64,000 bases of DNA from Candidatus Moraniibacteriota bacterium (GCA_052035095.1 JBPOHW010000007.1:1705-65704), one strand, 5' to 3'; counted from the stretch's first letter, positions 1 to 64,000 are shown. Made by a program: numbers and translations. Notes: a model not told the origin generated them from the sequence alone.

Positions 1-592
1 GCGTCACATTGGTCGCACCCCCAGTTGTGAGCGTGAGGTCATTGGACGCCGTCGTCGTAAACGATCCGCCAAATGAAATCGTCTCACCGTTTGGCACGGT
101 GAGCGTCCCCGTCGTATTCGTCACCGAAAGACCCGAGACTTTCTCGGCATTGAACGCGTACGGCACCGCGGTAAACTGAATAAGCGGCGTCATCTGACCG
201 TTACTGTTGAAGTTGACCCCGAGATAAATGTTGTCCGTATTAAAATCCACCGACCCGGGAAGACTCGTCACGCTTCCCAAATCCGTCTGGAACACCCCGT
301 CCGTCGTCGTAATACTTTTTGACTCGCGCCAAATCGCATCATTATTCGCGCCCGCCGTACAAGCGCTCGATGGATTCGCGACGGTATAAATACAAAACAA
401 AAACGTATAGCTCGCGTTCGAAACATTGGTCCCGTCGGTATTCACCACCTTTCCCTGAAAGCTGATTTTTTTGTTGATGCCGGTCGCCGCCTCCGCCTCA
501 TCCAAGGAAACAAAAAATCCCCCCGAAATTGCCACAAGCAATGATCCAAGAAGGACGAGTTGGTGTCGAATTAAATTGTTCCGGGGTTTCAT
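1..592 (-). CDS. Partial (N-terminal part, runs off window edge) large secreted surface protein; signal peptide then Thr/Asn/Gly-rich repeats
   Basis: Manual translation of minus strand from ATG at 592 gives MKPRNNLIRHQLVLLGSLLVAISGGFFVSLDEAEAATGINKKISFQGKVVNTDGTNVSNASYTF... and stays open to base 1. Not in ORF track because no stop lies within the window. Composition matches neighbouring surface proteins 3574..4626 and 4684..5763. Confidence 0.5.
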   Translation of the reverse strand, partial: MKPRNNLIRHQLVLLGSLLVAISGGFFVSLDEAEAATGINKKISFQGKVVNTDGTNVSNASYTFLFCIYTVANPSSACTAGANNDAIWRESKSITTTDGVFQTDLGSVTSLPGSVDFNTDNIYLGVNFNSNGQMTPLIQFTAVPYAFNAEKVSGLSVTNTTGTLTVPNGETISFGGSFTTTASNDLTLTTGGATNVT

Positions 593-703
593 AAAAAGAA
601 AAGCGGGCGTCCGACCCGCTTTCGCAGTCAGACCACCCGCTTTCTCTATTTCTAAATAGAGTATACACCAAAAACACTCTCGCGTCAAATTTTTTGCTTG
701 ACA

Positions 704-1294
704 TTACTCGCTTGACGTGTCTTTTTTCAAAAACGAAAAATTTTTCACCTCTTCAAAAAAGAAATCTTTTATTTTTTCCGGTCGGAGAACGGCGGAAGTA
801 ACGCTCACCGATGCCGCAAGGTCTCCTTCCTCAAAAAATCCCGTCACTTCGTACACGACCTCGTCTTTGATAAAAAGAATGACTCGTCGACTCCCGATCG
901 ATACCGTCTCGCGCGCGTACAACTTGGGATACAATCCGCGAAAAGCGACCGCGGAGAGTTCGGGAATCCCACCCGTCGGTCGCCGCTCGACGACAACCGC
1001 GAGCTTGCGTCCATCCACGTTGCTTTCGGAGAAAAACACTTGTTCGAGAATATTCCCGTTTCCACCTGACACTTCGTTTCGTTTCTCCTCAAACGACTCC
1101 GGAAGAGAAAGTGAAAAATACGTCCCGCGAAACTCCTTGACTTTTTTCTCGACCGGAATTTCCTCCCGAGAAATGTCCGCCTCTTTTTTCGACACCGTCC
1201 CAGCCGCCGGTCCGCGAAATAGAAAAATAAATACCGCGACAGCTATCGCGATCATGATGAAAAAGATGGAAACAAAGATTTTTTTCTTGGTCAT
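704..1294 (-). CDS. Hypothetical N-terminally membrane-anchored protein
   Basis: ORF 704..1363 trimmed to internal ATG (1294) that begins MTKKKIFVSIFFIMIAIAVAVFIFLF (TM anchor). Overlaps stop of upstream gene by 4 nt (ATGA), implying translational coupling. Confidence 0.5.
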   Translation of the reverse strand: MTKKKIFVSIFFIMIAIAVAVFIFLFRGPAAGTVSKKEADISREEIPVEKKVKEFRGTYFSLSLPESFEEKRNEVSGGNGNILEQVFFSESNVDGRKLAVVVERRPTGGIPELSAVAFRGLYPKLYARETVSIGSRRVILFIKDEVVYEVTGFFEEGDLAASVSVTSAVLRPEKIKDFFFEEVKNFSFLKKDTSSE

Positions 1295-2223
1295 TTCTTT
1301 TTCAAAAATTTCTTCACGCGAAATACGCCAAAAAATATTCCGAGCGCCACGCCGGCAGTCCATATGAGGATGAGCAAAACAGGGGAAATTGTTCGTGTCG
1401 GCACGGCGACGAATTCTTCCGAGCCATCGTATCGATACTCCACCGAAATCGTGTACCGCCCCGGTAGAAAAGCACTCGCCACTTTCTTGAGAGAAACTCC
1501 GTAGGTTCGATAACTCTCGGGAAGTATTCGCCCCGACTCTTCATTGATGACACCCTTCCGCACCGCGCGCCCCCACGGATCGCGCACCGTGACAACTCCT
1601 CGCGGGACAAGGTGAATATTCCCGCTGTTTCGAAATCGAAGTGAAACTTTTTCCGGAATACCGAACGCGTCTTTCCCGATATTCTGAATATCCGCGTACT
1701 CAAGCTTCATCACTTCTCCGCCCGTTTTCTTCACAAAAAAGAGCGACGCGAAGGATGAGCGAACCGAGACAAGCGGCATATCCGATTTTTCATCAGAGGA
1801 GCTTTCCAATTGAAACGCCACCGCCCCGTAGTGTCCGCCCGGAGAGAGTGATTCCTTGTTTTCGATCGCGATCGAAACGGTTTCCGTTTCGCCGGCGGGA
1901 AGCACGATACGATCGGTTGGCAGACGAATCCACGACGCGAGCCCATAGCGGCGCTCAAAATCGCCCGTTCCGCCCAGAAACGCCACTCCGCCCGACTCAT
2001 CGAGCGTCCCAAAATCAACCGCCGAAAGAAAGAACTCCGCGTCCGTATCGGTTCGATTGGAGATTTCCACTTTTACCGCCTTCTCGGTATCGCCCGATTC
2101 AAATGTCACTTCATGAAAAAGCGGGGAAAGCGAAAAATCTTTCGTTTCCGCCGAAACAAAAAACGGCAAAAAAATGCCGATAAAAAAAGCAGAGAACGAA
2201 AAAAACTTAAAGAAACACCTCAT
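1291..2223 (-). CDS. Cell-surface protein with signal peptide and C-terminal TM anchor; DUF916/DUF3324-like architecture (tentative)
   Basis: 310 aa. N-terminal hydrophobic signal (FFSFSAFFIGIFLPFFVSAE). C-terminal TM (LLILIWTAGVALGIFFGVF) followed by a KKFLKKK tail. Confidence 0.6.
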   Translation of the reverse strand: MRCFFKFFSFSAFFIGIFLPFFVSAETKDFSLSPLFHEVTFESGDTEKAVKVEISNRTDTDAEFFLSAVDFGTLDESGGVAFLGGTGDFERRYGLASWIRLPTDRIVLPAGETETVSIAIENKESLSPGGHYGAVAFQLESSSDEKSDMPLVSVRSSFASLFFVKKTGGEVMKLEYADIQNIGKDAFGIPEKVSLRFRNSGNIHLVPRGVVTVRDPWGRAVRKGVINEESGRILPESYRTYGVSLKKVASAFLPGRYTISVEYRYDGSEEFVAVPTRTISPVLLILIWTAGVALGIFFGVFRVKKFLKKK

Positions 2224-2232
2224 AGCATGAAA

Positions 2233-2401
2233 GTAAAACTTTTGTATTCGGATAAGAGAAAGAAATTAACGGAGGGGCGAGCAAACTTACAGAAACCACA
2301 AACGAAAGATTCTTTGGGAGGTTATTTCCATCCAAAACCAACAAGCCTCACCTACCAAGCCCCGGAGCATTTCTTGAACGTTCCGAATACAAAAGTTTTA
2401 C
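2233..2401. repeat. Repeat family 1, copy 1: ~125-nt conserved core (2256..2380) closed by a copy-specific 20-bp perfect inverted repeat (2233..2252 / 2382..2401)
   Basis: Core GAGAAAGAAATTAACGGAGGGGCGAGCA...AAACCACAAACGAAAGNTTCTTTGGGAGGTTATTTC...CTCACCTACCAAGCCCCGGAGCATTTCTTGAACG is shared with copies at 11942, 13603 and 60722. The flanks gtaaaacttttgtattcgga / tccgaatacaaaagttttac are exact reverse complements. Confidence 0.85.
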
Positions 2402-2424
2402 GAAACTCAAAGAACATTTCCCCT

Positions 2425-3471
2425 TTACTTCTCGGAAGTTTTGTTGCGACGAAATATTCCCCTCCATATTTTGGAAACAAAAGACCAAAGACCGACACAC
2501 AGAAGAAGTGTCACGACACCGACCACGAGCAGAATCTTCCACGGAATAATCCAAAAGTCGACGATGCCCTCGATCGGCACATCGCGCTTTCCGTCATCGT
2601 AGACGAGAAGGAGCTTCGCCTGATATTTTCCAAAACGGAATTTCGACGCCTCCTTCCAATCCCATACGAGCTCTTTCACAATATTTCCCCGTTCATCTCT
2701 CACGCCCTTTCCATCCTCCATCTTCTCGCGATACGCCGGGAACCCTTCTGCCCAAGAAACGGAAAATTCTCGAAATGTATTGGGAAGAATATTTCCTTTT
2801 TCAACATTCACATCAAGAAGCGACAATTCTCTCTCACCCTCGCGTCCGACGAAAATATTGCCGCGCGGCGCGATATGCACCGTCCCGGAATTTTTCACCC
2901 GCACGGTAAACGATGCCGGCAGAAATTCATACCACTTCCTGTCCGCGCGAAACTCAATCACCGTCGCCTCGCGCTTCGCGTTCGGAACCTTTGCCTCAAG
3001 GAGCACCAAGACCGCCGTCCCACCGGTAAGACCCGTCTGCCCATCCTTGGGACGTATCGGATCGCCCGCGCGCGAAAATACCACCGCGTAGTAATAGCCA
3101 AACGACGCCGAACTCGGCACCGTAAACGTTGCCGTCACCGTTTTCCACTCGCCGGGCGCGATTGAAAATTCTTTCTCGGAAAAATTCACCCACGAAAGAA
3201 AATCGTCGCCCGATGCGGGCTCAAGAAGTTGCGGCGCGCCATTCTCGCCATAGGCGCCAAATTTCATAAGATCGATCTTGATACGCTCTTCCGCGCTCCC
3301 GTCATTCTTCACCTTGATCGGCGCCGATACGGTGGTTCCCGGTTCGGTCACAAGATTGATCGGCAAAGGCGATGTCACCAAACGAAACTCGCCCGTCTGC
3401 GCGGACGCAGTACGAGCGCCAAAAAATAAAATGTTCGCAAATATCCCGAAAAGAAAAAAGTATTGCCTCAT
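2425..3471 (-). CDS. Cell-surface protein (signal peptide, C-terminal TM anchor), paralogous architecture to 1291..2223
   Basis: ORF 2425..3567 trimmed to ATG at 3471 (MRQYFFLFGIFANILFFGARTASAQ signal peptide). C-terminal TM (ILLVVGVVTLLLCVGLWSFV) and basic tail. Confidence 0.6.
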   Translation of the reverse strand: MRQYFFLFGIFANILFFGARTASAQTGEFRLVTSPLPINLVTEPGTTVSAPIKVKNDGSAEERIKIDLMKFGAYGENGAPQLLEPASGDDFLSWVNFSEKEFSIAPGEWKTVTATFTVPSSASFGYYYAVVFSRAGDPIRPKDGQTGLTGGTAVLVLLEAKVPNAKREATVIEFRADRKWYEFLPASFTVRVKNSGTVHIAPRGNIFVGREGERELSLLDVNVEKGNILPNTFREFSVSWAEGFPAYREKMEDGKGVRDERGNIVKELVWDWKEASKFRFGKYQAKLLLVYDDGKRDVPIEGIVDFWIIPWKILLVVGVVTLLLCVGLWSFVSKIWRGIFRRNKTSEK

Positions 3472-3573
3472 AGAATTGACCCCAGTGTACACCTTTTTTA
3501 TTCTTTTCGAAAGAGAAAGCAAAAAAGGAGCCCTCAAGAGAGCTCCAAAAAAATCGAGTTCACACAAAAAAAC

Positions 3574-4626
3574 CTAGAACCTCCCCGCCGCAACCACGGT
3601 GAGCGTATCGGTATAATCCGTCGCCGCCGCCTGGGTCGCCACAATCTTGGCGCGCTCGATAAGCGTGAGCACATCGCCGTCCGTCGTGCCGTCCGACGCC
3701 GCAATGGGCTGAAACGTTGTCGAGAGCGTTCCACCGGACGTTGTGTTCGTTCCATTGTACTCGGCGCCCCAGTTTGATGCTTGGGTAATTGTTCCCGTCC
3801 CACCGCCATCCGTCGTCACATTCACATCAAGCACATAGCCAGTGGTCGAAGCGAGATCACTCGGTGTATTGTCAACGCTCCCCGCAGTCGCAATACTCGT
3901 CCCTGCCGAAGCCGACGCGAGTCCAGCATTTAAACTCTTCACCCATGCGACCCACCCACCGGCGGCATTGGTCGTCATCGTCGCCGTCACGCCAGTCGAA
4001 GAAGCCGTCGTCGTCGAGAGCGTCCCAATCGAATCGGCATTGGCGGAAAGCGCGAATGAGAACGTCGAAGGCACCGTCGCGGTCACCACAACCTGATCAT
4101 CACTGATCACTGAAAGCGCGTATCCGGACGAATCAATCGTCGCCGCGGCGCCCGTTCGCGTCGTCACGGTCCCGGTCTGATTGTTCCCCGCGGCGCCCGT
4201 CGTAAGCGTATTGGTCCCCGAAAAATTGAAACAATACGTCGTACCCACCACGAGATCCCCGGATGGGAAGGTTACGGTTTTCCCCGACACCCCCGTCGCC
4301 GTTGCAATACTCACCCACGCCGTCGTTCCGTTGGGAAGATTGGTCGTCGTCACCGTCCAATTGGAAGCCGTGGTATTTACGGTAAAATCCGTTCCCGCAA
4401 CCGTCGGAAAGGTAATTTGCACATCCGCTTCCGTTCCCACCGTCGCCGGACGCGCGCACACCATCCCACCCGTCGTCGTCGAATCGGAGAGTCGGTCGAG
4501 CCGAATATAGACTTCGGTAAAGTTCGCCGCCTCGGCACGATTTCCAAAAAACAAAATAGGAAGCGCCGCGACGCCAACAAGAGAAATAATTCCAATCAAA
4601 GAAAGCGTTCGAGAAAAAACACGCAT
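3574..4626 (-). CDS. Thr/Gly/Ala-rich secreted surface protein with WxL-like C-terminus (tentative)
   Basis: Signal peptide MRVFSRTLSLIGIISLVGVAALPILFFGNRAEA. Low-complexity T/G/A/S-rich body. C-terminus DYTDTLTVVAAGRF resembles the YTxTLTW-type terminus of WxL-domain proteins, with V in place of W. Confidence 0.6.
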   Translation of the reverse strand: MRVFSRTLSLIGIISLVGVAALPILFFGNRAEAANFTEVYIRLDRLSDSTTTGGMVCARPATVGTEADVQITFPTVAGTDFTVNTTASNWTVTTTNLPNGTTAWVSIATATGVSGKTVTFPSGDLVVGTTYCFNFSGTNTLTTGAAGNNQTGTVTTRTGAAATIDSSGYALSVISDDQVVVTATVPSTFSFALSANADSIGTLSTTTASSTGVTATMTTNAAGGWVAWVKSLNAGLASASAGTSIATAGSVDNTPSDLASTTGYVLDVNVTTDGGGTGTITQASNWGAEYNGTNTTSGGTLSTTFQPIAASDGTTDGDVLTLIERAKIVATQAAATDYTDTLTVVAAGRF

Positions 4627-4683
4627 AGAAATTTTATTTTCATTTCACAACACTTTCAGTATATCACAAAAAAGAAATCGCGT

Positions 4684-5763
4684 CTAAAAACTCGCCGAAA
4701 CGACAACTGTCAAGAGGTCGGTATAATCGCTCGCCGCGGGTGTAATGGACGAGGATTTCGCCTTGAGAAGAAACGAACCGCGCCCGCCAACGAGAGGCGC
4801 ACTCGATGAGAAAATTTCCCGAAGCGAGGTATCGATGACGCCGACATTCGCCGCTGCGCCATTATACGGCGACACAAAGGCGAGCGGACCACCCGAAAAC
4901 TGTGAAACCGATGACCCCTGCGCGCCATAGCCGCTCGTCGCAACCGCGAGATCCGCCGTCGCCGAAGGAATTGCCGATCCGGCAGACACGCTCGAAAGTC
5001 CCGCGTTCGCGCTCGATACATAGGCCTTGCCACCCGAAGTTCCATTGGTCGCAAAGTCCACCCACACTTTTTCAGGTCCATCCGTCACGGTATTCGCGAC
5101 GAGATTGCCAAACGCAACCGCAAACGGCGGATTGGTCTCCGTATCCGTTCCGGCAACATCGATATCAAAGGAAAGTGTCGGCGCGACCGTCGCCGCCGAC
5201 GCCTCCGGTCCATAGCCCGTCTCGGTAAACTTCCCCTGCATCGCCTTCACCTTCACTTTGTAGGTCGTACTCGAAAGAAGCCCGATCACAAGCTCACCAG
5301 ACGCCCCACCCCAGTTGGCAAAAGTCTGATAGTCCTCAATTCCCAAAGTCGCCCCCGCGGTATTGTCACTCTGCACGTAGAGTGTCGTCACCCAGTTGTC
5401 CGGAGAAATCGCAATCGCGAACGTCGCGTCCGACGGATTGTCGCCATCATCGAGTGTCAAAAGAAGCTTATTGTAATAGCTCGAAGGATTGGTGAAGGCT
5501 GGCGCCGGAGGGACATTCGCCTGTTGGGTAAAAATGAGTCCCGGTCCCATATCGTAATTCGTCCCGGACAACTGATCGCTATTCGGCTCTCCCGTGATCG
5601 CGTCCATCGCGTAATTCGCCGAGCTCATATTCTCCTCTCCTCCCGACCCGAAACCGTAACTCTTCAGTTGATAATTCGTACTCGCCGGGAACGCGAAGAG
5701 AAGCAGAAAACTCGTCGTCACAAAACTTTTTTGTATTTTTTTGAAAAAATTTCCAAACAACAT
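4684..5763 (-). CDS. Thr/Gly/Ala-rich secreted surface protein, paralog of 3574..4626
   Basis: ORF 4684..5943 trimmed to ATG at 5763 (MLFGNFFKKIQKSFVTTSFLLLFAFPAS signal peptide). C-terminus SDYTDLLTVVVSASF parallels the neighbouring paralog. Confidence 0.6.
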   Translation of the reverse strand: MLFGNFFKKIQKSFVTTSFLLLFAFPASTNYQLKSYGFGSGGEENMSSANYAMDAITGEPNSDQLSGTNYDMGPGLIFTQQANVPPAPAFTNPSSYYNKLLLTLDDGDNPSDATFAIAISPDNWVTTLYVQSDNTAGATLGIEDYQTFANWGGASGELVIGLLSSTTYKVKVKAMQGKFTETGYGPEASAATVAPTLSFDIDVAGTDTETNPPFAVAFGNLVANTVTDGPEKVWVDFATNGTSGGKAYVSSANAGLSSVSAGSAIPSATADLAVATSGYGAQGSSVSQFSGGPLAFVSPYNGAAANVGVIDTSLREIFSSSAPLVGGRGSFLLKAKSSSITPAASDYTDLLTVVVSASF

Positions 5764-5855
5764 ACATCGAGAAATCACAAAAAATTTCACCCCTGAAAAG
5801 ATTTCTGTGTTTGAATCATATCGCATTGCTTCGAGCACCTTTTCATGCACGCCGA

Positions 5856-5929
5856 GACCGCAGAAAATAATTTTTCGAAAGTTTGCTCCGATAGAGAGGA
5901 GCATGTGAGAAAAATTGTTTTCTGCGGTC
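5856..5929 (+). repeat. Repeat family 2, copy A: hairpin with a 21-bp AT-rich stem (one G.U on the plus strand) and a 32-nt conserved loop
   Basis: gaccgcagaaaataatttttc [gaaagtttgctccgatagagaggagcatgtga] gaaaaattgttttctgcggtc, followed by gaggcaac. Near-identical to 53575..53649 (shared loop boxes AGTTTGCTCCGA and GAGGAGCATGTGAG). Confidence 0.8.
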
Positions 5930-6202
5930 GAGGCAACTCTCATAGGACTTCCTCACTTTGATGCAGTTCGAGGAAAAACCGAGCACCGGAACGAGGTGTA
6001 TGAGACATACTCCGAGTGAGGAGCGCAGGTTTTGACGAAGAAATGCGCAAAGTGAGGAAAGCCTATCTCAATAAAACAAAGCCATGTATATCCACACAGA
6101 AAAAAGAAATCCTTTACGCGCAACACAAATAGTATACACCAAAAAAAGAACGACCGCTGAAAAAGCGATCGTTCCACTCCGCCTCCAACATCGCGCTCGC
6201 GT

Positions 6203-6631
6203 CTATTTTTCAAGGACGCCGATCTGCAATTTTTCGAGACCCATTTCCTGTCGCGGTTGTCCGCCGTGCTTCCCGACAAACGCCTCAGTCGCGTCCTTGC
6301 CGCACATAGCGAGAATTTTGTCCGGTCCGCCCGGATGCGTTTTGATAGCCGGCGTCACATCGTATACCTGCCCGCGCACGATTGTCCAACAGCTCGCCTC
6401 GTTCCCATGTTCCGAAACCTGCGCCACCGTATACCCGGGAAAATCTTTCGAGCCTGTCGTTTCCTTCATGACCGTCCCGGCTTTTTCCAAAGAATCATTC
6501 ACTTCGGTTTTTATACCCTGTTTCACATCATCCGCCACTTCCGTCGGCGTATCCCCCTTCATAAGTCGCGTCCCGACATAGATCACCGCGACAACCACCA
6601 GCACACTCGCAATAATTTTTCCCATACGCAT
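6203..6631 (-). CDS. Cytochrome b5-like heme-binding domain protein with N-terminal TM anchor
   Basis: 142 aa. N-terminal TM segment. HPGG motif and downstream CGKDATEAF...H pattern typical of the cyt-b5 heme-binding fold. Confidence 0.7.
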   Translation of the reverse strand: MRMGKIIASVLVVVAVIYVGTRLMKGDTPTEVADDVKQGIKTEVNDSLEKAGTVMKETTGSKDFPGYTVAQVSEHGNEASCWTIVRGQVYDVTPAIKTHPGGPDKILAMCGKDATEAFVGKHGGQPRQEMGLEKLQIGVLEK

Positions 6632-6848
6632 TTTCTTAAAAATTTATCGTTGGGTCAGTATATCCGAAATTTTCCCACAGAGCAAAAAGGGAGTTCATCT
6701 CAAAAATAATTTTGAAGCAATTTTGAGGATTTTTCGAGCGAGAACATTGAAAACCGAGGAGGAATAATGTCTTTATTTCGACGAGGTTTGAAATGTTCGG
6801 AGCCGAAAAATACCAAAATTGAGTCAGAAAGGATTTTTGAGATGAGCT

Positions 6849-8300
6849 CTAGACCGTCTCCAGATCGATCACCTCGTCGATCCTGATCTGCGAGACGAAA
6901 TTGAAGTCGTGGCTTACGAGAATGAGCGTACCCGTGTAGTGATCGAGCGCCTCGGCGATGACGGGAAGGTGTCGGAAGTTGATATGATTGGTCGGCTCGT
7001 CGAGAATGAGGAGATCTGGCTCTTCAAGGAAGAGCTTGGCAAACATAAGGAGCCCCTTCTGTCCCTCGGAGAGACTCTCGACGGTGTTTTGAAGATGAGA
7101 AACCGGCACGAGAAATCGCGCGGCGGTCTTGTAGACCAACTCCTTGTTCTTTTCTTTAAGCGATGCGAAGAGCGTGTCAAAAACGGTCTGCCCAAAGTCA
7201 AGCGTCGAGAAATCCTGCCGGTAGTAACCAACCGTCACCTCGGATGTGATCGTCGCAATCTCTTCATCTCCGCGCGCGAGCGCTTCGAGGAACGTGCTCT
7301 TCCCGATCCCATTGGGACCCGAGACCAGGAGATGCGTGTTTCGCTTCAGTATCATATTGATCGGTCGCACAACTGATGTTCCCTCGCGCACAACCTTCAC
7401 GGCGTGAATTTCCACGATCGGTCCCGTCCGCCCCGATGAGGCAATATCAAATGACGGAAGCGTCTTGTCCTCTCGGCGCACCTCCGCCTTGTTTTCCTCG
7501 AGCTCATCCGCCAAGGTCCGCATCCGTTTCGCGACCCCGCGCAACTTCCCGCCCTTGTGCGCGAACACATTCGCCTGCGCGCGCTTCTCCTCAATCGTCC
7601 GCTCGCGCCGCACATTCTCGCGCTCCGCTTTCTCAATCCGCCGCGCGATTTCCTCGACCACATCATAGTAGTCGCCCGCGTACTGCTCCACCGTGTGCGT
7701 GAAAATATCGAGATACAAAACACCATTCGTAAATGCATTCAAGAAATCCGCATCGTGGGAAATGACAAGACACGTCTTCTGATAGTTGATGAGAAATTGC
7801 GTGAGGTGCTCGATACCTGTCGGATCGAGATTGTTCGTCGGCTCATCAAGAAGCAAAATATCCGGATTCTGAATGAGCGCCGAGGCTAGGAGAAGCCGCG
7901 CCTGTTGTCCGCCGGAAAACTCGCGGATCTTTTTGTCAAAGGGCGGCACCGGCAAATGCACCACCTCAAGCACATTCTGAATGAGCGCCTTCACATTCCA
8001 TTTCTTTTCCGCAAAACACTTCGCGAAAAATTCCTCCACGCTAAGATCGAGCTCCTCGCGCGACACCACCTGCCGCGCGATCGCAACCCCCGCCCCCGGC
8101 TCAATCGATATGCGTCCTTCGGTTGGCGTGAGTTCCTTTGTGATGAGCTTGAAGAGCGAGCTTTTCCCCGCGCCATTCTGTCCCATAAGCGCCGCCTTGA
8201 ATCCCGCGCGCACCGAAAAACTCACCCCGTCCAAGACAGGCTTCTTATGACTATACTCAAACGACACCCCCTCAAACCGAAGCACGATATTGTCCGCCAT
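6849..8300 (-). CDS. ABC-F family ATPase (two tandem ABC domains, no TMD)
   Basis: ORF trimmed to ATG at 8300 (MADNIVLRFEGVSFEY). Two Walker A motifs (GQNGAGKSS, GPNGIGKST), two signature motifs (LSGGQQARLLLA, LSEGQKGLLMFA) and a linker between them. Confidence 0.85.
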   Translation of the reverse strand: MADNIVLRFEGVSFEYSHKKPVLDGVSFSVRAGFKAALMGQNGAGKSSLFKLITKELTPTEGRISIEPGAGVAIARQVVSREELDLSVEEFFAKCFAEKKWNVKALIQNVLEVVHLPVPPFDKKIREFSGGQQARLLLASALIQNPDILLLDEPTNNLDPTGIEHLTQFLINYQKTCLVISHDADFLNAFTNGVLYLDIFTHTVEQYAGDYYDVVEEIARRIEKAERENVRRERTIEEKRAQANVFAHKGGKLRGVAKRMRTLADELEENKAEVRREDKTLPSFDIASSGRTGPIVEIHAVKVVREGTSVVRPINMILKRNTHLLVSGPNGIGKSTFLEALARGDEEIATITSEVTVGYYRQDFSTLDFGQTVFDTLFASLKEKNKELVYKTAARFLVPVSHLQNTVESLSEGQKGLLMFAKLFLEEPDLLILDEPTNHINFRHLPVIAEALDHYTGTLILVSHDFNFVSQIRIDEVIDLETV

Positions 8301-8448
8301 ACTCAAAAAAATACCAGAAAAAAAGACGCCCCAAAGCGTCTTACACAATGACAGAAAAAAAGAAAAAGAGCAAACAAAAAGAGAGCTGGTCAGGCTCTCA
8401 TTTTTTATGACCACCTTTTATGATCACTTCGGAACGTGTAGAAAAATC

Positions 8449-8709
8449 TTAAGAAGACCCTCCGCCCGATCCGGTAGCAGCTCCGATCATTGCTTTAGCA
8501 ACTTCAACAATTACGTTGGTCACTACTCCGACGACGACATCCCTAGCAAGGCTCGTCCCCGACGAGCTTTCTGTTTTAGAAGATGAAGTGGGAGGAGTGT
8601 CATCTGCCACAAACACTGGGGTGCCTTGATCTCTAGCCCTTTGAGCTTCAAGACATCCCCGATTCGCATCATCTCTGTCCATCTTCCGCGTATATGCTTC
8701 ACCTAACAT
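8449..8709 (-). CDS. Hypothetical small protein
   Basis: 86-aa ORF with strong SD (GAGGAGAG) 6 nt upstream of its ATG. Lies in a lower-GC segment between the ABC-F gene and dnaG. Confidence 0.45.
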   Translation of the reverse strand: MLGEAYTRKMDRDDANRGCLEAQRARDQGTPVFVADDTPPTSSSKTESSSGTSLARDVVVGVVTNVIVEVAKAMIGAATGSGGGSS

Positions 8710-8752
8710 TATAGTACTCTCCTCACTTGATTGTTAAACAGCTAGAAAACTT

Positions 8753-9124
8753 TCAAAAAGAACAGTTCGGAACGACACCGCCAAGACGCTCGATTTCCGT
8801 CCGAAGCAAAGCTATCCTCTCCCGAATCCTCGATGATTCCTGCATAAGCTGAAAACTTATCTCACGGAGACACTGTCCCACTTGCTCGCTATCGCTGGAA
8901 GATTCTTTGAGAAACTCATTTGCAATAACGTCAGACAACGCCTCTGATACTATACTCGGTAAATGCCCGTGCTTTCGAGCCTTTTTCTCCGCCTTCATCG
9001 CGCGCTTCTCGGCTTTATAGATAAGCTTGAGCCGAGACCAAATCTCTAATTCCGCAAAAGAAACACCCTTTTCTTGCCCGCACAGGAACGCATATTCTTG
9101 CTGCAATTCTACAAGGATAGCCAC
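8753..9124 (-). CDS. Hypothetical protein (GTG start)
   Basis: 123-aa ORF. GTG start is preceded by AAGGAGAG at -8. Same lower-GC segment as 8449..8709. Confidence 0.45.
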   Translation of the reverse strand: MAILVELQQEYAFLCGQEKGVSFAELEIWSRLKLIYKAEKRAMKAEKKARKHGHLPSIVSEALSDVIANEFLKESSSDSEQVGQCLREISFQLMQESSRIRERIALLRTEIERLGGVVPNCSF

Positions 9125-9206
9125 GATACTCTCCTTTTCGGTTCACTTTGAACAACGCCTCGAAACCACATTCTTTATAGGGTAAATAGCAGGATTCTGT
9201 CAATAC

Positions 9207-11132
9207 TCATTTCTCTCCCCCGATCCGCACCAATTCTCCCGCCAATCGCTTTTCTTCGTCCGTGTCGCCACGCTCGTGCGCGGCGCGCATGGCGCGCTCG
9301 AGGGACTCCATTTCCTCTTTGCGAAGCGTCTCAACGAGATGTCTCCATGTCGTGTCAAAAAACACGCGCACTTTTTTGATATCCGCCTCTTCGATTTGCT
9401 CGGGAAGCTGGAGCATTTTCTCTCCGTGAAACGCAAGTTCCGCGGCGTCTTTCTTGATCTCCTCAGGAAGCTTCGCAAACGAAAACGTCTCCGATGTTTC
9501 ACCCGCGAGAAAGGCGAGAAACGGCATTCTCGAGACAAACGAAAACACCCGTTCTGAAACGCCCTCAAGCGGAAGTGGGAGAAGCGCCGGACACGCGAGA
9601 AGGAGCGCCGCGATATCCTTCCCCAATTTTTCCGACAGCGTTTCAAACGACGCGCGCGAAAGAGAAGTCTCATCTTTTGAAACATCGGGAGAAGACTCAT
9701 GAAAAGAAGTTGGAACCGGTTTCAAATTTTTGAGAAGCGAGAGAAGTGTTCGTTCCGCGACGCCGATCCGATCGGCGAGCGTGTGCACCCAATGCGCCTG
9801 CTCGATATGTTGCGGGATGAGCCGCACCAGTTCCAAGAAGTCTTCCGCGATATATCGCTTCCCTTCCGCCGTTTTCGCGTCATGTGTTTTGAGGGAAGCG
9901 TTCAAAAAATATTCCGGCGCCGGTACGGGATTCGAAACCGCAGTATGAAGAGCCTCCACGTTTTCGCGCGCCATTTCCGCCGCGTCTTTCCCGGAGGGAA
10001 GCGACACGATCGAAACCGAAAACCCGAGCGCGATCGCCATCTCCGCACTCTTTCTCGCCGCCTTTTGCCCCGCGGAGTCCATATCGAAGAAAAGCCGGAG
10101 CGTCTCCGTGGAGCGCTTCACGATGCGGAGTTGTTCTTCCGTGAGCGCCGTCCCCGACACCGCGATCGTATTCGCGAATCCCGCCTGATGCATCGCGATC
10201 ACGTCCATATTTCCCTCCACGAAAAGCGCGTAGCCCTTCTCGCGAATCGCCTGCCGCGCGAGGAATACCCCATAGAGCGCCCGCGACTTGTGATACACTA
10301 CCGTCTCCGGCGTATTGATATACTTTGCCGACGCTTCATCCGCCCCCGGCAGAACCCGCGCCGAAAACCCGATCACCCTTCCCACCGCATCCAAAACCGG
10401 AAACGTCACCCGATCCCGAAAACGGTCGTATGTGCCGGCTTTCAGCTTTCGGCTTTCAGCTTTCAGCTCTTGAGTATTCTCTCCTTGCTGACTGCTGACT
10501 GCTGACTGCTGACTGCCGGACTTTAGGACAACCATCCCCCCCGCTTCTATCTCCTCCAAGGAAAAACCTTTGCTCGTCAAAAAATCCGAGAGCGTCCGCC
10601 AACCCGGAAGCGCGTAGCCCAATCGAAACGCGCGAATACTCTCATCTGAAATCCCGCGACCGCGCAAATACGGAAGCGCTTTCTTTTTTCCCTCGCCGTC
10701 CCACAATTGCTTCTCAAAAAACTTCGATGAAAGATCCAGCATTTTGAACACTCTCTCCTTGGCAACACCAGTAGATTCGATTTCATCCACATTACTCATC
10801 GCGCCAGAGAAAACATCGCCCGCGCTCGAGCCACCAAATCGCCGTCCGCGTTTTTCAAGAACAACACCCGCGCGCTCCGCGAGGAGCGCGAGCGCCTCCG
10901 GAAACGAGAGTCCGTCCATCTCCATCACAAACGAAAAAATATCCCCGCCTTTGTTGCACCCGAAGCAATGCCAGCTCGCCCGTTCCTCATTCACGATGAA
11001 GGACGGTGACTTCTCGTGGTGAAATGGGCAAAGTCCCTTCCAACTCACCCCCACCTTGGTGAGCTGCATATACCCGCCAATCACTTCCCGGACAGAGAGC
11101 CTCGCTTTGATGTCTTCGACTTCGGTATTCAT
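9207..11132 (-). CDS. dnaG: DNA primase DnaG
   Basis: CHC2 zinc finger (CPFHHEKSPSF...HCFGC). TOPRIM region (EGNMDVIAMHQAGF). 641 aa. Contains an in-frame low-complexity insert (SGSQQSAVSSQQ) encoded by (GCTGACT)x4 at 10487..10514. Confidence 0.9.
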   Translation of the reverse strand: MNTEVEDIKARLSVREVIGGYMQLTKVGVSWKGLCPFHHEKSPSFIVNEERASWHCFGCNKGGDIFSFVMEMDGLSFPEALALLAERAGVVLEKRGRRFGGSSAGDVFSGAMSNVDEIESTGVAKERVFKMLDLSSKFFEKQLWDGEGKKKALPYLRGRGISDESIRAFRLGYALPGWRTLSDFLTSKGFSLEEIEAGGMVVLKSGSQQSAVSSQQGENTQELKAESRKLKAGTYDRFRDRVTFPVLDAVGRVIGFSARVLPGADEASAKYINTPETVVYHKSRALYGVFLARQAIREKGYALFVEGNMDVIAMHQAGFANTIAVSGTALTEEQLRIVKRSTETLRLFFDMDSAGQKAARKSAEMAIALGFSVSIVSLPSGKDAAEMARENVEALHTAVSNPVPAPEYFLNASLKTHDAKTAEGKRYIAEDFLELVRLIPQHIEQAHWVHTLADRIGVAERTLLSLLKNLKPVPTSFHESSPDVSKDETSLSRASFETLSEKLGKDIAALLLACPALLPLPLEGVSERVFSFVSRMPFLAFLAGETSETFSFAKLPEEIKKDAAELAFHGEKMLQLPEQIEEADIKKVRVFFDTTWRHLVETLRKEEMESLERAMRAAHERGDTDEEKRLAGELVRIGGEK

Positions 11133-11234
11133 AGGTTCAGCCTAGCGCGTTTAGGAAAGAAAAATCAAGAGAAACAAAAAACCCGAACGAAAAACGAACG
11201 GGAACCTCTTCGAGAGATTTTTGTCACAATTTCG

Positions 11235-11750
11235 CTACGCTCCCAACACCACGACTATGGGTGCGGTTTTGGCTTCGGGAATTTTGGTGTCTTCAACCGG
11301 CTTTGCCGTGACGCCTTTGTACTCTTTGAGGAGGAGGAGCTGAAGAGCTTTCACCTCATCCGCCATGGAAGCGGAATAATAGATCACAATGCCGGTATTC
11401 GAACCGTTCACATTGCCCGCTTCGGCCTTGATATAGCCGTTTTGTTTGAGGTAGGTCGCCATCTTCCCCGCGCTCCCGCCCGCGGCGCCGCCATTCAAAA
11501 CCTTGATTACCACGGTTGCCGGCGCGTCCGGCTTCACCGGTGCGGATTCCTCTTCCGTTTCTTTCTCAGAATCATCCTTCTTATTGTCCTCCTCCTTGAC
11601 GACACTTTCCGATAAATTTTCCGGCGTGAAATTCGCGATGGACGGTCGCGGATCCGAAGCTTCTTTTTGCCCCTCACGATAGCGAAGCCCAAGAGCGATA
11701 CCGCCCCCAACCACCGCAAACACGAGAAGCGCAATGAAAATTTCTTTCAT
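11235..11750 (-). CDS. LytR C-terminal (LytR_C) domain protein with N-terminal TM
   Basis: N-terminal TM, acidic linker, then VLNGGAAGGSAGKMATYLKQNGY...SMADEVKALQ, which is typical of the LytR_C domain. Confidence 0.55.
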   Translation of the reverse strand: MKEIFIALLVFAVVGGGIALGLRYREGQKEASDPRPSIANFTPENLSESVVKEEDNKKDDSEKETEEESAPVKPDAPATVVIKVLNGGAAGGSAGKMATYLKQNGYIKAEAGNVNGSNTGIVIYYSASMADEVKALQLLLLKEYKGVTAKPVEDTKIPEAKTAPIVVVLGA

Positions 11751-11941
11751 AAAAATGAGCGAGAGACGAGAATCGAACTCGCGTCCTAAGCTTGGGAAGC
11801 TTATGTACTACCATTGTACTACTCTCGCGTTTCTTCCTCCATCCTATCACCCTGCCCCTGGAATTTCAAGGGAAATGTTCTCCAAATCACGGCTTCGTGA
11901 TAGTATGGGAAAGTTAGAGTTCATTCATCACCCGAAAGTGC

Positions 11942-12113
11942 TTTCAAAACTTCCGCCTGCGACAAAGAGAAAGAAATTAACGGAGGGGCGGGCAGGCCTG
12001 CGAAAACCACAAATGAAAGCTTCTTTGGGAGGTTATTTCTCTCCAGGACACACAATCTCACCTACCAAGCCCCGGAGCATTTCTTGAACGTGTCACAGGC
12101 GAAAGCTTTGAAA
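11942..12113. repeat. Repeat family 1, copy 2: conserved core closed by a 23-bp inverted repeat with 3 mismatches
   Basis: Flanks tttcaaaacttccgcctgcgaca / tgtcacaggcgaaagctttgaaa. All three mismatches are C.A on the plus strand and would be G.U on the minus-strand transcript. Confidence 0.85.
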
Positions 12114-12139
12114 AACCGTAATAAAAACATTGTTCTCTC

Positions 12140-13594
12140 ATGAACATCTCAGAAAAAATCATTCCCGCGTGGCTCACCAAAAAACGCCTCATTTGGAGCG
12201 GCATCGTTCTCGCTGTTCTCGGAGGGGGGTTTTTCGTCTTCTTTTACGGAAAATCACATACCACCGAAATCGCCACCAGCACCCTCGCTGTCTTTGAAAA
12301 AGTTTCGAAGCTCCTCCCGCTCGAACCCGATACCAAAAAAGAAATCGAGGTAGTCAACACGCTCGTTCAAGAACTCACTGTGAAAGACGACAAGACCCGC
12401 GTCTTTTTTCTCCTCCTCCAAAACAACTTCGAGCTCCGTCCGGGCGGCGGATTCTTGGGACAGTACGCCGTCGTCAAAATCAAAAACGGCGAGCTCGTGT
12501 CGCACTTCGTTGAGGACGCCAACCTCCTCGATCAGCGCATCAAAAACGCGGGCATCAAAGTAACGCCCCCATGGCCGCTCACCCGCTATATGCAGCTCAA
12601 GCGCTGGATGCTTCGCGACTCCAACTTCTCCCCCGACTTCCCAACCAACGCCCAGAAGGCGGAATATTTCTATCGCCTGGGTGGCGGACGCGAGAAGTTT
12701 GACGCCGTGATCGCGGTCAACGCCGATGTGCTCGATCATGTCCTCGCGCTCACCGGTCCCATCACCGTCCCCGGCTACTCCGGCACCTACTCCTCCGAAG
12801 GTGGCGCGCTCAAACTCGAAGAGGCCGTCGAAAAAGCCTATCTCGGCGATGACGTTCCCGCGGAGGTAAAAGAGGGTCGCAAAAACATTATGAAGAAACT
12901 CGCCGCGGAAATCTTGAAACGTCTCGCCACCGTCAACAATATCCCCAAAATCGCCACCCTCGCCCAGGAAGAGCTACGCAACAAAAACATTCAGCTTTTC
13001 TTCCACGATAGTAAATTGCAAGCGCTCGTCGAGAGCGTCCACTGGGACGGATCCGTCGCCAAAAACTGGAACGGCGACTTCCTTATGGTAGTCGACGCCA
13101 ATATGGGTGCCCTCAAAAGCGATTATTTCGTAAAGCGCTCTCTCGATTATTTTGTCGACTTTACCGCCGGAGCGCGCCCCAAGGCAACCGTCACCTATAC
13201 CTATAATCATACCGCTCCGGGCGGTGACTGGCGAACGAGCGACTATCACACCTACACCCGCATTTATGCTCCCAAAGGCTCAACCTATGTCGACAACAGC
13301 CGCGTCAAAACCGGTGGCGTCGGCGCCCAAGACGACACCGCGTTCAACAAGACCGTCTTCGGTTACAAGGTGGACGTCCTTATGCGACAGACGCTTCCCA
13401 CGGGCATCTCCTACGAACTCCCCGAGACCGTCACGGAAGAAAATTATCGCCTCCTCATCCAAAAACAATCCGGCATCGGCACCCTCCCCGCAACCATCCG
13501 CCTCAAAACCTCAAAAGGCGAATTCACCGCCACCTACGATCTCAAAAAAGACCTCGCCCTCGAGATCAAAGAAATAGAAGAGCAGAAGAAATAA
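12140..13594 (+). CDS. Membrane-anchored protein, DUF4012-like (tentative)
   Basis: 484 aa. N-terminal TM (LIWSGIVLAVLGGGFFVFFY). Motif LLLQNNFELRPGGGFLGQY resembles the DUF4012 signature. Confidence 0.6.
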   Translation: MNISEKIIPAWLTKKRLIWSGIVLAVLGGGFFVFFYGKSHTTEIATSTLAVFEKVSKLLPLEPDTKKEIEVVNTLVQELTVKDDKTRVFFLLLQNNFELRPGGGFLGQYAVVKIKNGELVSHFVEDANLLDQRIKNAGIKVTPPWPLTRYMQLKRWMLRDSNFSPDFPTNAQKAEYFYRLGGGREKFDAVIAVNADVLDHVLALTGPITVPGYSGTYSSEGGALKLEEAVEKAYLGDDVPAEVKEGRKNIMKKLAAEILKRLATVNNIPKIATLAQEELRNKNIQLFFHDSKLQALVESVHWDGSVAKNWNGDFLMVVDANMGALKSDYFVKRSLDYFVDFTAGARPKATVTYTYNHTAPGGDWRTSDYHTYTRIYAPKGSTYVDNSRVKTGGVGAQDDTAFNKTVFGYKVDVLMRQTLPTGISYELPETVTEENYRLLIQKQSGIGTLPATIRLKTSKGEFTATYDLKKDLALEIKEIEEQKK

Positions 13595-13602
13595 AAGAAA
13601 TT

Positions 13603-13788
13603 CAGGACTTCCACATTTGTCAAACCTGCCTGCCGGTAGGCAGGGGGAGAGAAATCAACGGAGGGGCGGGCAGACTTACAAAAAACGCGAGAGAAAGCTT
13701 CTTTGGGAGGTTATTTACATCCATAACACAAAAACTCACCTACCAAGCCCCGGAGCATTTCTCGAACGTGACAAATGTGGAAGTCCTG
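13603..13788. repeat. Repeat family 1, copy 3: conserved core closed by a 20-bp perfect inverted repeat; carries an extra GC-rich palindrome (13625..13644)
   Basis: Flanks caggacttccacatttgtca / tgacaaatgtggaagtcctg. Internal cctgcctgccggtaggcagg hairpin sits immediately 5' of the core. Confidence 0.85.
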
Positions 13789-13872
13789 GAATCACTCAAA
13801 AATTTCGGGGCTTTTTTTTCGTACGAATGTATGCAAGAATACGGGGTATAATCCCTTTTTTGACAGACCCCT

Positions 13873-15621
13873 ATGGAAACGACACCGATCGAAACCATCC
13901 GCCACTCGCTCGCGCATCTCCTCGCGATGAGCATTCTCGAACTCGACCCCAAGGCAAAACTCGGCACCGGTCCATCAACCGACACCGGCTTCTTCTATGA
14001 CTTTGAGTTTTCAAAAGAAAAACCTGTCTCGGAAAACGATTTCAAGTCGATCGAAAAAATCATACGGAAACTCATCAATAAAAAGATTGATTTCACTCGC
14101 GAAGAAATATCCGAAACCGAAGCGAAAAAACGCTTCAAAGATCAACCCTACAAACTCGAACTCATCAAAGAAATCGCCAAGCGCGGCGAAACGATCTCCC
14201 TCTACAAAACAGGTGATTTCGTCGACCTCTGCGAAGGTCCGCACGTCAAAAATACCGGAGAGATTCCCGCCGACGCGTTCAAGCTCACCCGCATTGCCGG
14301 CGCGTATTGGAAGAGCGACGAATCAAAGACACAACTCACGCGCATCACCGGCATCGCCTTTGAAAGCAAAGCCACGCTCGAAAAGTACCAGTGGCAACAG
14401 GAAGAAGCGAAGAAACGGGATCACCGAAAGCTCGGTGCGGAACTTGAGCTCTTCACCTTTGATGATCAGGTTGGTCCCGGACTTCCCCTGTGGCTCCCCA
14501 AGGGAACCGTGATTGCGGATGAACTTGAAATGCTTGCCAAAGAAACCGAAACGAGAGCGGGGTACCTCCGCGTCCGCACGCCACACATCGCCAAAGACGC
14601 ACTCTACCAAACAAGTGGACATCTCCCTTACTACGAAGACAGTATGTTCCCGCCGATGGAATACGAGGGTGAGAAATACTATTTGAAAGCCATGAATTGC
14701 CCGCACCATCACAAGATTTTCGCCGCGAGTCCAAAAAGTTACCGTGATCTTCCACTTCGACTCGCCGAGTACGGCACCGTCTATCGCCATGAAAAGTCCG
14801 GCGAACTTTTCGGTCTTATGCGCGTCCGTATGATGCAGATGAACGACGCGCATATTTATTGCACCGAAGAACAATTCGCGGAAGAATTTCGCGCCGTGAA
14901 TGATCTCTATCTCCACTATTTCAAAATCTTTGGTATCGAAAAATACCTGATGCGATTCTCGACTCACTCGATCGAAAAACTCGGAAAGAAATATGTGAAC
15001 GAGCCGGAGCTTTGGAAAAAAACCGAAGATATGGTACGAACCGTCCTCAAAGAATCCAACATTCCCTTCGTGGAAATCCCGGATGAAGCTGCCTTTTACG
15101 GACCAAAAATCGATGTGCAGGTCTGGAGCGCCATCGGTCGAGAATTCACGCTCGCGACCAATCAAGTCGATTTCGCCGTCCCCGCCCGATTCGGTCTCAC
15201 CTATACCGATTCGGAAGGGCAGAGGCAAACACCGCTCTGCATTCATCGCGCGCCTCTCGGCACACATGAGCGATTTATCGGTTTTCTGATCGAGCACTAT
15301 GCTGGCGCTTTCCCTTTCTGGCTCTCTCCTGTCCAAATTGCGATTCTTCCGATCGGCGAAACGCATGAGAAATACGCCGAAGAACTTGCCAAAACATTCC
15401 GCAACGAAAGCTTCCGTGTCGAAATACACACCGACGAAAGCCTCGGCAAGCGCATCCGTGAAACTAAGATACACAAAATCCCCTACACCCTCGTCGTTGG
15501 CGACCAAGAAATCGAATCCAAAACCGCCTCTGTCGAGTCACGAGACACTGGAAAAATCGGCACACTTTCGATCGAAGAAATTTTAAACCGACTCCGAAAA
15601 GAACGAGATAATCGACAGTAG
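13873..15621 (+). CDS. thrS: Threonyl-tRNA synthetase (short form lacking the N-terminal TGS region)
   Basis: Class II aaRS motifs. Zn-binding CPHH region, anticodon-binding C-terminal domain and editing-domain remnant. 582 aa. Confidence 0.9.
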   Translation: METTPIETIRHSLAHLLAMSILELDPKAKLGTGPSTDTGFFYDFEFSKEKPVSENDFKSIEKIIRKLINKKIDFTREEISETEAKKRFKDQPYKLELIKEIAKRGETISLYKTGDFVDLCEGPHVKNTGEIPADAFKLTRIAGAYWKSDESKTQLTRITGIAFESKATLEKYQWQQEEAKKRDHRKLGAELELFTFDDQVGPGLPLWLPKGTVIADELEMLAKETETRAGYLRVRTPHIAKDALYQTSGHLPYYEDSMFPPMEYEGEKYYLKAMNCPHHHKIFAASPKSYRDLPLRLAEYGTVYRHEKSGELFGLMRVRMMQMNDAHIYCTEEQFAEEFRAVNDLYLHYFKIFGIEKYLMRFSTHSIEKLGKKYVNEPELWKKTEDMVRTVLKESNIPFVEIPDEAAFYGPKIDVQVWSAIGREFTLATNQVDFAVPARFGLTYTDSEGQRQTPLCIHRAPLGTHERFIGFLIEHYAGAFPFWLSPVQIAILPIGETHEKYAEELAKTFRNESFRVEIHTDESLGKRIRETKIHKIPYTLVVGDQEIESKTASVESRDTGKIGTLSIEEILNRLRKERDNRQ

Positions 15622-15673
15622 ACAAAGTATCACTTTCGCAGTACGATTACAGCGTAATTCGTAAAAAAACAGT

Positions 15674-15949
15674 ATGGAAAAGATGTTCGAAGTTCATCAG
15701 GAAACAGAAGGAATTTCTGAAGTGATACTGAAAAAAGTACTCGAACGAGTACAAAAAGAACAAGAAAAAAACGCTACATACTTAAATGTCTCAGATTTTC
15801 TCAATGCGAATGAAGAAGCAAGGAACATTTATCAGGAATACTCCACAAAAAAATTTCCCGATGAAAGTTCTCAAAAAGAGGCTTTGCAGAAACTTGTGAC
15901 GGATCTCGCCACCACCTACGAAAATATGGAGGGGAAGATGATGAACTGA
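15674..15949 (+). CDS. Hypothetical small acidic protein
   Basis: 91-aa ORF followed by a strong intrinsic terminator at 15984..16011. Confidence 0.4.
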   Translation: MEKMFEVHQETEGISEVILKKVLERVQKEQEKNATYLNVSDFLNANEEARNIYQEYSTKKFPDESSQKEALQKLVTDLATTYENMEGKMMN

Positions 15950-15983
15950 CCAAAGCATCACGGATATCTCGCTTACATGTTTC

Positions 15984-16011
15984 AAAAAAACTCCCCTCTC
16001 GGGGAGTTTTT
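15984..16011. terminator. Bidirectional rho-independent terminator (CTCCCC-tctc-GGGGAG flanked by A-run/T-run)
   Basis: aaaaaaaCTCCCCtctcGGGGAGttttt lies between convergent genes 15674..15949 (+) and 16049..17023 (-). Confidence 0.75.
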
Positions 16012-16048
16012 GCTTTTGCCTCATTCCTCATTCTTTATTCCTTATTCT

Positions 16049-17023
16049 TCATTCCTGTTTCCCCATCTCCACTCTCGACTTCCAAAAAAAGTACCCAACA
16101 ACGACAAAGGTAATGAACGGCGCCACGAAGGGCGGCACATGCGCGCCAAAAGCTTCGAGGAGCATAATCGTACCGAGCGACAAGACCGAATACATCGCGC
16201 CGTTTTTGAGATAGGCATATTGTTTGATGCGCTCGATATTTCCGATCGTAAATTGTCGCACCGCCAAAGCGCCCAAGCTGTTCCCGATCAAAATGAGCGG
16301 CACCGAAAAGGTGAACGCAAACGCGCCCAACACGCCATCGATCGAAAATGTCGTATCAATCGCTTCGAGATAGAGGAGTTTGCTGATATCGGAAAGCGGT
16401 CGCTTCGAATCGAGCAGTTTCCGCTCACTCTCTTCCGCTTGTTGTTTGAATCCGTGCGTAATGAAGAACGCCGTCGACCCCACCACCGCGCCAAACGCGG
16501 CAAAAGGATTTTCCCCAATCGAAAACCACACGACTCCCGAGAGAATAACCGACACTACCGCATAGAACCACACACCTTGTGAATGAAAGAATTTTTCTCC
16601 GATGAGCCCATACTGTTTCTCCTCCATAAAGAGCCAGTGGAAAAACAAAAAGATCAAGAAAATGCCGCCTCCCATAAGGAGAATCGGCGCCGCCTTTTCA
16701 ACCGCCGCAACCACCGACGGATCGCTCGAGAGGGTTGAGGTAAATGCCTCAACGGGACCAAGCCCCGGCACCGAAAGCCACACAATAAGCCACGGCAAAA
16801 GCCCCCTAACAACAAAGACCGCAAAGAAAAGTCCCCAGGTGAGAAACCATTTTCGGGCACGCTCCCCCATCGTCCCCAACACCTGCGCGTTGATAATCGC
16901 GTTGTCAACGCTCGACACCGTCTCAAAGAGAAAGAGCCCGAGCACCACCAACACAAGAGAAAAAATATCCATAGGATGGATAATAGCAAAAAATGCAAAA
17001 AAGAAAAACCCTATTCCGAACAT
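16049..17023 (-). CDS. Polytopic integral membrane protein, DUF475/TerC-like (tentative)
   Basis: 324 aa with about 8 TM helices. Motif SVDNAIINAQVL is characteristic of the DUF475/TerC-related family. Last gene of the TerY-P operon. Confidence 0.55.
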   Translation of the reverse strand: MFGIGFFFFAFFAIIHPMDIFSLVLVVLGLFLFETVSSVDNAIINAQVLGTMGERARKWFLTWGLFFAVFVVRGLLPWLIVWLSVPGLGPVEAFTSTLSSDPSVVAAVEKAAPILLMGGGIFLIFLFFHWLFMEEKQYGLIGEKFFHSQGVWFYAVVSVILSGVVWFSIGENPFAAFGAVVGSTAFFITHGFKQQAEESERKLLDSKRPLSDISKLLYLEAIDTTFSIDGVLGAFAFTFSVPLILIGNSLGALAVRQFTIGNIERIKQYAYLKNGAMYSVLSLGTIMLLEAFGAHVPPFVAPFITFVVVGYFFWKSRVEMGKQE

Positions 17024-17068
17024 TCTCGAAACAGGGTTTTTGAAAAATCACCTGTACTTTTCTTGCCG

Positions 17069-18814
17069 CTACTTCATACGCACATGCCAGACGGCGCCAT
17101 CCTTGATGTAGAGGACTTTGTCGCCCCATACACCAAGAATCATATCGGTCGTGATCATTCGATCCGTTACCGAACGCTGTTGCTTGTTTGTCGGAACATA
17201 AACATCCATTTTGCCATCTTCGACAATCGCCACCTGAACACACCCAGCCGCCTTTGGAACAAGGGCAATGTTCAAACTCTGCGCATCTGTCACGCCGCTC
17301 CAGTACTCGTATCCGCTATAATCCGGCTTCATCGTCAATTCAATTTTTCGATAGTCACCATTTTTATCGGCGGCGATAATTGAAATGAATCCATTTCCGG
17401 ATCGAGCGGCTATCGGTCGAAGCCCATCCAATTCCTTAACACGAACTGTTCTGCATAACCCCGCTCCAAATGGGGCTACGATAAACATCGCACCAATGGC
17501 ATCCGTCACTCCAATGCCATCAAACCACCTCGTGGAATTAACAAGGACATCTACTGCCTTACCAGCACTTATCAACGGTCCCCTTGCCACGAGAAAAAAA
17601 GAAATCTCAACCAAACTTTGACTCGCCACAACAAACAGTCGATTTTCATATCGAACAACTCGTTGTCCTGCCGTTTGAAATGGAATAGGAGTTTCTTTTT
17701 GATGTTGCGATTTTCCGATATAGGAAAATGCGACACTCCCTCCTTTCATCTCCCCGACGAGCCATCCCTTCTCTACCGAGACCACTTCGCAATCTGTCGA
17801 ATGATTTCCCCCAATACGTTGCTTCGTGGAAAGATCCACAAGGGATCCATCTGACAAGAGAACAACGCCACAGGAAAACATCCGAACAACCTTTACTTGT
17901 GAGTCGGCAAAGATTTTCTCGAAGATAAGCGCTCCTTGCCCGCTCGTTACAACACGGAGAACCCGACCTGCCGCCGTTACCGCCACACCCACTGCAAACG
18001 GCGAAGGCATTTCGCTTCTTTCCCCGTTTTGAAACGTGGCAATGTACCAATCCAGCAGCGAACTGGGAATCTTATACGGATCCCGCACCGCCGCATTGAG
18101 CCGCACACCCGTCGTAAAAACAGATTTATTGTCTTGCATCCGTTTTACGAGGTCCTTGCGCGCGTATCCATCAAGCGTCCCTTTGTACGGATGAATTCCG
18201 GTATACAACTGAAAGGTAACAATACCCACCGAGAACCAATCCGACGCAGACGTAAATCCATTTGCGTGGTAGTCTCGAATGGACGGCATAATCACTGATG
18301 CCCCCCACTGATCAATCGCCCACGCGTCAACATCAATAGCGGAAACTTCAGGCTTCCCTTTCCCACTCCAATAAAGCAACCAATTGAGTTCGTTTGGATC
18401 GACAAGCGTGGCACCGCCACCATGCGCCGCAAGGGCAATTTCCCTCATCTGATGAACGGCGTCATTTGTTTCCTTATCCCCAAACCCAACCTGTTGCCTA
18501 TGATCCGTTGTGAAAAACGGCGGCAACATCATTCCCTCAACATACGGCGCCCAGTAACCAATCGGCTGACCTCCGACAATCGCCAGGCCTTTCGGTCCGG
18601 CGATATGCGGATGATTGATGTTGGCAAGAAGCCTGAATTTCTCCGGCATTCTGTCGTGCCGCATTTTTTGGTCATCCGCATACACCTTGACGACCGTATC
18701 CACATCTGCGCGGTAGACAGATCCTTCACCGCCTGTGGCGATATGATTCTGATCTGTCAGTACAACATCCTTATGATGTTCGAGTGATACTTTCAACACC
18801 TTTCCTTTAGCCAT
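17069..18814 (-). CDS. Divergent Ser/Thr protein kinase-like protein with C-terminal beta-rich domain (TerY-P triad kinase)
   Basis: Trimmed to ATG at 18814 (SD GAGGAGGG at -9). Gly-loop-like GGEGSVY, Lys-motif VVKVY and a D-W-S-V-G...Y-G subdomain (DWFSVGIVTFQLYTGIHPYKG). Start overlaps the stop of the PP2C gene. Confidence 0.55.
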   Translation of the reverse strand: MAKGKVLKVSLEHHKDVVLTDQNHIATGGEGSVYRADVDTVVKVYADDQKMRHDRMPEKFRLLANINHPHIAGPKGLAIVGGQPIGYWAPYVEGMMLPPFFTTDHRQQVGFGDKETNDAVHQMREIALAAHGGGATLVDPNELNWLLYWSGKGKPEVSAIDVDAWAIDQWGASVIMPSIRDYHANGFTSASDWFSVGIVTFQLYTGIHPYKGTLDGYARKDLVKRMQDNKSVFTTGVRLNAAVRDPYKIPSSLLDWYIATFQNGERSEMPSPFAVGVAVTAAGRVLRVVTSGQGALIFEKIFADSQVKVVRMFSCGVVLLSDGSLVDLSTKQRIGGNHSTDCEVVSVEKGWLVGEMKGGSVAFSYIGKSQHQKETPIPFQTAGQRVVRYENRLFVVASQSLVEISFFLVARGPLISAGKAVDVLVNSTRWFDGIGVTDAIGAMFIVAPFGAGLCRTVRVKELDGLRPIAARSGNGFISIIAADKNGDYRKIELTMKPDYSGYEYWSGVTDAQSLNIALVPKAAGCVQVAIVEDGKMDVYVPTNKQQRSVTDRMITTDMILGVWGDKVLYIKDGAVWHVRMK

Positions 18815-19739
18815 GGGAAATGCCCTCCTCATTCACAAAAGAATTCACATAAATTGCCGCGCACGCGAGATCGTCGAGCGGCCCATTGCCTGTCTTTTGC
18901 CAGGTCTTGGCCTGCCGCATCACGCGACGCGTCACAAACTGACCAGCCATCTGCTTGAATGCCAAGAGGCACGAAACCGCATCCTTCCAGTCCACGCCAT
19001 CTACTTGCATCACGCCATCAGAGAAGACAGCAACACACCGAATGTCTCCGCGAATAAATTTTTCCCGATCGATCGGAATCACAACTCCATCCATCACGTC
19101 GCGAAAAACATGCACGATCGGCTCTTGCTGTTGAAACTCCCCACTCGCTGAAACATGCCATACTTGATGAATCGGACGTTCTACCAAGATATTCCCTCCA
19201 TGAAACTCTTGAAGAAACTGTGCAACTCCCTCTTGTCCATAGGACGGATAGAGCGGCGCACCAACCTCCATTCCATCAGCGCCTTTCCCTTTCCAATCGA
19301 ACCGATGCACCTCCATCGTCCCGTCCGTATATACAATAGCCGCAACGCCATCACCCTGTACACAAACAACTCCAGTATACGGCGTGAGAATAATCGTAAG
19401 GCACGTCGCCACCAAATCATTCGTTCGCAGACCGAGAGTCTCCCGAGCTGTTGCAAAATGAATCTGTTGACGCATGTGAAGATCAGTCGGAACGATCTGC
19501 CAATCCGGTTGTTCAATAACAAGACGGCTCTTCAAAATCACCGAGGTCGTCGAACGCGCGACAACTCGCGCGCCCACGTCAGTCTCTCCGCCCGTTGAAC
19601 ACCCATCAGCAACAACCGCTACCGCTACCGGATCCGATACTCCCGAAAAAGCATAATCCTGGCACGGCTTTCCGGCCGTGAGATGATCATGCCCGATACA
19701 GAAGTAATGGTCGGTTTCAAACTGAATAACTGTACTCAT
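18807..19739 (-). CDS. PP2C-family Ser/Thr phosphatase (TerY-P triad phosphatase)
   Basis: Trimmed to ATG at 19739 (SD GGAG at -7). Asp-rich metal-binding motifs (VADGCSTGG..., VQGDGVAAIV, VFSDGVMQVDG) are consistent with the PP2C fold. Confidence 0.55.
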   Translation of the reverse strand: MSTVIQFETDHYFCIGHDHLTAGKPCQDYAFSGVSDPVAVAVVADGCSTGGETDVGARVVARSTTSVILKSRLVIEQPDWQIVPTDLHMRQQIHFATARETLGLRTNDLVATCLTIILTPYTGVVCVQGDGVAAIVYTDGTMEVHRFDWKGKGADGMEVGAPLYPSYGQEGVAQFLQEFHGGNILVERPIHQVWHVSASGEFQQQEPIVHVFRDVMDGVVIPIDREKFIRGDIRCVAVFSDGVMQVDGVDWKDAVSCLLAFKQMAGQFVTRRVMRQAKTWQKTGNGPLDDLACAAIYVNSFVNEEGISHG

Positions 19740-19845
19740 TAGTTCACACTCCACATCACAAAATCACAAAGAGAGAAAACGGCGAACGGGTTGTGGCCCG
19801 CCCGCCGTGTTATTTAACCTACACCTTTTCGACAGTCGATGACTT

Positions 19846-20598
19846 TTAGAATGTCGCCTGCTGACTTGCTCCACCAGTACCCAATGCTTGAGACTGGGAC
19901 GAAATCGAGCGAGACACAAAGTCTGCCAATTTCGCCAATTTTTGTGGCGTTGCGTCGCCGGCATCCACATATTGCGCGATGCCAGTTTCTCTTTGCCACC
20001 CTTCCAGTTCTCGACGACAAGAAGAAGCGTTTATTCCAACCAGGATCGTCACCAACGACTCAAGAATTTCTTCCTTCGTCGCAGTCTCGATCTGATCTCT
20101 CACGGCCTGGGTACTCATCATTGAAGCATTTTCGCCACCATCCGTGATAAGCACTCCGATGCCATTGACGGAGAAATCCTGATCCGTAAGCGTCTTGCCA
20201 TAGTCCTTCATAGCGCCGAATGCGGAATACGCGGCATCATTGAGCGGCGTCATACCGGTTGGGGAGAAATCCGGATACGCCACAGGATCAATATCCTTGA
20301 GCGCCTTAAATCCGTGAATCTCCCTGACATTCCCCGGAATCGTCGAGTTGAATTCGACGACCCGCACCAGTAGGTTATTCGCCCGAGGAGACTTTTTACA
20401 AGCATTAACAACCGCAACCACTGCCTTCCGTAACTCAGCCGCAAAAGCAAATGTCGAGCCCGTCGTATCCGCCGCGATCGTCGCAAGCGTGTACTCGGTC
20501 GCGCCGAGCTTTTCCACGCGAGCCGCCGTGAAATTGAAATTTCCACCACCGGTAATCCGATGGGACTGCATGTCATCATTCTGTGCCAAACGTGGCAT
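19846..20598 (-). CDS. von Willebrand factor A domain protein (TerY-like)
   Basis: MIDAS-like DTTGST motif and a downstream LITDGGEN (TDG) motif. 250 aa. Confidence 0.6.
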   Translation of the reverse strand: MPRLAQNDDMQSHRITGGGNFNFTAARVEKLGATEYTLATIAADTTGSTFAFAAELRKAVVAVVNACKKSPRANNLLVRVVEFNSTIPGNVREIHGFKALKDIDPVAYPDFSPTGMTPLNDAAYSAFGAMKDYGKTLTDQDFSVNGIGVLITDGGENASMMSTQAVRDQIETATKEEILESLVTILVGINASSCRRELEGWQRETGIAQYVDAGDATPQKLAKLADFVSRSISSQSQALGTGGASQQATF

Positions 20599-20697
20599 GG
20601 TCTTTACCTCTCGTTACAACAGTTTTGGAATGGTAGCCACAGATTGCTCCATGGCTACCTGTTTTCACAACAACATCTTCAACAGAGGTGAACGCCC

Positions 20698-21507
20698 TTA
20701 AAAGTCCGTAGACTTCATAAGACGCACGCCTTGCTTTTGTACATCCCTGAGCCACTGCTTGGCCATAGCCGGAAAATCCGGTCCGCCAGGCACCGCGCCC
20801 ACAGGACTCGCGCAGTCAGTCAATATCACCAACTTCGATACATCGCCGATATTTGCCATGACCTGATTGACCGTGGCCATCACACAGTGTGATAGCGCTT
20901 CACCACACAGCAAGACAGTGTCCACTGTCTGCAGAACACGAATCAACCCTGTATTGAGACCCGTTGTCGGATCATTGGGATCCGGCACCTCAGCTTCAAG
21001 ACCGCCGTAGTGTTCCGTCCATGGGTTTGACCCCTTGGTCACGTAATCTACGTTAGCAAACTCTTTGTGCTCCCACTCCTGAAGTGCGATCATCAGTCTT
21101 TCTTGAACACACCATCCCGGAGTGCCGATGAGGCAATGGGTCGGCCACACCATAATCTGGTACTTGCCGCCCGCCTCCAGAGCATGAGCATAGTCAATCA
21201 TGTACTGGCGACGAGAAGAATCCCGCGGAACCCAAACGCCATTCTCGATATCCTGCGCGGATATGAGCGTGAATGGATTTGGGTTTTTCCCTTGAGCATC
21301 TTCCCACATCGCCGCATGGCCAACATCAATCATCCGATGACTATCCATGGTGACATGAATATCATCGAATCGATGACCGGAGCGCCGAATCAAATCGGCA
21401 ACACGATCCATATCCGCATTTGCTCCCGTGACCGGAAGCGTCGCCCCCGGAATATCCATGAAGTCATTCTGGGGATCAATAACGAACAAATGTATCTTTT
21501 TGGCCAT
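20698..21507 (-). CDS. Isochorismatase-family cysteine hydrolase
   Basis: Trimmed to ATG at 21507 (MAKKIHLFVIDPQNDF). Family DxQNDF motif and a candidate catalytic Cys in GEALSHCV. Confidence 0.6.
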   Translation of the reverse strand: MAKKIHLFVIDPQNDFMDIPGATLPVTGANADMDRVADLIRRSGHRFDDIHVTMDSHRMIDVGHAAMWEDAQGKNPNPFTLISAQDIENGVWVPRDSSRRQYMIDYAHALEAGGKYQIMVWPTHCLIGTPGWCVQERLMIALQEWEHKEFANVDYVTKGSNPWTEHYGGLEAEVPDPNDPTTGLNTGLIRVLQTVDTVLLCGEALSHCVMATVNQVMANIGDVSKLVILTDCASPVGAVPGGPDFPAMAKQWLRDVQKQGVRLMKSTDF

Positions 21508-21781
21508 TTCATCTACCTTCTTCAATTGTCAAGTTACTACATTTTCCTCGCCCCAACAAAAGGTTTTCCTTTCGTCGACAGAACCGAGGATACCACTCTC
21601 CTCAATCTTGAGCTTTCAGTCAAAAAACGAAAGCAGCCATTGAGAAGAGAAATTTACAACCGAATATTTCAGTTGCAAGCTTCTAAAACACTGAAAATGC
21701 TGCAAAACTTCGAGAACACTGCCGCCAACTGGGCATCAATATTATCACTAAGCGAGAAAGTCGCTTTCGCGATAACGAGAA

Positions 21782-21810
21782 AATTTATCATACTGACAAA
21801 AACTTGTCAA
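21782..21810 (-). promoter_or_regulatory. Candidate sigma70 promoter for the hydrolase-vWA-PP2C-kinase-membrane operon
   Basis: On the minus strand: TTGACA (comp. 21805..21810), 17-nt spacer, TAAATT (comp. 21782..21787). Confidence 0.35.
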
Positions 21811-21857
21811 GCTCCCCGTGTCAAAAAACTGGATGAGGGAATTTTTCTCGTTTTCTC

Positions 21858-23861
21858 TCACTTCTTTTTCTTCCCTTTCTTTTTTTCTTTTTTCTTCTCC
21901 TTTTTGTCCGGTTTCTCCTCATCCGGAATATTTTTTCCGAAACGACTCGCGAGCGCGTAAATATCGGTCGGCGACGAAGCATACGGAGTAAAGACCGTTT
22001 TCGGATATCGGTCGAGCACGCGATCAAGAAAATCTCGCCAGAGAGGCGCCGCGACATAGACGCCGTCCGCGCCGTATCGAAGCGGCGTATTATCATTGTT
22101 CCCCGCCCACACAGAAACGGCGAGATGGGGAGTATACCCCACCGTCCATGCGTCGTGGAAGTCTTGAGTCGTCCCCGTCTTCGCGGCGACTCGACCTCGA
22201 GGGAACGCGAGCGGACCGCCTCGTCCGAATATGGGCGCGCGAAAATCATCATCCGAAAGCATCGTATTAATGCGTCGCGCAACTTCCGGAGAGAGCACTC
22301 GCGTCTCCTCAACAGTCGGCGTTTCCCGAAACGATCCATCGGCATTTTCAACCGAGAGCACGAATCGAGGCGTGCGGCGCACACCCTCCGAGGCAAACAC
22401 GGAAAACGCGCTCGCCATATCAAGCGGCAACACTTCCGCCCCGCCCAAAACAAGCGCGAGTCCATAGGGTCGCCCATCATCCAAAGTCGAGATGCCGAGA
22501 CGCTTCGCCAATTCAATCACATCAGAAACACCGGAAACGGCAAGTGTCTGTACGGCGGGAATATTCAAGGACTGCGGAAGTGCCTCTTTCATCGGAAGCG
22601 CTCCGCGATACTTGCCGTCGTAATCCTTCGGAATATAGTCGCGCCCCGTCCCGTCAGGACCGAAGTTGGTCGGCACATCATAAACGAGCGTTTCCGGCTG
22701 ATACCCTTCTTCAAACGCGCGTGCGTACGCAAACGGTTTAAAGGCCGAGCCCGGCTGGCGCGGACGAAGTGTCACATTCACTTTTCCATCAATATCCGCA
22801 TCAAAATAATCGCGGCTCCCCACCATCGCAAGCACATCGCCCGTCGAGACATCGACCGCGACGAGCGCTGCGTTCTCGGCGCCATACGAAGCATTGCGCT
22901 GAACCCCGTTTCGAACCGCCACCTCCGCCGCCTCCTGAAAATCAAGATCCAGCGTCGTCCGAATGGAGAGTCCCCGCGTCTCGAGAAAATCCCGTCCATG
23001 ATACTTTTCCAAGGCATCGATCACTGCAAACACAAAATGCGGCGCGCGAATCGGCGCCTCAATCGGGCGAATTTTCGCGAGCGTATTTTCGCTCCGCGCG
23101 AGTTCGACCTCGTACGGCGTCGCCACTCCGTCCTCCACCATACGGGAGAGAATCATCAACTGCCGGGCGCGAAGTTCCTTCCGATGCGATCCATACGGCG
23201 AGTAATACGTCGTCGCTCGCGGAAGCGCGGAAAGAAGCGCTGCCTCATCGAGCGAGAGTTCGCGCGCGCGCTTTCCAAAAAAAACTTTCGCCGCGCGTTC
23301 GATACCGTACGCATTCGAACCGTACGGAACGATATTGAGATACAGATCGAGAATTTCATCTTTCGTGTAGGCGCGCTCGATTTTTATAGCGAGTATCGCC
23401 TCGCGAATTTTTCGCGTATAAGTTTTTTCATTCGAGAGAAACACGATACGGGCAAGCTGCTGCGTAATAGTTGAGGCGCCTTGTTCGATAGAACCGCTCT
23501 CAACATTGACCCGAGCCGCACGAAGAATTGAAAAGAAATCAACGCCGATATGCCGAAAAAACGACCGGTCCTCCGCGGCAACTGTCGCCCGACGAACACC
23601 ATCCGGAATATCCTCATGCCCGATCACCGTGCGATTTTCTTCTCCGTGAAGCTCATAGAGTAAGACCGTTCCCGTCCGATCATAGATACCCGATGTTTCC
23701 GAAAGCCTCCGATTGAGAAGTTGCGTAATATCCGTCGTATCGGAAAAATAGAGTGCGAAAAAACCAAGCATCACTCCGATACCGATACAAAAAATCCAAT
23801 ACGCGCTCTCCCACACGCATGAAAAAAGAATCGTCACACATCGTTTCCCCCACACATTCAT
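21858..23861 (-). CDS. Class A penicillin-binding protein (transglycosylase + transpeptidase, PBP1A-type) with Lys-rich C-terminal tail
   Basis: N-terminal TM. GT51 motifs (EDRSFFRHIGVD..., ITQQLAR). Transpeptidase SxxK/SxN/KTG(T) region. C-terminal PDEEKPDKKEKKKEKKKGKKKK tail. Confidence 0.85.
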   Translation of the reverse strand: MNVWGKRCVTILFSCVWESAYWIFCIGIGVMLGFFALYFSDTTDITQLLNRRLSETSGIYDRTGTVLLYELHGEENRTVIGHEDIPDGVRRATVAAEDRSFFRHIGVDFFSILRAARVNVESGSIEQGASTITQQLARIVFLSNEKTYTRKIREAILAIKIERAYTKDEILDLYLNIVPYGSNAYGIERAAKVFFGKRARELSLDEAALLSALPRATTYYSPYGSHRKELRARQLMILSRMVEDGVATPYEVELARSENTLAKIRPIEAPIRAPHFVFAVIDALEKYHGRDFLETRGLSIRTTLDLDFQEAAEVAVRNGVQRNASYGAENAALVAVDVSTGDVLAMVGSRDYFDADIDGKVNVTLRPRQPGSAFKPFAYARAFEEGYQPETLVYDVPTNFGPDGTGRDYIPKDYDGKYRGALPMKEALPQSLNIPAVQTLAVSGVSDVIELAKRLGISTLDDGRPYGLALVLGGAEVLPLDMASAFSVFASEGVRRTPRFVLSVENADGSFRETPTVEETRVLSPEVARRINTMLSDDDFRAPIFGRGGPLAFPRGRVAAKTGTTQDFHDAWTVGYTPHLAVSVWAGNNDNTPLRYGADGVYVAAPLWRDFLDRVLDRYPKTVFTPYASSPTDIYALASRFGKNIPDEEKPDKKEKKKEKKKGKKKK

Positions 23862-23954
23862 ACGGAATCACCTGGAATAAAGAATCATAACCGACTTCCA
23901 AACAGCCCTGCATCCAGAATTTCAGTATAGAAACTTTCGGCCTCGACGGAAAGA

Positions 23955-23983
23955 TTGACGCGAAGCGAGTTTTGATGTATACT
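23955..23983 (+). promoter_or_regulatory. Near-consensus sigma70 promoter (TTGACG-17-TATACT)
   Basis: ttgacg (23955..23960), 17-nt spacer, tatact (23978..23983). Drives the transcript containing the 24006..24036 hairpin and the 24070..24252 small ORF. Confidence 0.55.
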
Positions 23984-24005
23984 GGTCTTGTTGGAAGGTA
24001 CGGAA

Positions 24006-24036
24006 CGGGTGAGGCCGAAAGGTCGCGCCCGTTTTT
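24006..24036 (+). terminator. GC-rich GNRA-capped hairpin + U5 about 15-45 nt downstream of the predicted TSS (attenuator/terminator or tiny sRNA 3' end)
   Basis: cgggtgaGGCCgaaaGGTCgcgcccg followed by ttttt. Confidence 0.45.
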
Positions 24037-24069
24037 GTGTCTTCTTCTTAATTCGTAAGTTCACGCGTT

Positions 24070-24252
24070 ATGGACAATGAAATGCGTGAAGGTGATGGTA
24101 CTACCTGCACCCACGAAGGTGGCTGCCAGTGTACTGCCCCACAAGAGGCAGAGGGTCAAGAGGGACCGCACGAGGAAATTACACTCGCGTTTCTCCTTGC
24201 ACTGATGCCCTTGGTCGTCCTCACCTTCTTCGGACAAGTCGGCCTCATATAA
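24070..24252 (+). CDS. Hypothetical 60-aa Cys-containing small membrane protein
   Basis: MDNEMREGDGTTCTHEGGCQCTAPQEAEGQEGPHEEITLAFLLALMPLVVLTFFGQVGLI. Bracketed by the promoter/hairpin upstream and a terminator at 24287..24318. No obvious SD. Confidence 0.35.
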   Translation: MDNEMREGDGTTCTHEGGCQCTAPQEAEGQEGPHEEITLAFLLALMPLVVLTFFGQVGLI

Positions 24253-24286
24253 TACACGGTCGACTCGTCCCCCTTTTCCCCTTGCA

Positions 24287-24318
24287 AAAAATCTCCCCGA
24301 AAGAGGAGATTTTTTGTT
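24287..24318 (+). terminator. Rho-independent terminator (atctcccc-gaaa-gaggagat + T6)
   Basis: aaaaaatctccccgaaagaggagattttttgttt. Confidence 0.65.
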
Positions 24319-24468
24319 TGACACTCGTCATCCCCGAGAAATCGGGGATCCAGGTTCCACCAGCTTCCAGGAGGCGCGTTACAAATTTCATTCGTGGGGC
24401 GATTGTGTTTGATAAGTAGTGACTGGATTTCCGCCTTCGTGGGAATGACAGAAAAGAAAGTTTTATTT

Positions 24469-26205
24469 CTAAAGCGCCGGCTGTTCCGGTGACGAAGAAG
24501 TGGAGGGAGGCGCGCTCACAGAAACCGGTTCAGGAGAAGAGTTAACCTCAGGCGCCACCACCTCTATCGTCTTATTCTTTGTCTCCTCTCCAAACCACGC
24601 CTGCCCCTCGCGAAGCATACGCCACTGAAATTCGTACTTCCCCGGCTTCTCGGGGGCGGTCACCGTGAAGCTCAGGGTGATCTTTTTCTTTGGCTCGACG
24701 GTATTCCCGGGAAAAATAAAGACTCGCCCACCCCACGTGGCATTGTCCTGCGGATTTTGAGATCCCAATCGATATCCCTTCTCATCCGACCACACGGTTG
24801 TTCCGGTGTTCTTCATCGTGACGGATACGTCGTATTTTTGACCGGCAATCATTCGTTCCGGCACCTCTTGCTCGTCAAAGTTCGCATCGTCTCGTTCTTC
24901 TTTCTTCCCGCCTTCCGAAATAGAGTCATCAGAATCGAGTGGCACGCCCCGGAGCGAAACGATGTTTTCCGTCCCCTCTCCGGAAATCGCCGACTGTCGC
25001 AAGAGTCCATTCATCACATCTTCATCTTTGCACGAGTAGCGATTGTCCGGGGAATAGAAACTTTTCTTGGCGCCATAACACCCATCATTCTTATCGTAGA
25101 GCGTCGCCAAAAACGGAAAGAGGAATCCGGTTTTTCCCTCCGCCGTATTGAATTTTTCATGAAGTTTCCGGAGCGCTTTCGCGCGATCCTCCCGATCCAT
25201 CTTGGCAAAAACCGCCATATCATCGCCCTTGATACCGCTCCAATCAAGGTGAAGCAGCACCATATTCGCGTGTTCGGAATACTTTTCGTGCCAGAGAAGC
25301 GCCCAACACCATCCCTCGTATCGCGACGCGCACGGTTTTTCCTCAATATCGCCATCGCGCTTGATACCGACACCGCCCTCGATATAGTCAAAAAGTTGAA
25401 GATACTTCTTACTCGTAATCGTATTGGTCTGCGCGCCGATCGCGATTTTCATCCGCCGCTCCGACGCGTAGCGACGCATATCGGCGAGAATATCAGCCGC
25501 TTCCGTTCGATCGGCATCCTGAAACGCGATTTGTCCAAAGAGAAAACTTCGCACCCCCATATCCATCGCCTTTCGCGTCACATCTCGCACATACGCCCGG
25601 TAGTCGTCGCTTTCAAAAGACGCCTTGCAGGTGTTCTTCCCCCAGAAACCGGCGCTTTCCGGCCGGCACATATCGGAGAATTTCAAGACGCGATTTTCGA
25701 GCGACGAGTAATACTCTGCTTCCGTATTGAGCGCCTCGGAAATAAACATACCGTAGACGACATTCGGCTTGGTAACGAGTTGTTGTACGCGGCGAGCGAG
25801 CTCGAAATCCGGAGGATTGAGCCATGACTCGACCGCGCGATGAAGATACAGGCACTCGGAGCGATTGATAAGTTCAACTGACGCCTTTGTATCACCGCCA
25901 TAGCCGGAGAGGAGCCCATCGGCGACACAGCCGCGCCGACGCATCACCTCGAGAAGCCCGGTCGGACGCTCGACGCTCGCTCCGGACTCGGACTCGATAT
26001 CAAGAGACACCAGCCAGATGAGACCTATAATGATACCCGAAACAAAAGCGAGAAGCAGTGTCCCCTTCCATGTCTTCACCTTGATCCGCTTCATGGAAAT
26101 GTAAGTGCGCCCCCACCAACTATGCACCTCTCGGGCGACCATATCGATTTCCCGCACCCGCGGTTCTCGGTCTTCATCGGTAAATTTTGGCACTTGGTCC
26201 ATCAT
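24469..26205 (-). CDS. Membrane-anchored hypothetical protein with C-terminal NBR1-like Ig-fold domain and Ser/Pro-rich tail
   Basis: 578 aa. TM near the N-terminus (LLLAFVSGIIIGLIWLV). C-terminal segment YDVSVTMKNTGTTVWSDEKGYRLGSQNP...GKYEFQWRMLREGQAWFGE resembles the bacterial N_BRCA1_IG-type domain. Confidence 0.5.
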   Translation of the reverse strand: MMDQVPKFTDEDREPRVREIDMVAREVHSWWGRTYISMKRIKVKTWKGTLLLAFVSGIIIGLIWLVSLDIESESGASVERPTGLLEVMRRRGCVADGLLSGYGGDTKASVELINRSECLYLHRAVESWLNPPDFELARRVQQLVTKPNVVYGMFISEALNTEAEYYSSLENRVLKFSDMCRPESAGFWGKNTCKASFESDDYRAYVRDVTRKAMDMGVRSFLFGQIAFQDADRTEAADILADMRRYASERRMKIAIGAQTNTITSKKYLQLFDYIEGGVGIKRDGDIEEKPCASRYEGWCWALLWHEKYSEHANMVLLHLDWSGIKGDDMAVFAKMDREDRAKALRKLHEKFNTAEGKTGFLFPFLATLYDKNDGCYGAKKSFYSPDNRYSCKDEDVMNGLLRQSAISGEGTENIVSLRGVPLDSDDSISEGGKKEERDDANFDEQEVPERMIAGQKYDVSVTMKNTGTTVWSDEKGYRLGSQNPQDNATWGGRVFIFPGNTVEPKKKITLSFTVTAPEKPGKYEFQWRMLREGQAWFGEETKNKTIEVVAPEVNSSPEPVSVSAPPSTSSSPEQPAL

Positions 26206-26314
26206 ACTATCACTATAACAGAAAACGACATTCGATAAAATCGAAGTGGATTTTCAATGACCAATTTTCAATTTCCAATATAAATCGAATCAAACGGACT
26301 TCCTTGAAAATTGA

Positions 26315-26899
26315 TCATTGATCATTGGACATTTTGCTCACATAGTACCCGACATCCGCCACCCACTTCTCCTCCGACGAATCAAGTGGCGTCCCGAGAA
26401 AGCCGCGTTTCCACACCACCAGTTTTCGCGGCGTATCGAGCCCCTGATCGAGAAGTTCCCGAAGACGCGCAGAAACCGTCATAACCGCCTCTCCGGGCGA
26501 GGCGAAACAGCTGTATCCCGAATCGGTCGTATCTTCAGAGCCGCGATACCCCCAATAATTGAAACAATTTTTCCCGTTTTTCTGCGGCGAAAATTTCCCC
26601 CAATTGCTTTCTTTCTTCGCGATCGCAACCAGGTACGTCGCCACTCGTTGATCGCGCGTCGCGATATACGGCACCATCCGCTCAATCGGATGCCCCGCAA
26701 CCAAAGCCTGAATCCTCATCTCAAAAGCGCTTTTCGATGATAAGGGGGATTTCATTTCATCATTCGCCCGCTTGCCGAATGATACCAAAAAAAATGTCAC
26801 CGCAAGCGCCGTTGCGAATACGAGTGCGAGCAGCAAAAGGTTTCGATCGGAACGCCGAAACCATCGAGAGTAGAGAAAGTTCTGTTTTGTTTTTGTCAT
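26315..26899 (-). CDS. Membrane-anchored hypothetical protein, possible glucosaminidase/peptidoglycan-hydrolase-like (weak)
   Basis: 194 aa. N-terminal TM. IAKKESNWGKF motif resembles the E-S-G-W-G motif of glucosaminidase domains. Confidence 0.4.
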   Translation of the reverse strand: MTKTKQNFLYSRWFRRSDRNLLLLALVFATALAVTFFLVSFGKRANDEMKSPLSSKSAFEMRIQALVAGHPIERMVPYIATRDQRVATYLVAIAKKESNWGKFSPQKNGKNCFNYWGYRGSEDTTDSGYSCFASPGEAVMTVSARLRELLDQGLDTPRKLVVWKRGFLGTPLDSSEEKWVADVGYYVSKMSNDQ

Positions 26900-26957
26900 A
26901 CCCTCACAAAGAAAAGGCGGGCACGTGCCCGCTCATTTCCGCCATACTAAACGCTAG

Positions 26958-27029
26958 AGCGGGCGACCGGAGTCGAACCGGCGTCCTCAGCTTGGAAGGC
27001 TAATATAATGGCCGTTATACGACGCCCGC
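26958..27029 (-). tRNA. tRNA-Gly (anticodon TCC), no encoded CCA
   Basis: Minus-strand sequence gcgggcgtcgtataacggccattatattagccttccaagctgaggacgccggttcgactccggtcgcccgct. Anticodon loop cuUCCaa. T-arm GGTTCGACTCC. 7-bp acceptor stem. U73. Confidence 0.85.
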
Positions 27030-27627
27030 GCTCCCCGAGACGAAACAGCTCCAGTATACCGCCACAAAAACACTTCTGTAAAGCAGTGAAGCAAGTCATC
27101 CGAAAATCCGATTTTCCCTCTCATCGATTTAGCAGACGACCATATATGAAAAGTGGTAGCGCTCATATCAAACAAGAGAACTGGACATATAGAAGAAGAC
27201 TTGCAGAATAAAGTCGGTCGGATACAAAGGAAAAGCGGATCATGTTGAGTGAATAATTTGTACCGAAAAAAGCGGAGACTCTGCAAAAATTTCTTTCTTC
27301 CAAGCAAAAAAATCCTTAAGGAGAAGCGAAACGAAAAAATTGTAACAGCGATATATATGCTCCATCAGAGACTCAGGAATGTGAAGGTTTTTCCAGAAAG
27401 AAAAGAAGGGCTCTGGCGATCGTACAAATCGTTGAATCCAACATGGTTCAAGTGGTCTATTGAGAAAAAACTCAAGGCATTGTACTGCGACTACTCACGT
27501 AGAGTACGAATTTTTTCAAAAAATCGCGAGCAACAACCAAACCATTAGATTCTTAAATGATTTACTGAGAAAGCTTGACATGGGAACGTGAATCAGGAAT
27601 CGAGCAGAAAAATGTAGAGAAGTGTTT

Positions 27628-28347
27628 TCACAACCCCACAAACGGATCCTGCTTGATATTTTCCTTTTCAATACCGAATCCGGCAAGTATACTCTCCATC
27701 GCTTTGGTAAATCCGGGCGTGCCCACAAGGTAATACAGTGGCGTATGCACGTCAGGAAGGTACTTCACAAGCATATCCGCCGTGATAAATCCCCGTTCTC
27801 CGTCCCACGATTGGCGAGATGTTTCCATATTCGTCATCGTAAGTACGCTTTTCAGTCGAATATTCGGAAACCCGTCAGTCATTTCCGAAAGAAACGCAGT
27901 ATCCTCGGGACGGTAGTTGGAATAGAAGAGAAAAAACTCGCGCCTATCGCCTTCGTGACTCGCCTGCCGCAGAATACTCCGCGCCGGCGTTATCCCGATG
28001 CCGCCCGTCAAAAACACCACCGGACGCGCGTCATTCGGAAAAAGCGTAAAGTGCCCAATCGGCGCCCCGACAATCATCCCATCTCCCGTTTTCAATCCGA
28101 CAACCGTTTGTTTATAGCCGGTCTCCGAAATTCGCATTGCAAAAAGAAGATGGTCATCCGAGGGCGCCGACGCGATCGACATACACCGATTGGGGCCTTT
28201 CGCATCTTCCACAACGAGCTTTGGCACGGTAAGAACACAATATTCCCCGGCGGTAAAAACAAAATCGTTCGGCTTTTCCAATTTGAGGACAAGTGTTTGT
28301 TCCGCCACTTCGAACGTCTCCAACACTTTTACGGAAAATGTTTTCAT
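27628..28347 (-). CDS. Ferredoxin-NADP(+) reductase-like FAD/NAD(P)-binding oxidoreductase
   Basis: 239 aa. FAD-binding RxYS-like motif (RCMSIAS). NAD(P)-binding GGIGITP. Confidence 0.75.
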   Translation of the reverse strand: MKTFSVKVLETFEVAEQTLVLKLEKPNDFVFTAGEYCVLTVPKLVVEDAKGPNRCMSIASAPSDDHLLFAMRISETGYKQTVVGLKTGDGMIVGAPIGHFTLFPNDARPVVFLTGGIGITPARSILRQASHEGDRREFFLFYSNYRPEDTAFLSEMTDGFPNIRLKSVLTMTNMETSRQSWDGERGFITADMLVKYLPDVHTPLYYLVGTPGFTKAMESILAGFGIEKENIKQDPFVGL

Positions 28348-28384
28348 AGAGCATAATAAAAAAGACTCTCGGACAATGACACTG

Positions 28385-28455
28385 TCGGGATGCCGGGAAT
28401 TGAACCCGGTCTACCTGCTCCCAAAGCAGGCGTACTACCGGTATACGACATCCCG
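28385..28455 (-). tRNA. tRNA-Pro (anticodon TGG), no encoded CCA
   Basis: Minus strand cgggatgtcgtataccggtagtacgcctgctttgggagcaggtagaccgggttcaattcccggcatcccga. Anticodon loop uuUGGga. C1:G72 and A73 are typical of bacterial tRNA-Pro. T-arm GGTTCAATTCC. Confidence 0.85.
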
Positions 28456-28573
28456 ACAGCATCATCGTCTCCAAGGCGCGCGTACTTTCCGGCACTACCA
28501 CGACCCGAAACATCTCCAGAGTAGCACGGGAAAACTCCCATTGTCCAACCAATTTTTGACAAAAAATCCTCAC

Positions 28574-28954
28574 ATGCTACAAGTAAAAACACTCGTTCTC
28601 TTTCTGTTCTTTACCAACACGGAAAAAGGAGACATTCCTATGGGCGCTGGTCCAAAAATATTCCTTCTCCCGCTACAAAAACCGCGGAAAAAGAGCTCCC
28701 CTCTCAAGAAACTCCAAGAGTGGAGAAAAAAGAATATAGGATTCATTCGAGCCAAACACCCGATAACCCAAAAAGTGGGATTCTGGGAAATAGACAACCG
28801 GGGGTGGTCATTGGAATACACACTCTTCGTCGGAGAAATCGACACGCAAGAAAAATCCGTGCAACTCCTCAACTTTCGCAGAGAAATAGTGGGGAAAATT
28901 TCCTACACGGATATAGAGATCATATCCGGAACACTCTTTCTTCGAGAAACCTAA
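28574..28954 (+). CDS. Hypothetical protein
   Basis: ORF 28190..28954 trimmed to the ATG downstream of tRNA-Pro (MLQVKTLVLFLFFTNTEKG...). Followed by terminator 29002..29027. Confidence 0.35.
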   Translation: MLQVKTLVLFLFFTNTEKGDIPMGAGPKIFLLPLQKPRKKSSPLKKLQEWRKKNIGFIRAKHPITQKVGFWEIDNRGWSLEYTLFVGEIDTQEKSVQLLNFRREIVGKISYTDIEIISGTLFLRET

Positions 28955-29001
28955 TACTCTCGCCAAAACAGGTGGGAGTATTTTTCTTTTTCCCCCAAAA
29001 C

Positions 29002-29027
29002 AAAATCCCCCCAATCGGGGGGATTTT
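29002..29027. terminator. Bidirectional rho-independent terminator (CCCCCC-aatc-GGGGGG with flanking A/T runs)
   Basis: caaaatCCCCCCaatcGGGGGGattttg lies between 28574..28954 (+) and hup (-). Confidence 0.7.
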
Positions 29028-29047
29028 GTTTCTATCTTTTGTTTTCT

Positions 29048-29332
29048 CTACTTCACTGAATCCTTGAGGGTCTTTCCGGCCGTAAATTTCGGAACCGTCA
29101 TCGCCGGAATATTGATCTTTGCCTTCGTCTGCGGGTTAATACCCACGCGAGCGGCGCGCTTCGAAATTCGGAAGGTACCGAATCCCGTTACCGTTACTTT
29201 GTTTCCCGCGCGCAATTCCGCCGTCACCACATCCACAAATGCCTCGATGACCGCACTCACATCTCGCTTCGAGAGATCCGTCTTCTCAACGATCGCGTGC
29301 GTCAGCATATCCTTGTTGATATTCTTCGCCAT
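29048..29332 (-). CDS. hup: HU/IHF-family nucleoid-associated DNA-binding protein
   Basis: ATG at 29332 with SD GGTGGAG. MAKNINKDMLTHAIVEKTDLSKRDVSAVIEAFVDVVTAELRAGNKVTVTGFGTF... contains the HU signature arm. Confidence 0.9.
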   Translation of the reverse strand: MAKNINKDMLTHAIVEKTDLSKRDVSAVIEAFVDVVTAELRAGNKVTVTGFGTFRISKRAARVGINPQTKAKINIPAMTVPKFTAGKTLKDSVK

Positions 29333-29586
29333 AGTCTCCACCTGCCTTTCTAGATTGTCCCGGCGCAAAAATTTCCTTCTTCGCCCGAGATTTCATTTTA
29401 TGCCTCATCATTCTAGCCTCTCCATAAAAAGAAAGCAAATGCACAAAAGTTTTTTCATACTACCGAAACGTGCATATTTGAGCACAGTTCGAGGCGCAAA
29501 CGAGGAACAGAGTAAGCTGTATGTAAACATACAGTGTCGAGTACCGGAATTTGCAGCGAAGAAATGTGCCAAATATGCGCGTTTCT

Positions 29587-31119
29587 TTATCGCGCATACT
29601 CTACCGCGCGCATCTCTCGGAAAACGATTACCCGTATCTCGCCCGGATATTTCAACTCCTCCTCAATGCGTTTCGAAATATCCTTGGCAAGCTTCATCGC
29701 GCCCAAATCGTCGGTTTTTTCAGGACTGACAAACACGCGCACTTCCCGACCGGCGGAGAGCGCGTAGGATCGTTCAACTGCCTCGAAAGAATTGATGAGC
29801 GCCTCCAAGTCCTCCAATCGCTTGATGTATTTCTCCGCAGTTTCCTTGCGCGCTCCCGGGCGCGCCGCCGAAATCGCATCGGCCGCCGTCACAATGTAGG
29901 ATTCGAGCGAAGAATGCGGATATTCGTCATGATGACAGCGCATCGCTTCGATCACTTCTTGCGCCACACCGAATTTTTCGAGAATACGAATGCCGATTTT
30001 GACATGGGTCCCCTCAATCTCATGATCCACTGCCTTGCCGATATCGTGAAGGAGTCCTGCTTTCTTTGCAACCGCGACATTGCCGCCCAATTCTGCAGCG
30101 AGCGCTCCCGCGACTGCAGATACTTCGAGCGAATGTGTCAAAACGTTTTGCTTGTAGCTATATCGAAAGTGAAGCCGACCCAAAATATAGAGGAGCTTCG
30201 GATGAAGACCGGGCACGCCAGCATCATACGCCGCCGCTTCTCCCGCCTCGCGGATTTTCTCATCCACTTCTTTCTTTGCCTCTTCGACCACCTCCTCAAT
30301 ACGCGCCGGGTGAATACGTCCGTCCGAAATAAGTTTTTCCAGAGCAATCTTCGCCGTTTCGCGCCGCACCGGATCAAATCCGGAAATCAAAACCGTCTCC
30401 GGGGTATCATCCACCACCAGCTCAACACCCGAAAGTCGCTCAAGCGCTCGGATATTGCGCCCTTCCTTCCCGATAATTTTCCCCTTCACATCGTCCGAGG
30501 GAAGCTGCACCGTCGTCGTCGTAAACTCGGAGACATGCGAACGAGAATAGCGCTGAATAACCTGCGCCATAATATTCATCGATTTCCGCTCCAATTCCTC
30601 TTCATTCTCTTTTTGGAGCTTCGTCATTCGCTTGAGGAGTGCCTCTTGATTTTCTTCTTCAGTCAATTGAAAAAGAATATTTTTCGCTTCTTCCTTATTG
30701 AGGCCGGCTATTTTCTGAAGCCGCGTGAGCTCCTCCTCCCGAGCTTTTTCTGCTTCCTTTCGGATTGAAAGAATCTCTTCCGCCTTCTTTTCAAGTGTTT
30801 TCCGGGTACGATCCAATTCATCCGACTTTTTGTCGAGCGACTCTTCGCGATTCTCGATACGACGCTCCAGGTGAAGAATTTTGTCTTCACGCTCTTTTTC
30901 CTTCTTCTTCGTCTCTTCGAGAATCTGCATCGATTTTTTCTTGGCTTCCAAGAGCACCTCTTCCGCTTTCTTGGCGGCCTCCAGCGTCATTTGTTCCGCC
31001 TTTCCTTCAGCGGTCGACAACTGACGCTTCGCGATACTCTGCCGCGCGAAATACCCCAAAACCGAGCCCGCGGACAACGTGAGCACGGTCGTCAATAACA
31101 AAACCAAATCGGAGGACAT
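29587..31119 (-). CDS. rny: Ribonuclease Y
   Basis: N-terminal TM, coiled-coil, KH domain and HD domain (HDIGKAVDHE). 510 aa. Confidence 0.9.
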   Translation of the reverse strand: MSSDLVLLLTTVLTLSAGSVLGYFARQSIAKRQLSTAEGKAEQMTLEAAKKAEEVLLEAKKKSMQILEETKKKEKEREDKILHLERRIENREESLDKKSDELDRTRKTLEKKAEEILSIRKEAEKAREEELTRLQKIAGLNKEEAKNILFQLTEEENQEALLKRMTKLQKENEEELERKSMNIMAQVIQRYSRSHVSEFTTTTVQLPSDDVKGKIIGKEGRNIRALERLSGVELVVDDTPETVLISGFDPVRRETAKIALEKLISDGRIHPARIEEVVEEAKKEVDEKIREAGEAAAYDAGVPGLHPKLLYILGRLHFRYSYKQNVLTHSLEVSAVAGALAAELGGNVAVAKKAGLLHDIGKAVDHEIEGTHVKIGIRILEKFGVAQEVIEAMRCHHDEYPHSSLESYIVTAADAISAARPGARKETAEKYIKRLEDLEALINSFEAVERSYALSAGREVRVFVSPEKTDDLGAMKLAKDISKRIEEELKYPGEIRVIVFREMRAVEYAR

Positions 31120-31412
31120 ACACGTATGCCCGCCCGCAACAAGAGGAAACCGCTATGAAGCAAGCGCAAACGCGAACCGCGCGCGCGAAAAACTTTCTGA
31201 AATACCCCAAACAATGAGAGCAAGAAGACCAAAAAGTATCATAGGAGGAAAATTCTTGTTGAAAACGGGAGAAAAATATATTAACGCTCCGTCCCATCAT
31301 AGAATGTCCCCATCTTTTTGTCAAAGACCCCCCGAAATGATAGGATGGGAGAAAGAAATGCAAAGTTCAAAATGAAAAATGGAAATGAAGTTTTTCTGGA
31401 TTTCATAATTTT

Positions 31413-31454
31413 GAACTTTGAATTTTGAATTTTGAATTTTGAATTTTGAATTTA
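31413..31454. repeat. Heptanucleotide microsatellite (GAATTTT)x4-5 immediately upstream of the gpmI start
   Basis: gaactttgaattttgaattttgaattttgaattttgaattta. Ends about 7 nt before the ATG at 31461. Confidence 0.8.
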
Positions 31455-31460
31455 TACCAT

Positions 31461-33029
31461 ATGTATCGACCCCTCGTTTTAGTGGTCTTGGATGGCTGGG
31501 GCATCAGTTCCAGCACGCAGGGAAACCCGATTCGCGAAGCGAACCTCCCCACCATCGACAAGCTCAATAAGTATTATCCTATGACCGCGCTCCAGGCGTC
31601 CGGCATTGCCGTGGGACTCCCTTGGAACACGCCGGGGAACAGCGAAGTCGGTCACATGACGCTCGGCTCCGGACGCGTCATCTACCAAAACCTCCCGAGA
31701 ATCTCACTCGCCGTCCAAGATGGATCTTTTTTCAAAAATACCGCGTTTCTCGACGCTATGGAGCGCGTGAAAGCAAACGGCGGAGCACTCCACATTATAG
31801 GGCTCGTCGGCGAAGGATCCGTCCACTCCAACAAAGATCACCTCTATATGCTCCTTCAGATGGCGGCTCAAAACAACGTCTCGAAAGTTTTCGTGCACGC
31901 CTTTACCGACGGTCGTGACTCTCCGCCCACATCCGGCGTCCACACCATAAAGGAAGTTATGGCGCGCACTGCTATGCTCGGTATCGGGACCGTGGCGAGC
32001 ATTGGCGGACGAAACTGGGCGATGGATCGCAACAATAACTGGGATCGTGTCGAAAAAGCCTACCGGGTATTCACCGAGGGGGCGCCATCAACCGACAACC
32101 TCATCGCCTATATGGAAGCATCCTACCGAAAGAACGTCACCGACGAATATATCGAACCCGTTATGCTTGCGCAAAACGGAAAACCGGTCGGCGTGGTGCA
32201 AAACGGCGATGCGGTTATTTTTTTCAACTATCGCGAAGATCGCGCCCGCGAAATCACCAAGGCATTCACAATACCCGACTTTGACGGATTCCCTCGTCCC
32301 GAAAAGCTCGATATCACTTTCGTCACTATGACCGAATACGAGCGAAATCTCCCCGTCCAAGTCGCCTTCGGACCCGAAGAAGTCACCAATTCTCTCGGTG
32401 AGCTCTTAAGCAAAGCCGGAAAAATCCAACTCCGCATCGCGGAAACCGAAAAATACGCTCACGTCACCTACTTTTTCAACGGCGGAAAAGAAAAGGCGTG
32501 GCCCGGCGAAGAACGACTCCTCGTCCCCTCCCCGCTCGTGGCCCGTTTCGACGAAATTCCGGAAATGAGCTCGGCGGAAACCACCAACAAAACCATCGAA
32601 GCCGTTCAGTCCGGAAAATATGATTTCATCCTTTTGAACTACGCAAGTCCCGATATGGTGGGTCATACCGGAAACGAAAAAGCGTCCATCGAAGCGGTCG
32701 AGTCCACTGACAAATGCCTCTCTCTCCTCATCCCCGTCGTGCTCCAGGCAGGCGGCGCGCTCCTCATCACCGCCGATCACGGCAATGTCGAGGAAGTGAG
32801 AAATCTCAAAACCGGCGAAGCGGACACCGAACATTCCAAAAACCCCGTCCCCATCTGGTTCGTAGCGCCAGATAACCACCGCGAAAAGACCGCCGAGGAA
32901 ATCGTACGGGAAGAAACCCAGGTAGAAGGACTCCTCTCCGACGTCGCCCCCACCATTCTCGAGATTATGAACCTCGAAAAACCCGAAGAAATGCACAGCA
33001 ACAGCCTCCTGCGACTGTTTAAGAAGTAA
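31461..33029 (+). CDS. gpmI: 2,3-bisphosphoglycerate-independent phosphoglycerate mutase
   Basis: Trimmed from TTG-initiated ORF 31446 to ATG 31461 (MYRPLVLVVLDGWGI). Metal-dependent iPGM family motifs throughout. Confidence 0.9.
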   Translation: MYRPLVLVVLDGWGISSSTQGNPIREANLPTIDKLNKYYPMTALQASGIAVGLPWNTPGNSEVGHMTLGSGRVIYQNLPRISLAVQDGSFFKNTAFLDAMERVKANGGALHIIGLVGEGSVHSNKDHLYMLLQMAAQNNVSKVFVHAFTDGRDSPPTSGVHTIKEVMARTAMLGIGTVASIGGRNWAMDRNNNWDRVEKAYRVFTEGAPSTDNLIAYMEASYRKNVTDEYIEPVMLAQNGKPVGVVQNGDAVIFFNYREDRAREITKAFTIPDFDGFPRPEKLDITFVTMTEYERNLPVQVAFGPEEVTNSLGELLSKAGKIQLRIAETEKYAHVTYFFNGGKEKAWPGEERLLVPSPLVARFDEIPEMSSAETTNKTIEAVQSGKYDFILLNYASPDMVGHTGNEKASIEAVESTDKCLSLLIPVVLQAGGALLITADHGNVEEVRNLKTGEADTEHSKNPVPIWFVAPDNHREKTAEEIVREETQVEGLLSDVAPTILEIMNLEKPEEMHSNSLLRLFKK

Positions 33030-33103
33030 TGAGCAAACAATAGAGATTCCCGACAACAAAAAACTCTTCTGCTTACAGAAGAGTTTTTCTTCATTCTTCA
33101 TTC

Positions 33104-33691
33104 CTATTTCTCCAGTATCTTGTCCACAATACCATACGCCACCGCCTCGTCGGCGCTCATAAAGCGATCGCGCTCGGTATCGAGTTCTATTTTGGAAATT
33201 TTTTGCCCCGTGTGCTCGGCGAGAATTTTGTTGAGCCGATCCCGCGTCGCGAGAATATGTCGCGCGTGGATATCAATATCCGTTGCCTGCCCCTCCGCGC
33301 CGCCGATCACCTGATGAATCATCACCTCGCCGTTGGGGAGAATCATTCGCTTCCCCTTTTCCCCCGCGGAAAGGAGTATCGCCGCGGCGGAAGCGGCGAT
33401 ACCGACGCAAATCGTCGAAACATCCGGCTTCACATACCGCAAGGTGTCATAAATCGCGAGAGCCGCCGTCACCGCCCCGCCCGGCGAATTGATATACATC
33501 TTGATATCTTCTTTCGAGTTCTGCGATTCGAGAAAGAGAAGCTGGGCAATCACCGCGTTCGCCACCCCGTCGTCGATCGGTGTCCCGATAAAAATGATGC
33601 GATCTTTCAAAAGGCGCGAATAAATATCATACGCCCGCTCGCCATAATGCGTCTTCTCAATCACCGTTGGAATGAGATATTGTGAGTTCAT
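33104..33691 (-). CDS. clpP: ATP-dependent Clp protease proteolytic subunit
   Basis: 195 aa. Ser-His-Asp triad context ([12 protein letters not shown]..., MIHQ). Confidence 0.9.
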
Positions 33692-33713
33692 AGGAAGAAA
33701 AACAAAACTCTTC

Positions 33714-35009
33714 TCATTTCAAACCTTCCAAAAATTCCAGCACTTTTTCATTGCGTAAACGCCCCTTCGAAAACTGATGGAGTCGCGCGAGATCGACGTC
33801 CTTCTCCACCTGTTTCAAGCTCCGATAATACTGGAGCGCGCGATTCATTTCCGCCTCCACCTCTTCGGTTGATGGCTCGATTTCACGGTCTTTGGCTATT
33901 TTTTCCAAAACGAGCGCCGAGAGCACTCGTCGCCTTGCCTGTGGCGCCCAGTCCTTCTCGAGATCTTCGCGCGTCTTTTTCGATTGCGCGAGGAAATTGT
34001 CGAAACTCATATTCACCTGCGAAAGTTGCAGTTCAAACTCGGCAAGCATTTTCCCGGTTTCTTCCGCGAGAAGTATCTCCGGAATATCCGCCTCCGACGC
34101 GGCAACCAGCGCCTCGATAATCGCCCCGTGATGTTCGCTATGAAGCGCTTCCTTTTTTTCTTCCAGCAAACCGTCGCGAATATTCTTTTTCAGCGCATCG
34201 AGATGCTCAAAATTCCCAAGCGATACGGCAAACGCGTCATCAATCACTGGAACATCGCGCGCCTCAACCGCTTTCAAGGTCACCTCGAAGCGTGCCGGTT
34301 TCCCGGCGACACTCGCGATATGGTATTTCTCGGGAAACGTAAGCTCGAAAGCTCGCTCCTCACCCGCTTGCATCCCGATGATCGCCTCTTCAAATCCGGG
34401 AAGAAACATTCCCTTCCCGAGAACCATATGATGCCCGCGCGACACGCCATTCTCAATCGGCACGCCGTTTTGAAGCACGCGGAAATCTATTTCGACACCG
34501 TCGCCCGTTCTCGCTTCGCGAGAAACCGTGACAAATTTCGCTCGACTTTCAGCAAGCTTCCGCAGTTCCGCGTCGATATCCGCATCCTCAACACCCGCGG
34601 TCTTTTTTGCAAATTCACCATTGACCGCTTTGACATGCTTCTCCCAATCCTTCAGAACGAGTTCCGGCAGAACAGCCGTTCGGATGACATACTCGAAGTT
34701 TCCGCCCTCTTCTCGCTTTTTGATCTCCGCTTCCGGTCGCCCGATCGCGTCAATCTCCGGATGCTCGCGAAGCGCCCGTTCATACGACTCATGAAGCGCG
34801 TGGTGCGCCGCCTCGGCAAGTATCGCCTCCTTCCCCGCCTTCCGTTCCACCAACTCCCGCGGCGCCTTCCCCGCGCGAAAGCCTTCGATCTTCACGCTCT
34901 TTGCCACTTCTTCGATCGCCCGCGCGAAATCCTTCTTCCATTCCTCCCACCCGAGCGAAACGGCAATCTCCACCCGCGACTTCGGCAATTTTTTGATATC
35001 AACATTCAT
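33714..35009 (-). CDS. tig: Trigger factor
   Basis: 431 aa. N-terminal ribosome-binding domain ([12 protein letters not shown]), FKBP-type PPIase middle and C-terminal arm. Lies upstream of clpP, as is common. Confidence 0.85.
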
Positions 35010-35012
35010 AGA

Positions 35013-35549
35013 TTATTTTTTCCCAAACTTTTCTTCATACATTCGAATCCCCTTTTTCACCGCCGCTATTCCTTCTTTTTTTCCTTCAAATCCCTTCACA
35101 ACAACCTTCTTGCCATCCTCGATGGACTTATAGGTTTCGAAGAAGTGCTGAATTTCCTTGAGCGTATGCGGATTCACGTCTTTCAAGCTCTTCACTGTGT
35201 CCCATCGAGGGTCATTGGCGGGAACAGCAAGCACCTTGTCGTCACCCTCGCCGCAATCCACCATATGCATCACGCCGATGACGCGCGCGTCCACCAAAAT
35301 ACCCGGCGCCAAGGGCGATGTCGTAAAGAGTACCACGTCGAGCGCATCATCATCGTCCCAGAGCGTTTGCGGCACAAAGCCGTAGTCAAACGGATAATCC
35401 TGTGATGTCTTCATCGCGCGATCAAGCTTGATGAGCCCTGTTTTCTTGTCGATTTCATACTTGTTCTTCGACCCCTTCGGACACTCGACGATCATATTCA
35501 CGACCTCCGGAGCCTTCTCGCCATACGAAAGATCTTGCCACAAGTTCAT
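35013..35549 (-). CDS. ppa: Inorganic pyrophosphatase (family I)
   Basis: 178 aa. DYPFDYGFVPQT and DDDALDVVL motifs. Confidence 0.9.
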   Translation of the reverse strand: MNLWQDLSYGEKAPEVVNMIVECPKGSKNKYEIDKKTGLIKLDRAMKTSQDYPFDYGFVPQTLWDDDDALDVVLFTTSPLAPGILVDARVIGVMHMVDCGEGDDKVLAVPANDPRWDTVKSLKDVNPHTLKEIQHFFETYKSIEDGKKVVVKGFEGKKEGIAAVKKGIRMYEEKFGKK

Positions 35550-35559
35550 AAAATTTTCT

Positions 35560-37080
35560 TTACTGGTTAATTTCGTTTTCTTTTACTTCATTCTCTGTTC
35601 CCATTTTCTCATTCTTCGCTTCTTCTCCGCCTGTTTCGTTCTCAATTCCCGATTCCTGATTCTCCTCTATCTCTCCTCCATTCTCCATCCCCAATTCTTG
35701 ATCGCCCGTTGTTTGTTGTTCGTTGTCAGTTGTCAGTGGTTCATTGTTCCCCGTTTCCTGCTCATTGTTCATTGTTTCCTGCTCCTTGCTTTTCCTCGTT
35801 CCACTTCCGGCGATATCGATGCGAAGTCCCGTCAACTTGGACGCGAGTCGCACGTTTTGCCCCTTTCGCCCGATCGCCAAGGAAAGCTGGTCTTCCGGCA
35901 CGTGAACGAGCGCGCTCCTGGTTTCTTCGTGGAGTTCCACCTTGCTCACTTTGGCGGGGGAAAGCGCCGCCTTGATAAATTTGTACGCGTCGTCGCTCCA
36001 TTCGATAATGTCGATTTTTTCCCCGCCCAATTCGTCAATGATCGCCTGCACGCGCGTCCCCTTCTGCCCCACGCACGAGCCAATAGGATCAACACCTTCT
36101 TCGGCGGTAAAGACGGCAATCTTGGTGCGCGAGCCCGCTTCACGTGCAATCGCCTTGATCTCCACGACGCCCGAGAAAATTTCCGGCACCTCAAGCGTAA
36201 ACAAATGTCGCACCATCTCGGCATGCGCGCGCGACAACGTGATACCGGGACCCTTGGCGTCCGCCTCGACCCGAAGTATATACACCTTGATCCGCTGTCC
36301 GATACGGTAATTCTCGCCTTCCATTTGTTCCGACGGAAAGAGCGCGCCCACGGATTTGCCGAGGTCGACAAAGACGATCCGCCCGTCGATACGCTGGATG
36401 ATACCGTTCACGATCGTGCCTTCTTTACTCTTGTATTCGGCAAACATACTCTCGCGCTCCGCCTCGCGAATGCGCTGGATAATCACTTGTTTCGCCGTTT
36501 GCGCGGCGACGCGCCCGAATTCCTGCTCCATGGGAAGCGAAAGCTCGATCGTCTCACCAATCTCCGCATCCACCTTCACTAAGCGAGCCTCCTCGAGCGT
36601 CATATCGCGCTCGGCATTAAATCGCGGCAATCGCTCCTCATCACCCTCATCCTCAGTAGAAAGCTCCGCCAATGTTTCAGTCTTCAGATTTTTTTTCTCA
36701 TCATGCGCGTCCTCACGCTTCGCGGGAGTCGTTTCGACTTCTTCCGGCGCTTCCTCGACAAATTCGCGCGTCGTCTCGTCCACCACCTCTTTGAGGAGGA
36801 AGTATTTCGCTGACTTCGTCACCTTGTCAAACTCAGCGCGAATCACCTGCCCGCGCTTCCCATAGTCCTTCTTGTACGCCGCGGCAAGCGCCGCCTCGAC
36901 GACTTCCATCACTTTTTCCTCGGAAATACCCTTTTCCTCAGCAAGCTGCAGCACAGCACTCCCAAACTCGCCCAGCCGAATCGACCCTGATTGCCCGGGT
37001 TCTTTTTTGCCGCCTTCATCCTCATCTTCACCCTCCTCGCGCTCGATATCCTCATCAAGCAGTTTCTTCTTTCGTGCCAT
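35560..37080 (-). CDS. nusA: Transcription termination/antitermination factor NusA with acidic/Gln-Asn-rich C-terminal tail
   Basis: Trimmed to ATG at 37080 ([13 protein letters not shown]). S1 and KH1/KH2 domains ([19 protein letters not shown]; [26 protein letters not shown]). Low-complexity E/Q/N/T tail. Confidence 0.85.
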
Positions 37081-37304
37081 AATAAAAATAGAATTTAAGA
37101 ATTTAGAATATGGAATAAAGAATGTGGAATAAGGGGAGTCAGACAAGGAAAATGCCCCAGATATGCCTTTGATTCACCATTCTTCATTCGCTTTTCGTCC
37201 TTCCATTCATTAAAAAAGGCTCGCTCGCGCGAACCGGACCGCTCCCACCCAAAAACTACCCAGAATATAGCACCAAAGAAGAAGCGTGTCAAATGACGAC
37301 CGTG

Positions 37305-38426
37305 TTACAAAAAGAGATCTCCGAGATACTTTTCCGCCGAAACAACATTGATAGTGCGAAAGGAAGCTTCACGTTTTAACTCTTTGACCACTTGCGTTCC
37401 TTTGATGTCATACTTACTCGAAAAATAGGTGAGGTTTTGGCTTGGCTCACTTTCCGAGAGTTTCGCCTCGATAAGTTCAGTGACAGTTCCATTTTCAACC
37501 AGAGCAAAATCCGTTTCTTTTCCTTCTTTTGTCCGGAAATACTTAAGTTCGTATTGCTTTCCGGTTGCATCCGAGAGCGCAGAAACATGTTTGAAAAGAC
37601 TTATGGCGACAAAATTTTCAAACCTCGCTCCCCCATCCCCTTCGACAAGTCCGGTATCAAAGAAATATACTTTTGGTTCTTTGAGAATTGAGCGGGCGAT
37701 ATTGCGCGAATACGGCGTGACGCGAAATACAATGAAAAGCGATTCAAAAATTTCCAGATAGCGCTTCACGGTAATCGGAGACACCTGAACATCTTCGGCA
37801 ATCGAATTGAGAGAGAGTGGCGACCCGACACGACGCCGAAGAAGTTCCAGCGTCATTTGCACCGCTTTCAGGTTATGCACCATCTCGAAATCCAAAATAT
37901 CAGTTCGAATGAGGCCATCGAAATACTGGTTTCTCCACCGGGTAGCATCTTCTTCCGTTTCAGCCAAAAACGGTTCCGGAAAACCGCCTCGAGTAATAAG
38001 CCTCTCTATATCGGCAGGCTCTCCGATATGTTTCAGCTCCGCCAAAGAGAACGGAAGGAGGCGATGAACAAAAAACCTCCCCGCAAGCGAATCGCCAGCT
38101 TGCCGAAACGTATTCATTCGCGCGCTTCCGGTTACCAATATTTTAAGAGAAGGCGCTTTCGTGTCAAAAACGCCCTTCAGATAATTTTTCCATCCTCGCA
38201 TTTTATGAAGTTCATCAAGGATAAGAAGCGTTGTGCCAAGAGGCCACGCCTCTTTTTTAATAATCTGACGATCTTCTTCTCGATCAAAATTCAAATAGAC
38301 GGGAGAAGCGTCTGTTTTTCCTATTTCTCTCGAAAGCCACGTCTTTCCAACCTGGCGAGGACCCACCAGAAAGACCATCTTTTTATCGAGGTCTTTGAGA
38401 ATACGTTCTGTTTGTGCGCGTTTCAT
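37305..38426 (-). CDS. AAA+ ATPase (AAA_14/DUF4143-type)
   Basis: Walker A GPRQVGKT and Walker B LILDELH. C-terminal DUF4143-like region. Confidence 0.75.
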   Translation of the reverse strand: MKRAQTERILKDLDKKMVFLVGPRQVGKTWLSREIGKTDASPVYLNFDREEDRQIIKKEAWPLGTTLLILDELHKMRGWKNYLKGVFDTKAPSLKILVTGSARMNTFRQAGDSLAGRFFVHRLLPFSLAELKHIGEPADIERLITRGGFPEPFLAETEEDATRWRNQYFDGLIRTDILDFEMVHNLKAVQMTLELLRRRVGSPLSLNSIAEDVQVSPITVKRYLEIFESLFIVFRVTPYSRNIARSILKEPKVYFFDTGLVEGDGGARFENFVAISLFKHVSALSDATGKQYELKYFRTKEGKETDFALVENGTVTELIEAKLSESEPSQNLTYFSSKYDIKGTQVVKELKREASFRTINVVSAEKYLGDLFL

Positions 38427-38830
38427 ATATGGCTATTATACAGCGTTCTATCAAAAAGTCAAGACTTTTCGATATTTGACTAAAAAATAGTCATTTTTCA
38501 TATTTTGCACCTCCATAGAGCCATTTTCTATATGACCGCCTGCGGGAATTTTCTCACTTTCCTGGGGTTCCTGATAGTCCTGTGCAGAAAAGCATACTTT
38601 GCGTATCACTGTGATACGAGAATAATGCTACAATGATACGAAAACACACAAACACCTTCTCGTATTCCCCCTGTTTCTTTCAATCGCCATTGACACTTCC
38701 TCCAAAAAATGCTACCGTCAAAGACCACCCCAAACCCGTTCTTCCCCCGCCACACGGCGCGGAAATGAGGGGAACAGGAGGTGGTAAACCAGCAGTTGCC
38801 TTAACAATTTATAACATTAAGGAGTCAAAA

Positions 38831-39553
38831 ATGAAGATTTTTGATCTTGCTGAATCCGTTCTCAATATGCCTGGCTTAATGGCATGGTGGAGAACTCGAA
38901 ACATGGGAATGGGAGGAGCACCGCAGAATGCCGGGCAAGGAAAGCCGGATTCCGGCGCAAAATCAAGCATCCTCGGCCTTGGACAAGCAGATGAGGCTAT
39001 TGCCCTTCATGCAGTTGTAAAAGCGCTCACTGATAAAGGCTTAGTCACCGCCAAACAGCGAGCCGCTTTCATTCGAATGGTAACGACACGGTTGTCGCTT
39101 GCCGAATGTACCATCCTGGAGAGAACGCTCGGTTTAGATGAGCAAAAACGGACGTTCATCGAAACCGAGCACGGAACCGACGCCAAAGGAAGGCCCAAGA
39201 AAACCGAAAGAAGTCACGATATCGTTATGAATCATCGCGGACTGGAAACGGTAGTTGGCATCTGTAAACTGGCAGAATCAGACGAGGAAAGCGCCCTGCT
39301 TCTCCTGAAAAAGCTTGGAGCAACCCGAACAACTGGCGATGTCTGGAAAGATCAACTAACGGAAGGGCTCGCGTTTCTAAAGAAACATGGAATTACCCCG
39401 GAAGTTGCCTTGAGCTTCATGAATGGAAGTCAAGAAACCAAAACGGTTCTCGAAGCAGAAAAGGAGAAAACGCGAACATTTCTTTACACGGCACTTGGCG
39501 TAATAGGTCTCCTGTTCGCGCTCATTGCTATTGCCATTGTTGTCCAAAACTAA
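38831..39553 (+). CDS. Hypothetical protein with C-terminal TM anchor
   Basis: ATG at 38831 preceded by AAGGAG at -8. 240 aa. C-terminal TM (LYTALGVIGLLFALIAIAIVV). Confidence 0.55.
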   Translation: MKIFDLAESVLNMPGLMAWWRTRNMGMGGAPQNAGQGKPDSGAKSSILGLGQADEAIALHAVVKALTDKGLVTAKQRAAFIRMVTTRLSLAECTILERTLGLDEQKRTFIETEHGTDAKGRPKKTERSHDIVMNHRGLETVVGICKLAESDEESALLLLKKLGATRTTGDVWKDQLTEGLAFLKKHGITPEVALSFMNGSQETKTVLEAEKEKTRTFLYTALGVIGLLFALIAIAIVVQN

Positions 39554-39572
39554 CCCAAGAGGAATCCATACC

Positions 39573-40709
39573 ATGTGGGACCAACTGAATACTGAATCAG
39601 AGAAGATAAAGCGCTTCTTCTGGCTTTTTCTTCTCGGTCTCCTTGCTATACATGCGGGAGCAATTTTGCTTGTCCTGGCGAGATTGCAAAATCTCATCTT
39701 CATTCTCGCCATTCTTTCCGCTTTCTTTATTGTGGCGCAAGTTGGTCGCATAAAGATATGGCTTACCACCGTCAGCGCCGGAGTACTCTTTGGACTCCTT
39801 CCAATCGCTCAAACAGCCGTAAGTGCGGAAAAATTCTCGCTTCTCGCATGGAAAGCCATCATGCATACCGCGCTTGGCACCAGCCTCACGCTTCTCTTGA
39901 TGGCTGAAATTCCCTTCAGGGGAGATGCTTCTCTCGCACTCGCCTTCGATACCGTACTCATGGTGCTTGCCCTTGTTTCCATGACATATATAGAAGTGGA
40001 CACAAAGTGGTATCCGACCATAGTTCGGTCACTTGCCGTACTCATTATCGCCATCATCCTGATGGAGGTGACGCTCGGCATAGCCTACCCGGAATTGAAC
40101 AAGCCCGACCGGTGGTGGAAATTCCTCGAGTTCGCAAAAGATCATTGGATTATCTTTGCGATTCTCATTGGAATTCCGCTCTTCCTCTGGAAAAAGGTGT
40201 CAATTCCAACGATTCCCATCAAGGCGATCATAGGTCTCGCTATCCTCTTCTTTGGCATTTCGATGATGTTCCAGGGTCCTCGTGATTGGCTCCTCGACAA
40301 AGTAAACCGGTCCGAAATTCCCACCGCCATCACCGGCACGGAGACGGTTCGGTCCGTTCTCGTCGAGAAGTTCGACGGATTCGACATCTGTGACTTGAAG
40401 CCTGAAACTTCATACACATTTGTTGAGGTTCGAACAGAATACAGCGACAAGACAACCTACCGAATAAGGAACAAGACCAATGGAGAAATCGTATCCACGA
40501 AGGTTACAGGGACAATAACGCAAGACGCAAGCAAGCATCCCTACCGGAAAGCCGACTACGACTTCGGGATTCTCGTAAATGGCGTCCCCCCAGGGAGACG
40601 GGTGGAAACAAATTCCACCGGATGCTTGCGAGGGAGTTTCAATACGCCCCTCACACAATATTTCGAGATGGAGCACTCTACAGGAATGGGGATCCATCTT
40701 AGAAATTAA
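39573..40709 (+). CDS. Polytopic membrane protein with C-terminal soluble domain
   Basis: ATG at 39573 preceded by AGAGGA. About 8 TM helices, then a roughly 130-aa C-terminal domain. Confidence 0.55.
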   Translation: MWDQLNTESEKIKRFFWLFLLGLLAIHAGAILLVLARLQNLIFILAILSAFFIVAQVGRIKIWLTTVSAGVLFGLLPIAQTAVSAEKFSLLAWKAIMHTALGTSLTLLLMAEIPFRGDASLALAFDTVLMVLALVSMTYIEVDTKWYPTIVRSLAVLIIAIILMEVTLGIAYPELNKPDRWWKFLEFAKDHWIIFAILIGIPLFLWKKVSIPTIPIKAIIGLAILFFGISMMFQGPRDWLLDKVNRSEIPTAITGTETVRSVLVEKFDGFDICDLKPETSYTFVEVRTEYSDKTTYRIRNKTNGEIVSTKVTGTITQDASKHPYRKADYDFGILVNGVPPGRRVETNSTGCLRGSFNTPLTQYFEMEHSTGMGIHLRN

Positions 40710-40777
40710 CGAAAACGAAACAAGCAGATCAGAAGATACTGATCTGCTTTTCATTTACTCAAAAAACAAGGCAAGGA

Positions 40778-41707
40778 TCACGTCGTCGCTGGCGCGAAAA
40801 ACTCCGCAATTTGTCGAACGATGACGAGCGACGCGAGCGCGACCACGATACCGAGGAGTGCAAAAGTGACAATCTTCTTCGCCACCCCGATCCGATTCAT
40901 ATCCCCTGCCGCGCCGAGGAACATAATGCCCCCGATAACGAGGAAAATAATCGCGAGAATCCCTACGATTCCAAGAAGGAAATTGAGGACCGAGAGAAGG
41001 ATATCCGCGGCGCTCTTTGCACCCGAGACCTCCGGCGGAACCGTGCCGCCCCAGCCCAAGACCGTCGCGATTTCCTTGAGGAAGGTCGGCGCCAAAATCC
41101 CGATCGCGAGCCCGATGAGGGCCGCCGTGATCGCGAGCTTCGCCGCCGTCACCTGCGACTGTCGCCCGCCGGACGTAATGTACAAGACCGCTCCAATCAC
41201 GATAAAGACGAGCGAAAGCACGACAATGACACCCTGCAAAGCATACAACAACGCTGTCAAAACTTCTTGTACCGTATCATATTTCAAGGGATTGGGAAGC
41301 GTTATGCTCACCGACGAGCCGGATCCGGTTGTTGTCCCTCCACCACCCGTACCCCTTGGGGGACAATAATTTGGTTTCGTTGGATCCGTACATATAGATT
41401 TGCATCCTGTCTGTGTCGTATCATCATCCGCAGTACAAGTTGTCTTACAATAACTCGCATTGCACGTGGAGGAAGAACTGCTTGTTTCGCAGCAAATATA
41501 CCCTTCCGAACTACTGCAATTATCAAACGTTCCCGATTTAATAACTCCAGGAGAGGGGCAGGTTTCTTGGCATACGCATGTTTTTCCGCTACTGCATGAT
41601 GCCTGACATGTCGCCGCTTTTGCCCCTTCCGGTGCCACTGCAAACGCCCCCAACACCAGCACCCCCAACACGGCCGCTACCCTCCCAAATTGTGCCATTG
41701 TTTCCAT
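40778..41707 (-). CDS. Cys-rich secreted protein fused to two tandem TrbC/VirB2-like pilin modules
   Basis: Signal peptide (METMAQFGRVAAVLGVLVLGAFAVAPEGAKA). Roughly 110-aa Cys/Ser/Thr-rich region (CQASCSSGKTCVCQETC...), Gly-rich linker, then two pilin-like hydrophobic hairpin modules (…LYITSGG… and …MFLGAAGDMNRIGVAKK…). Confidence 0.65.
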   Translation of the reverse strand: METMAQFGRVAAVLGVLVLGAFAVAPEGAKAATCQASCSSGKTCVCQETCPSPGVIKSGTFDNCSSSEGYICCETSSSSSTCNASYCKTTCTADDDTTQTGCKSICTDPTKPNYCPPRGTGGGGTTTGSGSSVSITLPNPLKYDTVQEVLTALLYALQGVIVVLSLVFIVIGAVLYITSGGRQSQVTAAKLAITAALIGLAIGILAPTFLKEIATVLGWGGTVPPEVSGAKSAADILLSVLNFLLGIVGILAIIFLVIGGIMFLGAAGDMNRIGVAKKIVTFALLGIVVALASLVIVRQIAEFFAPATT

Positions 41708-41723
41708 AATGAGTAGTGAGTAG

Positions 41724-41741
41724 ATAGTAGCGAGTAGATAG
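41724..41741. repeat. Left 18-bp terminal inverted repeat (ATAGTAGCGAGTAGATAG) of the four-helix-bundle cassette; embedded in AGTAGNN heptamer tandem repeats
   Basis: Exact reverse complement at 42229..42246. Region 41711..41741 reads gagtagtgagtagatagtagcgagtagatag. A second arm at 41774..41793 forms a long hairpin with 41719..41738. Confidence 0.8.
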
Positions 41742-41802
41742 AAAATAAAATGTTTTCTACCTACCAAATACTGTCTACTCGTTGCTATCTACTGATAAAT
41801 AC

Positions 41803-42180
41803 CTAAATATTATTCCTGACAGACTTCATTAGGCCGGAGAGAATTTTACTTACCTGTATCGTTTCCTCAGCAAGGGCGTCAAAAATATTTCTTTCAAGAA
41901 ATCCGATATCTCGTGCAATAAGCAGTTGGTTTTGAAGTTCAAAAATAGATCCTCTGGAAATAGCGTAAAATTGAAGTTTTTCTTTGGAAGAGCTCCTGCC
42001 AAATCCCTCTGCAATGTTGGAAGTAATGGAAATAGCACACCGACGTATCTGATTCGTAAGAGAAAAAATTTCCGCCCTCGGAAAAGACTCAGTTGCCCGA
42101 TAGACTGCAAGCACCAATTTGTGCCCTTTCTGCCACACTACCAAATCCGTAAAAGACTGTATTTTTGATATATCGCCCAT
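41803..42180 (-). CDS. Four-helix-bundle protein of the 'S23 ribosomal / rRNA intervening-sequence protein' family (PF05635-like)
   Basis: 125 aa. MGDISKIQSFTDLVVWQKGHKLVLAVYRATESFPRAEIFSLTNQIRRCAISITSNIAEGFGR... Local base composition is more AT-rich than the flanking pilin genes (by eye). Confidence 0.65.
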   Translation of the reverse strand: MGDISKIQSFTDLVVWQKGHKLVLAVYRATESFPRAEIFSLTNQIRRCAISITSNIAEGFGRSSSKEKLQFYAISRGSIFELQNQLLIARDIGFLERNIFDALAEETIQVSKILSGLMKSVRNNI

Positions 42181-42228
42181 ACAACCAAATACTGAAACAC
42201 CGAATGTTCTCTTGCTAGATACTCCCTA

Positions 42229-42246
42229 CTATCTACTCGCTACTAT
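42229..42246. repeat. Right 18-bp terminal inverted repeat (CTATCTACTCGCTACTAT) of the four-helix-bundle cassette
   Basis: Reverse complement of 41724..41741. A 10-bp direct repeat CCAAATACTG (41764..41773 and 42185..42194) flanks the ORF just inside the IRs. Confidence 0.8.
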
Positions 42247-42248
42247 TC

Positions 42249-43091
42249 TCACCCTCCCCACGCCGTCCCGCGCAACAAAGCATCGATCGCGATAATAATC
42301 ACGAGCCCGGCGAGCGCAACAATCACGCCCACGATGGAAAATTTCATATTCCGCTTCGCGGTCTCGATCATATTCATATTCCCCGCCGCCGCCAAGTACT
42401 GAATGCCCGAAATCACAAACGCGATAATCGCGAGGAATCCGAAGAGATAGAGCATCCACTTCATAAGATTGGTGACGATAAGCGCCACCGACGTTTCGGA
42501 GAGCCCCGTATTGAGCGGGAAACACACCCCCGCGTATTCCTTGAACTTCGCCGGATCGCACTTCACCGCCGTCGTCCCCGACCCGGTAGTACCACCCGTC
42601 TTGCAAAACTTCTTATTTGTCGCTTGTGAAGCGCATTGCGACGCACTGCACGTCGTATCCTCAGTCTCCCCCGTCACGCAAGCCGCCTTACAACCCCCAC
42701 CGGTACAGGATGAGGAAGAAAGGGTTTTACAACACACCAATTTATTATCTAAAGCTCTGCAATAACCATTGTCAGTAGAAACGGTAGTTTTTGGAGATAC
42801 ACAACCGGACATACTCTCACACGAACACGTCCCACCCGAACCGCAATTGCTGGTACAAGTGTTTCCGGAAGCAGTGACACAACACACTTGACCCAAACTG
42901 GATTCACAGTGATCTGAATCTGGACCAGATATTCCGGAAGAACACGTAGCACTCGCGGGAATACAGGTTCCGCTGCTCCCATTGTACGTACATGTCTGAG
43001 CAAAGACATCTCTGCCAAAAAACAAAGCCCCTGCTACAATGAAGCAAGAAAAAACAAAACTCAAAAACGAAATTCTCTTCATAAGAAACAT
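42249..43091 (-). CDS. Cys-rich secreted protein fused to one C-terminal TrbC/VirB2-like pilin module
   Basis: Trimmed to ATG at 43091 (MFLMKRISFLSFVFSCFIVAGALFFGRDVFA signal peptide); TGATG overlap with the upstream pilin gene. Roughly 150-aa Cys-rich region, then …GIQYLAAAGNMNMIETAKRNMKFSIVGVIVALAGLVII…. Confidence 0.65.
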   Translation of the reverse strand: MFLMKRISFLSFVFSCFIVAGALFFGRDVFAQTCTYNGSSGTCIPASATCSSGISGPDSDHCESSLGQVCCVTASGNTCTSNCGSGGTCSCESMSGCVSPKTTVSTDNGYCRALDNKLVCCKTLSSSSCTGGGCKAACVTGETEDTTCSASQCASQATNKKFCKTGGTTGSGTTAVKCDPAKFKEYAGVCFPLNTGLSETSVALIVTNLMKWMLYLFGFLAIIAFVISGIQYLAAAGNMNMIETAKRNMKFSIVGVIVALAGLVIIIAIDALLRGTAWGG

Positions 43092-43465
43092 CAAAAATAC
43101 GAATCGGCGCTCAACCACACATCGACTGCCTGAACGATCACGTACCCCATCAGCGCGACAATCACCCCGACGATAGACCACTTCATCGCTTCTTTGGCCG
43201 TTTTGATCTGACCGTCATTTCCGGCGGCCGTAAGATAGAGGATGCCCGAAATCACAAAGCCGATAATCGCGATGAAGCCGAGAAGTCCAAGGATCCAATC
43301 CATCGTACTGCCCGCGATATCAATAATAGGCGCAACTGGCAATCCCGACTGCATCGGCCCCGTAAGCGCCGGGTTCTCCCCCGTCTGCGCAAGCGCGCCA
43401 AGTGGCAGAAGCGCCATTCCCCCAGCTATTCCCCTCCGAACCCGCGAAACTATTGTGTGTTTCAT
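43091..43465 (-). CDS. TrbC/VirB2-like small pilin-family membrane protein
   Basis: 124 aa. Signal peptide, then two hydrophobic helices separated by LYLTAAGNDGQIKTAKEAMKWS. Paralogous to 43555..43926 and 44105..44485. Confidence 0.7.
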   Translation of the reverse strand: MKHTIVSRVRRGIAGGMALLPLGALAQTGENPALTGPMQSGLPVAPIIDIAGSTMDWILGLLGFIAIIGFVISGILYLTAAGNDGQIKTAKEAMKWSIVGVIVALMGYVIVQAVDVWLSADSYF

Positions 43466-43554
43466 ACAATATATTTAAAATAAGCTTTTTTCACTTTAAC
43501 GAAGACCAGCCTACCGGCAGGCAGGAATGCGCGAAGTGAGAAAATCTTAAAAGA

Positions 43555-43926
43555 TCAAAATGTTATTTCTCCCCCAAGCCACAAATCAACTGCTTGTATA
43601 ACCACGTACCCAACAAGCGCGACGATCACCCCGACGATAGACCATGTCATGGCGGTTTTCGCCGTTTTGATCTGACTGTCATTGCCTGCCGCCGTGAGAT
43701 AGAGGATGCCGGATATGATAAAACCGATAACGGCAAGAAACCCGACCAAGCTCAACATCCAGAGCATAAGATTGGAAACGATGCTATCGACACCACTCGA
43801 AGGAAGTCCGGATTCGGTCTGGAGCGTGCCGGACTTCGGATCGGACCACTGCGCAAGCGCCGGATGCGCAAGAAAACTCCCCGCCCCCAAAAAGAACCCC
43901 CTTGAAAAAATCTTCACGAATTTCAT
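43555..43926 (-). CDS. TrbC/VirB2-like small pilin-family membrane protein
   Basis: 123 aa. …GFIISGILYLTAAGNDSQIKTAKTAMTWSIVGVIVALVGYVVIQAVDLWL…. Confidence 0.7.
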   Translation of the reverse strand: MKFVKIFSRGFFLGAGSFLAHPALAQWSDPKSGTLQTESGLPSSGVDSIVSNLMLWMLSLVGFLAVIGFIISGILYLTAAGNDSQIKTAKTAMTWSIVGVIVALVGYVVIQAVDLWLGGEITF

Positions 43927-44104
43927 ATATCAAATTGTACCACAAAAAAAGAAAATTCGAAAAAAAATTATTCCACACGAACCATAAAGAGAAAATATTT
44001 CCTGTCAAGCCCTCATTCTTCATTCACCATTCTCCATTCCTCCTCCAAAACCAAAACGCCCCCGAAAATCGGGAGCGCCTCGGCAAGAAATCTTCGAAGA
44101 ATTC

Positions 44105-44485
44105 CTATATATTCGTATTCGAACTCGCGTTGAGCCACGCATCCACCGCTTGTACGATGACATAGCCGACGAGCGCCACAATGACACCCATAATGGAATA
44201 CATCATCGCGGACTTCGCCGATTTGATCTGGTCTTCACGTCCCGCCGCCGTGAGATAGAGAATACCCGCGATCACAAAGCCGATAATCGCGATAAAGCCG
44301 AGAATGGCGAGGAGATAATTCATGGTCGTCCGAATGATCTCATAGATAGACGAGTCCGGCGTCCCGCCGCTTGCCGCGTTGTTGTCACCCACCGACCACT
44401 GCCCAAACGCCACCATCGGCACTGCCATAAAAGCAACCACCAACGCGAACGCGCCGATATTTTTGAAAATAAGCGATTGTTTCAT
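44105..44485 (-). CDS. TrbC/VirB2-like small pilin-family membrane protein
   Basis: Trimmed to ATG at 44485 with strong SD AGGAGGT. …GFVIAGILYLTAAGREDQIKSAKSAMMYSIMGVIVALVGYVIVQAVDAWL…. Confidence 0.7.
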   Translation of the reverse strand: MKQSLIFKNIGAFALVVAFMAVPMVAFGQWSVGDNNAASGGTPDSSIYEIIRTTMNYLLAILGFIAIIGFVIAGILYLTAAGREDQIKSAKSAMMYSIMGVIVALVGYVIVQAVDAWLNASSNTNI

Positions 44486-44546
44486 ATGTTCTCTCACCTC
44501 CTTTCTGAAAAGAATAACTGCCAACTCACAACCTCCAACAGGAAAA

Positions 44547-44903
44547 TTATTCAAAAAACTTTGCAATCGCCAGTACCAAGATGAAAGCTCCCAATCCCAC
44601 CGCGACGCCGATCACTCCCCACGTAAACGCCTTCTTGGCAAGCTCCAATCGCGCCGTGTTGCCACCCGCCGTAAAATAGAGTATCCCCGCAATTACGAAC
44701 GTAAGTATAACAAGAAATCCGAATATCTCCAACAAAAAGTCAAGCATCCGCAAAAACGCCTGTGCCAAAGTCGGCGCATCATCAATCACCCCGGCGGCGG
44801 AAACCTCAAACGTTCCCGCTCCACAAAGCAGAAATAACAAGAGTACGCACACCCCGAGAACCCGCGTAAAATTTTTTCTCGAAAAGATCATAGAAAATTC
44901 CAC
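44547..44903 (-). CDS. TrbC/VirB2-like small pilin-family membrane protein (divergent paralog)
   Basis: 118 aa. …LTFVIAGILYFTAGGNTARLELAKKAFTWGVIGVAVGLGAFILV…. Confidence 0.65.
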   Translation of the reverse strand: MEFSMIFSRKNFTRVLGVCVLLLFLLCGAGTFEVSAAGVIDDAPTLAQAFLRMLDFLLEIFGFLVILTFVIAGILYFTAGGNTARLELAKKAFTWGVIGVAVGLGAFILVLAIAKFFE

Positions 44904-44915
44904 AAAGTTCTTCTT

Positions 44916-45539
44916 TCACGAAATCCGTTCTTTGGTTTCAAGTGTAATTGCCGCCGTGCCAATATATTGGCTCACTTCTTGCGTAAGCGACTCCAAATAC
45001 CGTGGAAATTTTTTGGCGTACTCGGCGAACTTTTTCCGACCTATGGAGCGAAGATCCAATTCTTGTAAGCCCATATTCCCTTTCCCTCGCGCTACCATAT
45101 AGAGCATATCCAGAAGCGCCTTCTCCGGTTCGGCAATGTACATGCCATTTTCCAGCCGATACCCGAAAAAAAGATTTTCCTTCACCTGCCGAAATTCAAT
45201 CGCCGTACCGAAAATACTCATCCTCTTGGTTTGTTTGAGCGTTGCAAACGTCTCCGTCGCCGGCATTTGACTCAAAATTCCATACCGAGAAAGCGCGCTC
45301 TCAAAAGAGAGATAGGACGGGTAGTAGAGTTGATTGGCGATTTTCGGTACATCGATAAGTGCCGCGCTCGAGGCATACACGCCGCGTTTCAAACGAGTGA
45401 GCGCGCCCTTTTCCGTCAAGCGAGAAACCGCCACTTTCAAACTCGGTCGCGAAAGCGCGGTTATCTTCTCCAAATCGGCCACCGTAAAGTAGTCTCGATT
45501 CAATGTCTGCAATCTCTGCATGAAGTCAAAGGTGGTCAT
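44916..45539 (-). CDS. abiEi: AbiEi-family type IV antitoxin / transcriptional regulator (wHTH N-terminal domain)
   Basis: Trimmed to ATG at 45539 (ATGA overlap with the abiEii stop). MTTFDFMQRLQTLNRDYFTVADLEKITALSRPSLKVAVSRLTEKGALTRLKRGVYA is the typical AbiEi N-terminal fold. Confidence 0.6.
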   Translation of the reverse strand: MTTFDFMQRLQTLNRDYFTVADLEKITALSRPSLKVAVSRLTEKGALTRLKRGVYASSAALIDVPKIANQLYYPSYLSFESALSRYGILSQMPATETFATLKQTKRMSIFGTAIEFRQVKENLFFGYRLENGMYIAEPEKALLDMLYMVARGKGNMGLQELDLRSIGRKKFAEYAKKFPRYLESLTQEVSQYIGTAAITLETKERIS

Positions 45540-46216
45540 AGACTTTCTTTCTTCAGCCAACGGTCGAGGAGTTGCCACTTCCCTTGCGGCAAGAGCCGGT
45601 GCAAATCGCCGCGCACCTCATGTACCGAATACTTCCCAAAATTCATCTCGGGTGACTCGCCGCGCTGACTCCTGATAAACCACAAATCGAAAATATCACG
45701 AACACGAAGCGGATCGATACTCTCTTTTTCCCGTTCAATTTGCGCGATGGTCGCCACTTGCGCCAAAACCGTTACCGGAGTCACCTCGCTCGAAAGCTGT
45801 TTGAGAATATAATCCTCATTCTGTCGCCATTCTTTTTTTCGACGTGATATTTCCACCTTGATGCCAAGCGGACGCTCTAGCGTCGGATCGGTAATCACAA
45901 AACGAGCATAGAGCGTATAGTATTTCTGCAAAGCTTCATCAAGAGCAACATACGGTACGGACTTCGCCGTGTCATGGCACCACTCTTGAAACTTCGGAGC
46001 GGAAATATCGACGAGTTGCGTAAAATCCAAATCATCGGAGTATCGGTACGACCCATACGCAAGTCGAAGCGCCGTCCCTCCGCGAAAAACAAGATCCTTC
46101 CCGAAGTTGCTCTCAAAAATACGGCTCAAAAGAAGCATTTCATACTCTTCCCACACGATACGATCCACCGAGATTCCCAGCTGTTTCTGCTTTTCCAGTG
46201 CCAATTGTTTGTTCAT
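45536..46216 (-). CDS. abiEii: AbiEii/AbiGii-family nucleotidyltransferase toxin (DUF1814)
   Basis: FRGGTALRLAYGSYRYSDDLDF NTase motif. 226 aa. Lies upstream of abiEi, which reverses the canonical order. Confidence 0.65.
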   Translation of the reverse strand: MNKQLALEKQKQLGISVDRIVWEEYEMLLLSRIFESNFGKDLVFRGGTALRLAYGSYRYSDDLDFTQLVDISAPKFQEWCHDTAKSVPYVALDEALQKYYTLYARFVITDPTLERPLGIKVEISRRKKEWRQNEDYILKQLSSEVTPVTVLAQVATIAQIEREKESIDPLRVRDIFDLWFIRSQRGESPEMNFGKYSVHEVRGDLHRLLPQGKWQLLDRWLKKESL

Positions 46217-46414
46217 ATAGTTATAAGATAGTTAACAAATTCGTTAACTTACCTATAAGTATACGCAACTCCCTCTTTCCTGTCAATCCCATAATTTTCG
46301 CGGCATCAAATTCAGTTTTGTATGCAAAACCAGACAAAACTGAATTTGAATTTCTGTCATTCCTTTCCAAATACCTGCAATTTTCTCAATCAGGAAGAGA
46401 GCACTTCACAACAC

Positions 46415-46942
46415 TTACTGCGGTATCACCCTCCCATTCGGACACGAGCTAAACCCGAAATTCACACCCGCGTATTCATCTCCCTCGATAGCGGAAACGG
46501 TTTCGTGAATATCAAGCGCGCAAGCATCTTGAGCCGAAACGCCCAACATTTCCAAGAGCTCCTTTTCGGCATTCACGCGAACATCAACGCTCGGAATCGA
46601 ATTAAAGGCGATAAAAAATTGACGGAAGGGATTGATATAGCTGATTGAATATTCGGGTTTTTCCGAGAGAATTCTATCTCCTTGAGGATTAATCGGCTCT
46701 TTTTTTACCAAGAAGTCCTTCGTAAGAACCTCTCCCGTTTTTCCTATTCCTTCAATAACGAAATATCCATTCGGATTTTTTTCCGGAAGTGGACGGGAAA
46801 AATCATTCGAGATATCCGGCGGCGCATTCAAGAGCTTCCAAACCTGAACAACAACAAAAAGAATAATAGCAATCAAAACAAGCGCCCCAACAGAGAGAAT
46901 GAGTTTCCTATTTTGAATAAGAAAATATTGTGATACAGGCAT
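46415..46942 (-). CDS. Hypothetical membrane-anchored protein
   Basis: Trimmed to ATG at 46942 (MPVSQYFLIQNRKLILSVGALVLIAIILFVVV). 175 aa. Confidence 0.5.
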   Translation of the reverse strand: MPVSQYFLIQNRKLILSVGALVLIAIILFVVVQVWKLLNAPPDISNDFSRPLPEKNPNGYFVIEGIGKTGEVLTKDFLVKKEPINPQGDRILSEKPEYSISYINPFRQFFIAFNSIPSVDVRVNAEKELLEMLGVSAQDACALDIHETVSAIEGDEYAGVNFGFSSCPNGRVIPQ

Positions 46943-46977
46943 AAGAATTTTTCTTAAAACAAAAATCAAATCCCTCA

Positions 46978-48516
46978 TCAGAGACCGCAGCGCTTCTTTG
47001 TAACCGGCCACGGTCCCCACCCGCTTTGTTTATATAAAGTGCACGCCGCTGAAATATTTTTTGCCGCGTCCATAGCCCGTTGCGAACACTCGGTATATTT
47101 GGCGCGATTTATTACTGAACATCCCCACCCACATACATAGGTAACTCCTTTGCTATTTGTACAACGCTTTTTTGCGCCACCATTATTCCCTGCACTTCCA
47201 TTTTCCAATGAAAATACATTCTGCCAACAACAATCACTCCCCAACATACACCCGTTGGCAATAATATTGAGCTGAAAAAGCCCGAATGAAAACCGGTCGC
47301 CACTCTCATTTTGACATCGATCCGTATTGCTCGCCGCCGCCGTATTTCCACCTGACTCGACATTACACACCTTCGAAGCTGCTTCCGCGTTCCATGAGCA
47401 CGCTTTCCCAAGGTTTTCTGTCGTACAATACCCCGAAGTGATCACCGAACACGATCCATTTCCTGGTCCTCCGCCACTTCCGCCGTCCCCTCCACCCCCA
47501 CCGCTCCCACCTGTACCACCTGTTCCGCCAGTTCCCGTATATTTCGTCTGCGTATCGCAACTATACGTAAACCACGATCCGTTCGTCTTGATAGAAAAAC
47601 TCGCCGTATCGCTCCCCAGCGTCCCGTCCGCCAAGACCATCAGAATCACATTGATCGCGACCCATCCGAGAAGAACAATCGCAAGCCCAACCAACGCCGC
47701 CCAAATACCCGATTTCGCAAGACCCGTCAATTGCGGCTTCCCGGTCGAAACAATATAGAGTATCCCCATCGCGACCAACACCGCAAAGGCGATATACGTC
47801 ATCACCATCAGGATCCAATTGGTAATATTTTGAATAAGGATCAACAGGTGACACAGCGTGCAAATTTTCGTCTCGTCATCCGAAGTGGCAGGGTTATCGC
47901 ACGATCGCCCGCACGGCACGATCCCGGGATTTTCAGATCCGGAACACGTGGTTGCCGTTCCGCCATCACCTCCTCCGCCGCCGGAAGGCGTATAACAACA
48001 CGCGACTCCGTTCGCGGCACACCCCGACGCCCCCGTAAGCGCCGTCCCCGACGAACACGTCGCGCTCGTCGAGCACGACCCCGTCTGCATCGTCCCACTT
48101 GCATCTTTGCCGGTACAGGGAGTACTGTTTGGAGCAGACTTACAGCACTTTCCCTTTGTTATAGTCAAAGAAGCACACTGCCCATCACTGCCGGAAACAG
48201 GAGTATCGCCACTTTCACACGCGCTTTTACATATTCCTTCCCCACCGGTACTACAGAAAAACGCCGTCGTATTTGGAACACAGCAGTCCCACAACCCAAC
48301 ACCACCCGCAGTACATGCTCCGGTCGAATCATCCCTCGAAAGCTCATTCGCGTTACATCCGGGAGTACTCGGGCGACATTCTCCAGAATAAGACTTCCCT
48401 GTAGAGGTATCGTTAAACGTGCAGCTTGCCGCAGAAACAGAAAAAGTGAACACAAAAAACATCAGAAGCATGTATACTCCCAGCAAAAAAGAAAAATATT
48501 TCTTCAAAAATATCAT
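46978..48516 (-). CDS. Large Cys-rich secreted protein with an internal TrbC/VirB2-like pilin module and a C-terminal Rpf/transglycosylase-like (lysozyme-fold) domain
   Basis: 512 aa. Signal peptide. Cys-rich and Gly-rich regions. Pilin module (ILMVMTYIAFAVLVAMGILYIVSTGKPQLTGLAKSGIWAALVGLAIVLL). C-terminal CNVESGGNTAAASNTDRCQNESGDRFSFGLFQLN resembles the Rpf / transglycosylase-like motif C-E-S-G-G-N...G-L-F/Q-Q. Confidence 0.65.
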   Translation of the reverse strand: MIFLKKYFSFLLGVYMLLMFFVFTFSVSAASCTFNDTSTGKSYSGECRPSTPGCNANELSRDDSTGACTAGGVGLWDCCVPNTTAFFCSTGGEGICKSACESGDTPVSGSDGQCASLTITKGKCCKSAPNSTPCTGKDASGTMQTGSCSTSATCSSGTALTGASGCAANGVACCYTPSGGGGGDGGTATTCSGSENPGIVPCGRSCDNPATSDDETKICTLCHLLILIQNITNWILMVMTYIAFAVLVAMGILYIVSTGKPQLTGLAKSGIWAALVGLAIVLLGWVAINVILMVLADGTLGSDTASFSIKTNGSWFTYSCDTQTKYTGTGGTGGTGGSGGGGGDGGSGGGPGNGSCSVITSGYCTTENLGKACSWNAEAASKVCNVESGGNTAAASNTDRCQNESGDRFSFGLFQLNIIANGCMLGSDCCWQNVFSLENGSAGNNGGAKKRCTNSKGVTYVCGWGCSVINRAKYTECSQRAMDAAKNISAACTLYKQSGWGPWPVTKKRCGL

Positions 48517-48572
48517 ACAAGAAGAATCAGAAGCCTCCTGCTCATTGAAAATTGATCATTGCAAATTTTGAT

Positions 48573-49949
48573 TCACTTCCTCCCCACTTGCTGTATGCGA
48601 CTCTCGGCGGTGGCAAGCGCTTGCGGAATATTCGCTTCACCCAGATTGACCGAGCGGATCATATCGCCCAAAATTTTCTCGATACTCTCCGGATCCGCCT
48701 GTTTCCAACTCCGCGCGATGAGATTGCCATCGGCAAAGGGACCGAGGATTGGATCGGTTTTTTGTTTTTCGATGAGATCGCGGCGCGCCGCGGGGCGCTT
48801 CGTCTTCGCGAGATAGCTTTCCGCCGGATCAAAGGTTGTCGGGAAGTCCCGCGTATTCCCCGTAAGCGCGTTTTGCAGCGTTACCGTGCCACCATTTGGG
48901 AACGCGATATACTTCAAAAATTGCCATGCTTCGAAAATACGCGCCTTGGAATAGAGCGCAACGTCCTGTGTCCCCGCGGGCGCCGTCTTGTTCTTCGCAA
49001 CCGAAAATCCCCAGTAATTGGGGAAATTGAACGGCTGGGCGCCCAAGGGCTGTGGAAGAGGCGCGACCCCGAAATTCAATTTGGAATTCTTCCGCTTGAT
49101 AGTGTCGTAGTGCCAGGAATAGTTGATCATCATCGCCGCTGTCCCCTCATAGAAGGCATCGATCGAGTAGTGCATCACCGGATTCCACGTATAGAGCGAC
49201 GAGGTGGGGTTGGCGAACCCCGTATAAAACGAAAGCGCGTTCACGCCCGGAGCGCCGGTCAACCGGAGATCATTGCTCCCGCCGCGCGGCACCAAGACGC
49301 CGTTTTGGAGAAAGAGCGCCGAGAGGACATCGGTCGAGCGATTGATATTCGCGGAGGTGCCGAGCGCAACCCCCGACTGCGTTATTTCCCCGAAGGAGTT
49401 GATGCGCGTCAAGAGTCGCACATCGTCTTGAAATTCATCCCACGTCACCGGCGGTCGCGCGATGCCGACCGAGGAGAGGATGTCTTCGTTATAATAGAGC
49501 GCGAGCGAATCCGCCGAGAGCGCGACCCCGAGTATTTTCCCGTCGGTCGCGACGAAATCATCCCCGACCGTATCCACAAACACGTTCCGATAGGTACGCT
49601 CGTCGATCATCCCCTCGGGCGCCGTCACGATTTTGTCGGCAAAAGCCGGCGTCCAAGAATTGCGCACCAAGAAAATATCTGGTCCATTCCCCGCCGCGAG
49701 TGCGTCCAGGAGATCCTGGCGATACGTGTCCACATTGAATTTCCGATAGACAATCTCCCCGACATTCGTATTCATTTCTTTATACTTCCCGATCACCTGC
49801 TGAAACGCGTCCGAATCGTCAAAGACGCCCCATACTTCGAGGTTCATCCGATACTTGGTCTCCGAAGTCCGCAAACCGCACCCCGAAAGCGAAAGCGTCA
49901 CCACCCCAAGCACCACCCCGACCACAATTCTCCCAAAGACCTTCTTCAT
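48573..49949 (-). CDS. Extracellular solute-binding lipoprotein (ABC transporter SBP family 1-like), orphan
   Basis: Lipobox LSLSGC after the signal peptide. 458 aa. SBP_bac_1-like composition. No permease or ATPase genes adjacent. Confidence 0.7.
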   Translation of the reverse strand: MKKVFGRIVVGVVLGVVTLSLSGCGLRTSETKYRMNLEVWGVFDDSDAFQQVIGKYKEMNTNVGEIVYRKFNVDTYRQDLLDALAAGNGPDIFLVRNSWTPAFADKIVTAPEGMIDERTYRNVFVDTVGDDFVATDGKILGVALSADSLALYYNEDILSSVGIARPPVTWDEFQDDVRLLTRINSFGEITQSGVALGTSANINRSTDVLSALFLQNGVLVPRGGSNDLRLTGAPGVNALSFYTGFANPTSSLYTWNPVMHYSIDAFYEGTAAMMINYSWHYDTIKRKNSKLNFGVAPLPQPLGAQPFNFPNYWGFSVAKNKTAPAGTQDVALYSKARIFEAWQFLKYIAFPNGGTVTLQNALTGNTRDFPTTFDPAESYLAKTKRPAARRDLIEKQKTDPILGPFADGNLIARSWKQADPESIEKILGDMIRSVNLGEANIPQALATAESRIQQVGRK

Positions 49950-50001
49950 ATCGCTTTTTTATTTTTTGGTACATTGACACCTTCCATTCGAGAAACCACC
50001 C

Positions 50002-50184
50002 GAAAACGTCTGATTTTGAGTGCAGTTCGACCCGCTTCGCCAGAGCTACAGCGAGGCGAGGGAAGATGTGCGGAGTGGAATGAATTGTTTGGGAAACAAT
50101 TCATTGTATGTAAACATACAGCGTCCCCGCCGAGGCGGGGGAGCATCTGATCCCGCCAAGGCGGGACCAAAATCAGACGTTTTC
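50002..50184. repeat. Intergenic hairpin cluster bounded by a 17-bp perfect inverted repeat (GAAAACGTCTGATTTTG / CAAAATCAGACGTTTTC)
   Basis: Contains a 12-bp perfect hairpin aatgaattgtttGGGaaacaattcatt (50079..50105), the dyad tgtatgtaaacataca (50104..50120), and GC hairpins ccccgccGAGgcggggg and tcccgccAAggcggga. Confidence 0.8.
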
Positions 50185-50185
50185 G

Positions 50186-50729
50186 TCATTTCTCGCACAC
50201 CAAGGCGTAGTGATAATCCCCCGCCGCAATATCCTTAACCGGAGAAAACCCGCATTCGGAGAGCATTTCAGTCAGTTTCGCGCGCGGAATCCGAAGCGAC
50301 TTCTCCGGTCCAAACGACGCTTCCGATTCATTCCATTCCATAATAAACAAAAATCCGCCGGGCTTGAGCACTCGATACGCCTCCCAGAGCATAATCGGCT
50401 TGTTCCTATTCTGAAAGAGCACATCTTTGAGAATGACCCAATCGAGACTCCCATCCGGCAATCCCGAGCCTCCTTCGCGTTCCAAATTGGCGCGCTTCGC
50501 GACAACATTCTTGAGTCCGAGCGCCTTCGCGCGGCTCGAAACCGCCTCGAGTGACGACGGTAAAATATCGAGCGCGTAAACGACTCCCTTCTCCCCGACC
50601 GCCCGCGCAAACGCAAGTGAAAAAAATCCCGATCCGCACCCGAAGTCCGCGACCGACGCATTGGCAAGCATATCCAACTGATCAAGAACCTCTTCCGGCT
50701 TGACAAAACTATTCGTCAACATCGTTCCC
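50186..50729 (-). CDS. Class I SAM-dependent methyltransferase
   Basis: Trimmed to ATG at 50729 (MGTMLTNSF...). Motif I VADFGCGSGFFSLAFA and post-I acidic residue (YALDIL). Confidence 0.75.
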
Positions 50730-50844
50730 ATAAAAAAGAAGGTTGAAATATTTTCTTGCAAAAAGAACAACCGCATTGTACAACAGAAAGCGTAGGGGCG
50801 CAAAATTTTTCGCCCTTCCCAAAACACATATTGTCAATGGTCTA

Positions 50845-50929
50845 ACGGAGAGGTCGCATAGTGGCCGAGTGCGCTCGCTTGGAAAGCGAGTATACCGCAA
50901 GGTATCGGGAGTTCGAATCTCCCCCTCTC
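50845..50929 (+). tRNA. tRNA-Ser (anticodon GGA), long variable arm, no encoded CCA
   Basis: ggagaggtcgcatagtggccgagtgcgctcgcttggaaagcgagtataccgcaaggtatcgggagttcgaatctccccctctccg. Anticodon loop uuGGAaa. T-arm GGGAGTTCGAATCTCCC. G73. Confidence 0.85.
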
Positions 50930-51007
50930 CGCAGAAAAAGTCCCTTTACAAAGCCGCGAAAAGGGTGCTACAGTGAGGGAAGAACGAAGAGAAATAAGGC
51001 TTTTCCT

Positions 51008-51592
51008 ATGCAAGGCGCGGGTTTTTTGTTGACACCGACGGCATTTTTGGGAATTTCCGCGACACTTCTCGTTCTGTTTCTCTTCATGGCGTTTTTCATC
51101 TGGAGACTGTTTCGCGCAACGCGAACGCTCGAGGAACGGCAAAAGATGTTCCTGAAAGGCAAAGACGGCGCCGATCTCGAGGCGGTAATCTCGCGCCATG
51201 ACAAGGAGATCGGAAATCTCGATACGGAAATTCAAGAGCTCTTCGAAATTTCCGAAAAAATCCGCGGACTCGCGATGATCGGCATTCACAAGGTCGGCAT
51301 CGTGCGCTTCAATCCCTTCCAGGATACCGGAGGCAATCAAAGCTGGAGCATCGCGCTCCTCAACGGAAGCGATACCGGTCTCGTCATTTCCTCCCTCCTC
51401 TCCCGCGAATCGGCACGAGTCTACGCCAAACCCGTCATTCAGGGTCACCACGGAGACTTCCCCCTCACCGCCGAGGAAAAGCGCGCCATCGAACTCGCCC
51501 GAAAGCCGAAAGAACTCACAAAAAAAGCACCAAATTCCAATCCGCCAGTTGGCGGACAAGTTCCAAATAATTTCCAAAGTTCAAAAACGTAA
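51008..51592 (+). CDS. DUF4446-family membrane-anchored protein
   Basis: ORF 50861.. overlaps tRNA-Ser, so trimmed to ATG at 51008 (MQGAGFLLTPTAFLGISATLLVLFLFMAFF). IVRFNPFQDTGGNQSWSIALLNGSDTGLVISSL...RVYAKP matches the DUF4446 signature. Confidence 0.65.
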   Translation: MQGAGFLLTPTAFLGISATLLVLFLFMAFFIWRLFRATRTLEERQKMFLKGKDGADLEAVISRHDKEIGNLDTEIQELFEISEKIRGLAMIGIHKVGIVRFNPFQDTGGNQSWSIALLNGSDTGLVISSLLSRESARVYAKPVIQGHHGDFPLTAEEKRAIELARKPKELTKKAPNSNPPVGGQVPNNFQSSKT

Positions 51593-51698
51593 ACGAAAAC
51601 GCCGCAAAAAAAATATGTTTTCGCTTTGTTTTTCATTGCTGGTTAGTTATTGAGTATTATTTGTATCTTGTAATTTGGAATTTGTTATTTCTCTCCCT

Positions 51699-53456
51699 AT
51701 GGATGAACCCAAAAAAACCGTCAAAATTCCTTCATCCGTCTCCGTGAAACGTCTCGCGGAAATTTTCGGTATGCCGGTCTCCTCGGTCATTATGGAGCTC
51801 ATGAAAAACAAGATCCTGGCAACCATCAATGAAGAAATAGACTTCGAAACCGCGAGCATCATCGCTCAGGACTTGGGGTTTGAAACCGAGGAAGACCTCG
51901 AAACCGGCGAGAGCGACACCTTTACCCTCGAGCGACTCCTCGAAATCTGTGCCCAAGAAAAAGCCTCCGGCAAAACGCTCGACAAACGCCCGGCGGTCGT
52001 CACCATACTCGGGCACGTCGATCATGGCAAAACCACCCTCCTCGATACGATTCGCAAAACCAATGTCGCCGGCAAAGAAGCGGGCGGCATCACGCAAGCG
52101 ATGAGCGCCTATCAGGTCAAAAAGCGCGGGAGCATCATTACATTCATCGACACACCCGGTCACGAAGCCTTCTCCTCAATGCGCGAACGCGGGGTCGCCC
52201 TCGCCGATATCGCCATCCTCGTCGTTGCCGCCGACGACGGCGTCCGCCCTCAGACCAAAGAAGTCATTTCCTACATCCTTGAACACCATATTCCCGCCAT
52301 TGTCGCCGTCAACAAAATCGACAAACCCGAAGCGAATATCCCGCGCGTCAAACAAGAACTCGCCGACAACGGCATCCTCATCGAGGAATGGGGCGGGACC
52401 TACCCCTTGGTCGAGATAAGCGCCAAACACGGCAAGAATATCGACAAACTCCTCGAGCATATTCTCTTGGTCGCCGACATACACGACTTCCGAAGCGATA
52501 CCAAACGCGACGGACTCGGCATCGTCCTCGAATCGCACCTCGATCCGCAAAAGGGTCCCGTCGCTGTCGCCCTTGTCAAAACCGGCACGCTCAAAGTAGG
52601 GCAAGACATCACCGTCGGAAGCGCGCACGGGCGCATCCGTCGACTCGAAGACTTTGCCGGCAAAAACATCGCCGTCGCACTCCCTTCAACCCCCGTCCAG
52701 CTCTATGGCTTGAGCGCGGCGCCCAATACCAATGACGTGGTCCAAGTCGTGGGAAGCAAAATCGCCGCGCGCCTCAAGTCTCGCGAACGTATGACAGGGA
52801 GCCTCGGCAAGAAAGAGCTCCAAACCGTCCAAGAAGACGGCGTCAAGAAATTCCCCCTCGTCGTCAAGGCGGATGTTCACGGCTCACTGGAAGCCTTGGA
52901 GCAAATATTCGGCACGATTCCCGCCGATGAAATCACGCTCGATATCGTCTCTCAAGGCGTGGGCGCCATCACCGAGTCCGACGTCAAAATGGCGGAAAGC
53001 GCCGGCGCGCTTATCGTGGGCTTTAACGTTGTGCCGACTCCCGTCGCGAGCCGTATGGCGGAAAGCGCGAAAATTGAAATACAGAGCTTCAGCATCATCT
53101 ACAAACTCGTCGAATTCGTCAAAGAAAAACTCTCCGCTCTCCTCCCGCCCGAAATAATCCGCACCGACCTGGGCGCGCTCGCCGTCCTTGCTGTCTTCAA
53201 AACCGGCAAACACGATATGATCGTCGGCGGCCGCGTGAATAACGGCAAAATCGTGAAGGGTTCGCAGATCGAAATACGGCGCGATGACGAAATCATCGGC
53301 ACGGGACGCCTCGCCAATCTCCAGCAGAACAAAAAGAACACCGATGAAGTAGGGAGTGGCAACGAATGCGGCCTCACCGTCGAAACCACAACCAAAATCC
53401 ACATCGGCGACACCCTTCTCTCCTTCACCATCGAGGAAAAACGGAGAACACTGTAA
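51699..53456 (+). CDS. infB: Translation initiation factor IF-2 (short form)
   Basis: ATG at 51699 (ORF track extends to a TTG at 51675). G-domain motifs GHVDHGKTTLLD, DTPGH, NKID. C-terminal beta-barrel domains. Confidence 0.9.
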   Translation: MDEPKKTVKIPSSVSVKRLAEIFGMPVSSVIMELMKNKILATINEEIDFETASIIAQDLGFETEEDLETGESDTFTLERLLEICAQEKASGKTLDKRPAVVTILGHVDHGKTTLLDTIRKTNVAGKEAGGITQAMSAYQVKKRGSIITFIDTPGHEAFSSMRERGVALADIAILVVAADDGVRPQTKEVISYILEHHIPAIVAVNKIDKPEANIPRVKQELADNGILIEEWGGTYPLVEISAKHGKNIDKLLEHILLVADIHDFRSDTKRDGLGIVLESHLDPQKGPVAVALVKTGTLKVGQDITVGSAHGRIRRLEDFAGKNIAVALPSTPVQLYGLSAAPNTNDVVQVVGSKIAARLKSRERMTGSLGKKELQTVQEDGVKKFPLVVKADVHGSLEALEQIFGTIPADEITLDIVSQGVGAITESDVKMAESAGALIVGFNVVPTPVASRMAESAKIEIQSFSIIYKLVEFVKEKLSALLPPEIIRTDLGALAVLAVFKTGKHDMIVGGRVNNGKIVKGSQIEIRRDDEIIGTGRLANLQQNKKNTDEVGSGNECGLTVETTTKIHIGDTLLSFTIEEKRRTL

Positions 53457-53574
53457 CATCCGACTTGAAACACACGAAACAAATACAAAACTCCGATACA
53501 TTCCGGAGTTTTGTTGGTATAATGTCACTATAGCTAACCTATATACTCTGAAAATTTCTACCATGCGCGCTGAA

Positions 53575-53649
53575 ACCGCGAAAAATAATTTTTCTCTAGT
53601 TTGCTCCGAGCCCAATGAGGAGCATGTGAGAAAAATTATTTTTCGCGGT
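53575..53649 (+). repeat. Repeat family 2, copy B: perfect 20-bp AT-rich stem hairpin with 35-nt conserved loop
   Basis: accgcgaaaaataatttttc [tctagtttgctccgagcccaatgaggagcatgtga] gaaaaattatttttcgcggt, then gaggcaac. Located between infB and cca. Confidence 0.8.
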
Positions 53650-53692
53650 CGAGGCAACGTTCAAAAGAGCAGAAATTGAACAAATTGAGAGT

Positions 53693-55396
53693 ATGATCGA
53701 TATGAAAGAATCACAAAAAATCCCCCTTCCCGTCCTTGAAACCCTTTTCGCACTTGAAAGGGCTGGGTTTGAGGCGTTTATCGTGGGCGGATGCGTGCGC
53801 GATCTCATCTTGGAAAGAGAGCCCAAAGACTGGGACATCACCACCAATGCCCTCCCCGAAGAAATTCAAGCCATATTCCCCGACAGCTTCTATGAAAACG
53901 TTTTCGGCACCGTCGGCGTAAAGGTCAGACCCTTCATGCCCAAAGGAAAAGAAGATCGCGAAGAAGACGTGATCGAAATCACCACCTACCGCGCCGAATC
54001 CGGCTACGACGACAAGCGCCACCCTTCAAACATTTCCTTCGTCAAAACCGTCGAAGAAGACCTTGCCCGCCGCGACTTCACGATGAACGCGATCGCGCTG
54101 CGAACTGACAACTCACAACTTACAACTGACAACGCTTCACAACTTCCAACTTCCAACTTCCAACCGACAACTCGCAACAAAAACACGACATTGAAATCCG
54201 AAATTGAAAATTGTGAATTGAACATTGAAAATTCCCTCCCGAACTACCCACTACCCACTACCAACTACCAACTTATTGATCCTTTCAACGGTCAACGAGA
54301 TATCAAAGACAAAACCATCCGCGCGGTTGGCGATCCAGACGCTCGCCTCGGCGAGGACGCGCTCCGAATGCTCCGCGCTGTCCGATTCTACGCCGAACTC
54401 CGCACGCCGACGCCGCTTCCCAAAGAGGCCTTTATGGAAAAGGGAAATGAAAGCGATTTGCTCCACCATTCATCCGACTGGACTATCGAATCGGAAACCT
54501 GTGCGGCGATCAAGCGGCGAGTCGGCGACATTCGCGCCATATCAATGGAGCGCATCGGAGACGAACTCGGGAAAATCCTCCTCTCACCAAGCCCCGCCCA
54601 CGGCATCGATATGTTGCGGAAAACCGGACTCTTGTCGCGCATCCTGCCGGAACTCGAAGCGGGCGTCGGCGTCGGACAAAATCTCCACCATATCTATACC
54701 GTCTACGAACACAATCTCCGCGCCCTCGCAACCTGCCCTTCAAAAAAGCTCGAAGTACGCCTCGCCGCCCTTCTCCACGACGTCGGGAAGCCCCAAACCA
54801 AGCGCGGCGAGGGCTACCGATCCACCTTCTACAATCACGACCATGTGGGCGCCCGCATCACCCGAAGACTCCTCGAGCGACTGCGCTTCCCCGCGAAACT
54901 CATCGCAAAAACCGTGCTCCTCGTTGACAACCATCTCTTTTACTATAATGTAGGGGAAGTGACCGCCGCCTCCGTCCGCCGCCTCATCCGACGCGTGGGA
55001 CTCGAGAATATGCGCGACCTGATGGACATCCGCATCGGCGACCGCCTCGGATCCGGCACACCCAAGGCAAAGCCCTACAAATTGCGCCACCTAGAATATA
55101 TGATCGAGAAGGTCTCAAATGATCCCGTCTCGGTCAAAATGCTCGCCATAAACGGCAGTGACGTGATGAAAGAACTCGCGATCACTCCGGGACCCAAAAT
55201 CGGCGCTATACTGGACGTCCTCCTTGCGGAAGTTATCGAAGATCCGACAAAAAACACCAAAGAATCCCTCTTCGAACGCGCCAAAGAACTCGAGAAAGAA
55301 GACTTGAACCGCCTCCGCGAACTCGCCAAAGACAAAATAGAAGAAAAACGCGCGTCAGACGATCAAAAAGTCAAACACAAACACTGGGTGCAGTAA
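53693..55396 (+). CDS. cca: tRNA nucleotidyltransferase (CCA-adding enzyme; poly(A) polymerase head + HD domain) with low-complexity insertion
   Basis: Head domain GGCVRDLIL...DWD and HD domain (HDVGKP). In-frame insert TDNSQLTTDNASQLPTSNFQPTTRNKNTTLKSEIENCELNIENSLPNYPLPTTNYQL is encoded by simple DNA repeats (54100..54260). Confidence 0.8.
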   Translation: MIDMKESQKIPLPVLETLFALERAGFEAFIVGGCVRDLILEREPKDWDITTNALPEEIQAIFPDSFYENVFGTVGVKVRPFMPKGKEDREEDVIEITTYRAESGYDDKRHPSNISFVKTVEEDLARRDFTMNAIALRTDNSQLTTDNASQLPTSNFQPTTRNKNTTLKSEIENCELNIENSLPNYPLPTTNYQLIDPFNGQRDIKDKTIRAVGDPDARLGEDALRMLRAVRFYAELRTPTPLPKEAFMEKGNESDLLHHSSDWTIESETCAAIKRRVGDIRAISMERIGDELGKILLSPSPAHGIDMLRKTGLLSRILPELEAGVGVGQNLHHIYTVYEHNLRALATCPSKKLEVRLAALLHDVGKPQTKRGEGYRSTFYNHDHVGARITRRLLERLRFPAKLIAKTVLLVDNHLFYYNVGEVTAASVRRLIRRVGLENMRDLMDIRIGDRLGSGTPKAKPYKLRHLEYMIEKVSNDPVSVKMLAINGSDVMKELAITPGPKIGAILDVLLAEVIEDPTKNTKESLFERAKELEKEDLNRLRELAKDKIEEKRASDDQKVKHKHWVQ

Positions 55397-55431
55397 GCTG
55401 ATAGCTGAAAGCCGACAACCAAAAGCTGGAA

Positions 55432-55502
55432 CGGGGCATCGTATACCGGTAGTACGCATGATTCGGGTTCATGTAGACTGGGTTCGATTCCCAGTGCCCC
55501 GA
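55432..55502 (+). tRNA. tRNA-Pro (anticodon CGG), no encoded CCA
   Basis: cggggcatcgtataccggtagtacgcatgattcgggttcatgtagactgggttcgattcccagtgccccga. Anticodon loop uuCGGgu. C1:G72 and A73. T-arm CTGGGTTCGATTCCCAG. Confidence 0.85.
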
Positions 55503-55647
55503 CTGAAGTGAAACGCAAGGAGTGGGCAAGCACGCCAACCTACCTACCGGCAGGCAGGCTGCTTGGCGTGCGCCTGGGAATCGAAGGGATTTTCCTTAAA
55601 TGGAAAATCCCAGGCTCGAAGAGGATTCCCAGTGCCCCAAAAAAGAT

Positions 55648-55974
55648 ATGAAATTCACCATCAAGGACATCACCGACAATCCCGTCAATCTCCTCCGGCG
55701 CGCCGGATATGCTTTTCAGTTCAAGAATGGCGAAGAATCGAGTTTCATTCGTCCCCTTGCCGCGGCAGGCTACCCGCGCTTCCATATGTACGTGAGGCTT
55801 CGCGGCGAAGACCTGGAAATAAGTTTTCATCTCGATCAAAAAAAGGAGACTTACGGCGACGATACCCGTCACCACGGCGAATACGAAGAATCCGGCGCCC
55901 TCAAACAAGAAGCCGACCGGATTAAGTCTTTTTTGACACCTGTCGACGAAAACTCAAGTTTCAGTCCCATATAA
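55648..55974 (+). CDS. Hypothetical protein
   Basis: ORF 55600.. trimmed to ATG at 55648 (MKFTIKDITDNPVNLLRRAGYAFQFKNGEESSFIRPLAAAGYPRFHMYV...). 108 aa. Confidence 0.45.
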   Translation: MKFTIKDITDNPVNLLRRAGYAFQFKNGEESSFIRPLAAAGYPRFHMYVRLRGEDLEISFHLDQKKETYGDDTRHHGEYEESGALKQEADRIKSFLTPVDENSSFSPI

Positions 55975-56050
55975 GAAACGTTGTGGGGTATCAAATCAAA
56001 CACTTCTCATTCATTGCTCCCTGCTCATTGTTCATTGAAAATTGACCTCT

Positions 56051-56133
56051 GCCGGGGTGGCGAAATGGCAGACGCACCGGCTTTAGGAGCCGGCGATGGC
56101 AACATCGTGGAGGTTCAAGTCCTCTCCCCGGCA
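56051..56133 (+). tRNA. tRNA-Leu (anticodon TAG), long variable arm, no encoded CCA
   Basis: gccggggtggcgaaatggcagacgcaccggctttaggagccggcgatggcaacatcgtggaggttcaagtcctctccccggca. Anticodon loop uuUAGga. Variable stem cgatg/catcg. T-arm GGAGGTTCAAGTCCTCT. A73. Confidence 0.85.
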
Positions 56134-56234
56134 CAAAAAAACCGTCTCTCGATCAAAAAAACGTTCCGTGATACATTTTGAGCAGTGAAATAGCAGTACT
56201 CTTACCAACTTCTTTCTTCTCCCGGAGATATCCC

Positions 56235-56756
56235 ATGAAACCGATACGCGTTTTCACCCGTCTCTTGTATCTCCTCTTCATATCCATTCTGCTTTCAATA
56301 AGTACCTTCCCTCACATAAGTGAGGCGAAGGACTGGAAACCGATACGGGAAGACCCGTCTCCGTATTTTTTTCTTGATCGACAAAGAAACGAATGGATTC
56401 TCATAGAAGGAGTGTGCGCCAAAGACCGGTCGTTTCAAAAGGGGATATCGATATATCGAAGCGTCGATGGGAAAAGCTTCTCTCCGCTCGTAATCGAGGG
56501 ATACCGCACCGAAGAAATCTCCATCAACGGCAACCTCGTGCGTCGAAATTGGATCCTCCTCAAAGATCCGAAAGATGAAATCAAATACGAGCTCTCCCAC
56601 TCAAAAATTGAGTGGGAAAAAGAGCCTCGACAGAATTATGAGGCACTCCTCCTTACGAGTGATTCCTTTGGCGATAATGGTCAGAAACCTCATGAATACA
56701 CGCGAACACACCTCTCAGGTGAAGAGATCCGGTCACTCACCATCCAAAAACAATGA
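56235..56756 (+). CDS. Secreted hypothetical protein (signal peptide)
   Basis: Trimmed to ATG at 56235 (GGAG at -8). MKPIRVFTRLLYLLFISILLSISTFPHISEA signal peptide. 173 aa. Followed by terminator 56785..56813. Confidence 0.55.
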   Translation: MKPIRVFTRLLYLLFISILLSISTFPHISEAKDWKPIREDPSPYFFLDRQRNEWILIEGVCAKDRSFQKGISIYRSVDGKSFSPLVIEGYRTEEISINGNLVRRNWILLKDPKDEIKYELSHSKIEWEKEPRQNYEALLLTSDSFGDNGQKPHEYTRTHLSGEEIRSLTIQKQ

Positions 56757-56784
56757 GGAGACCAATGTCTCCCCACCCTTCCCG

Positions 56785-56813
56785 CCGAATCATTCAACAG
56801 ATTCGGCTTTTTT
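56785..56813 (+). terminator. Rho-independent terminator (CCGAATC-attcaaca-GATTCGG + T6)
   Basis: ccgaatcattcaacagattcggcttttttg. Confidence 0.7.
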
Positions 56814-56989
56814 GTTTCTTTTCACTGTTTCAAGCGTCCAAAAAAGCCTTTTAAGAGAGGTGGTCAGTGAAAATTCTTTTGTCAAAAGTGAAAATTCCTT
56901 CCGCTCACCCTATTACCCATACTGTACAAAATGAGTACCGTACAAGAAACCCTCGTCTTCCTTCGTGACGAACTCGCACGACTGGAAGG

Positions 56990-58030
56990 CTAAAAATCCC
57001 AGCTTCCATTCAAACTGCTTGACTGGGTGTAGTTCACCACGGTCGTTTCGAAGAAGTTTCCTTTGTCATTGTTCACATTTTGGAGGCGATCGAGGTGCTT
57101 GTAGGGATTCGAGACCGCCTCGGGGTAGAGCGGCGCCATGCCAAGCATCGCGAGGCGGTTATTGGCGAGCCAGCGGGTGTATTCTTCCGTCTGCGCGCCG
57201 TTAATCCCCGGGATACGATCGCCCAGGATATGCTTTCCCCACGCGATTTCCTGCTCAACCGCCATTTCAAACATCTCACGAATGAGCTTCTCGTCGTAGA
57301 GTTTTGGAAATTCCTTGCGGATCTCTCGAAGAATATTGGCGAAGATCGTCACATGCGTGAGCTCATCGCGGCGAATATAGGCGATCATACGCCCCGTCGC
57401 GAGCATCTTCATATGATCGACGAGTGTATCGAAGAACGCGAAGCCATTGTAGAAATAGAGCGATTCCAAGAGGAAATTGGCGACCACCCCGCGAAAAAAG
57501 TTCGCGTCGGTCGGATCGTCGATGAAATCCTGATAAACTTGCCCGATCGCGGTATTCCTCGCGAGAAGTGTTTCGTCGGTACGCCAAAAATAGTATATCT
57601 CCTCGCGATCCCGACTCTCCACCACCGACTCGAGAATCGTCGCGTAGGACTGCGAGTGAATCGCCTCCTGATACGACTGAATGGAGAGAATGAGCTTCAC
57701 CTCGGGCGAGGTGATATAGTCTGCAAAGTGTGGGAGATTCACCGTCTGAATGGAGTCGAGAAAGGTGAGAAAGGAAATGATGCCCTTATACGCGCGCCGC
57801 TCCTCGCTCGAGAGGTCGGTTGAAAACATTCGCGCGTCATCCTTGAGCCCCGAAACCTTTTCCGGCACCCAGAAATTCCCCACCATCACCTGATAGAGCA
57901 CCTTCGCCCACGGATACTTCGTCGCGTTGAGATTGAACAATCCCGTCGTCTCCCCCTTGATAATCGTCCGCACCGACACCTCATCATTTCCCGCCGGGTT
58001 AAATATCGGCGACTTTTTCATTTCATTCAT
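56990..58030 (-). CDS. nrdB: Class I ribonucleotide reductase small (beta) subunit
   Basis: 346 aa ferritin-like di-iron protein. Typical R2 motifs (…ESLYFYNGFAFF…, EExH-type ligand spacing). Confidence 0.85.
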   Translation of the reverse strand: MNEMKKSPIFNPAGNDEVSVRTIIKGETTGLFNLNATKYPWAKVLYQVMVGNFWVPEKVSGLKDDARMFSTDLSSEERRAYKGIISFLTFLDSIQTVNLPHFADYITSPEVKLILSIQSYQEAIHSQSYATILESVVESRDREEIYYFWRTDETLLARNTAIGQVYQDFIDDPTDANFFRGVVANFLLESLYFYNGFAFFDTLVDHMKMLATGRMIAYIRRDELTHVTIFANILREIRKEFPKLYDEKLIREMFEMAVEQEIAWGKHILGDRIPGINGAQTEEYTRWLANNRLAMLGMAPLYPEAVSNPYKHLDRLQNVNNDKGNFFETTVVNYTQSSSLNGSWDF

Positions 58031-58034
58031 AAGT

Positions 58035-60647
58035 TTACCCAGAACAACTCACGCAATCGTCCTTCACTTCACCTGAAAGGCTCCGGACATAATAGACCGT
58101 TTTAATGCCGCTCTTCCATGATTTGAGATAGTAGCCGTAGAGATCCGCCGGCGAGACGCGCGCGGGATCAATCATCCACTCGAAACTAATGGACTGATCC
58201 ACCCATGGATAGATCGTGGCGATCATCTCGATCACGTCGTTCATATCAAGGTGAATATACTCCTTGTAGTACCAGAAATTTTCTTTGGAGAGCTTGGGCG
58301 CGACGCGAATCGTGGGCGCCGAGAGATTCGTCTCGACGAAATAGCGCTTGTAGATCGGGAGAAGCGCCGCCGTCGTGCCCACGACCCCCGCCGTCGACGT
58401 GTTCGGCGCGGGTGCCGTGTGATAGGCGAAACGCACGCCGTGCTTTTTCATATCGACAAAAAGCGTCTCCCACGCCTTCGGCTCATCGGTATGCTTCGCG
58501 AACCATTCTTTCTTTCGTCCCAAGAGGACGCCCTTTTCATACTCGCTTCCCTTGTAGAGCGCGTATGTTCCCCGCTCTTTGGCGAGATCGACCGACGCGC
58601 GATAGGTGGAGAAAGCGTACTGTTCGAAGAGCTTCTCGACCGCCACCCGAGCCTCTTGGCTATCATAGGAAAGCTTCCGCGTCGCGAGATACTCGGCAAG
58701 CCCCAAATAGCCAAGCCCCACGCTCCGATACCGCAAGGCCGTTCGCTCCGCCTCCTTGATGGGATAAAAATTGAGCGTGATCACATTATCAAGGACACGC
58801 ATTGCGATCGGAAATGTCTCGGTGATATCTTCTTTGGTATGTACTTTCGCCACATTGATCGATGCCAAGTTGCACACGACGAGGTCGCCCGGCTCATAGC
58901 GAATGACGATTTTCCCATCCTCGATCGCCTCACTCACGAACTTTGACGCCGAGGTATTCTGACAAATCTCGGTACAGAGCTGAGTCGAATAGATATTGCC
59001 CGCGTGTTTATTGGGATTCAATTGATTCACCGTATCGCGGAAAAACACATAGGGCATCCCCGTTTCGACGACCGCCTTCAAAAATTGCTTGAAGAGTTCC
59101 TTCGCCTTTACGGTTTTCTTCATCGTGAGCCGATCGTCGCCCTCAAGTCTTTCATACAGCGCGTCAAACTCCGTCCCGAAATGATCCTGAAGCGCCGTCT
59201 GGTGAAGCGTTTCCACCTCGTGCGGGTCAAACAGCGTCCAGTCGCCGTCTGCTTCGAGCCGCCGCATAAAGAGATCGGGCACCGAGACGGCCGGGAAAAC
59301 ATCAAACGCCTTCGATCGAATATCGCCCGTCTCGGTCTGCAAATCGAGAAAATCATGAATATCGAGGTGCCAGATATCGAGCGTCACGGAGATGGCGCCG
59401 AGTCGCGCGCCGAGCTGATTGACCGCGACCGCCGTATCATTGATAACCTTGGTCCAGGGATTCACACCCCCCGACATACCGCCGATCCCGCGAATCGCGC
59501 TCCCGCGCGAGCGAATATTTCCGAGATAGACCCCTACGCCGCCGCCAAACTTGGAAATCTGCGCCATATTCTCGACCGCATGGTAAATTCCGCGGAGATC
59601 ATCATCCACGTTGATCTTGAAGCAACTCGACAACTGATGATAATTCGTCCGCGCGTTGATAAGGGTCGGCGTCGGAAGCGAAATCTTCTGCGTCGAGCAC
59701 GCGTCATATATCTTCTTGGCAAAGGCGAGACGATCCTCCTTTTTCTCGGGAATCGCGAGGAAGAGCGCGATCGCAAGATACATTTCCTGCGGCAATTCCC
59801 ACACTACTTTGTTTGGATTCAAAAGGTACCGCTTCGCGAGCGAGAGAATCGTCGTATATTCATACTCCTCATCCCGCGCGCGCACGAGAAACTTCCCCGC
59901 TTCGAGAATCTCCTTTTTCGTATAAAACTTGTAAAAATCCTTGTAATAAAAGCCTCGCTCCACATAGTGAGCCATGAGCGCCGCAAAACTTTCGGGCGAA
60001 TAGAGCTCCGCCATCGATATTTTTCGATTCTTGGTCGCCTGCTTGTACAAGCTCCCCAAGAGAAACCGCGCCGCCACATGTTGCCAGGCGATATTCTCGA
60101 CACTCACCAAATCAATACAGGCTTTGATGAGAAGTTTATTGATATCGGACGTCTTGATATCCTCGACCAGATTCTTCTTGAACGCCTCCATCAAATCCTC
60201 AAATCGGCACTCCGATTCAAAACCGACCGCGCACTTATCAAAAATTTTCCGGAGTTTCCCGGCATCAAAGCGCTCCTTGTCGCCATGCGCCTTGGTTACC
60301 ATGAGCGAATGTTTCTCGAACTGCTGCGCCAATTTCTCGTGCTTTTCCTCGCGTTCTTCTCGGCGCTTTTCACGATAGAGAATATACGCCTTGGCCATTT
60401 CGAAGCGATTCGACCGCACCAAGTTGCGCTCCACAATATCCTGCACATCCTCAACCGAGGGCACGCGATGCACGAGAAGCTCGGTAAACACATGCTCCAT
60501 ATCGCGGATCACATTGTCGGTAAACGTCGGGATGAAGCTCTTATCCACCTCCCCGACCGCGTCCGCCGCAAGAAGCACCGCACTTTCAATTCGACTTCGA
60601 TCAAAGTCTTCGAGATCCCCGTTTCGTTTGGCTATTTTTTGTATCAT
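58035..60647 (-). CDS. nrdA: Class I ribonucleotide reductase large (alpha) subunit with N-terminal ATP-cone
   Basis: Trimmed from TTG (60668) to ATG 60647 (MIQKIAKRNGDLEDFD = ATP-cone). Catalytic region with conserved Cys/Asn/Glu context (…SSCFKINVDD…, …NLASINVAK…). C-terminal CxxC-type tail DDCVSCSG. Confidence 0.85.
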   Translation of the reverse strand: MIQKIAKRNGDLEDFDRSRIESAVLLAADAVGEVDKSFIPTFTDNVIRDMEHVFTELLVHRVPSVEDVQDIVERNLVRSNRFEMAKAYILYREKRREEREEKHEKLAQQFEKHSLMVTKAHGDKERFDAGKLRKIFDKCAVGFESECRFEDLMEAFKKNLVEDIKTSDINKLLIKACIDLVSVENIAWQHVAARFLLGSLYKQATKNRKISMAELYSPESFAALMAHYVERGFYYKDFYKFYTKKEILEAGKFLVRARDEEYEYTTILSLAKRYLLNPNKVVWELPQEMYLAIALFLAIPEKKEDRLAFAKKIYDACSTQKISLPTPTLINARTNYHQLSSCFKINVDDDLRGIYHAVENMAQISKFGGGVGVYLGNIRSRGSAIRGIGGMSGGVNPWTKVINDTAVAVNQLGARLGAISVTLDIWHLDIHDFLDLQTETGDIRSKAFDVFPAVSVPDLFMRRLEADGDWTLFDPHEVETLHQTALQDHFGTEFDALYERLEGDDRLTMKKTVKAKELFKQFLKAVVETGMPYVFFRDTVNQLNPNKHAGNIYSTQLCTEICQNTSASKFVSEAIEDGKIVIRYEPGDLVVCNLASINVAKVHTKEDITETFPIAMRVLDNVITLNFYPIKEAERTALRYRSVGLGYLGLAEYLATRKLSYDSQEARVAVEKLFEQYAFSTYRASVDLAKERGTYALYKGSEYEKGVLLGRKKEWFAKHTDEPKAWETLFVDMKKHGVRFAYHTAPAPNTSTAGVVGTTAALLPIYKRYFVETNLSAPTIRVAPKLSKENFWYYKEYIHLDMNDVIEMIATIYPWVDQSISFEWMIDPARVSPADLYGYYLKSWKSGIKTVYYVRSLSGEVKDDCVSCSG

Positions 60648-60721
60648 ACTGTTTCTTTTTGAGGTCAAAAAAACTCACCGCCCCCATGCGGAACTACAAT
60701 AAAGAAAAGCTATAGCAGAAA

Positions 60722-60906
60722 GAAATTCGCGTATTCGGCTAACCTGCCTGCCGGCAAGGCAGGGAGAAAGAAATTAACGAAGGGGCGAGCAAACGTACAA
60801 AAACCACAAACGAAAGCTTCTTTGGGAGGTTATTTCTATCCATAACATACAAACTCACCTACCAAGCCCCGGAGCATTTCTTGAACGTGCCGAATACGCG
60901 AATTTC
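60722..60906. repeat. Repeat family 1, copy 4: conserved core closed by an 18-bp perfect inverted repeat; carries GC-rich palindrome 60743..60763
   Basis: Flanks gaaattcgcgtattcggc / gccgaatacgcgaatttc. Internal cctgcctgccggcaaggcagg. Lies 75 nt upstream (minus-strand sense) of nrdA and just downstream of sodA. Confidence 0.85.
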
Positions 60907-60921
60907 GGACGCCACAGGACA

Positions 60922-61548
60922 TTATGCCTTTTTTTCAACAACACTCCAATCAATCGCCTTGAAAAAGGCTTCAATATAGTCCGCGCGCTTCAATCCGTAG
61001 TCGAGCATAAAGGCATGCTCAAACACATCCATCACGAGAATTGGCATCGCTCCGGAAAGATGTCCGCCATCATGCTCATTGATCCACGTATTGAAAAGCA
61101 TTCCCGTCTGCGGATCTTTGGCAAGAATCACCCACCCGATCCCTCGCATCGTCCCCGTCCCAACAAAATCCTTCCTCCACTTCTCAAAACTCCCGAAAGA
61201 ATTTTCAAGAACCTCCAACATCCGACTCCCAACTCCCGACCCCGCTTTTTCCCCTTTCTCTCCACCTAATTCTTCATTTTTCATTTTTAATTTTTCATTT
61301 CCCTTCATATTCCCAAAGTACAGCTCATGCAACCGCATTCCATTCCATTCCCACCCAAATCGCCGCTTGAGCTCCGCGTATTCCGGCGTCCCCGGCTCTT
61401 TCGTCGCGAGAAGCTCGAGAAGTGTATTCACATTTTTCACATATCCTTCATAGAGCGCAAAATGATTTGTGAGAAGCACATCGCTCATTCCCGGCATTCC
61501 CAAAAGATGCTTAAAATCTTGTATTTCATATTTCATACCGGTTGACAT
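60922..61548 (-). CDS. sodA: Fe/Mn superoxide dismutase with internal low-complexity insert
   Basis: N-terminal HFALYEGYVKNVN (SOD helical domain). C-terminal DVFEHAFMLDYGLKRADYIEAFFKAIDW (D-x-W-E-H signature). Insert KGNEKLKMKNEELGGEKGEKAGSG. Confidence 0.8.
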   Translation of the reverse strand: MSTGMKYEIQDFKHLLGMPGMSDVLLTNHFALYEGYVKNVNTLLELLATKEPGTPEYAELKRRFGWEWNGMRLHELYFGNMKGNEKLKMKNEELGGEKGEKAGSGVGSRMLEVLENSFGSFEKWRKDFVGTGTMRGIGWVILAKDPQTGMLFNTWINEHDGGHLSGAMPILVMDVFEHAFMLDYGLKRADYIEAFFKAIDWSVVEKKA

Positions 61549-61628
61549 AATTTTTATTTACCCTATTATTCGTACTTGCAGTTCCTAAAGAGAGAAAGTA
61601 GCTTGATACAGAGCGAGAGAGGTGATCC

Positions 61629-61982
61629 ATGATCCGAATGACGGCTAGTGAACGAGCTCGGTTAATTAGGGAAAAGACGGCAAGGAGTAAGAAAGCTCTC
61701 TATGCCATGGTTGATACTGTGACTGGCGCTGGTGTGGTCGAATTTAGCAATCCCACCACCGACTGGCGAATTGTTAGGGTAGTAAGCGTTTCCATAGAAG
61801 ATGGTATGAATGCAGTTCCTTGTTACGAAGTGATTCCAGCCGGTCCTTGCGGGAGAAACCCGAAGCGGCGATTCATTCCAATATCAGCAACAGCTTTATT
61901 GGCTTTTCATGCCACAACAGAAGAAACTACACCGCGATGTTTTATTGACACCCTAGACAAGCGAGAAAAAGTCCTAAAATAA
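61629..61982 (+). CDS. Hypothetical protein
   Basis: ATG at 61629 preceded by AGAGGTGA. 117 aa. Confidence 0.45.
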   Translation: MIRMTASERARLIREKTARSKKALYAMVDTVTGAGVVEFSNPTTDWRIVRVVSVSIEDGMNAVPCYEVIPAGPCGRNPKRRFIPISATALLAFHATTEETTPRCFIDTLDKREKVLK

Positions 61983-62044
61983 TACCCGACCTCAGTGCAA
62001 ATGCCTCATGAACTTATGGGGCATTTTTTACAAATCACCGATAC

Positions 62045-62710
62045 CTATATTTTCCCTACTAAATCGAGTCCCGGCGTCAAAGTCTTCGCGCCCGGCTTCC
62101 AATTGGCGGGACACACTTCGCCGCCGTGCTCGCGAACAAACTGCGCCGCCTGAAGTTTGCGAAGAAGCTCCGTCGCGCTCCGACCGATATTGTTCGAGTT
62201 CACCTCGTATGCCTGCAACACCCCGTCCGGATCAATAATGAACGTGCCGCGCCGCGCGTTCCCTTCTTCCTCAATGTAGACCCCAAACTCTTGCGAGAGT
62301 TCCGCCGTCCGGTCGGCAACGAGCGGATATTTCACTTTTTCAATCGCCTTCGAGTGATCGTGCCACGCTTTGTGCGTATACACCGTATCCGTGCTCACGC
62401 CGAGAATCTCGGTATTGAGCTTCTGAAATTCCGCGTAGTGATCCGCCAAATCCTCAAGCTCCGTCGGACACACAAACGTGAAATCCGCCGGATAAAAGAA
62501 CAATACCGCCCACTTTCCTCGAAAGTCCGAGAGGCGACTTTCCACAATCTTCTCTTTGTGATACATTTGGAGCTTGAAATCAGGAACCTTTTCACCGATT
62601 TCAACCCCATACCCTTCACCGAACTCGCACTCACCGTCACATTCGCCCTCACACCCTCCGCCACAGCACCCGCCTTTCTCTTCTTCGCACTCGCCGTATT
62701 CTTTATTCAT
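62045..62710 (-). CDS. Typical 2-Cys peroxiredoxin (AhpC/Tsa family) with unusual Cys/Glu/Gly-rich N-terminal extension
   Basis: FTFVCPTE peroxidatic Cys motif and C-terminal resolving Cys (EVCPANW). N-terminal 30 aa ECEEEKGGCCGGGCEGECDGECEFGEGYG. Confidence 0.8.
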   Translation of the reverse strand: MNKEYGECEEEKGGCCGGGCEGECDGECEFGEGYGVEIGEKVPDFKLQMYHKEKIVESRLSDFRGKWAVLFFYPADFTFVCPTELEDLADHYAEFQKLNTEILGVSTDTVYTHKAWHDHSKAIEKVKYPLVADRTAELSQEFGVYIEEEGNARRGTFIIDPDGVLQAYEVNSNNIGRSATELLRKLQAAQFVREHGGEVCPANWKPGAKTLTPGLDLVGKI

Positions 62711-62738
62711 AGAGTTGTTAAAAAGTTTATCTTACAAA

Positions 62739-62934
62739 TTTATCTTACGCGAAATAATTTACTCTTCTGTCATCCCGACCGGAGCGACCTAAGGAGCGAA
62801 GTGGAGGGATCTGCGTCTTAACAGAAAGGCAGTGCTTCCAGAAAGATTGAGATTCCTCGGCTTCGCTCGGAATGACAGAGTTCTTTTGTTTTGTGGCTTA
62901 AAAAAAAGACTTCTATTATTTCGCGTAAGATAAA
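62739..62934. repeat. Long imperfect palindromic element in the prx/rluD divergent intergenic region; 20-bp perfect outer IR plus ~23-bp imperfect inner IR
   Basis: Outer tttatcttacgcgaaataat (62739..62758) / attatttcgcgtaagataaa (62915..62934). Inner tctgtcatcccgaccggagcgac / tcggcttcgctcggaatgacaga. Adjacent direct repeat tttatcttac x2 (62726, 62739). Confidence 0.75.
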
Positions 62935-63012
62935 TCAAAAATACAAAAGCCGTTTGTATATGATACGTGCCGCATTTCGCGCTGTCAACTTTCCGCTTCC
63001 TTTGCCAAAATA

Positions 63013-64000
63013 TATGACTTTTGCACCAAAAAATTCACACCAACTCCTTATTGCTTCCGAACACACCGGGGAGCGACTTGATGTTTTTTTGGCTCATTCA
63101 AAGGAATTTGAGACAATTTTGAAGAGACCTTTGAGCCGCTCGCAGATAACCCTCGGCATAAAAAACGGCGGCGTCTCGATATCGAATCCCTCGAAAAAAG
63201 CGCTTTCCAAGCCGAGTCTCATACTTTCGGAAGGCGCCGTGCTCGAAATATTCCCCGAGAAATTCGAAATGGGACACAAGAAACTTCTCCCGGAGCCACA
63301 CATCCCTCTCCCCGTCATCGAAGAAAACGAGCACTTCCTCATCATCAACAAACCCGCCGGCATCCAAGTTCACCCATCGACGTCGCAAGAAAGCGGCACC
63401 GTCGCGAATTGGATCATCGCGCGCTATCCGGAAATTCACAATGTCGGTGATGCCACTCGTCCCGGTATCGTTCATCGCCTCGATCGCGATACGAGCGGTC
63501 TCCTCATTATCGCGCGAACCAAGCGGTCATTTACAGCGCTGAAAAAACTCTTCAAAGATCGAAACATAAAGAAGCGATACCTCGCGCTCGTTTTTGGCAT
63601 TCCCAAAGAGAAAGAAGGCACCGTCACGACTCCGATCGCCCGCTCCACCCGCAGCGATCGCCAAACGGTCGCGCCACAAGGAAAGCGCGTCAAAGGCGTT
63701 ATTCGTCCCGCCGAAACGCACTATCGCATCATTGAAACCTTCGAAAATTCCGCCCTCATCGAGGTCGAACCCGCAACCGGTCGCACCCACCAAATCCGCG
63801 TCCATATGGCCTCAATCGGCCATCCCATCTTCGGCGACCGGCTCTACGCCTCCAAAGCTTCCCGAGAGCTTTCCGCCAATCTCCCGCGCCACCTCCTCCA
63901 CGCCACGTCCCTCGACTTTACCCTCTTCGGGAAAGAGTACTCCTTCAAATCACCCCTCCCAAACGACTTTGAGAAATTCGCGACACTTTACAAATCAGCA
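63013..64000 (+). CDS. RluA-family 23S rRNA pseudouridine synthase with N-terminal S4 domain (RluD/RluC-like), 3'-truncated by window edge
   Basis: Manual translation from ATG 63013: MTFAPKNSHQLLIASEHTGERLDVFLAH...; catalytic HRLDRDTSGLLIIART motif; GRTHQIRVHMASIGHPIFGD. Open to base 64000. Absent from the ORF track (no stop in window). Supersedes the antisense ORFs 63098..63475 and 63527..63805. Confidence 0.85.

Follow-up and report, generated by a model that had tools for sequence, protein, structure and literature searches.

A dispersed, hairpin-closed repeat family with a fixed replication polarity in a Candidatus Moraniibacteriota clade

A stretch of 64,000 nucleotides from a Candidatus Moraniibacteriota bacterium (hereafter the window) carries four copies of an element in which a conserved inside is closed by an inverted repeat that changes from copy to copy. 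What kind of element is built in this way, and in which form is it read? An initial sequence-only reading had offered two possibilities: a structured RNA whose closing helix tolerates any paired sequence, or a mobile element that had inserted into the loops of pre-existing palindromes. Striking helix covariation alone is insufficient evidence for an RNA. Patescibacteria genomes are small and tightly packed, so that a non-coding element of 170 bp kept at one locus needs explaining, and this one is kept across lineages in which synonymous sites are close to saturation.

The window is an ordinary segment of a Patescibacteria chromosome, with genes for DnaG, ThrRS, ribonucleotide reductase, SOD, AhpC, RNase Y, ClpP, trigger factor, NusA, IF-2, the CCA-adding enzyme, PBP1 and an AbiE toxin-antitoxin pair. 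The four copies, c1 to c4, lie on the + strand at the coordinates first assigned to them. All four are intergenic, as had been claimed, and they are scattered 2-47 kb apart among housekeeping genes, at a density of approximately one copy per 16 kb. The copies, and the parts of c4 (with P1, P2 and P3 for the helices from the outside inward), are as follows:

2233..2401, + strand: c1; arms 2233-2252 and 2382-2401, 20 bp, perfect; between the stop codon of a - strand gene (2425-3567) and a terminator-like hairpin (2179-2164)
11942..12113, + strand: c2; arms 11942-11963 and 12092-12113, 22 pairs with three A.C mismatches; between a tRNA-Gly(CCC) promoter-like site and the DUF4012 gene
13603..13788, + strand: c3; arms 13603-13622 and 13769-13788, 20 bp, perfect; module 1 at 13625-13645; DUF4012 stop codon on one side, thrS promoter region on the other
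60722..60906, + strand: c4, the copy from which the analysis started; SOD stop codon (60922, - strand) on one side, a terminator-like hairpin and the start of the RNR large-subunit gene on the other
60722..60739, + strand: 5' arm of P1 in c4, GAAATTCGCGTATTCGGC, 18/18 complementary to 60889-60906
60743..60763, + strand: module 1 of c4, an optional GC-rich mini-hairpin, CCTGCCTGCCGGCAAGGCAGG, in the 5' junction; the L017 ortholog is without it
60768..60774, + strand: 5' strand of P2 in c4, AAGAAAT; partner ATTTCTT at 60876-60882; predicted in every copy
60782..60786, + strand: 5' strand of P3 in c4, GGGGC; partner GCCCC at 60866-60870
60787..60865, + strand: core interior of c4, with conserved blocks AAAG.TTCTTTGGG.GGTTATTTC and C.CCTACCAAG and two variable stretches between; no consistent fold
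60883..60888, + strand: 3' junction of c4, GAACGT, conserved and unpaired, facing the 5' junction (T/A)AAGAGA
60889..60906, + strand: 3' arm of P1 in c4, GCCGAATACGCGAATTTC, pairing with the 5' arm

The greater length of c3 and c4 is due to the optional GC hairpin of 20-21 nt between the 5' arm and the core. Two conserved core blocks, of 35 nt and 18 nt, have exactly four exact matches each in the window (0.00 and 0.16 expected from shuffled sequence, respectively), and a search of the window with an HMM and a covariance model returned the four known copies and no fifth.

Relatives were collected by scanning public genome, metagenome and viral collections for exact matches to a 20-mer of the core. 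The genome collection yielded 15 loci in only three MAGs, Ca. Moraniibacteriota JAYRSG01, CAZJZN01 and CAYQPQ01, and the metagenomes eight true loci, a further one (L022) being dropped as a chance match; viral contigs, scanned with the conserved core blocks, gave zero matches. The records of CAZJZN01 and CAYQPQ01 carry the label 'uncultured Bdellovibrionales'. Homologs of the DUF4012 protein, encoded between c2 and c3, provided a graded series of Moranbacteria loci for comparison. With nhmmer, the family, which we call family A, comprises 38 copies, distributed over 27 contigs of related Candidatus Moraniibacteriota genomes and metagenomes. No copy is present in the 21 kb examined of the complete 1.09-Mb relative CP064989.1. 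A literature search for such a repeat in Patescibacteria found nothing specific. Family A is a real, unannotated family of dispersed, non-coding, hairpin-closed repeats of approximately 170 bp in one Candidatus Moraniibacteriota clade.

Read 5' to 3' on the + strand of the window, the element consists of an arm of 18-20 nt, the junction (A/T)AAGAGA, which is conserved and unpaired, the P2 strand AAGAAAT, an internal loop, the P3 strand GGGGC and an interior of approximately 80 nt, followed by the P3 partner GCCCC, a loop, the P2 partner ATTTCTT, the junction GAACGT and the second arm. Within the interior, two blocks are conserved and two stretches vary. P3 hardly changes, as only L021 (GCGGC) among the 27 aligned copies breaks a pair, and P2 shows a single compensated change (A-U to G-C), found in L005 and c3. 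An additional inner helix, P5 (TTGG.NGGT/ACC.A.CCAA), could not be established, as 87.5% of its cells are paired and one of its pairs is mostly unpaired. A protein-coding reading was likewise rejected: the short ORFs in the - sense shift in length and frame between copies through loop indels that break every reading frame.

Most of the structural signal lies in the closing stem. Whole elements fold with z-scores of -5 to -7, owing to P1, whereas cores without arms range from -2.5 to +0.85, with most values close to 0, whether folded as RNA or DNA and on either strand, and the predicted fold of the interior varies between copies. Hairpin modules have been inserted at the two junctions. Module 1, the GC hairpin of 20-21 nt, sits precisely after GGC-AAA in the 5' junction of c3, c4, L019, L020b and L021, and L002a has a variant of it. 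A precise indel distinguishes L019, which has the module, from the otherwise identical L015, which does not; likewise, c3 and c4 of the window have it and their respective orthologs in L025 and L017 do not. Module 2, a different hairpin of approximately 36 nt, follows TTGAAC in the 3' junction of L007a and of the c3 ortholog in L029.

Aligned from the inner end, the arms of 30 copies share the consensus 5'-AAAACTTCCGTATTTGGC-3', with a mean pairwise identity of 67% against 87% for the core. A family with a conserved inside, as initially described, is thereby confirmed, and the description of the arms as unrelated in every copy was overstated in view of this common consensus. A perfect inverted repeat of 18-23 bp had also been ascribed to every copy; this is correct for c1, c3 and c4 (20, 20 and 18 bp) and fails for c2, in which three of the 22 pairs are A.C or C.A mismatches. 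P1 is 18-20 bp long in nearly every copy and has no bulges, and its outer boundary is fuzzy, ranging from 16 to 22 bp. Counted from the inner end, pairing across the 30 copies stays at 93% or more over positions 1-17, falls to 87% at position 18, 67% at position 19 and 57% at position 20, and is random from position 21 onward. The most conserved arm bases are the inner ones (GGC, TTT) and the most variable are at the outer positions 14-20.

Despite this variation the two arms remain complementary. Double substitutions occur at 19 of the 20 P1 pairs, and approximately 95% of the P1 cells are paired (94.6-94.9%) as opposed to 84.6% in shuffled alignments, with none of 500 shuffles reaching the observed value; controls in which the arms were slid against each other gave 21-51%. 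At least 12 compensated changes separate orthologous copies (c1/L010, L004/L005, L008/L020b, L013b/L021a and L015/L018). The compensatory nature of the closing helix, first seen in the window, is therefore strong when tested on copies from the whole family. The compensation is of the Watson-Crick type: among approximately 550-600 P1 pairs, read on the + strand, there are 10 G.T pairs and 12-16 A.C mismatches, and RNA-style tolerance of wobble pairs is absent from P1 on both strands. We dropped an attempt to call an RNA strand from wobble pairs, as P1 is symmetric and the inner helices contradict each other. The - strand is favored by columns 96-99/117-120 and by U.G variants in P5, and the + strand by the GGG.GG/CC.TCC hairpin and the CCGAG variant in L007b; these single-sided changes fit wobble on either strand depending on the place, and therefore do not assign one.

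A conserved core, a covarying P1, one covarying pair in P2, optional stems at the junctions and the lack of coding capacity are what one would expect of an independent small RNA gene, transcribed as a unit of its own, and RNAs typically also have optional junction hairpins and conserved, purine-rich internal loops. We nevertheless consider such a gene very unlikely. Only six tRNAs pass the Rfam gathering threshold in the window, in agreement with the earlier failure to match the core to a known RNA, and a permissive Rfam scan of positions 60650-60980 returned one chance-level match, to isrO (16 bits, where the gathering score is 42). The element contains neither a sigma-70-like promoter nor an intrinsic terminator, and sequence conservation stops at the arms. 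Its interior lacks a stable fold, near invariance takes the place of covariation in P2 and P3, and the wobble signal is missing. The tRNA genes of the window, three on the + strand and three on the - strand, are not locked to a strand as the element is, and co-orientation of RNA genes with replication is consequently no rule in this genome. Taken together with the arm consensus and the mixed sense of transcription described below, these observations speak against a structured RNA closed by a helix of arbitrary sequence. The missing RNA signatures and the mixed transcript sense favor an intrastrand structure that is not tied to a transcript, i.e., single-stranded DNA.

The orientation of the copies points in the same direction. 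That the copies share one orientation regardless of the strand of the neighboring genes had been noticed in the window, and it extends to every one of the 27 contigs. Across the whole window GC skew is negative (-0.08 to -0.22), and the + sense of the element lies on the C-rich strand of every contig (38 copies at approximately 24 distinct loci, as judged from arm sequence and flanks); copies on one contig are always co-oriented. With approximately 24 loci of a single polarity, chance can be dismissed (roughly 2^-23). Of the predicted genes, 68% lie on the G-rich strand (133 opposite and 63 the same as the element), and on a syntenic contig the genes for ribosomal proteins, NusG and SecE share a strand with dnaG. 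Judged from GC skew and this gene-strand bias, which are as expected for such a strand, the G-rich strand is probably the leading strand. The strand of the flanking genes does not predict the orientation of the element, since both neighbors are opposite to it in 16 cases, both in the same sense in 6, divergent in 4 and convergent in 1; the orientation is independent of transcription. The shared orientation of the four window copies is a replication-strand lock and no local accident. Two other repeat families in these genomes have the same polarity wherever they are found. The replication-strand lock points the single-stranded form to the replication fork.

A role in mRNA could account for part of these data. 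As in REP, BIME and ERIC, the stem could be processed by RNase III or could block exonucleases in 3' UTRs and intercistronic spacers, its polarity being a fossil of insertion. Copies occupy the spacers of co-directional genes, usually ending 10-40 nt short of each ORF, and for c1, c3 and c4 a stop codon lies on one side and the next terminator-like hairpin or U-run on the other. A stem of 18-20 bp spans approximately two helical turns, as RNase III substrates do, and it is under strong selection for pairing; as it reads alike in both RNA senses, its role would be independent of orientation. Such a role would not, however, explain why the 125-nt core is conserved in one sense while being transcribed in either (16 vs. 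6 cases), nor why wobble pairs are not enriched over A.C mismatches. Moreover, c2 is located upstream of the promoter-like site of the tRNA-Gly gene and may not be transcribed at all, and a replication-strand lock of 100% is not explained by a role in mRNA alone. We regard this explanation of the family as doubtful, while taking it seriously; a cis-acting role of the stem in mRNA may coexist with reading of the single-stranded DNA.

How do the copies arrive at their sites? The spacer that separates ahpC from the next gene contains neither an element nor a palindrome in L014 and L017; JAYRSG01 has a family A copy there, and the window a different element flanked by inverted repeats (62738-62935). 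The c3 site is likewise vacant and free of palindromes in L028 and L030; there, L027 has only a fragment resembling the outer 5' arm, L025 an ortholog and L029 a decayed one, with five mismatches in the arms and P3 broken. The window in turn has no element, and again no palindrome, at two sites that are occupied in L007, in which one copy (L007a) has lost its 3' arm. Copy c2 is present in the window and L025 only, and neither c2 nor c3 extends beyond the lineage of the window. At several intergenic sites the resident repeat family differs from genome to genome. Gain, loss and replacement thus take place at intergenic hot spots.

These empty sites bear on the proposed insertion of a mobile core into the loops of palindromes that were already there, for which an uninterrupted palindrome should be visible in relatives lacking the insert. 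No palindrome or arm is found at the empty sites of L014, L017, L028, L030 and the window, and 335 kb of sequence contain no arms-only or short-loop hairpin with the arm consensus. The arms therefore arrive with the element. They are its own terminal inverted repeats, and neither target sequence nor a pre-existing palindrome. The precise insertion of hairpin modules at the two junctions at the base of P1 does indicate that DNA has been broken and rejoined there, and single arm-like fragments are found in L027 near the c2 and c3 sites; these are better read as relics of deleted copies, and the arms have a single consensus and are 67% identical to one another. Insertion into palindromes is, in our view, barely conceivable. 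The variant in which the arms are inverted duplications of the target was rejected, since the more distant empty sites lack fragments, the arms have a common consensus and the fragment on the c2 side of L027 is non-homologous in position, lying across the promoter from c2.

Terminal inverted repeats of approximately 18-20 bp, small size, intergenic location and many copies might instead suggest an ordinary cut-and-paste MITE, moved by a DDE transposase that reads these repeats. With 30 copies aligned at the stem ends, no consistent direct target-site duplication or target motif is seen, and the flanks show only an A-rich background with G or A at position +1. The outermost arm bases are the most variable, and the two ends co-vary, which end recognition by a transposase does not predict. 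The strict replication-orientation lock and the purifying selection on individual copies (see below) are also at odds with this mechanism, which we judge very improbable even when a weak DDE_Tnp_1_2 fragment, 3.9 kb from the decayed L029 copy, is counted in its favor. Pfam annotation of the 40 window proteins revealed no HUH/Y1 transposase, RAYT or other recombinase. A phmmer search of six-frame ORFs from approximately 290 kb (the window and L001-L024) with an IS608 TnpA query gave no match, which is a weak negative. Over the approximately 335 kb examined in all, no partner enzyme came to light.

Individual copies are not decaying freely. The arms of c4 and its L017 ortholog are 100% identical (36/36 nt) with cores 87% identical, and c1 differs in its arms from the L010 ortholog by one compensated pair (C-G to T-A), L025 holding a further ortholog of c1. 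For these two pairs of orthologs, core identity is 87-89% and arm identity 94-100%, as compared with 52-63% at third codon positions of the genes that the window shares with L017, L010 and L011. Arms in old orthologs are even more conserved than the second codon positions of neighboring genes. The pairs L004/L005, L008/L020b, L013b/L021a and L015/L018 show several compensated and few uncompensated substitutions. Compensated changes and the retention of arms at individual loci indicate purifying selection for pairing, and not the neutral decay of a dead transposon; this selection is strong on many copies. As such conservation per locus is unexpected for a purely selfish repeat, some benefit at the level of the host must be added to any account of the family.

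Such a benefit would come first if each copy were a host signal, read on single-stranded DNA at the fork in priming, restart or loading, in the manner of sso or ssi, and if mobility were secondary. The replication polarity, the Watson-Crick-only covariation of the stem, the display of conserved sequence in a loop and the conservation of old arms beyond that of second codon positions all agree with this idea. It fits less well that close relatives gain, lose and decay copies or swap them for other families, that CP064989.1 lacks copies in the part examined and that exact 20-mer matches are restricted to three MAGs of the genome collection. In addition, DnaG primase is present, leaving no obvious gap to fill, and one copy per 16 kb would be too sparse for the priming of Okazaki fragments. 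We therefore consider a host signal of this kind rather unlikely.

Watson-Crick-only compensation, a conserved and unfolded loop and the strict replication lock together suggest a structure that is read on single-stranded DNA. Our preferred explanation, which we hold tentatively and with somewhat less than even confidence, is that family A is an element of the REPIN or IS200/IS605-MITE-like kind that acts as a stem-loop of single-stranded DNA at the replication fork, and that is spread in trans and kept by selection. The strand that folds would be the G-rich complement of the sequence given here, serving as the lagging-strand template. When this template is exposed at the fork, the arms of 18-20 nt would pair and present the core of approximately 125 nt, conserved and largely unstructured, as a large loop, pinched by AAGAAAT/ATTTCTT and GGGGC/GCCCC and with a conserved 7x7 internal loop at the base of the stem. 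A putative trans-acting protein, specific for single strands, may recognize this folded form, which would explain a spread with fixed polarity and without target-site duplications. The single-stranded form, the enzyme and the benefit that would keep old copies intact are suggested by the pattern of pairing, polarity and conservation. If the explanation is correct, family A is either a new type of element mobilized as single-stranded DNA or a chromosomal signal used at the fork. A bolder version, which we consider improbable, is that family A and at least two further families of the same polarity form an undescribed class of chromosomal stem-loops, read at the fork as single-stranded DNA on the lagging-strand template; these would be selected by the host because a replisome-associated or single-strand-specific protein uses the core, with mobility being only the source of new copies.

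Several known systems resemble family A in part. Classical DDE MITEs have a direct target duplication and outermost bases that are the most conserved, whereas family A has neither. Retron msr-msd loci combine a1/a2 repeats with an adjacent reverse transcriptase gene; family A is multicopy, and no reverse transcriptase gene adjoins any of the four window copies. The ERIC/IRU, BIME/RIP, Correia and BOX repeats are imperfect palindromes of 100-200 bp in transcribed intergenic regions, often co-transcribed and in some cases affecting mRNA stability. They occur in both orientations and have conserved ends, in contrast to the single polarity and covarying ends of family A, and we know of no description of these repeats that includes a replication-strand lock or such strong purifying selection per locus.

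Folded single strands are functional in other settings. The sso, ssi and Frpo sites of plasmids and phages are 150-300 nt long, orientation-specific and active only as folded single-stranded DNA, with conserved loop motifs on long stems. These are single-copy sites of rolling-circle or conjugative replicons, whereas family A is chromosomal and multicopy; to our knowledge, no chromosomal multicopy equivalent has been described. Integron attC sites are also folded single strands, with variable sequence and conserved pairing, a variable central region and an orientation relative to replication that matters. Family A has in common with attC that the site is defined by one folded DNA strand and that pairing is conserved despite sequence change. 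It is without the R''/R' boxes (RYYYAAC/GTTRRRY; AAC...GTT), the extrahelical bases, the imperfect stem and the cassette arrays adjoining intI.

The closest parallels are provided by two groups of mobile repeats. IS200/IS605 elements insert into the lagging-strand template, resulting in an orientation bias (PMC5027513). Together with their non-autonomous derivatives (PATEs or MITE-like elements), they share with family A this bias and the lack of target-site duplication. They differ in having separate subterminal hairpins, termini that do not pair with each other and a fixed target of 4-5 nt located 5' of the left end; in family A the ends pair with each other, no target motif is seen, and neither TnpA nor TnpB was detected in the sampled DNA. 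REPINs are short, non-coding, intergenic hairpin repeats with many copies per genome, which form a long hairpin as a single strand and show compensatory changes (PMC3116915). All of these properties recur in family A, with the arrangement reversed: REPINs have conserved inverted REP arms around a short and variable spacer, family A has fast-evolving arms around a conserved, asymmetric and non-palindromic core of 125 nt. The latter is a single asymmetric unit, in which no REP head of the GTAG/CGTC type is visible, and no RAYT was found in the sampled DNA. REPINs persist over long periods; strict replication polarity is, as far as we know, not one of their described properties. In its behavior family A resembles REPINs and the MITE-like elements of the IS200/IS605 group, but it fails the defining features of both.

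Across all 64 kb of the window (1-64000), GC skew stays uniform and very strong, at about -0.15, and the G-rich strand carries roughly 70% of its genes; the entire window therefore lies inside one replichore. In the public MAG contigs used for comparison, 100-base N runs (masked or scaffold gaps) occur in the loci L003 (5761-5860), L004 (2238-2337 and 4140-4239) and L014 (3107-3206). These runs have no effect on the GC-skew values of those loci, and repeat scans must skip them.

A second repeat family, B, consists of a ~31-nt loop closed by a stem of 22-26 bp; inside the loop is a further stem (TGCTCC/GGAGCA), after which comes TCGAGGCAAC. With respect to GC skew, all family B copies found share the polarity of family A, the ~170-bp intergenic repeat. 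A third family, C, has the architecture of the other families closed by inverted repeats, with 18-19-bp arms and a core that opens with TGCAGTTCGA. Its arms are similar to those of family A (AGGACTTCC.CA.TTTG), it too has the polarity of families A and B with respect to GC skew, and the copy at window 50001 contains two CCCGCC-N4-GGCGGG mini-hairpins. The copies of both families, in the window and in loci from public contigs, are:

Window 5851-5934 and 53575-53649: family B
L013 2382-2468: family B
L020 2772-2859: family B
L021 6193-6282: family B
L023 6062-6126: family B
Window 50001-50185 and 5942-6066: family C
L005 7348-7472: family C
L021 11079-11130: family C, partial copy

The window also holds other repeats. 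About 6 tandem copies of the heptamer TTTTGAA (31408-31455) adjoin an 18-bp inverted repeat, upstream of an ORF starting at 31446. Inverted 33-nt repeats of AGTAGATAG/AGTAGCGAG units (41712-42246) lie on both sides of a 125-aa ORF (41803-42180), in the space between two genes with T4SS-pilin-like domains.

A fourth element flanked by inverted repeats, D (window 62738-62935), combines perfect 21-bp arms (ATTTATCTTACGCGAAATAAT) with an unrelated 156-nt core; the arm's outer 10 nt recur in the left flank. At the exact intergenic site occupied by D, the Moraniibacteriota MAG JAYRSG01 has a family A copy and L014 and L017 have no insert, which suggests an insertion hot spot.

Directly 3' of the SOD stop codon, L011 carries a perfect 28-bp palindrome, GTAGAGACGCAAAATTTTGCGTCTCTAC (1749-1776), unrelated in sequence to the family A arms; this position holds the family A copy c4 in the window and in L017. 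Genomes with and without c4 share a conserved segment, GAGG.CAAAAAA...ACCGCCCCCATGCGGAA (window 60670-60700; L011 1824-1860), immediately upstream of the gene for the large subunit of ribonucleotide reductase; it may be the terminator of SOD or a regulatory site.

Small GC-rich hairpin modules of two types, CCTGCCTGCCGG.A.GGCAGG (the first) and CCGTCCGCATCGCTTGCGCGAAGCG..., are precisely inserted into both unpaired junctions at the stem base of family A, and the first is also found on its own:

Window 13625-13645 and 60743-60763: hairpin modules
L001 92-124: hairpin module
L007 7766-7801: hairpin module
L029 4793-4828: hairpin module
Window 43514-43525 (-) and 55547-55558 (-): first module, free-standing

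In their behaviour these modules resemble a mobile or convertible unit in miniature.
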